Part shown: positions 1-32,000 of the stretch, piece by piece | Position numbering within the stretch: the stretch's first letter is position 1 | Layout: every line of letters starts with the position of its first letter | Source of the DNA: Wallemia ichthyophaga EXF-994 | Lineage: Eukaryota; Fungi; Basidiomycota | DNA: 32,000 nucleotides | Assembly (NCBI RefSeq): GCF_000400465.1 | Contig: NW_008806299.1 | Location: 56,646 to 88,645 of the forward strand | Reading direction: 5' to 3' | Notes under the pieces: generated by a model | The model's input: the letters and a program-made list of their open reading frames with translations, nothing else | Told to the model about the DNA's origin: nothing | Database searches by the model: none | Translations under genes and position numbers: made by a program

Positions 1-1
1 G

Positions 2-536
2 ATGGATTCCCCACCGATATTTTTTGTGAAAATGTCCATTTGGTCCAGCAAGATTGTGTTGCGTACAGAGCCGCAGCAACAGGTTATCGCAACTTCAATG
101 ACGAAGAAGCTGAGCTGGACCAACTATGACATCTTCATCGGTGGGTGTGTATTGTGAGACGCTTTGAATCATGTTGATAGCTAATGGATTAGGCGAGCGC
201 GCTATTGCTGTAGATAGTCACAGCTTCTGGTCTGCCATGTGGTCATCAAAGCGCTTCTTCACTCTCCCGAGTGGGCTTAAATGCGTCGCAAAGAGGAGAT
301 CGAAAACAATGATGAGCTTTGTCGTTACGGAGCTGCTCAACAATACAATTATTGCGACTTATGAACCTACGTCGTATTCATACAGGAAAGCAGGCGCCTT
401 GAGATTATTTGCTGTTGGACACGACCAACTCGATCTCACCGCAATTTTCATGGCGATAGTCATTATGATACGAATAGATAAGGATACGCAGGCAGGCATC
501 GCGTCTGGCGCTGTGGCGGGTGGCGGTGGGGGCTGA
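2..536 (+). CDS. Hypothetical protein, DUF6593/Tubby-C-terminal(LURP)-like; join(2..140,193..536), may extend 5' of the window
   Basis: The frame from ATG 2 (MDSPPIFFVKMSIWSSKIVLRTEPQQQVIATSMTKKLSWTNYDIFIG) joins ORF 171..536 in phase across a 52-nt GTGGGT..CTAAT..TAG intron. It is beta-rich with a hydrophobic C-terminal helix and an A/G-rich tail. The family call is by resemblance only. Confidence 0.6.
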
Positions 537-672
537 TAGTTGTAATTTATTCATATCCGATTCTAAGAGATTAAGCAGGGTGTTGAATGAGATGTTTGTA
601 AAACGATTCTCTTACTTGTGAGTCATTTATGTTTATTTGTATTCCTTGTCTTGAACGCCCAATACACTTCAA

Positions 673-1457
673 ATGACAAATAGTTCATTTTCACAGCGCT
701 TCCTTACGACATCCGTTGGATCGTCTATCCCAAACTATCGGTGAAAGACGTGAGGACCATGTTCCTTGTTTGCAAAAAGTTTGCCTCTATCCCGGCTGAT
801 TTTGGAGGACGAAACTATTACAGAGAATGGATGATTACTTCTGGCAAGCAAGACTTTGATGTCCAATTTCATCGCAAGGCTTTAAGTTCCTCTAGAATGA
901 GAAATTTCACCGAGCACCTCCAGATTAACTTCAACTTTCTGAGTGACGCAAACTACCTATCAGCAGTATCTGAATTAGGTTTCGCAGTTTCGAAAATGTC
1001 GAAACTCCAATCATTGCTCGTAGATTGCTCCGCAATAAGTGAAAGATACCATTCTTACAATGGTTATCGCATGAGGAACACTGATAATTTGATAAGCTAT
1101 ATGCTCTCGAATGACAGAGTTGAAGAGCTCACCCTTGTCTTGAAAGATCCTAATGAAATCAGGCCAACAAAATTTTAGTTTGATGCGCTTCTCGATAGAT
1201 ATCCAAATTTGAAGGTGCTGGCAGTGCGCTTTCTGGAACATCAAGACGATGATCTTAAGGTTTTTATTGAATTGCTTTTAGCTTCATTACCACTACAAAT
1301 TGTTGTTGTGGCATATAAAAGTGGTAAAGATAACGTAAATGCAAGCTATAAGGTCTTTAAATCGAAGACAGTGACAACACTCGAAAAGGTCGGTGGCCAG
1401 CACGAATCCAGGTCATTTGCATCACAGCTCAAGCACTTCAAACGATTAATTCAGTAA
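673..1457 (+). pseudogene. F-box protein pseudogene (F-box + LRR-like body)
   Basis: F-box motif LPYDIRWIVYPKLSVKDVRTMFLVCKKF lies at 699-783 in the frame of ORF 741..1178. ATG 673 is out of frame by one base (T4 run at 688-691). An in-frame TAG at 1176-1178 is followed by FDALLDRYPN and ORF 1209..1457 in the same frame. Confidence 0.7.
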
Positions 1458-1897
1458 GACTATTGAGTATGTGAAATCGCTTCATCTTGTCTTGACTATA
1501 TAATGCATATAAATTGATATCAACTTTGCATCCGCTAAGAACTCAAGACCCTTTGCACACACAGGCTGAATCAGGCACACGAGTGATACATTTATTTATT
1601 ACAAATCGAAGGTACGAAAACAAATAAGTCCGGGGAAGCAATCTGCATAGATGTTACTATATTTAATATCTTCATCTCGCTCGGCTCCAATATTTCTCTC
1701 GATTATTTATCTCAAGTAATTGCATGATCGATGAAGTGCTCGGATTAATTTGCAGATAAACACCTTAAAGACTGTGCTATATCAAAACATCACCAAAAAC
1801 CCAGAAGAACCACCGATTCCTCCTTGAAAAGTCTTTATGCGCATGCCAGACGATCCCCAGCCGCTCGGGTAATTTCATCCCTTTAACTTCCAACTTC

Positions 1898-3962
1898 ATG
1901 AAACCCAAGCGCAACAAAAGGAGATCTATTAGAGCTTGTCAGAGCTGCCGCAAGTCAAAAACCAAGTGCGTAATCCTCGACAACAGCGATAGGTGCAGGA
2001 ATTGTGTAATCAAGAATTACCAATGCGTTGGCATTGAAGAAGATCGGTTAGTCCCGAAAATGCTAGATTTTACTCCCACTGACCACCACCTCCAGTCCTA
2101 CTCGAGGCGCTGATAAGAAACCAAGGAAAGCTTACAAACCACACGGAATCTCCCCAGACAGCGAAGACGATGCTCACGAAAGGCCGCGATCATCCAGGCG
2201 ATCAAAGCAGAGTGCCTCGAATCACACCCCAGCCAGCAGCGCTTCTTCATCTTCCTCCAATCAGCTCGTTCGACATCACAGCAGCGACAACGAGAGCGAT
2301 GAGTATATTCCACAACTTTCTCCATCTGAAAGGAAATTTAAAATTCCTGATACTGCCCTTCTCAATAAGCCCTTTGACATAACGAGTTTACCCGAATTCG
2401 CAACACATCAGTCAAGCAAGACTTCCATCCTCAAGACACCCTCGACAGACTACCAGCAGTACTCGTTTTGGCCGACTCTGTTTTCTGAGACTGGCGGGAG
2501 CTTGAAAGGTCTTATAGCAGAGATCTGGAAGGTGTTTAGCAAATCCGATTTGATCGCTGTGCTGTTCCACCTTCCCTCACTCTACAAGAAGCTCAATATA
2601 CCCTCAAAGAGGGCAAGCCTAGAGCCGTCACTGATATGCGCACTTTTGGCAGTGTCTTATTCGGTTCAGGGAGCGTCTGACAGAGCTGACTCGGGTATAC
2701 TTAAGGGCAAAGCGGCATACTACGCAGACAGTGCTCACACATATTTAATTACAGCTGTCAACGCATCCAAATTCTCCCTGGGTATCGCACAGGCCGCTGT
2801 ATGCCTCCACTACTATGAATTCCTCCCCAATGAGACTTTTAGCACTCAAAAACTAGGCTCAGCGATTATAATAGCCGATATTGTTATCAGCAAGCTTGCT
2901 CTCACTTCGATAGATGCTCATCAAGTGAGTTGGGTGTTTGACGACGACGGTATCCCCGTTAGGACAGTAGATGTCGGTAGCGACGACACAGACATACATA
3001 CATACGTTCAACAGGCTGGGTGTCTATGCGACATCATCCGAGAATCTAATGAAAACACTCAAGATCGACCGGGCGGTTTTGTTTTACGGGTCATTACGCG
3101 CTTCTCTGGCAACGACGCATCGGACGAGGAGATAGAGAAGGAGGAGGTGCGACGGACAGTGTGGGCATCGCTGAGCCAAGCATGGAAACAAACTCTTTTC
3201 CATCCCGTCATGCCCCTGCACATAGCAGACAGCTCAAATTACGGCATCTTCCTCTCTTCCGAGAAATGGATATCGAAACTTCCGAGTCCACACGAGAGGA
3301 CATGGTCTAGGAGGACTGTGCCGGCTCTGCTGGAGAGAGTGAAACTTCTTTGCCTGGGGGCTATCAGATTGCGCGCTCAGCCGCTAGAATTCCATGCGAG
3401 AGCTACCAAGATTATACTGGCAGCTGAGACCATCGAGATGGAATTGTTCAAACACACGTGTAGAAATATTATTCCGATCTGGCAGATAAGAAATATTGCC
3501 TTCATGATACGGCTGATTTTAACGGCAAAACTACAGGCCATGACGAAGAAGTTCATCGGCCCAAAAAGTTACTTTACTAGGAAGCAGGTGATAGCTTGGC
3601 TTAAGGGTCACGAACTACTTTACAATAACCATCTCCGTGCCATTTTGAAGGAGACACCAGTTATTTTTGGCGCCTTGAGCGTGCAGGCCCTGCGTTGCTT
3701 GGATATCTTCGAACTCGACAGAGATGTAGTCGGTGCGTTGCGCATCTCTGGATCAATGACTGATGCCGTCCAGTCAATTCTCTACTTCCACCCATGCCAG
3801 TCAACAGAAATAGAAGCGCTATTGCGAAAGCTGCGGCTTATCAATTTCGAAGACGAATGCATTCGTCAGAGCAATAAACCACAGCATCCTGAGCCACCCC
3901 CGCCCACCTTCGACGATCTCACTTGGTGCATAGCTCAGCTAAATATAACAAATGACAAATAG
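1898..3962 (+). CDS. Zn(II)2Cys6 fungal transcription factor, about 671 aa; join(1898..2046,2096..3962)
   Basis: CQSCRKSKTKC-x8-CRNC-x6-C cluster. A 49-nt GTTAGT..CTGAC..CAG intron gives DRPTRGADKKPRK and an open frame running into ORF 2502..3962 (middle-homology-like helical region). Confidence 0.9.
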
Positions 3963-4160
3963 CCTTAAATAGAATGGGCTTTATGAAAAATTATACGTTC
4001 ACAGCAAAGCAAAATATAATACGTTATAACTCCACTTAATTATATCAAATGTACTTTTCACTTAATTCCTTGGTTTTTGATTTTTTAAGGCCCGGTAATG
4101 AAAAGCTCCGGAGATGCGCTGTTAAGTTATTCTCATTAATTCCGACACCACGTCTAAAAG

Positions 4161-6128
4161 ATGTTTTTCAAGGCTGAAGTAGCATTGTTAGCGCTGTTCA
4201 GTAGTAAAGGTGTGGGTGGACTCATGGGTGACTCGCCGGGCGGCCCCCCAATGCACGAAAAGAATGCAAATCAGGGTGTCAAAAAGATCACCCTCGAGGT
4301 CACTGAAATGGTTACAAGCTTAGATGGCGGGAAGCCACGAGAAATGTTCGCTATCAATGGCAGGCCGTTCAACGGCGCCGAACCAATCGTCGTTGACGAA
4401 GATGACGTGGTGGAGATAGATTACATAAATAATGCGCATACAAATACTACTCTCCACGCACATGGTATTACTCAAAGTGGTACAATATGGTCAGATGGAG
4501 TTCCAGGCGTGACTCAAACCTATATTGGAAGTGGTGAAAATTTCACGTATCAATGGAACGCGGAGTATGGAATGTATTGGTTGCATGATCACTCACGTGA
4601 GCAGTACCAAGATGGTATAGCTCTTCCAGTCTACGTCCGACCAAACGACAATCGTCCAAAGCCTTTCTATCAGCTCACAAACGACAATAACGCAATCGAG
4701 TCACTCGAAAAGCAAGACAGAGATCCGCAGATTATCATGCTGGCTGACTACACAACGCTTAACAGCACTGAACAGAAGCGATTGTCTGAAGAGTGGCATT
4801 CAGAATTACTATGTTACGACGCTGTACTCATTAACAACCATGGACGCAGAAATTGCCCAGCTATGGATAAGCTGAGAACGTATGCATCCGAAAATAAAAA
4901 TGGGCTGATTGATGGCTCCTACATCACCGCCAAAGGATGTCCGAACATTACAGAAAGCACTCCAGCAGTGCCTGACGATATAGAGCTCGATGCAGATGTG
5001 TGGTTTAACTGCGAGGAGACCAACACGACTACTCCAAAGTTTGAATTCGAGTATGTTGACGATGGCAATGAGCAATGGGCCGTCCTACATATGGTTTCCG
5101 CGGCTAGTCACTGGTCTTACATCGTTTCAATCGATGAGCATCCAGTTTATCTGTTTTCTCAAGACGGAAGATATCACAGCATGCCGTCTGCAGAGCCTGC
5201 CGATGCTTTTGAGTTTGTTATTGGAGAGCGTCTGGGAGTTGCTTTTAAATTACACACAGCAGGCGAATATGTAATGCGAGTATCTGTTTGGAACGCACCT
5301 CAGATTCTGGCAACACACGCAATCATCAGCTATGGTAATAACAACAACGTTCGCTACGTGAAGGAGGAAGGGCTTCCTGCGCTGCCTGATTCCAAGCCAA
5401 CTATTAACTACGGAGGTGGATTGGTTAAGGAGAACGCGACTGTTATACAATCAACTCAACTACGTGCATACGATGCGCCAAATGTACCCAAACCTCACGA
5501 GAAAGCTGACAAGACGCTAATTTTCACATTGCAATACGACGGGACGTTATACTGGGGTATGTCAGACGAGGGAGCTGTAGTTGAACGGTACAATATCACC
5601 GAAAAGCAGACCGCTGAGACACCTGCACTTTTCGATCTGGAGTCATACATTGGCTCGTCATCAACCGCTCACTACCCAGCCGGTAGCGTTGTAGACGTGG
5701 TGTTTGTCGTTAATGGAACAGTTCCTCAACCGCCTCACCCGATGCATTTCCATGGGCTTCACAGGCACTTGCTTGGTAGCGGTACTTTGGGGCTGATGAG
5801 CTGGAACTACACTGATGTGGCGGATTTCGATGCTCACAACCCTGATGCTATCAACTGGGAGGATCCAGCTTACGTCGACACGTTCAACACGCCATCTTCC
5901 ATGCCTGATGCACCCTCCTACCTCGTTACGCGCTTTGAAGCTGGAGAAGCAGAGCCTACGCTCTTACATTGTCACATTGGTTTGTGGAAGCTAATTTATC
6001 TCATTTTGTCTCACATTGTCTCAGGATCCCATAAAGCGGAAGGAATGGAATATCTTCTCATAGCGGAAGGAAAACAGCCTGAGATACCAGAATACTACAG
6101 AATCCAGGCCGGTCAAGTTGACTATTAG
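4161..6128 (+). CDS. Secreted laccase-like multicopper oxidase; join(4161..5979,6025..6128)
   Basis: Copper motifs HAHG, WLHDH, HPMHFHG and HCHIGSHKAEGM (the last after removing a 45-nt in-frame GTTTGT..CTAAT..CAG intron). Hydrophobic N-terminus. No C-terminal TM helix, so not Fet3-type. Confidence 0.92.
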   Translation: MFFKAEVALLALFSSKGVGGLMGDSPGGPPMHEKNANQGVKKITLEVTEMVTSLDGGKPREMFAINGRPFNGAEPIVVDEDDVVEIDYINNAHTNTTLHAHGITQSGTIWSDGVPGVTQTYIGSGENFTYQWNAEYGMYWLHDHSREQYQDGIALPVYVRPNDNRPKPFYQLTNDNNAIESLEKQDRDPQIIMLADYTTLNSTEQKRLSEEWHSELLCYDAVLINNHGRRNCPAMDKLRTYASENKNGLIDGSYITAKGCPNITESTPAVPDDIELDADVWFNCEETNTTTPKFEFEYVDDGNEQWAVLHMVSAASHWSYIVSIDEHPVYLFSQDGRYHSMPSAEPADAFEFVIGERLGVAFKLHTAGEYVMRVSVWNAPQILATHAIISYGNNNNVRYVKEEGLPALPDSKPTINYGGGLVKENATVIQSTQLRAYDAPNVPKPHEKADKTLIFTLQYDGTLYWGMSDEGAVVERYNITEKQTAETPALFDLESYIGSSSTAHYPAGSVVDVVFVVNGTVPQPPHPMHFHGLHRHLLGSGTLGLMSWNYTDVADFDAHNPDAINWEDPAYVDTFNTPSSMPDAPSYLVTRFEAGEAEPTLLHCHIGLWKLIYLILSHIVSGSHKAEGMEYLLIAEGKQPEIPEYYRIQAGQVDY

Positions 6129-6258
6129 ATATATTCCCTCAATAGAATTTTTTTTACCTGAACCTAATACTTGCACGATAATGCTTTGTATTCTACTAAA
6201 TTAAATTGGTATACCTGTTTTTAAGGAAATATCCATCAATTTATCTACAAGAATCCCA

Positions 6259-7395
6259 TCAAAGCTTCGATGCTGCTATACCTTTGGGTGGGATTGGTGA
6301 CTGATCTTTGTCAAAATAGATCTGTTCGCCTGATCTGAAGGCCATCTGCAGACCTACACAGATTTTGCTTGCGATGTACGCGTCGTCAATTTCAAGCGGA
6401 AGAGGGGAATTGTCGAGCACAGCGCTGGTGAACTCCCTCATTTCGTTCGAGAATGCCTCTCTGAACCTATCGAAATAGTCTTGCGTTGTTTGCTTGCGAT
6501 ATCCATGCTCATCTGCAAGAGTGACACGGTTTATGGCACTGTCAATGTTGACCTTGATCATTCCATTCTCGCCCGTTATTTGCGCCCAGCATTCGTGTCC
6601 ATGGATTGCAGTTCTCGAGAGGTACAAGTTGGCAAGTTTGCCACTTTCGAAGACTACAGTAGCGACTGAGTTGTCAGCATCCTTAGACTCGGCTAATCCA
6701 TGCATTCTTGCATTGTAGCCTGCAGCAAACACCTTCTTGACCTTCTCATTTGGTCCCATGTACCACCTCATCAAGTCAACATCGTGAATCCCGCAATCGA
6801 CCAGTATTGATCCGCTAACCTTTGAATACCCGACAAAGAAATCAACAATCTCAGCGTTGTACTGGTCATTGGTGACGCCATAGTAGTGAAACACATCACC
6901 CAGCTCACCGCCCTTCACTCTGTTGAATGCTTCTCTGTAGCTTTCGTCGAAACGGCGAGACATACCCACCAAAATCTTGAGATGCGGATTCTTTTTGGCC
7001 TCTTCGACAACTGGTAGCGCATCGTCCAGGTTCACGGCTATGGGTTTTTCAAGCAACAGATGTTTACCTGCCTTGATAGCCTTCAGAGCGAGAATCGGAT
7101 GTTGGGTTGTGTCGCTAGCTACCAAGATGGCTTGGATGGATGGATCGTTGATGACATTTTCCTCGCTTGTGAAGCGCTTGACCTGCTCACCCAATACGGC
7201 CCTAGACGCTTCAAGGACCTCCGTGCGTGGGTCGGCCACGGCTACTAATTGAGCACGTGGCTCCTTCACCACCTGTACTGAATAGTATGAGTGTGTTGAA
7301 TAATTTAGTAGGGGTCTACGTACGTTTAAGGCATGTCTCATTCCCATTCTGCCGATGCCTAAAACGCCAAAGCGGAGTGTGTTGTTCGTAGTCAT
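6259..7395 (-). CDS. Gfo/Idh/MocA NAD(P)-dependent oxidoreductase (myo-inositol 2-dehydrogenase-like); exons 7395..7324 and 7272..6259
   Basis: Rossmann GVLGIGRMG, LLEKPIA, GMSRRFD and DCGIHDVD motifs. A 51-nt in-frame GTACGT..CAG intron sits at 7323-7273. Confidence 0.9.
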   Translation of the reverse strand: MTTNNTLRFGVLGIGRMGMRHALNVRRPLLNYSTHSYYSVQVVKEPRAQLVAVADPRTEVLEASRAVLGEQVKRFTSEENVINDPSIQAILVASDTTQHPILALKAIKAGKHLLLEKPIAVNLDDALPVVEEAKKNPHLKILVGMSRRFDESYREAFNRVKGGELGDVFHYYGVTNDQYNAEIVDFFVGYSKVSGSILVDCGIHDVDLMRWYMGPNEKVKKVFAAGYNARMHGLAESKDADNSVATVVFESGKLANLYLSRTAIHGHECWAQITGENGMIKVNIDSAINRVTLADEHGYRKQTTQDYFDRFREAFSNEMREFTSAVLDNSPLPLEIDDAYIASKICVGLQMAFRSGEQIYFDKDQSPIPPKGIAASKL

Positions 7396-7985
7396 TTGTG
7401 TCTTATTTTGTGTTAATAGTGCTTGAATGAAAAGATCGCATTTGGCAAGCTTGATTATATACGCATGATGTCACTCCGACGACCGGATAGAGCGGACTCA
7501 GCTTAGGTACAATTAATATGGGGAAAGCTTGAGCTATGTGGAGCACATTTGCTCATCGCTATAATTCTTTAGCAGGTCGTTGTAGATGTCAGACGCTAGA
7601 GGCGTCGGAGAGATCAACGAGCGTTGGGTATGGACCCCGTTCACCATGACGAGCATTGCAAGGAGTATATTCATGCCATTTATATTCAAGATTGCTTGAT
7701 TTGGATTTCCTGCAAAGATGGAAAAGGATGTGTCAAGTGTAGTAGATGCGATATTGATCTTAAGCAAAGCTTGCGTACATAATTTCACAATCAAAACCTA
7801 TCTATTGCATTTTACACTGACAATCTGGCGTTCTTTCTCGATAAGATAAGCCAAGATAGGTGAGTCATAAATGACCGAGTCATACAGCCTCAATTAAGCT
7901 GTTTATAGCAAATTCAAACCATCTGTCATCATCATGATACCTAACCATTATAAGTGTGAGTGCTGCTGAGTGCTGAGTTGGAATA

Positions 7986-8204
7986 ATGCGTTTACCCCCT
8001 TGCATCTCAGACAAAACTCACTTCTGCAACGTCTGCGAAATGAATTTTACTTACGAGCAGCTGATCATGCACCACTCTTTTGTAGAGAAATACCACTGCC
8101 CGCGGTGCAAGCATGGTTTCGCCAGTAAGAATGCGCTCGAACACCATCTCATTGATCATTACATGGGTGATCTGCAGTATGAAGATGAGTATCCACATGC
8201 TTAG
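7986..8204 (+). CDS. Small C2H2 zinc-finger ORF, possibly a truncated or degenerate gene
   Basis: CNVC..F....L..H (one residue short of consensus) and CPRC...F.....LEHHLIDH. Coding-like sequence continues downstream in another frame (8113..8433). Confidence 0.5.
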   Translation: MRLPPCISDKTHFCNVCEMNFTYEQLIMHHSFVEKYHCPRCKHGFASKNALEHHLIDHYMGDLQYEDEYPHA

Positions 8205-8989
8205 TCTGTGCATTAAGTCTATTTATTCCTCAATTCGGTTTTTAGTTACTGCGATACAATGTATCGATTCTCCACATTCTGGCCATTCTAATTGCTTAAT
8301 GATTTACCAAGAAACTCTCTCAGCTGCGTTTCCGTGGGTTGATAGCATCCGTCTATCTTCTCTCCTCTTTGGAAATAAAAATATGCTGGCAATGAGGACG
8401 CTGCACCCATCAAGTCAGATATGTAATCTGTAGGAGCGTTATGAGCGGGGCTCTTCATCCGAACACCACACCCACGGAATTTCATCCTGTTTATAGAGAA
8501 CTGTGGCTGTAAGAGAGAGTATGTGTACCGAAAGTAAATCACCCACAAATATGGCATTCTTCTCGTTTTCATTAGATATAGACTGTGGTGAGTGTGAGTA
8601 TGTATTTTCTGTGATCCAGTTTCGCACCTCGAACAAATCACCGCTGCATGTGATATGTGAGTCTGAGCCTATTAGCCACTCGCAACTCACGCCTCGTCAC
8701 TGAGTACGCGTATGCATTAGAAACGCGCCTCTCAAATAAACCCATCTCACCTGTCTCTAACTTCCACGATTACTGGCTTCTCTGCGATGAGCTGTTTCTA
8801 GAGTGAGAAGTGCCTTACAGAAGCCCACAGCACCCGCCATATGCTCCAGATCACTCTTGCTAACAACTGGATATACGCCCATCTTGAATGTTAGTTGTCG
8901 GTTTAAATGTTCAGTTGTGGGTTATCTCAAAATTGATATCACCTGCTAATATATTACATCATACAGTTACAAAGTAAAGAGTGTATAAG

Positions 8990-10135
8990 TTATTTTGATT
9001 TTGGCGTACTGGTGTGGCTTGGCTGGGTTGTAAGGGCATTGGGACTGTGGGAGTGGTGCTGTACACCATATAATCCGTTTGCACTCTCGCTATCTAGCAG
9101 GGAGTACTTTTTTTCGTTTACGTGTGTAGGCGGGGGCGTCTGCGGGTGCGGGAAGAAGGTATTAAGCGTGTTGAGTGAGGTTCGGCGGCTGCGATCCATG
9201 TGTGTAAATTCCAACTGATCTGAGTCGCCTGGCTTATCGCGTGACTTGTTTAATCCTAGATAATGGCTCAGAGCTGCGAGTATGTCTGCCTGTATGAGGA
9301 AGAGCGTGAATGCAATCAATCCGGTACTCGCAAATACGAGAGTTGACGACGTTTTTACTCCATCGTACCCTCGCAAGCTCCAGCAGTGCAAGGTGATGGA
9401 TGTGAGGGAATAGAAGAGGAAGAGGAGGATGCGCGCGGTGAGTTGAAGGTTCACTGACCAGTGCACTTTCACGAGTCCACGTTGGCTTGCACGTAGACGG
9501 ATGAGGATGCCTGCAAGCCAGAAGGCGAGTATCATCACCATTATCATGACGATGAGAGCTACTACGGTAGCGGCGATGTTGAGTGGTTCGTGCCTGCTGT
9601 CACAGTAGTAGGGCGTCCGATGTACCATAGACCGGTCATCGAGGAATACCCCCAGATATGCAAAGCTGTGGACGTGTGAGTAGCCGTGTTCCTTCTCTTG
9701 AAAGTAGACCCACAAAAAAGGAATGCCGACTGCATACGGGAAGATGACAAGCGTGATGTTGTCGAGATAATGTAGATATTTGGAGATTTTGGTCGAAGCT
9801 GCGATGTTGGTCGATACCCAGAACTTGGTGACGCACATAAGCGTCGTCGAGCTATTCATTACAGTGCCTGTGAGCCTAAACACAGCGTTGATTATTTGTA
9901 AGGATTTGGGCGGATGCGGATCTTCCATATGTTGCGTCCAGCAGAGGATAGCGTCGAACCACAGGGTGACCATGAAGATCAAGTAGAAGTTGATGAGGAC
10001 GCCGTGCTTGTGCAGCCGCTGCGACGCTAGTGTTAATATAAGTAGACATGCGTGCCCGACTGCTGCGATGATGAGAAGACTGTAATACGCCCTGAGATGG
10101 GTCGCGGTCGCTACGGGCTCTGGTTCTCTATCCAT
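8990..10135 (-). CDS. Orphan multi-pass (about 7TM) GPCR-like membrane protein; exons 10135..9714 and 9665..8990
   Basis: About seven hydrophobic segments, Cys in predicted extracellular loops (LCWT, PYYC) and a S/T/P-rich cytosolic tail. A 48-nt in-frame GTGGGT..CTCAC..CAG intron at 9713-9666 interrupts TM4. Confidence 0.75.
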   Translation of the reverse strand: MDREPEPVATATHLRAYYSLLIIAAVGHACLLILTLASQRLHKHGVLINFYLIFMVTLWFDAILCWTQHMEDPHPPKSLQIINAVFRLTGTVMNSSTTLMCVTKFWVSTNIAASTKISKYLHYLDNITLVIFPYAVGIPFLWVYFQEKEHGYSHVHSFAYLGVFLDDRSMVHRTPYYCDSRHEPLNIAATVVALIVMIMVMILAFWLAGILIRLRASQRGLVKVHWSVNLQLTARILLFLFYSLTSITLHCWSLRGYDGVKTSSTLVFASTGLIAFTLFLIQADILAALSHYLGLNKSRDKPGDSDQLEFTHMDRSRRTSLNTLNTFFPHPQTPPPTHVNEKKYSLLDSESANGLYGVQHHSHSPNALTTQPSHTSTPKSK

Positions 10136-10311
10136 GGGTATTTTCCTCAGAACATTGGATTTCTGTGCAGGTGTGATGGAGGTTTGTGAGCGCCAGTTTT
10201 ATCGCGAAACGCTTTTCGCTTCAACGTAAGGAACGTCGGAAATGAGGAGAATGGCCCTAGAAATAGGAAATTAATTTGAGCGCAGTTCATGTTGTAAACG
10301 TGCGGAGAACT

Positions 10312-10341
10312 TGTGGGACGGTGTGGGACGGCGTGGGATGG
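10312..10341. repeat. 3 x 10-bp tandem repeat (TGTGGGACGG TGTGGGACGG CGTGGGATGG)
   Basis: Read directly from the sequence, about 180 bp upstream of the 7TM gene ATG. Confidence 0.9.
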
Positions 10342-11630
10342 GTGCGTAACGTGTTTCTGACCACCTCCCAATTTCCCGATATCCTCGATCAATGCATATC
10401 AAGTTAGTTACAAGGAAAAGGAGACTCGCTGGAGAATTACAAAAATCATTTTGGCGAGCATTATGCGGGTTCATGCTAGTTTATGCTTAATTCGAGTCTT
10501 TTGAGGTGGTGGAGATAGCGTTTAAGGGGTTGTGAATATATCGATGTAGATGACATTTACAATAGTTTAAGAGCTCAACAAAACCTCTAGACTACTTTCT
10601 GGCTTTCTCTGTAGCCTCCTTACTTTCTTTAGCGTGCTCGGCACTTTTTGACTCATTGATTGATTAGTGGAGCCAATTGGATACTGCTTATTCGCAACCA
10701 CAGAATTCTTGCATATTTGAATTCTAAAAGCATAATTGAATACATCATGCCTTTAATCCCTGCCAAATTTCTTTAGCGAAGCAACCGGCTTCTGATCGGC
10801 GTTAAACGGATTTACGACATTTCGGTGCTTTCAGATCAGGCATGCATCTAAGAACTGATATTTCATTGCTTAGCTGGACTTTCTTCACCTTTCAGAAGAC
10901 ATGTCGCTGAAAAATTCCTGTGAGCCGCAGTTGAAATTAATGTCACTATTTCGATGACATTTCCATCGTTGGCGAAGAGCGCTGAATATTGCGGCTCACT
11001 AGAGACAGTGTCAGCAGCGAATCTCTGAGGTTTAAACCTAAACACATTTCTGTTTGCACCTTGAAAACAGCACCTGCATTCAAATGTTGCATTGAACGCG
11101 TTGTCTGCGTTGGCCTCGCTGCACTCTTTGAGCTATCACACTTGCAGCAAGTAGTGCAGAAGTGTACATCATGCTCCTTTGAATTTCAATCGAAATACAG
11201 ATGATTTGCAGTTGCTGATACATTACGTCTCACTATAGACAAAGTAAAGTTTAATAGATGATAGCATTTTGATAGTTTGGCTGTGTGTTGAAGGCGATAT
11301 GAATATTTATTTTGCAAAAAACCCACAACACTAATATACCCCGTGATATCACAACGTTCCTTTTTCTGTGAAACAGGAACAATTTTGTCGCTAAAAAAGT
11401 CCGATTTCAATCTAATTTATTCTTGTCTTAGATGAACAAGCAGCTCAAAAGGTGATTTAGATACTTTATACTATATATCAGCCTCAGGAAGTGTCTACGG
11501 AGATGTAGATGCCCCAAATCGCTACACCTTTGCCTCGCCTCGGGTGTTTTGCGGAACCTATGGTTATGCAGGGAATTGAAAGAACAGTCTTATATATTAA
11601 AAAGCTAGGAACCTCCCCGCGTTTCTAGCG

Positions 11631-11638
11631 TATAAATA
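11631..11638 (+). promoter_or_regulatory. TATA box of small secreted protein 1
   Basis: TATAAATA lies 55 nt before ATG 11686, followed by a CT/CA-rich leader. The paralog has TATAAAA at the same spacing. Confidence 0.65.
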
Positions 11639-11685
11639 ACGCCTTCCACTTCTCCCTTCAAACCATCAACTCAACACTAACAACA

Positions 11686-12110
11686 ATGTTCAAGCTCATC
11701 ACTGTTTCAGCTCTTCTCTCAACCGTCGCTCTCGTCGCCGCTGGTGGCCCAGCTGAGGTTAGTTCGGTGTGAGGTGTTGAGCATTTCTAACTAGTCGTTA
11801 GGTCTGCACCAGCAGAGGCGGTGGCTGGTGAGTCTATAAATCTTTATCATGAACCTCTAACGCGCATACAGTGTCGAATACCAAAGTAAGTCAGCTCTAT
11901 ATGTTCATCAAAGCTGATGAGAATTTTTCTCTAGTCACCAAGGATTGCTGTGCAGCCGTAGATCAAAACACGCGCTTCGATGAAGTATTTCATCAATGCA
12001 TTCCTCTTCTTGCCAACGGTATTAACACAGGCGGTATGGTTGATTGCTGTGAGGGCAGAGGTGCCGGATCTCGCGAGGAAGAAATCGGCGCAGCAACCAG
12101 CGTCTGTTAA
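11686..12110 (+). CDS. Small secreted 8-Cys protein SSP1, 95 aa; join(11686..11757,11802..11827,11872..11885,11935..12110)
   Basis: Spliced product MFKLITVSALLSTVALVAAGGPAEVCTSRGGGCVEYQITKDCCAAVDQNTRFDEVFHQCIPLLANGINTGGMVDCCEGRGAGSREEEIGAATSVC. Signal peptide, three GT-AG introns (44, 44, 49 nt), and the structure is validated by the paralog. Confidence 0.9.
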
Positions 12111-12309
12111 GCACGCTAGAACACAAATGCGCAATAAAAACGGATAAATTGTGTATTCTTTTCCCTAGATATATTTTATCGTGACTTTACAACATTTTAG
12201 GTGTAATTGGTGTTAATTATAAAACTAAAACTTAAACCCGAAAAATCTGAATTAAGATGCTAGAGCAAACCATTTCACAAATTTCGACAAGTTGATGCTA
12301 TTTAATAAA

Positions 12310-13010
12310 AATAGACATGCTAGAATGCTATCGGGGCGGAGTATAAGAGCGCGTTGACGGTACATGCGGTAGTGCAACACAAGGCCATTTTCTACCTACC
12401 CGATGCAAGCAGTGAGGGTACGTAGACGCAGATAAGAATTAGATCGAACGTTTGTCGCATAATTTTTGCGATCCAAGTTGTTCGAACTTAGAAGAACAGA
12501 TACTACTACACTTGATCTAAGCCAAAAGGCCAGAGGGATGGCAAATGAGAATGAATGGAGGCGCTTTTATACGCCCAGAGTAATCGTAGCGTTTAGTGCG
12601 GTTGTGATGTTGTAGAAAGGAATAAGAATGAAGATGCATCGAGATTAATTATACTGAAATGCTCCTGTTAGCTTGCTATTCAGGTTATTGCGACAATAAT
12701 GAGCAGAATCAATCCCAAAATCACAATCTGAAGGCCTTTTCGATAAAGGCAAAGACCTCCTCAGTCAGACTCTCGGAACCAATTCGTCCAAATCGAACGA
12801 AGAGAACAAAGAGCAAGCCAAGACTATAGCTGAGGGAACTACCGATCAGGCTAAAGGCAAAGGAGAATCTATCTTCGGGACTTTGTTCGGTAATCGCTTC
12901 ACAGAACCAAACGGTGTTGCCAAGGTGTGTTTTAGGTTGTGTTGACACTTGTTTGTTAACACTTACGCACAACAGGAAACCAAAGGTGAGGCTTAGGAGC
13001 ACTTTCAAGT
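12310..13010 (-). pseudogene. Degenerate multi-pass membrane protein relic
   Basis: ORF 12721..13008 (hydrophobic SLIGSSLSYSLGLLFVLFV). After a frameshift, a long frame continues as VILGLILLIIVAIT*...LRLLWAYK...FDLILICVYVPSLLA with several stops. Boundaries are approximate. Confidence 0.4.
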
Positions 13011-13612
13011 TGCCTCATATAACATTACTGCTACTATTTTAAAACTATAATGCATTGACAGCCTCTTGGTTTAAGCCATAATGTGAAGCTGTGCATGATA
13101 AAATACGGCTACTTACAATCCACATATCAGTGTCACCTGATAGCTCAAAGTCTGACTAGACTTTGACATTTTTGCCACACATGCTCGTCATCAACTGACT
13201 CTGAGGATCATTTCGTCGATGTTTTACCCTGAAATATTATCGAGAAAGTCTCGATTTAATATCTCATATTCTTTAATAGATCGTGAAAGGAATTTTTTGG
13301 GATTTTTTTTGCCATGTTCATGCGTAATAAATGCGCAAAATACCCCACATTTCTAAAAATTCCGAACGCCGCTTCAACAGTCTTTCTTGAACGCGCTGAA
13401 GGACTTAAAAGGACTTTATAAACGCTCCTATTAAAGTGAGGCTTGAAAAATGTTTATTTTGTCCTTCTATGAACAGCAAACATTAATTGATTTTGCACTT
13501 GTCGCTTCAGAACCGACTGGGCAACTTTTCGTTGAATTCGGTGGATTTAGTCAATTATTTGTGCATAAATTAACCATAGTCACCTGAAGTCACTCAACCT
13601 TATTCATTGGAG

Positions 13613-13619
13613 TATAAAA
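13613..13619 (+). promoter_or_regulatory. TATA box of small secreted protein 2
   Basis: TATAAAA lies 57 nt before ATG 13670, a position conserved with SSP1. Confidence 0.65.
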
Positions 13620-13669
13620 TGCAGGCCTTCTCACCTTCTTTATTCTCGTACCATCACAAGCAAATAACA

Positions 13670-14159
13670 ATGTACAAACTCGCTACACTCTCAGCTCTTC
13701 TTTCAGCGATTGCGCTCGTCGCAGCTGGCGGTCCAGAAATCTGCACAGGTTCAGGCGGATGGTAGGTGTTCAACATGTTGAAGTAAGAGACAGTGCTAAC
13801 TTCCACGTAATTAGCACTGAGTATCAAAGTGAGTTGGCTAAAAAGTGACAATTTTTGCTGATGGGGCTTTACCCTTCCTAGTAACGAAGGATTGTTGCGC
13901 TGCAGTTGGTGAGCGAACCTTTGAATATATTAAGACATGATTTTAACTCTCACGCCAGATCAATCAGCAAGATTCGACGAGCTTTTGAAGCAATGTGTGC
14001 CGTGAGTCTGAATTTTTACTAGCAGCCATAAGATGTCTTATGGCTAATGAAAGATATGGCGTCAACTCTATCGACACGGGAGCAATGGTCAGCTGCTGCG
14101 AAAGCAGAGGCGCCGGTAGCAGTGCAGAAAGCTTTGGAGCTGACAACCCAACCTGTTAA
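13670..14159 (+). CDS. Small secreted 8-Cys protein SSP2, 93 aa; join(13670..13761,13815..13828,13882..13908,13959..14001,14054..14159)
   Basis: Spliced product MYKLATLSALLSAIALVAAGGPEICTGSGGCTEYQITKDCCAAVDQSARFDELLKQCVPYGVNSIDTGAMVSCCESRGAGSSAESFGADNPTC. Four GT-AG introns (53, 53, 50, 52 nt). About 65% identical to SSP1 by hand alignment (62/95). Confidence 0.9.
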
Positions 14160-14577
14160 GCGAGCTAGTCGCAATCATTAAAGAGATCGACGGAAAATCT
14201 CAAACGGAATCAATTGTATACTTCTCTCAACATGACTCAAATTTATCTTCATTCCAAAAAAAAAAATACTTACATTTGCGTATTCAAGTGAGTTTAAGAA
14301 ATTTCGGAGATGGAGGTAGGCTGTCATGTATATGTGCTCGTGTTTCGCAAATCGCGGTACATTTCGCAATTACCATGCTATAGAAATTTCATGATCTGTA
14401 TAATACATTTTTAATACGCTAAGGGAATTATGAGTCAAGAAACGCTTCCAGTAAATTCGGCACCCCCTTTGACTCCTCATGCTTTAGGAAGTATTGATGG
14501 ACGCATTGATTGACGCAGTCTTAAATATGTATCGTCTTAACACTTTATTCAGATTTCATCATTGAGGGGCCTATGAG

Positions 14578-15013
14578 CTACTTAGCTTCGGGAATTTCTG
14601 CAACGCATTTGATTACTTGGTCTACATATTGAATTTCTTTAGCTTTATCATCTGGAATTTCTCTGAAATAGGTGCATAAGAGGGTATGGGGGACTAAAAA
14701 CCACCAATCACATAGAATACTCATTTTCAATAGACATAAGTATTTCAGCCACATCTAAGCCATTCAAACCTAAATTGTCTTTAAAGGCAGAATCAGAACG
14801 TATCTATGAAGATAATGAGTATGCTACCATACAGGCTAAACATATGTCTCACCCTATCACCATTAACCTGATTGAATAACTTTAAAAGGAAACTTCTGCA
14901 TTGGATTTCGGCCTTTGAGAGGGCGCCACTAGCGTAAAGTCGGAATTGTTGGACTTGAAGACGCTCGCCGGCATTGCTATTTTGTTGATCAAGCCAAATT
15001 GTAATCTTAACAT
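14578..15013 (-). pseudogene. Mitochondrial-type acyl carrier protein paralog lacking the phosphopantetheine Ser (probable pseudogene); exons 15013..14853, 14803..14712, 14662..14578
   Basis: Spliced mature region RLYASGALSKAEIQCRSFLLKLFNQVNGDR-IRSDSAFKDNLGLNGLDVAEILMSIENEYSI-EIPDDKAKEIQYVDQVIKCVAEIPEAK* matches the mtACP/NDUFAB1 pattern (LGLDSLD..E..M..E.EF.IEIPD). It has two 49-nt introns. The presequence-like MLRLQFGLINKIAMPASVFK from ATG 15013 is out of frame by 1 nt. Confidence 0.8.
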
Positions 15014-15338
15014 GATACTTGCTTTAGAGAACAAATAATCACACTTATCGTTTTACTTCAAGTTTAGAAGTATGTCGTTCATGTTTAAAACTCACTATTC
15101 ATTAGACATGAGAATGAGAAGACTGGTGAGGTTCAAATGAGTGAAAATAAACAATCAGCGGCCGCTGTCGCAATAACTCACAGACCAATCGTCCCTGGGA
15201 GGTTTGAGTCATTAGCTATTTTGAATGGCAAATTTGAAGCGTGATGTGAGACAATTGATATTAAGTTAATCAGTGTCGTATAGACGGATATTAAGCGAAA
15301 GTGACTAGAATGCAAGCGTGTTTAGTATAGGCATGTTT

Positions 15339-16200
15339 TTAGCCATCTATTTCCGTGTAAAATTCTCCTAATCCATCCGTATCTTCTTCATGGTTATCTT
15401 CTAAGATGTCTTCCCATTTTGGATGAGAGGGATTGAAGTCTTTGGCATAAAATATTCTTAATTATTTAGAAGCTTTGTCAGGATCTATATTGTTTTTGTA
15501 ATCCCCAATAACATGTTAAAGCCTTGCGTGCGTATAAGTAAACCTGTTCAACGCAACTATATCATATACATATTACTCAGTAGGTATGTTTTGCCCTTCA
15601 ATAATGGTAATAAATTACCTGATAGTCTTTCGTTGAACATCTCATTGATGTCAGGTGAGAACTGATTTTTGTCATGGTGAACTTTATATTTTGTGTCTTA
15701 GCTGCATTTTCAACACTAAAATCTCATGATTTGAGCTTATAATTGTCTTGCTCATATTAAACCTTTCTGATGCTTCCGTCCAACCCGACGTTTCTGCTCC
15801 TGATACAGCTTAAAATTACCAGATTTGACAGCTAAGGGAATTCATGGAGATTTTTCCTGGGGCTAAAGACGGATTGCGCGATGAGACTGCTGAGAACTGT
15901 CTGGCGGTGCATATCCTCAAAAGCTCTTTCGAAAGCTCTGTCATGTTTTCAGCTTTGAAACTGCTCCCTGCATTTCTAATTTGTTACTGACTAAATATCC
16001 TAATCATATGCTTCCATAGATGGTCGCAAAATTCATATTGACTAGCTAAGGAATGTCAAATATTAACTTCTCATCTTTGAGTCTTAAAGGAAGTTTGGAG
16101 TATTTAAATGCACCACTGTGTACAGGAAATTACACCAGAAATAAGTCAGATATTTTTGCTATCGTGATGGCCATATAATTTTCTCACTTAAGCTTACCCA
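15339..16200 (-). pseudogene. F-box/LRR-like pseudogene (paralog of the 18.0-19.1 kb relic)
   Basis: DIVALNRFTYTHARL*HVIGD (about 15563-15500) aligns with DIRALNTFIDAHPSLTTVID (about 18161-18100). It has an acidic C-terminus ending TAA at 15339, plus multiple stops and frameshifts. The 5' boundary is approximate. Confidence 0.55.
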
Positions 16201-16320
16201 CGCCTTCAAGACAAGGTGAATATAGCATCGTTAAACGCAAGAAAAAGCAATAAATTTAATATGAAAATCCAAATAGCATTCAATGTTGCAACATATATCC
16301 TATATAAAATCCTTCTGCAT

Positions 16321-17621
16321 CTACTGCAACTCGACACCTGAATCCGATACTTCTTGGGTTTGTTTCAGTTCAGCCATACGGCTAGCTCTGCCCCTGCTGT
16401 CTTTGTAGAAGACAATATCTCCTTGGTCTTCGACAAAAACGCAATCGCGGTAGGTCTTGTATAGTGAGACAAAGAAATTCTCGTCCGAGTAGTTGTAATG
16501 AGGTCCGAGATAAGTTTTGAGTGCATCTGTCGCCTTCCAGGCATTATAGTGTGGTATTTTTGAGCAAACATGATGAGCAATATGGGTTTCGCAAATGCCA
16601 TGCAATATATAGGTACCGACTGGACCCATAAACACTCTGTCGATGGTGCAGAGAGCGCCTCTCTGGAAGTTCCACAGACCATCCCGGTAGCGAGGTACAC
16701 TCGGGTCAGTGTGCTGCAAGAATGTGACACTGACCAACCAGCAGTTTACCCAGAGATATGGTATGAGATAGTGGAACACGACCTCGCGGAATCCTCTCTG
16801 CTGTCCCCAAACAAAAAGCCCCAGTAGTACTCCTGCAATACCTACATCAGACAGCACAACCTGACCAAAGTGGCGCGTATCAAAGATTGCAGCATATGGG
16901 TTAAAGTGACTGGTCCACTTTGGATAGCGCTGGCCCGATACATTCATGAGGAGATATAGCGGCCATCCAACGAGCTGCTGAATGAGGAGATTGAGGAGTA
17001 CCACCAGCGGCGCGTCTTCGAGGACCTCTGAAAGTCTTAGCTGCTCCTCTTCCGGCACATCGACACCAGTGACGACGTTTTCGTCTGCATTTTCGTAGTC
17101 TAGCGTCAAAGCTCTAGTTTCAGAACGCGTCTGTGGAACGAAGACTTGATCTTTGTTCATGTGTCCAATACCAGCGTGGTGTTTTGCGTGGCTTATTTTC
17201 CAGCTATAGTAGGGGACGAGGAGGATGGAATGAAGAATAAATCCGACCATGTTGTTGATATATTTACGGTTGGAGTAGGCGTAATGGCCGCATTCATGTG
17301 CCAGCACCCACAATCCAGTAAACGACAGGCCCTGAGCGAACCAGAAAAAGGACCACAGCGCAGATGATACAACTGAGGAGGTGTAATATCCACCTGAAAG
17401 CTGAGTTAGGTATGGAATGTACACGCTTCCCTTGATTAGCAAGCCACTTAGTAAAACATTCTGTAAGACATATCGACTCGACTTAATTGCTGAACGCTGA
17501 AAACACTCCTTCCTGTGGCAAATAACGTTAGCATTCACCCGGGTAAAAGCTTAGAGACACACGGGATTGCCCCTATTAAGTCTTTGATTGTGATCTGTGG
17601 AAGGGTGAATTTTTCGACCAT
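16321..17621 (-). CDS. FAD2: Delta-12 (omega-6) fatty acid desaturase; exons 17621..17563 and 17512..16321
   Basis: His boxes HECGH, HAKHH and HIAHH, plus TFLQHTDP and RGALCTIDR. A 50-nt GTGTGT..CTAAC..CAG intron restores MVEKFTLPQITIKDLIGAIPKECFQRS. Confidence 0.95.
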
Positions 17622-17999
17622 GGTAAGTTAACGATAAGCTGTTCAACTTTACATGCTGCACGTTTGTCAATTGCCCAGACTCTCGTAACTGCCCGAATGA
17701 ACGCATAAGACCTCCACTTCACAGAGCATGAGCGGAATGCGAAAATGAGACTGTGCTCGATCTTAGTATCTGAAATTTCTTCAACTATACTGATAGTTGC
17801 TGCGACCTTAATAAAACCTAATTTAATTAAATGAAAGCTCCCCTTTCCCAATATTCGTGCCTCGTGATGTGAATTAGTGACCTTCATGAGTGGAGTGACA
17901 GCTGGGCACTTGGATGATTGATTGATTGAAATTTAATACATTTATGTCTAATTGATAGGTATTGAAAAGCGTTGATTGGGTTGTTAGGATTTGAAAAGA

Positions 18000-19130
18000 T
18001 TATGCTTTCAGTCTAATCGTCATAAAGACTCTTACTCGGTGTATACTTAACAAAGAAGAGCTTCTTGAGACATGGCTTCGGTTTAATCCCAACATAGCTT
18101 TATCAATAACTGTGGTCAAAGATGGATGTGCATCGATGAAGGTATTCAGAGCTCTTATGTCAATGCCGTCGGAGATAGCCGATAAATTCAACAATTCTAG
18201 TCTTGGGAAAGCCCTCTCAAAGTGACCTTCGTTAAATGTCAAGATAAACTTCGGACTTTGTAATCCACAGATGTTCAGTGCTCTCAAATTTCTGCTCTAA
18301 GTCATGTTCCAGTTCAAGCAAGACAATGTTTAGTTTGAAAGACAGTTAAATTGTCAGAAGCACCTCTCCAATTCGATATTGCGCTAATTCGCCATATTGT
18401 GGTAGTTTCAATTTCCTGGTAATTGGCATTGATCAAGGTCCATATTGCAGTGATCAACATCGAGACTTTTCAATTGTCTCATCTCTTGTGGTATTGGCAA
18501 TGGCGGAAATGTTTTATGTTCTAAAGGTTGACGATGGACGTGGAGCGCTTTCAACTCGGGCATCAGATTGAGAATATCTGAAAGCGAAGCACCTTGAAAT
18601 TCACAGATTTTTATGAAGCAATTGAAAATTTATGGTAAGGTGCATTGACTGTCGACATTTTCGAATTACCCCAAGTAGGTTAGGTTTAATTAAGATACAA
18701 ATTGCGTAAGCTGCTACGTGGAGTTAAGAGAAATGAACAGGTCGAATTTCGACTCCTTTACTAATAAGATCGACAATGAAGACATTCTCTCACTTCAAAT
18801 TGGAAGGGATAGAAGTGGGGGAATGAATCAGTTAATCGCAATCTGAATCCGTTCAAATTCAAGTCTGCTGAGCAACTTTTTGCAGATATTGTTGTAAAAA
18901 ATATATATTGTAAGCTGTCAAAATAAGCTCGACTATCCCTGCATGCTGTCTGCAAGGGGCAGCTATCCAATTCTTGATTGTTAGAATGTCTTCTTCGTCT
19001 CGATTTCGAAGTTAGCTCTCCTGTAGAAGCTTGTTGTAACTATCGATAATGTCTGCAATTGTTGTTATGATATCTAGAGGGAGATTCGCACCGTTGGGCA
19101 GGAGTGTTGTTGGTGTTTGAGATGTTAGAG
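18000..19130 (-). pseudogene. F-box/LRR-like pseudogene
   Basis: N-terminal NLPLDIITTIADII (about 19085-19045). LRR-like LNLMPELKALHV, LKSLDVDHC, LRALNICGL and LELLNLS occur in one frame interrupted by at least five stops, with more stops and a frameshift upstream. No start codon was found. Confidence 0.65.
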
Positions 19131-19292
19131 TACAAGGTCAAAGATTTCAAAAGTTATCGCAATTAGGGATTTTGTTGGTGCCTTATATTCCCAGTATTCT
19201 CAGCATTCCAACAGCTCTTCAACTTCCTTTAAATTTTGCTCATAACGTAATTAGTGTATCTCCATCGAACAATGCGCTCATTCATCAATAAA

Positions 19293-20303
19293 ATGTCTAC
19301 AAAATCTGTAATTAACTGGGCATCCAAAGACGGTGAATTCAGGTGAGAATAGATTATCATAACGTTGCTACATACTCACCTCACATAGACGACAAACGTC
19401 CGCTTTCAGAGACGCCATAAAGAGTGGCACACAATTCGAACCACAGAGCAACCGCTACCATCTAGTCGTCTCTTATGCCTGTCCGTGGGCACACAGGGCG
19501 CTCATTACCCGTGCTCTCAAAGGTCTACAGGCCTTTTTGCCTTACAGCGTTGTCCACCCGTTCCTTGGCGAGAAAGGCTGGTCGTTCGATAAAGACTTTC
19601 CTGGCTCAACTGGCTGTCTTATTGAAGGCGCTCAAGCAACTCAGTAGGTCACTCCAACTACTCTCACTATTTCTCACATTACGTCAGCTTACGTGATCTA
19701 TATTTCACAGCGAACAAAGATTACGACGCACGATTCACCGTGCCAATCATTTGGGATAAGCAGCAGAACACCATCGTATCCAACGAATCCTCAGAAATAA
19801 TTCGCTTCCTCAACGACTTGAACACCACCGGCGGCGACCTTTATCCAGATCATTTGAAAAGCGAGATTGACGAGCTCAATGAGTGGGTATACCATACCGT
19901 AAACAACGGCGTGTACAAGTCTGGCTTCGCTACGACGCAGCAAGCTTATGAGAACAATGTCAAGCCATTGTTCGCATCTCTTGATAGGCTGGAGGCTATT
20001 TTGTCAGATGGGAGAGACTTTTTGGTCGGTGGTCAGCTCACAGAGGCTGATATCAGGCTGTTCACTACGATTATACGCTTCGATCCAGTTTATGTGGGTC
20101 ATTTCAAATGCAACCTCGGCAGCATCAGACACAACTACCCACACATCAACACCTGGATGAAGAAGTTGTATTGGAAGAACGACGCCTTCAAGTCCACCAC
20201 TAACTTTGAACACATCAAATTCCACTACTACAACTCGCACCGCCAGATAAATGGTACTGGAGTTGTGCCACTTGGTCCAAACCCAAACATTGAGCCACTT
20301 TGA
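19293..20303 (+). CDS. ECM4: Glutathionyl-hydroquinone reductase / Xi(omega-like)-class GST, 306 aa; join(19293..19342,19389..19643,19688..20303)
   Basis: WASKDGEFRRQTSAFR, RYHLVVSYACPWAHR, RFTVPIIWD, NESSEIIR, VNNGVYKSGFA, RFDPVYVGHFKCN and HIKFHYY motifs. Two GT-AG introns (46, 44 nt). Confidence 0.93.
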
Positions 20304-20508
20304 GTGAGTGTGCTTTATGCTTGACATTTGACGCTTTTGCATGACTGCAATTTGTTTAAATGTATGAATGTTGACTGGCTATAATAATTTATTAATATAC
20401 TTTATGTCTTTCTGTAAGTGCATCCCGCGTGGATTTGATGAGATCGAAACAGACAGTCTAATGACTTATTTGCAGGGAAGAGTGAATAAATCGAGTCAAT
20501 GTGCAAAA

Positions 20509-20589
20509 AGGTCTTGCCCGGATTCGAACCGGGGTTAATGGAAGTTTATGCGTCAAAATCCACGGTGATAACCGCTACACTACAAAACC
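20509..20589 (-). tRNA. tRNA-Gln(UUG) with a roughly 9-nt intron after position 37
   Basis: GGTTTTG/CAAGACC acceptor stem, GTGGA/TCCAT anticodon stem with TT-TTG-A loop interrupted by CGCATAAAC, CCCGG-TTCGAAT-CCGGG T arm, and a T-run Pol III terminator. Confidence 0.93.
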
Positions 20590-21554
20590 AGTTGAAAGCG
20601 TACTTCATTAACATAAATATAAATTTAAGTGTTAAAACTATAACATGTAATTGAATCAGGCGTGAACATTCTCAGCCAGCTTTCAAAATCATTAGGGGGC
20701 TTTTTGCGGCTGTTTAGAGCAAATATTATGAAAAAGGCTAGAACAGCACAAATTCGATACCTTAACAACATGTCTGAGTTTGTTTCACGTACAAGGCTCT
20801 GAGAATGTGTGTGAAAAATCTTCGCTTTCGCAAGATCCAAATCGAGGCTTCTAGCCTCTTGTTTTTTATAAAAAAGGAAGTGTTGAATAGTCGATGTTGT
20901 CAATATAACTACTATAAAAAATCACTGAATGAAGCTCAGGGTTCTAGAAACTACCGTAAAGGCGATGTGCAAGGAACGTTAAGTATGAAGGGTATATCCG
21001 AAATCAGGGGATGGGATTGAGGCTGGACTCCAACGCTGATGAGCCAAGAAACAAAAACCATTGCATAATTATCCTGGTATATTCTTAAAGCCTTTATTTG
21101 AACGTCCAATGACCGGTCCGTGCCCGCGGTTCCCAGTGTGCAATTGCTGTAGTTTGGCAAAGGTAGTAGAGGTGCTGGATTTAGCATTGCTGGATTTCGC
21201 TTATTTGTAGCCGGATTCAGCTGTATTGGAATTTCATTGGCTGCATAGCGGGCTGCATTGATTGTCCGAATAAATGCGTCAGTCGATAAAGCGATAGCAA
21301 TAGAGCAATGGTAATAGGGCTTTACCAGTTACTGAAAATTTAATGCTGTTGCATCCATTCAAGGTCCTTTACCCCTCATCGGATCTCCTTATCGTTATCT
21401 TCCACTATCACCATCACCTAGCACAATTGTAAATCCAATTCCGTTCAAGACACAGCTTCAATTCGATTTTGTTCATAATTGATACTTCTCAGACTCCCTT
21501 TACCGAAAAAAAGATATTCACAGAAGGAAAGAGATTAAAACCGCAAGTGAAATA

Positions 21555-23687
21555 ATGAATACAAACGTCAGCGCTTCCAAGAAGCCTAAGATTAATCGAG
21601 CTTGTGACTCGTGCAGAAAGAAGAAAGCGCGCTGCGATGCACCCCAAACCTTCCCAAACCAGTGCAGCAACTGCAAAGAAGGAGAATGCACTTTCAATAA
21701 TCCAGCACCTAAGAAAGGCGTACCGCAGCGCTACGTTAACGATTTAGAAGCAAAGGTGAGCCACGAAACATCATATTGACCCCTCTCACACCCACAGCTC
21801 GAGCGGTACGAGGCGACATTCGGCCCATTACCACCAAGCGCAATGAGTGATGGAAGTCCATCCAGCGAAGGTTCCCACAAACGTAAATTCGAGCGCAGTA
21901 ACCGCGACAATCGCGACACTGAATCACTGACGGAGAAAATGAGCGCTCTCTTCTTCAAACCTGACGATGAACCAGTAAAAGACAATGAAAAGGAACGGAC
22001 GAGATGTTTTGGAAAATCGTCGATGAAAGGTATCGTCAAGCGCATCACCCTCCATGCCGATTTCACAGCTTTAGATCTGAACACTGAGATGAGATCTAGA
22101 TTCTGGAATGAAGAATTCATCACGCAGACTATGCGGCACTCTCAAGCGCCCTACACGCATGATGATTTTGGTGACCAAAATCTCATGTATGAACTAATAA
22201 ACGCGTATTTCGATAAGGTGAACGTTACACTACCTCTTCTTAACCGTGAGCGATTTGTTCTCGACATACCAAAACACAAACTGGAGCGTAGTTTTGGTAG
22301 CTTATTGATTATGGTCTGCGCACTCGGTTCACAGCACATGTTGATGGGCGATAAGAGGGTTTTAATACCAGGTAGAGAAGATACTCAATTCCTGGCTGGA
22401 CATCAATTCTATTTGATAGCACGGGAAAAATTCATTGATCAAATAAGCACTGTAGCCTCGCTACAAGACGTCCAAGCAATGATTCTGATGCAGCTGTATG
22501 TGCAGAATGGGTTGTATCCCAAAAGTAGCTGGTTAATTTCAGGAAATGCCATGCTTTTGGCTCAAGATATTGGTCTCAATATCAAATGGAACGACTCAAA
22601 GGAAGACAGTTACCAACAGGAATCTCGAAACAGGGCGATGTGGGCGTTGTTTATCCTTGATACATCTAATTCAGCTGCACTCGGCCGCTTTCAGCTGATC
22701 AGCTACGACGACATCAATTTGGATTTACCCTCTGAAATCGAGACAGATTCTAAAAGTCGACTTAGTGTGCGCTACATGAACCAATCCATCAAACTCTACA
22801 AAATCGTCCAAGACATTTTGAAATCTATCTATTGGTTGAAAAGCAATGAGAAAGAAGGCTATAAAGTGTCTTACAATGATATTGCATCATTAAACTCCAG
22901 ATTGAACGGGTGGTACAATAAACTTCCATCGGAGCTGCGCGATGCGAAAAAATCTGATGACGAAGAGGTTTTCCAAATGAAGTGTTATTTGAAGATCGCG
23001 TATCACACATCACAGAGCTACATCTACAAATCCTTCCTTCCCGATCCCTCATCTGCGGAATTTAGCACTTTCCGCCTTACCAGTCTTTTTATTTGCTTGA
23101 ATGACTCTCGCACTATAATTTCAATTTTCGACGATATTCAGCGGGCAGGCACAAACTCTCGTGGATTGTGTCACAGTAATTGTTTTTTAGGCTGGTCGAC
23201 TTTCTCCGCCTGCTTGATTTTGGTATTATGCTTTTGCGAAAGCCGTAAAAATGGTGACCTCAATAAGAATGATTTGGAGTACATTCAGAAAGGCATTCAA
23301 GTGTTGAGGAAAATGGAGGCGCGTGATTTAATTATGGGAAGAGCGGTGGATATGATTCTACAGCTTGTGATTAAAGCGGAGGTTCCACTCGATCATCTAT
23401 TCCTGAAAAATCAATGGAACTTGTCAAACAATATCAACCCTGATCAGGCTCACGAATATCTATTTAAATCGCAACTCACCTTTCCTTACGTGGACAATCA
23501 TGTTCAAGAAAACCACGTTTCTGACGTCATGGACTTCAACTTCGATCAATTTGATGCAGGGCTGGGAGGCACTGAAGCCTTGAATGCGTTAATGCCATCT
23601 CTTGATTCGCGTGAGGACGACTGGAGCGCTTTGCTAAGTACTGTCTTTGACGGTAGCAGCTTTAACACTGTCAACAATGTCGCATAG
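21555..23687 (+). CDS. Zn(II)2Cys6 transcription factor with Fungal_trans middle homology region; join(21555..21755,21798..23687)
   Basis: RACDSCRKKKARC..CSNCKEGEC followed by a coiled coil (YVNDLEAKLERYE) across a 42-nt GTGAGC..CAG intron. MHR motifs: YFDKVN..LPLL, DIGL, ESRNRAMWALFILD..ALGR. Confidence 0.92.
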
Positions 23688-25230
23688 ATTCCAATTCAGC
23701 GCTGCTACTTCTGCTCAATTTAAAACTTTTCTGTTATTGCTTACGTTTTATTGTACAACAATGTATCATGAATCACCGCTTTGTTCAAATAAATTGAGTG
23801 TCGTATGCTTCATTTATGCTCGTGACGTTTTGACGTTCTGGCACCTCAGCTTCTTCGTTTCCAGTTTGACTGCACCGATGACTTGAACAGCTTACTGTTC
23901 TGAATGGAGAGCGATCTGGGGTTGGAGATCGGATCTGTCCACCCGTCCTCGGGGCCAGGTGCTTCGATAGTGCGATCACAGCGCACGATCGACTATATTT
24001 CTATAGCTTCATATATTCTAATCAGCTCGCGACCCCAGGCTTCACTTGCCATCTAGCCTATACGTGTGAGTTTTCCTCAACTTGGATTGTAACACACCCA
24101 CGATCAAGAAGCTGGCTACGAAAAACTCCGATGAGATACTCTTAGATAATTAGTTTGGAAAATGTTTGCGCGTGATTATGGGCGACTTAGCCCCGAACCT
24201 TATTTGGGTATACAAAGGTATGGGCTGATGGGCTGATTCAGCAAAAAAAAAAAAAAAGTATTAGATATACAGAATTGATTTTGGGTCTCATGTATAGCAG
24301 CACTCCTCCCTAGCGTCTCACTGGCATAGCCTTGAAGATATTGCGAATAAAAGGGTCGTTCTTGGTGCTGGTCCAAAAGAGCGTTGAATCGTCAATTTCA
24401 AATTCCAGCCAGAGATTCTGACTATGTCTGATATTGCCGCCTGAATCATTAGTGGAACTACAGAGCGAGATGTTCGCTCACCGTACAACACAATGAGCTC
24501 CTTAATCCTGTTCACGTGTTCTTCATGAACCTGAGGTATGAAAGTTGCGACAAATGAGGATTGCATGATTTACACAAAAAAGGAGAAATATAGTAACGGA
24601 AGGGCCATGCCGAAATTAATTGAGGTACCGGTCTATAACACGGCAAAAACTTGAATATTCTGGAGGGATTGTAATATTGACGACAACCATTTATTTCTAT
24701 TTGCTCAATCTTCATTGAGTCGACTACAGTTTGATATGCTTTCACCATTGAATATCTCTCTGGTCCTCTGTCCTCAAAGTCGATAACACAGCCTGAGATG
24801 GTTTTCAGCTACCTCGGGCACTATTATTGTGTCTTACAAAATCTGCGCTGCCGCAAATGCTCGCATAGATAAATTTATTCATGGCGGGTAGTCTTAGGCG
24901 TTATATCAATGTGGAGGCGCTCTTACTCTTGAATGCAATCATCTTTGGAGAACACCAGAGTTTCGATAAAGGATTAGTGTGCCAAAGCACTTCGCATGTG
25001 ATCACGGCGATGCAGGAACGCAAGACATGAAACACCGCCTCAAACCTTATTAACGACCTTTATCGCCGACCACGTCCAAGCAATTTACTGTGCGCGTTAA
25101 GTTGGGCTGATGATTGGTATATTGATATCGTTTTATCGCTTCTCGACGCGTAATTGTGCATATGCATGCATAGGGTGACTGTGACTGTGACGTAAGACTT
25201 TTATTGGGAACATTAGAGGGTATTTATATT

Positions 25231-25983
25231 TTAAGTGCGATTAGACGGGTTGCGATTGTCGACAAGCTTGATGGATATGGACACCTTGTGGTCAGCCAGA
25301 CTCTTTGCGAGATCAGACGAGGCTGTGGCGCGTAAGAGACGTCACAGAATGCTGAGATTCGCCCACCTGCAGTTCCAGGAAATTCCCTTTGCGGATATGC
25401 GCGTATCGCTTTGGCGTGAGCCTCACCAAGGACCGGAAGCTCATCCGGCCTGGCGGGTAAAGGGCGGACAGTAGTGAGGACGAATTTTAAATGGTACAGG
25501 CCTGGTTTCGTGATTGTAAGGTCACTGTGCGTTGTCAGAAAAGAAAAACAAAACTCCACGGTAGTCTGCACCTAAAAACAAAGTAACAGCCAGCGTCGTG
25601 AGCCCAACCAGCAGCAACGTACGACGCAGAAGACGCTAATTGGCCTTGAAGCAATTGAAATGGCATTTGATGCGGACCCTCTAGCATCGCCTGCACGACC
25701 CAGAAGGGTGACCTCATTGCACTGCTCCTGGCGTCAATATGCAAATGATTATGCTGGTAAATCTCCGATAAACTCACTTATCATCGAGATTGCCTCTGCT
25801 GTCATATATCTTGAGCTGCAGGATGCACGGCGGATCCACGACACGACGATCTTTCTCCGAAGGGGACGTTGCTCGAGCGATTTCAGGATGCTGAAGAATG
25901 ATGAACTCGTATCTGCGCGGCTCTTTACTGACTGTTAGCAACTCATCTAAATCCAGTTGTTCACTTGATCTTGATTGCTGCAT
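25231..25983 (-). CDS. Velvet-domain-only protein, copy A, 203 aa; exons 25983..25778, 25727..25572, 25524..25367, 25322..25231
   Basis: YEFIILQHPEIAR...KDRRVVDPPCILQL, LLQGQLASS, GCYFVFSDL...GLYHLKF and EFPG..ASSDL.KSLA motifs. Three introns at positions identical to copy B. Confidence 0.85.
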
Positions 25984-27530
25984 TCGAAGAATCTGATTGG
26001 AGTTGCTGACGAGCTAAGCGAGCCGGATGAACCAGAGAAGACAGATGAGCTAGATAACCAAGGATTGATATTGCGTTGTGAATTAATTCATGTTATTTTC
26101 GCTATTTACAAATTCATTCCAGCATCTTCTATTGCGCCACCGGATCTTCGCTGGCATAGACCGAGCATCTTCATCAGCTGTGAGGTGGCCCGAGGAGAGC
26201 GAAGAGACTACGTGAAATACTTACATCGAATCATTGACACATCGTCCTTTTATTTCTTTTAAACGAATGCAGCTTCTGATTTTACTTCCGATTTGCTGCA
26301 GCTCATAGTCATCTTTGCAATAATCTCTTAGGCTCCTACTAAAAGACAGTATCGATTACGGGGTTGTTTTCTTATAGAATCTCTTTTATCATTATTTTGA
26401 GCTCCATTTCACCCTTCAAATGACAATAATCAGATGTTGCAGGTAATTTGGTGGAGATTTGAAGATGGCGCTGAGAGCTCCAGATATCAACAGCCCTGCT
26501 AATTGACAGTTATTTTACTGTCAATTAATAAAGGCATCTTCAAATGTCAGATTCGTCCATCGCAGACTCCCCAATTCAGTCAACACTGCTACTTCCGAGC
26601 GGAAATTTGGGCAAAAGGCTGTTGAAATTGAGTCTGGATATCAAGTAAGCTGACAGCAACATAACAAAGCCGATAGTCGTATCCAGAATTGCCGATGACG
26701 TCTGTCCAAAACATATCCCACCCTTTGGGTCTGCTTTGGATTCTATATAGGCTGCAAAGTCACTAACGTAGCCATATGGAATTGCTATGGTTTACCCCGT
26801 ACACATCCGATGAGGTACCATGGGCTTAAGCCAGATTAGCTCAAATCAGTCTCAAATTAGACAGAAATACTAATGTGAGACTATGGCCTCTCAATTCGAC
26901 CAAATTCGCTCCGATCTTTGCATTCGGTACCACTCCAAGTAATTACTTTTAATTTGATGGCTAGAAGGTGATAGATCAAAGCAAATGGCAAAGTTTCTCA
27001 TAGAATGGTGCATGTTGACTTGGCGCTTACTTTCATCGCCACATCCGCACCTCTTTGAACCCCCTGAACCTCCTAGACCTCCTTAGCGGATGCAAAAATC
27101 AAATTATAAGACATTCATTCTGTCTTGCTAGAATGAAATTAGTATGATGAGTTGACGTAAGGTCTTTTTCTCTTTGAAAATCGACGTGAAAGTTCCGCCG
27201 AACTAACTAGATTCGCTTTCAAAACCTGCTCAAAAAGGAATGTATTCAAGATAGACTAGAAGTCCATTGAAATTCTTCTTTTACTACTGTTAACGTGCCT
27301 CGCGGATCTTTTCGCAGTCGTCCACTCATCACACTTTCTAGCGAGCATACGGCGAATCGAGCGATTGTAAGCGAAAGCAAACGAGTACACAAACGGATTG
27401 CAGAATATAAGAAAGACTCAACAAACTTACAAACACACTCGTTGGAATATGACAGGATGAGAAATAGAATGTGAATTAAATTCGAAGGGTACACCAAAAT
27501 AGTTTGAGAATCTGTTGAGAGAGTGCTTTG

Positions 27531-29100
27531 TTATCTAATGCATGACATGGTGACAACGAACAGTGCCACCATCGTGAAGACCGGTTTAGTAATCGAAGTG
27601 TGGCCTCCCGAGCTAGCACCATTGTTCGAGTGCGTGTTTTGTGGATAGTTGTACACAAATGGATTTGATTTTTGACTAGGAATGTTGTCGTCGCTTTTAT
27701 GTTCAGTCTTATCATCCTCAACATCCTCCTCATCATCATTGCCGCTATCATTACTCACACTGCTACTGCCTGCACTGCTTGAACTGCTTGAACTGGCAGT
27801 CGTAGGCTCGGTAGCAGCTTCCACTTCAGCAACCGTAGGGTTAGCAATAGTTGCCAAAGGACCCTGCCATCCCGTCAGAGTCGGGTTTGGATGTATGTTG
27901 GTGTTGATGCTTGTCGCTTGATTTACCGTCGAACCGTAATGATCGTTAACATAGTCAGCAAACACTTCACCTCTCTCCGTTTCTTCCTCCACGTAAAGGT
28001 TAGTTCTGTTGGTGGCGACAGATAGTGGAACAACATAGTCAAAGTTGTCTCTGATATTGGGATACATTTCAATGAACATTTCCATAGTCTCAGCAGTGAT
28101 TTCATGCGTCAGCACAATAGTACCATGGTCTTCAAAGATGCCCCTCTCGGCCGCATCAAAAACATCTTGATAATTTTTTCTGACATCATCCTTAGTCTTA
28201 CCATTGATCATTTTCCAGTCATTGGTGTCTAATTCCCATAGAACGGTTCTGAGACCAAGACCCTCAGCGATGATGCGGATGCGGTCGTCGATGTCGCCGA
28301 ATGGCGGTCTCCAGCAGGTTGGTGTGACGCCAGTGACTAGTTTGATGGCCTGGGGAAGTATCAGAGTGACATTACTTTTGAGCAAGGCGATCCTACCTGA
28401 ATTGAGTAGTAGAGTTCAGCAAATGCACCCTCGTCATCGAACGAAGTCATGTAGTGATGCGACCACGTATGAACACACAACTCGTGTCCGTCTTCTCTGC
28501 CCCGTTGCGCTTCATGTGGCCAGTTCATCACGTTTGAGCCTATGTAGAACATTGTCGCAGTGAGGTCGTTGTCGCTGAGGAAATTGTAGAATTCATTGTG
28601 GCTGCAGTTAGGACCGTCATCAAAGCCTAAACCCCATGTATTAGGCTATTGTTGTTGTGTGAGTTGTTGTTTCAGGAAAATTTTTAGGAAACAGAATCCA
28701 CGCTCACCTCTGGTAGGGTAGCCAAATCGTCTGAAAGACCATCAACCTTTGGATGTGTACATTTTGAGCTCGTGAACCAGCAGTCGGGATCGGATGCATC
28801 GTAGGATACGTCAGAGATATTGCCGTCGTGCGTGCCCTTTGGTTTGATGCTCGACGGAATGACTTGCTTGATCTCGTCATACTTATTCTGAGCCGTGGTG
28901 TCGCCCTGAACAATTTTAGCTGTTTCCCATAATGGTGGAAATTGCCCGAGGTTATCTTGGACTATAGGTGCCGAATATGGTGTGCACTGCTCTGCGTTTT
29001 CACCAGACTGGTCAGGCTCTACAGCGTTGGTTGCTTGTGGCGTTTCTTGGGCAGATATCCATGATACAATGCTCAGCAGGGCAATAAAATTGATTCGCAT
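27531..29100 (-). CDS. CDA: Chitin deacetylase (CE4), secreted and probably GPI-anchored, 486 aa; exons 29100..28708, 28645..28397, 28349..27531
   Basis: Signal peptide, DPDCW...C, GFDDGP, HTWSHHYMT, WRPPFGDID, DTNDW and LTHE motifs, a Ser/Asp-rich stalk and a hydrophobic C-terminus. Introns of 62 and 47 nt. Confidence 0.93.
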
Positions 29101-29418
29101 TTAATGGTGTCGACAGGAAAAGCTTACACTCATGTTCATCAAACAATATACTTACATGCGGCGTGACTGTGAAACACACTTTATCAACCTAATAAGACCA
29201 CTTTAGGAAGGTGAATCATCTTTGACGTAAATCACTTCCAAATTGGCAAGCTGTACTTTGATCGCTTAATAGTCGTTGTATTACATGTTACCGGACATTC
29301 AATTAGAATATGTATATTACATGTCTATCGTAATGAAAAAGGAGGGTCTATAATGCGTGCAACGAGATCTAGACGACACCAGCAAGCCGAATTGTAAATT
29401 AATACTACCAAGATATGC

Positions 29419-30179
29419 CTAGTAGTTTTGCGAACGGTAAAATCTATTTCTGTGGTCACTATGCCGGACCGAGAGTCCCAAAGTTTGCTCAGCCAGACTC
29501 TTCACCAAGTCCGTTGAAGCTGCACTACGTTAAAATATACCACATCATTTCGAGATGACGCTCACCTGACATTCCTGGAAACTCTCTTTGCGGATATGCG
29601 CGTATCATATTGGCGTGGGTTTGCGTCAATACCGGAAGCTCATCCGGCCTCGTCGGAAGAGGTCGAACAGTAGTGAGAAGAAACTTCAAATGATACAGGC
29701 CCGGTGTTGTGATTGCAAGGTCACTGTGCGACGTTAGGAATTACACTCGTACGGTGGTATACCTCACCCGAATATGAAATAACAGCCGGCGTCGTGAGCC
29801 CATCCACTTGTGACGTAAGACGCAGAGGAACTAAGTTGACCCTGAAGGAGCTGAGATGGCATTTGATGAGAGCCTTCGAGCATCGTATGAACAACCCAAA
29901 AGGGTGACCTCATTGCACTGCTTCTGGCGTCAACATGCAAATGGTTAGGCTGGCAAATCTCCGACGAGCTCACTTGTCATCCAAATTCCCTTTACTGTCA
30001 TAAATTCTCAGCTGCAAGATACACGGCGGATCTACGACACGACGATCTTTCTCGGAGGGTGATGTAGCTCGAGCGATCTCAGGATGCTGAAGGATAACCA
30101 ACTCGTATCGTCGTGGCTCTTTGCGGACGGTTAAAAGCTCATCTAAATCCAGTTGTCCACTTAATCTTGATTGCTGCAT
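29419..30179 (-). CDS. Velvet-domain-only protein, copy B, 206 aa; exons 30179..29974, 29923..29768, 29723..29566, 29519..29419
   Basis: YELVILQHPEIAR...KDRRVVDPPCILQL, GCYFIFGDL...GLYHLKF and EFPGMSASTDLVKSLAEQ motifs. Three GT-AG introns (50, 44, 46 nt). Confidence 0.88.
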
Positions 30180-30847
30180 TCGAAGAATCCGCAATGCTAG
30201 TACCTGATTGATAAAGGTAGCCGAGGTATAAACTATATTAGGTTGTGTGCAGTGCAGATTCGATCAGGGAATTTCGTCTGTGCGTTAAGCTCCAAGCACT
30301 CGATCACTTGATTACAAAGTTTTCACATTACGTTCTCTTGGAGTGAAACGGGCAGCCGAAATAGTCAAAATCGAAACGCGGAGATTTTTAAAGTTTTTCC
30401 AGAGTATTATGGGTTTGTTTCACATTGTCTTGATTTTAATTGTGGTGTGACTCACTCGAATCCGCTCATGTGCTGACGTGCAAGGGTGTGATGGTGCTGC
30501 GGTCCATTTCGCGAGATAGGAAAACGCTTGATGAATAAACACGAGCTTTATTAGCTGAAAGTATCTCATTTTTACGATTTTCCTTTTTTAGCTACGGAAC
30601 ATTTCATTTCGCGCTCCTTCAACTATCAGCGTATAGTCACTCTAAGCGACAGCCGAAGAATGCCTGGCAGTAGTATAGCTAAGATTTTGTTGAAAAGCGC
30701 GCAATTTGGATAATGATACTTGTGCAGCTTGTGAGTGCTTGAAAATTCCGCAGCCCAAGGGCTTTGTCGCAGCAATTTTCACATTAAAGCGCATATCTAA
30801 GAGTATTTCGATAAGTCACTAAGAACTGACACATCGATCATTTCGTC

Positions 30848-32000
30848 ATGATCAAGTCTCCCAACACTGACATAGAAATACCAAAAACGAGCATCTTCGA
30901 TTTCACTCTCCCGGAGGAGCAGCTTTTAGGCGACAAAACTGTCTTCGTTGAACCAACTAACGACGTTTCTCTCACGAATTCTCAGCTTCGTAAATCCTCT
31001 TTACAGCTAGCGTATGGCTGAGGAAATACCACAACATTGGAAGACGTGACAGAGTACTTATACTTAGTCGAAACTCACTTGTCTATCCCATTCTCTTCTT
31101 GGGCACCTCTGCAGCAGGGGCATGTGCATCACTTGCAAATCCTGGATAAAACTACTTGGAACTATCCCATCATATCAAAGACAGCAATGTTTCGTTCCTC
31201 TTCGTACATCCAGACAACATCGATCTAACAAACAAGATACTGGTGGAGATGGAATGTTCAGAAAGCAAGATACGTGAGAGGGTAGTATTAACGACCTAGA
31301 AAAGCGTCAGCAACCACGTTTCGTACACCCCATTCTTATGTGATGAGGCTCAGTGCGGTATACCTGAAAAATTCGAAGGAGATTCAGCACACAAAGTTGC
31401 CTTAATGTGTTACAGCAGCGGTACAACTGGTGCAAGCAAAGGTGTAATGACAAATCATCATAACTTCGTAGCCAATTTTTGTCAATTGGACAACATGCAC
31501 AATAACGCATTACAGATAACTGACGTGGTACTATCGGTAATGTCCATGTACCATAACTTAGGAGTTGCAAGCATCCTTTACACTCTTTCTCCATAGAGGG
31601 TGACCCAGGCAATCCTGCCCCGATTTTCCCTTGATGAATTCGCTGCTGCAATCGAAAAGTATCGCGTCACGATGACATGGCTTGTTCCACCAATTTTCAA
31701 TGCAATCCTGAAAACCGAAATTTACAAGAGGTATGATCTTAGCTCACCGAGACAATTGGGTATCGGCGCAACTCCATTGGAAGAAGATCTCGTACACAGC
31801 GTCAGTGAAAAGCTGGGAGGTGTCGTAGCGATCACGAATGGATACGGCAAGTTATGAAGGTGGCTTTCCAGACACTTTATAGCTGACACACCAAAAGGTC
31901 TCACGGAAACGAGCCCTTTGGTATGCAGATTGCCTTTAGAAAATGCAAATTACCTTTAGAGTATACCAAAACCCACCCCTCGTACGTCGGAAGGTTGGTG
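30848..32000 (+). pseudogene. 4-coumarate-CoA-ligase-like / AMP-dependent acyl-CoA synthetase pseudogene (runs off the window)
   Basis: MIKSP..IP...SIFDF start, YSSGTTGASKGV P-loop and GYGLTETSP. Lesions: a 1-nt frameshift near 31017 and in-frame stops at 31147 (TAA where NP.Y is expected), 31297 and 31594. Confidence 0.85.

Follow-up and report, generated by a model that had tools for sequence, protein, structure and literature searches.

A tandem pair of secreted DUF5948 proteins with a predicted KP6-type fold in Wallemia ichthyophaga

The window analyzed here, a 32,000-nt stretch of DNA, is 100% identical to Wallemia ichthyophaga EXF-994 scaffold KE007249.1. It contains two small genes that are adjacent and on the same (plus) strand, gene 1 (11686–12110) and gene 2 (13670–14159), and a tblastn search of the window recovered these two copies only. 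In our splice model, gene 1 has four exons and three short introns and encodes a 95-aa precursor; gene 2 has five exons and four short introns and encodes a 93-aa precursor. All seven introns across both genes are of the GT..AG type and 44–53 nt in length, both reading frames are uninterrupted, and each gene includes one 14-nt micro-exon.

The TATA box of gene 1 (TATAAATA, 11631–11638, plus strand), identified by motif scan and by reading of the sequence, lies with the ATG 55 nt downstream. Exon 1 (11686–11757) encodes the signal peptide MFKLITVSALLSTVALVAA, predicted to be cleaved ahead of GGP, and the start of the mature chain; the encoded residues match the N-terminal end of the deposited protein J056_002799 exactly. 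The 26-nt exon 2 (11802–11827; splice model and DNA alignment) contributes Cys1, and exon 3, the micro-exon (11872–11885; splice model), encodes Cys2-V-E-Y-Q and lines up, in the DNA alignment, with coding sequence that is unbroken in both W. hederae and W. mellicola. Exon 4 (11935–12110) runs from TKDCC to the terminal Cys and a TAA stop, and gives a Pfam DUF5948 match (E 3.3e-21). Gene 2 is organized along similar lines. Its TATA box (TATAAAAT, 13613–13620, plus strand; motif scan and sequence reading) has the ATG 57 nt downstream. Exon 1 (13670–13761; splice model) encodes the signal peptide and Cys1, exon 2 is the micro-exon (13815–13828; Cys2-T-E-Y-Q), exon 3 (13882–13908, 27 nt) encodes ITKDCCAAV, and exon 4 (13959–14001, 43 nt) encodes DQSARFDELLKQCV, with exons 2 to 4 each resting on the splice model together with DNA alignment. 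Exon 5 (14054–14159) continues via MVSCCESRGAGS to the terminal Cys and a TAA stop (Pfam DUF5948, E 1e-18). All of these exons lie on the plus strand. As a sequence-only reading of this DNA had proposed, the position of TATAAA (–55 in gene 1, –57 in gene 2) and the sequence after the stop codon (TAAGCACGCTAG in gene 1, TAAGCGAGCTAG in gene 2) are conserved between the pair. No informative STRE, CRE, or HSE stress element was found in the 600 nt upstream of each gene.

The same reading had described a tandem pair interrupted by micro-exons, and this splicing is backed by the deposited proteins and by the intron-poor or intronless Wallemia orthologues. The gene 2 product is exactly the deposited protein J056_002800 (EOQ98847, P0008), the product of the published GME4675_g. 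Residues 1–93 of gene 1 are identical to the deposited J056_002799, and the micro-exon junctions have therefore been called independently. Each inferred intron appears as a clean gap in DNA alignments with the W. hederae genes, which have one intron, and with a W. mellicola copy that has none. The complete deposited J056_002799 (203 aa) fuses gene 1 to a non-family stretch (12324–12996, plus strand) made up of an extra exon (12324–12417) and a CsbD-like ORF (12707–12924 plus 12976–12996), and we could reproduce it exactly from these exons. The CsbD match of the fused ORF is weak (E 1.2e-5, under the Pfam cut-off). We judge the 203-aa model to be a probable chimera rather than the true gene 1 product, on the grounds that it requires introns of 222 and 289 nt, compared to 44–53 nt elsewhere at the locus, and loses the conserved terminal Cys; the W. 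hederae orthologues are stand-alone proteins of 95 aa that likewise have V-C at the C-terminal end. We also considered whether two W. mellicola "covalent two-domain" proteins (176 and 191 aa) might be analogues of a KP6 alpha-beta precursor, and rejected them as artefacts: each consists of identical intronless copies joined over runs of N. Many deposited models of these genes have been corrupted through the 14-nt micro-exons.

Both translated proteins, when re-read, have the cysteine spacing originally given for them, C-x6/5-C-x8-CC-x15-C-x15-CC-x18-C, in which the last residue is the terminal Cys. They are identical at 62 of 95 positions (65%, E 5e-44) and EYQITKDCCAAVDQ is the same in both, in agreement with the earlier estimate of about 65% identity and an invariant core. 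The gene pair and its shared Cys pattern are real and lie far beyond chance. Each precursor begins with M-x-K and a hydrophobic stretch and continues with V-A-A followed directly by GGP, of which AGGP is kept in relatives; these features support the prediction that both proteins are small and secreted. The mature gene 1 protein has 11 D/E and 5 K/R residues (pI 4.4) and that of gene 2 has 10 and 4 (pI 4.1), which bears out the net acidity reported before. This acidity is not peculiar to a halophile, however, and we rejected it as a halophile signature because homologues from non-halophile agarics are no less acidic (pI 4.3–4.7); across the wider family, pI ranges from 4.1 to 9.2.

To which family the pair belongs is indicated by Pfam: the products of gene 1 and gene 2 match DUF5948 (PF19373) with 75.6 bits (E 3.3e-21) and 67.6 bits (E 1e-18), against a gathering threshold of 23.7 bits, and the match covers profile positions 2–69 of 70. 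On these sequence scores we assign both to DUF5948. All 52 aligned relatives match this family and no other in Pfam. DUF5948 is fungal and found mostly in Basidiomycota, and Pfam assigns it no function. Thus, the proposal of an uncharacterised family was right in the functional sense, and the strong Pfam match, being to a DUF, is not to a characterised family; the family is not an unrecognised one, since Pfam already catalogues it. In the searchable literature, DUF5948 is mentioned only in one row of a candidate-effector table, and our literature searches on DUF5948/PF19373, the accessions, the U. maydis orthologues, and Wallemia killer toxins and proteomes found no functional study.

Members of the family share the motifs QxTKDCC, F-[ND]-E, NxVxTG, and MVxCCxSRGxGS, and the polar motifs TKDCC, NxVxTG, and CCxSRGxGS are kept from Basidiomycota through Ascomycota. 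The family-wide core consists of six Cys, C..CC..C..CC. Among 52–67 relatives, the two CC doublets never vary, and conservation of C25, C57, and TKD is 90% or higher. Both of our genes carry this full set (six Cys, TKD before the first CC, R-G-x-G-S after the second), and selection on them is strongly purifying. The second Cys and the C-terminal Cys form an accessory pair that a subgroup of Wallemia and agaric sequences adds to the core: the loop Cys and the tail Cys are present together in 23 sequences and missing together in 25, and in 4 just one of the two is found (Fisher p 4e-10, a value that ignores the shared ancestry of the sequences). This distribution does not fit the original division, with two modules of the form CC-x15/18-C and a separate N-terminal Cys pair, in that the core reads as C-x14-CC followed by C-x15-CC and the dispensable Cys are the second and the C-terminal one. 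The two half-profiles, when compared with hhalign as a test for internal duplication, align in register on C...CC, but weakly (probability 3%, E 0.014). In Wallemia, Marasmius, and Ustilago the family has multiple copies that lie in clusters; its U. maydis members are UMAG_11002 and UMAG_11444. We conclude that the two genes are best explained as old tandem paralogues within fungal DUF5948.

UniRef labels several family members "Hydrophobin" or [quoted passage not shown] and these are small secreted 8-Cys proteins with two CC doublets, so that the pair might be read, following those names, as aberrant hydrophobins or CFEM proteins. We consider this extremely improbable, and membership of either family is already refuted. 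The pair had no match to PF01185, PF06766, or PF05730 at E values up to 10, nor did any of the 52 relatives at E values up to 0.01, while two true W. ichthyophaga hydrophobins used as positive controls (GME4356 and GME837) matched PF01185 with 56–67 bits. Alignment of the family with W. ichthyophaga hydrophobins by hhalign gave a probability of 0.08%. The Cys order is different and only six Cys are family-wide; moreover, two CC doublets do not agree with the eight single Cys of the CFEM domain. The model described below is predicted to place two helices on a four-stranded sheet, an alpha/beta sandwich, and hydrophobins are absent among the Foldseek matches listed for it. Hence the initial exclusion of hydrophobin, CFEM, and plant 8CM proteins stands for the pair and its 52 relatives, but the accompanying idea of a relocated hydrophobin Cys clashes with the six-Cys core. 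We flag the UniRef names "Hydrophobin" and "CFEM" on members of this family as wrong.

We built an AlphaFold2 model on the 52-sequence alignment (mean pLDDT 77.4, pTM 0.65; 75.5–77.4 across five models), which replaced an earlier model from only 14 sequences (pLDDT 60) whose Foldseek search was empty. The predicted elements are E23–26, H34–43, E48–51, E56–59, H67–76, and E80–83. A Foldseek search with this model, which also answers the suggestion that killer-toxin folds be compared, returned as its top three matches in the PDB the KP6 alpha (twice) and beta subunits of Ustilago maydis virus: 1kp6 (alpha; probability 1.00, TM 0.60 by query and 0.69 by target), 4gvb_A (alpha; probability 1.00), and 4gvb_B (beta; probability 0.99, rmsd 2.0 Å over 65 columns). 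For the modeled structure, target-normalised TM values to KP6 alpha and beta were 0.65–0.69; the Foldseek E-values for KP6, 0.017–0.05, fail the 0.001 level. Zt-KP6-1 is absent from the best 50 matches listed. The KP6 fold has been defined as two beta-alpha-beta split crossovers with beta1-H2 and H1-beta3 disulfides (PMC12382754), and the predicted order beta1-H1-beta2-beta3-H2-beta4 agrees with this definition. In the model, the invariant Cys fall on beta1 (C25), H1 (C40 and C41), beta3 (C57), and H2 (C73 and C74). Profile searches of all PDB sequences with alignments of 15 and 67 sequences found no KP6 at E values up to 10, and no sequence-level homology to any solved structure emerged; homology to KP6 is therefore unproven. 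Because fungal KP6 families are defined by structure, the missing sequence similarity does not exclude the fold class. The link to KP6 is structural only and comes from a predicted model; taking identity and fold jointly, we are nevertheless fairly confident that these proteins are DUF5948 members with a KP6-type fold.

After a gap, the next tier of Foldseek matches consists of generic HMA and ferredoxin-like domains (probability ≤0.54). An extracellular protein of such a fold that binds metal or other cations would share the beta-alpha-beta-beta-alpha-beta order of HMA metallochaperone domains and would suit an acidic protein, but the TM values of these matches are about 0.4–0.5, the beta1-H1 loop contains no CxxC or GMxCxxC motif, charge varies across the family, and an even number of Cys that co-occur pairwise points to disulfides in a secreted protein. 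We regard metal binding as very improbable.

The sequence-only reading had supposed that the genes are expressed, and published RNA-seq shows that they are massively so. The gene 2 transcript, GME4675_g, rises from 2,582 RPKM at 10% NaCl to 59,657 RPKM in near-saturated brine (30% NaCl), more than any other transcript of this extremely salt-loving fungus at the latter salinity. It opens Table S4 of the genome paper (PMC3849046), which labels it "similar to hypothetical protein" and does not discuss it in its text. The induction by salt is 23-fold; at 30% NaCl the level is about 2.7 times that of the next gene, and the transcript takes up about 1.7% of the reads mapped from axenic culture. GME4674_g, the transcript that includes gene 1, stands at 12,808 RPKM at 10% and 14,657 RPKM at 30% NaCl (PMC3849046); the deposited model with gene 1 in it is the fifth most abundant, and this unit is among the five highest at either salinity. 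These data show that gene 2 is the salt-responsive copy and that gene 1 lies within a constitutively very highly expressed transcription unit. By comparison, Table S6 places gene 2 next to two hydrophobins that are likewise induced by salt; at 30% NaCl these have only 7 and 12 RPKM, versus 59,657 for gene 2 (PMC3849046).

Expression of this kind brings in a close rival, which we hold to be somewhat unlikely: a salt-induced cell-surface or matrix protein that resembles hydrophobins or cerato-platanins in function without being one of them. Such a protein would leave the cell in large amounts and be retained, by non-covalent contacts, in the thickened wall or in the extracellular matrix of the multicellular clumps, where at high NaCl it would change how permeable or hydrated the wall is or how the cells adhere. 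The abundance and induction of gene 2 and the standing of the adjoining unit favor it, as does the genome paper, which saw nothing out of the ordinary in ion transport or compatible solutes and places the cell wall at the center of the salt response (PMC3849046). Purifying selection and the retained polar motifs suggest an interaction of a conserved, housekeeping kind, and in size, Cys content, and acidity the proteins resemble W. ichthyophaga hydrophobins. Against it, neither sequence shows a GPI signal, a Ser/Thr-rich or PIR-type wall-linking region, or an N-glycosylation sequon, GRAVY is negative, and the characterised relatives of the fold are toxins or effectors, none of them wall proteins.

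Our preferred interpretation, held tentatively, is that the pair encodes secreted, disulfide-stapled KP6-fold proteins that act outside the cell, most likely as antimicrobials. Removal of a 19-residue signal peptide would leave a mature protein of about 75 aa (7.5–7.8 kDa), acidic and presumably non-enzymatic. In the predicted structure, this chain forms a compact alpha/beta sandwich like that of KP6 killer toxins, with the order beta1-H1-beta2-beta3-H2-beta4. Putative disulfides between the Cys on beta1, H1 (CC), beta3, and H2 (CC) would pin both helices onto the sheet, and an accessory disulfide may link the C-terminal Cys with the loop between beta1 and H1. The protein would then act by binding a conserved cell-surface target, without catalysis, and its likeliest use may be that of a killer-toxin-like antimicrobial against competing microbes in brine.

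The antimicrobial role, taken by itself, is an analogy in which our confidence is a little short of even. Its functional precedent would be the suppression of fungal growth by UmV-KP6 and Zt-KP6-1 (PMC12382754), and we count in its favor the multi-copy clustering in Wallemia, Marasmius, and Ustilago, which is common among secreted conflict genes. However, a pI of 4.1–4.4 is unlike that of classical cationic antifungal proteins, purifying selection with kept polar motifs is not the arms-race pattern of many toxins, and about 1.7% of the reads in axenic culture suits a structural surface protein equally. Moreover, the fold alone gives no function, since it is also used by the non-toxic effectors SIX5, AvrLm10A, and BAS4 (PMC12382754).

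Those effectors suggest that the proteins could instead be KP6-fold helpers, similar to SIX5 or AvrLm10A, that bind a partner encoded by a neighboring gene; the two paralogues might even pair with each other like KP6 alpha and beta. The KP6 fold includes partner-binding effectors whose partners come from neighboring genes (PMC12382754), KP6 itself acts as an alpha/beta pair of similar folds, the two paralogues adjoin, and the family is clustered in other species. We think this improbable: W. ichthyophaga has no plant host, and regulation is very unlike (gene 2 23-fold induced, gene 1 constitutive), so that the two products would not be made in fixed proportion.

Though it is unlikely in our estimate, DUF5948 may represent a cellular lineage of the KP6 fold, conserved over great evolutionary depth, whose extracellular work is housekeeping and not killing. 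If so, the salt-induced paralogue would count as a main extracellular factor in haloadaptation and would put the scaffold to a new use. In a related reading, DUF5948 may be the stock from which the U. maydis virus took KP6; U. maydis has members of the family too. The top brine transcript of W. ichthyophaga gains a family, a probable KP6-type fold, and correct gene models, and DUF5948 gains a first structural hypothesis. The heaviest investment of this fungus in brine thus becomes a directly testable protein, and a disulfide-locked, salt-stable 7.5-kDa scaffold could interest biotechnology.

Among known systems, the class I hydrophobins of W. ichthyophaga (PF01185) are likewise small, secreted, 8-Cys, acidic proteins, some of them salt-induced; the species has 26 such genes, acidic and half of them salt-responsive (PMC3849046). 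Their Cys order is C-CC-C-C-CC-C, compared to C-C-CC-C-CC-C in the gene pair, they have no profile similarity to it, and the predicted fold is also different. The HFS hyphosphere proteins (PMC8596622) are another fungal family of small secreted 8-Cys proteins distinct from hydrophobins, surface-active and described in Pezizomycotina, but with single Cys only (C-CXXXC-C-C-C-C-C); we rejected HFS membership, since this pattern is not that of the pair. The likeness to KP6 is closer. Both are small and secreted and, as predicted for the gene pair, disulfide-rich with two helices on a four-stranded sheet, the modeled Cys lie on beta1, H1, beta3, and H2, where the staples of KP6 lie, and the two related KP6 subunits produced side by side find a parallel in the two adjacent paralogues. 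In contrast to KP6, which is made as a viral preprotoxin and cut into two chains, the W. ichthyophaga genes are chromosomal and have their own signal peptides. They also differ in their CC doublets and conserved set of polar motifs, and in having only 5–6 mature residues before Cys1 in beta1 where KP6 alpha has an N-terminal hydrophobic helix. Finally, Zt-KP6-1 and the fungal KP6 superfamilies are likewise chromosomal, secreted KP6-fold proteins, reported in Ascomycota and Basidiomycota, saprophytes included (de Guillen et al. 2025, PMC12382754). Zt-KP6-1 has two disulfides, unlike the 8-Cys gene pair, but it is active as a single chain and, like the pair, has no N-terminal helix (PMC12382754).

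We modelled the two tandem genes for small secreted, Cys-rich proteins of the obligately halophilic basidiomycete Wallemia ichthyophaga by reading positions 11200-14700 of the window and then splicing by script. Over 20.5 kb the window matches scaffold KE007249.1 of strain EXF-994 at 100% identity; the fungus is not pathogenic to people, animals, or crops. Gene 1 (+ strand; exons 11686-11757, 11802-11827, 11872-11885, and 11935-12110) has four exons and encodes 95 aa, and gene 2 (+ strand; exons 13670-13761, 13815-13828, 13882-13908, 13959-14001, and 14054-14159) has five and encodes 93 aa. All seven introns run from GT to AG and measure 44 to 53 nt, and their branch sites resemble CTAAC, CTGAT, or CTAAT. 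Each gene contains one 14-nt micro-exon, because of which a mechanical ORF list gives mere fragments of both, as the sequence-only reading had pointed out. Several details of that reading were reproduced by the spliced genes: the spacing C-x5/6-C-x8-CC-x15-C-x15-CC-x18-C matches exactly in both proteins, their identity is 62/95 (65%), both are net acidic (11 D/E vs 5 K/R, pI 4.4, and 10 vs 4, pI 4.1), TATAAA keeps its position (-55 in gene 1 and -57 in gene 2), and TAAGC..GCTAG is found at both stops. No third copy of the pair was found within the 32,000-nt window. For gene 2, the deposited J056_002800 (EOQ98847) and GME4675_g of the genome-paper table both give exactly the same product, and for gene 1 the deposited J056_002799 agrees at every one of residues 1-93. 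In a five-way DNA alignment with the one-intron W. hederae genes and the intronless W. mellicola copy, every inferred intron of both genes appears as a clean gap. At the micro-exons, splicing is wrong in many of the models deposited for W. ichthyophaga population genomes (P0001, P0002, P0006, P0015, P0020, and P0031). We take the genes and their splicing as established.

The 612-nt deposited model J056_002799, which encodes 203 aa, could be rebuilt exactly from seven exons, with introns 1-3 as in the sequence-only reading. Past residue 93 it bypasses the gene 1 stop and the two codons before it (V-C), then uses introns of 222 and 289 nt to reach an extra exon (12324-12417, +) and a CsbD-like ORF (12707-12924 plus 12976-12996, +) that lies between gene 1 and gene 2. 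This ORF matches Pfam CsbD weakly (E 1.2e-5, short of the cut-off), lacks its own in-frame start codon, and is not present in the W. hederae and W. mellicola loci compared. The W. hederae orthologues are separate 95-aa proteins with the V-C end. Because of these orthologues, because the other introns of the locus measure only 44-53 nt, and because the terminal Cys is conserved in the subgroup, we prefer the shorter form: the 95-aa stand-alone protein is probably the main product of gene 1, and the 203-aa model is probably a chimera.

Both proteins have a secretory-type N-terminus and match the Pfam family PF19373 (DUF5948), annotated as a "family of unknown function"; gene 1 scores 75.6 and gene 2 67.6 bits (cut-off 23.7 bits), with no other noteworthy match in the Pfam scan. 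The earlier suggestion of an uncharacterised family holds in that no characterised family was matched, but the family is already catalogued. Relatives numbered 27 in a word-indexed search, 68 at E ≤ 0.001 in a profile search of 1.84 billion representative proteins, and 112 in a profile search of 90%-identity clusters, so the DUF5948-type family is small. Its named members come from Wallemia, Agaricomycetes (Marasmius, Paramarasmius, Agaricus, Stereum, Lyophyllum, Cylindrobasidium, and Crepidotus), Ustilaginomycotina (Ustilago maydis UMAG_11002 and UMAG_11444, Sporisorium, Pseudozyma, and Testicularia), and a few Ascomycota (Metarhizium, Microthyrium, Trichodelitschia, and Septoria). The sole mention of DUF5948 returned by a literature search was one member in a candidate-effector table, and a search by the gene accession numbers returned no paper.

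Several family members are labelled "Hydrophobin" or [quoted passage not shown] in UniRef, labels for which we found no Pfam support. All 52 aligned relatives match DUF5948 and none (0/52) matches a hydrophobin or CFEM model, which rules out CFEM identity. As a control, two true W. ichthyophaga hydrophobins taken from the genome-paper table match PF01185 at 56-67 bits, and the DUF5948 profile aligns with these two at a probability of 0.08%. Pfam and profile alignment therefore agree that hydrophobin identity is ruled out, that the sequence-only reading was right to set the pair apart from hydrophobins, and that the UniRef labels are wrong; a role as true hydrophobins, which those labels would favor, ranks lower among the readings considered. 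Whereas hydrophobins keep little apart from their Cys pattern, and the genome paper describes their similarity between species as low (PMC3849046), DUF5948 keeps non-Cys motifs across phyla, with QxTKDCC, F-[ND]-E, NxVxTG, and MVxCCxSRGxGS conserved from Basidiomycota to Ascomycota.

In 52-67 relatives neither CC doublet ever varies, and Cys25 and Cys57 (numbered as in gene 2) are conserved in at least 90%. The second and the C-terminal Cys co-occur: 23/52 relatives have both, 25/52 have neither, and 4/52 are discordant (Fisher p 4e-10, a value that ignores shared ancestry). From this conservation and co-occurrence, the alignment is best read as a family core of six Cys, C-x14-CC then C-x15-CC, to which the Wallemia and agaric subgroup would add a disulfide joining the C-terminus to the loop that follows the first strand. 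Members of the Metarhizium type have a fifth co-occurring Cys pair on top. This six-plus-two architecture, one addition of the present analysis, fits in place of the two CC-x15-18-C modules plus N-terminal Cys pair proposed earlier, and it leaves the idea of a relocated hydrophobin Cys unsupported.

Beyond the first 67 coding bases, blastn found no DNA similarity between the gene 1 and gene 2 loci, and their intron sets differ (two common to both, one specific to gene 1, and two specific to gene 2), so the duplication is old. In comparisons between Wallemia species synonymous sites are saturated, dN is 0.06-0.3, and omega, where computable, is 0.06-0.26; both copies are under purifying selection. 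W. hederae carries family copies on two contigs (L004 9104-12605 and L003 1787-8573), with three adjacent gene-1-type genes of 95, 105, and 95 aa (one intron in each 95-aa gene) and, on a separate contig, two gene-2-type genes 5.6 kb apart. Thus, copy number and intron content shift quickly within Wallemia. In W. mellicola CBS 633.66 (JH668224.1, L005 6564-8579), DUF5948 is present as at least four identical copies of 98 aa that lack introns, lie in inverted orientation, and are broken up by runs of N. This locus and the window are syntenic, both having GFO_IDH_MocA and Fungal_trans genes as neighbors. The 176- and 191-aa "two-domain" proteins of W. mellicola are false models that join copies across assembly gaps. 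In the window, the deposited annotation places a multicopper oxidase (4161-6128, +), a GFO_IDH_MocA oxidoreductase (6259-7395, -), and unnamed genes at 8415-8882 (-) and 8990-10135 (-) before the pair (+), which lies between the last of these and a desaturase gene; a GST (19293-20303, +) and a Fungal_trans transcription factor (21555-23687, +) follow, and the last base of the window is the end of the 88,645-bp scaffold KE007249.1.

The sequence-only reading had supposed the pair to be expressed, and published data bear this out. The first row of Table S4 of the W. ichthyophaga genome paper (PMC3849046), sorted by RPKM at 30% NaCl, is gene 2, with 14,249 reads (2,582 RPKM) at 10% NaCl and 337,715 reads (59,657 RPKM) at 30% NaCl (log2 ratio 4.53); the second-ranked gene at 30% NaCl reaches 21,994 RPKM. 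By our computation from this table, gene 2 accounts for ∼1.7% of ∼20 million mapped reads at 30% NaCl. GME4674_g, the 612-nt model containing gene 1, ranks fifth at 30% NaCl (12,808 RPKM at 10% and 14,657 RPKM at 30%; PMC3849046), a signal indivisible between gene 1 and the CsbD-like part because the model is a probable chimera. A third W. ichthyophaga paralogue elsewhere in the genome, GME4749_g, is 28-fold induced at a low level (PMC3849046). We conclude that transcription is very high and salt-dependent. Table S6 labels these genes just "similar to HP", and the main-text passages covered here treat hydrophobins, transporters, and metabolic enzymes and leave these genes unmentioned (PMC3849046). 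The delta-12 fatty-acid desaturase gene that stands tail-to-tail with gene 2 (∼16321-17621, -; GME4676_g, Pfam FA_desaturase) is also salt-induced (log2 2.44, 30% vs 10% NaCl; PMC3849046), making two neighboring salt-responsive genes.

The very high expression level favors a salt-induced cell-surface or matrix protein, hydrophobin-like in action yet no hydrophobin, as does the importance of the wall in W. ichthyophaga described in the genome paper (PMC3849046). This reading is weakened in that the proteins are without any wall-anchoring feature; we consider it a close rival of an antimicrobial role, only somewhat less likely.

An AlphaFold2 model built from 14 sequences was poor (pLDDT 60), and Foldseek found no match for it in the PDB. 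With 52 sequences, the gene 2 product was modelled at a mean pLDDT of 77.4 (82-91 for the bulk of the mature protein) and a pTM of 0.65, all five models having pLDDT 75.5-77.4. The modelled elements are strand 23-26, helix 34-43, strand 48-51, strand 56-59, helix 67-76, and strand 80-83. Killer-toxin folds had been named earlier as a comparison worth making, and the three best PDB matches of this model are all KP6, the killer toxin of Ustilago maydis virus: alpha subunits 1kp6 (probability 1.00, TM 0.60 / 0.69) and 4gvb_A (probability 1.00) and beta subunit 4gvb_B (probability 0.99, rmsd 2.0 Å over 65 columns), with modest E-values of 0.017-0.05. After KP6, the matches listed fall clearly to generic HMA and ferredoxin-like domains (probability ≤ 0.54), and Zt-KP6-1 is not among the best 50 listed. 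Profile searches found no sequence similarity to KP6. Given the modest E-values, the predicted model, and this lack of sequence similarity, the link to KP6 is structural; the gene 2 product is predicted to be a KP6-type alpha/beta sandwich, and common descent with KP6 is possible. In a viral structure library, the three best matches of the model are uncharacterised proteins of ∼80-120 aa (probability 0.92-1.00): W8W1F8 of invertebrate iridescent virus IIV22 (25% identity), G0T528 of Wiseana iridescent virus, also an invertebrate iridescent virus, and A0A7G7S0H7; these may be additional KP6-like small proteins in insect viruses.

We infer that disulfides would staple the predicted fold and that the proteins would work outside the cell by binding, non-catalytically. 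A killer-toxin-like antimicrobial is our leading, if tentative, hypothesis for their role because the sole KP6-fold proteins with their own measured activity, UmV-KP6 and Zt-KP6-1, are both antifungal, Zt-KP6-1 being active as a single chain and without the N-terminal helix (PMC12382754). This hypothesis is weakened because the proteins are acidic, because charge is not constant across the family (pI 4.1 to 9.2), because selection is purifying, and because the KP6 fold is also present in non-toxic effectors (PMC12382754). Since charge varies, any activity would be target-specific rather than cationic membrane disruption. Partner binding and metal binding, as alternative accounts of what the proteins do, rank lower.

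As a feature the pair is not new, since its genes are already deposited, Pfam already lists the family, and its expression values stand in a published supplement. The corrected gene models, including the probable chimera, are an addition of the present analysis. The putative KP6-fold assignment for DUF5948, a further addition, is now tied to the dominant salt-induced transcript of W. ichthyophaga, the most halophilic fungus, and its significance would be greater if the protein acted as a main extracellular factor in haloadaptation or if the viral KP6 toxin had its cellular source in it. We compared this assignment with the fold description in the 2025 KP6 study. As defined there, the KP6 fold packs two helices against the same face of a four-stranded sheet, contains two beta-alpha-beta split crossovers, and has two disulfides, from beta1 to H2 and from H1 to beta3 (De Guillen et al. 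2025, PMC12382754); in our predicted model, beta1, H1, beta3, and H2 are exactly the elements that bear the invariant Cys.
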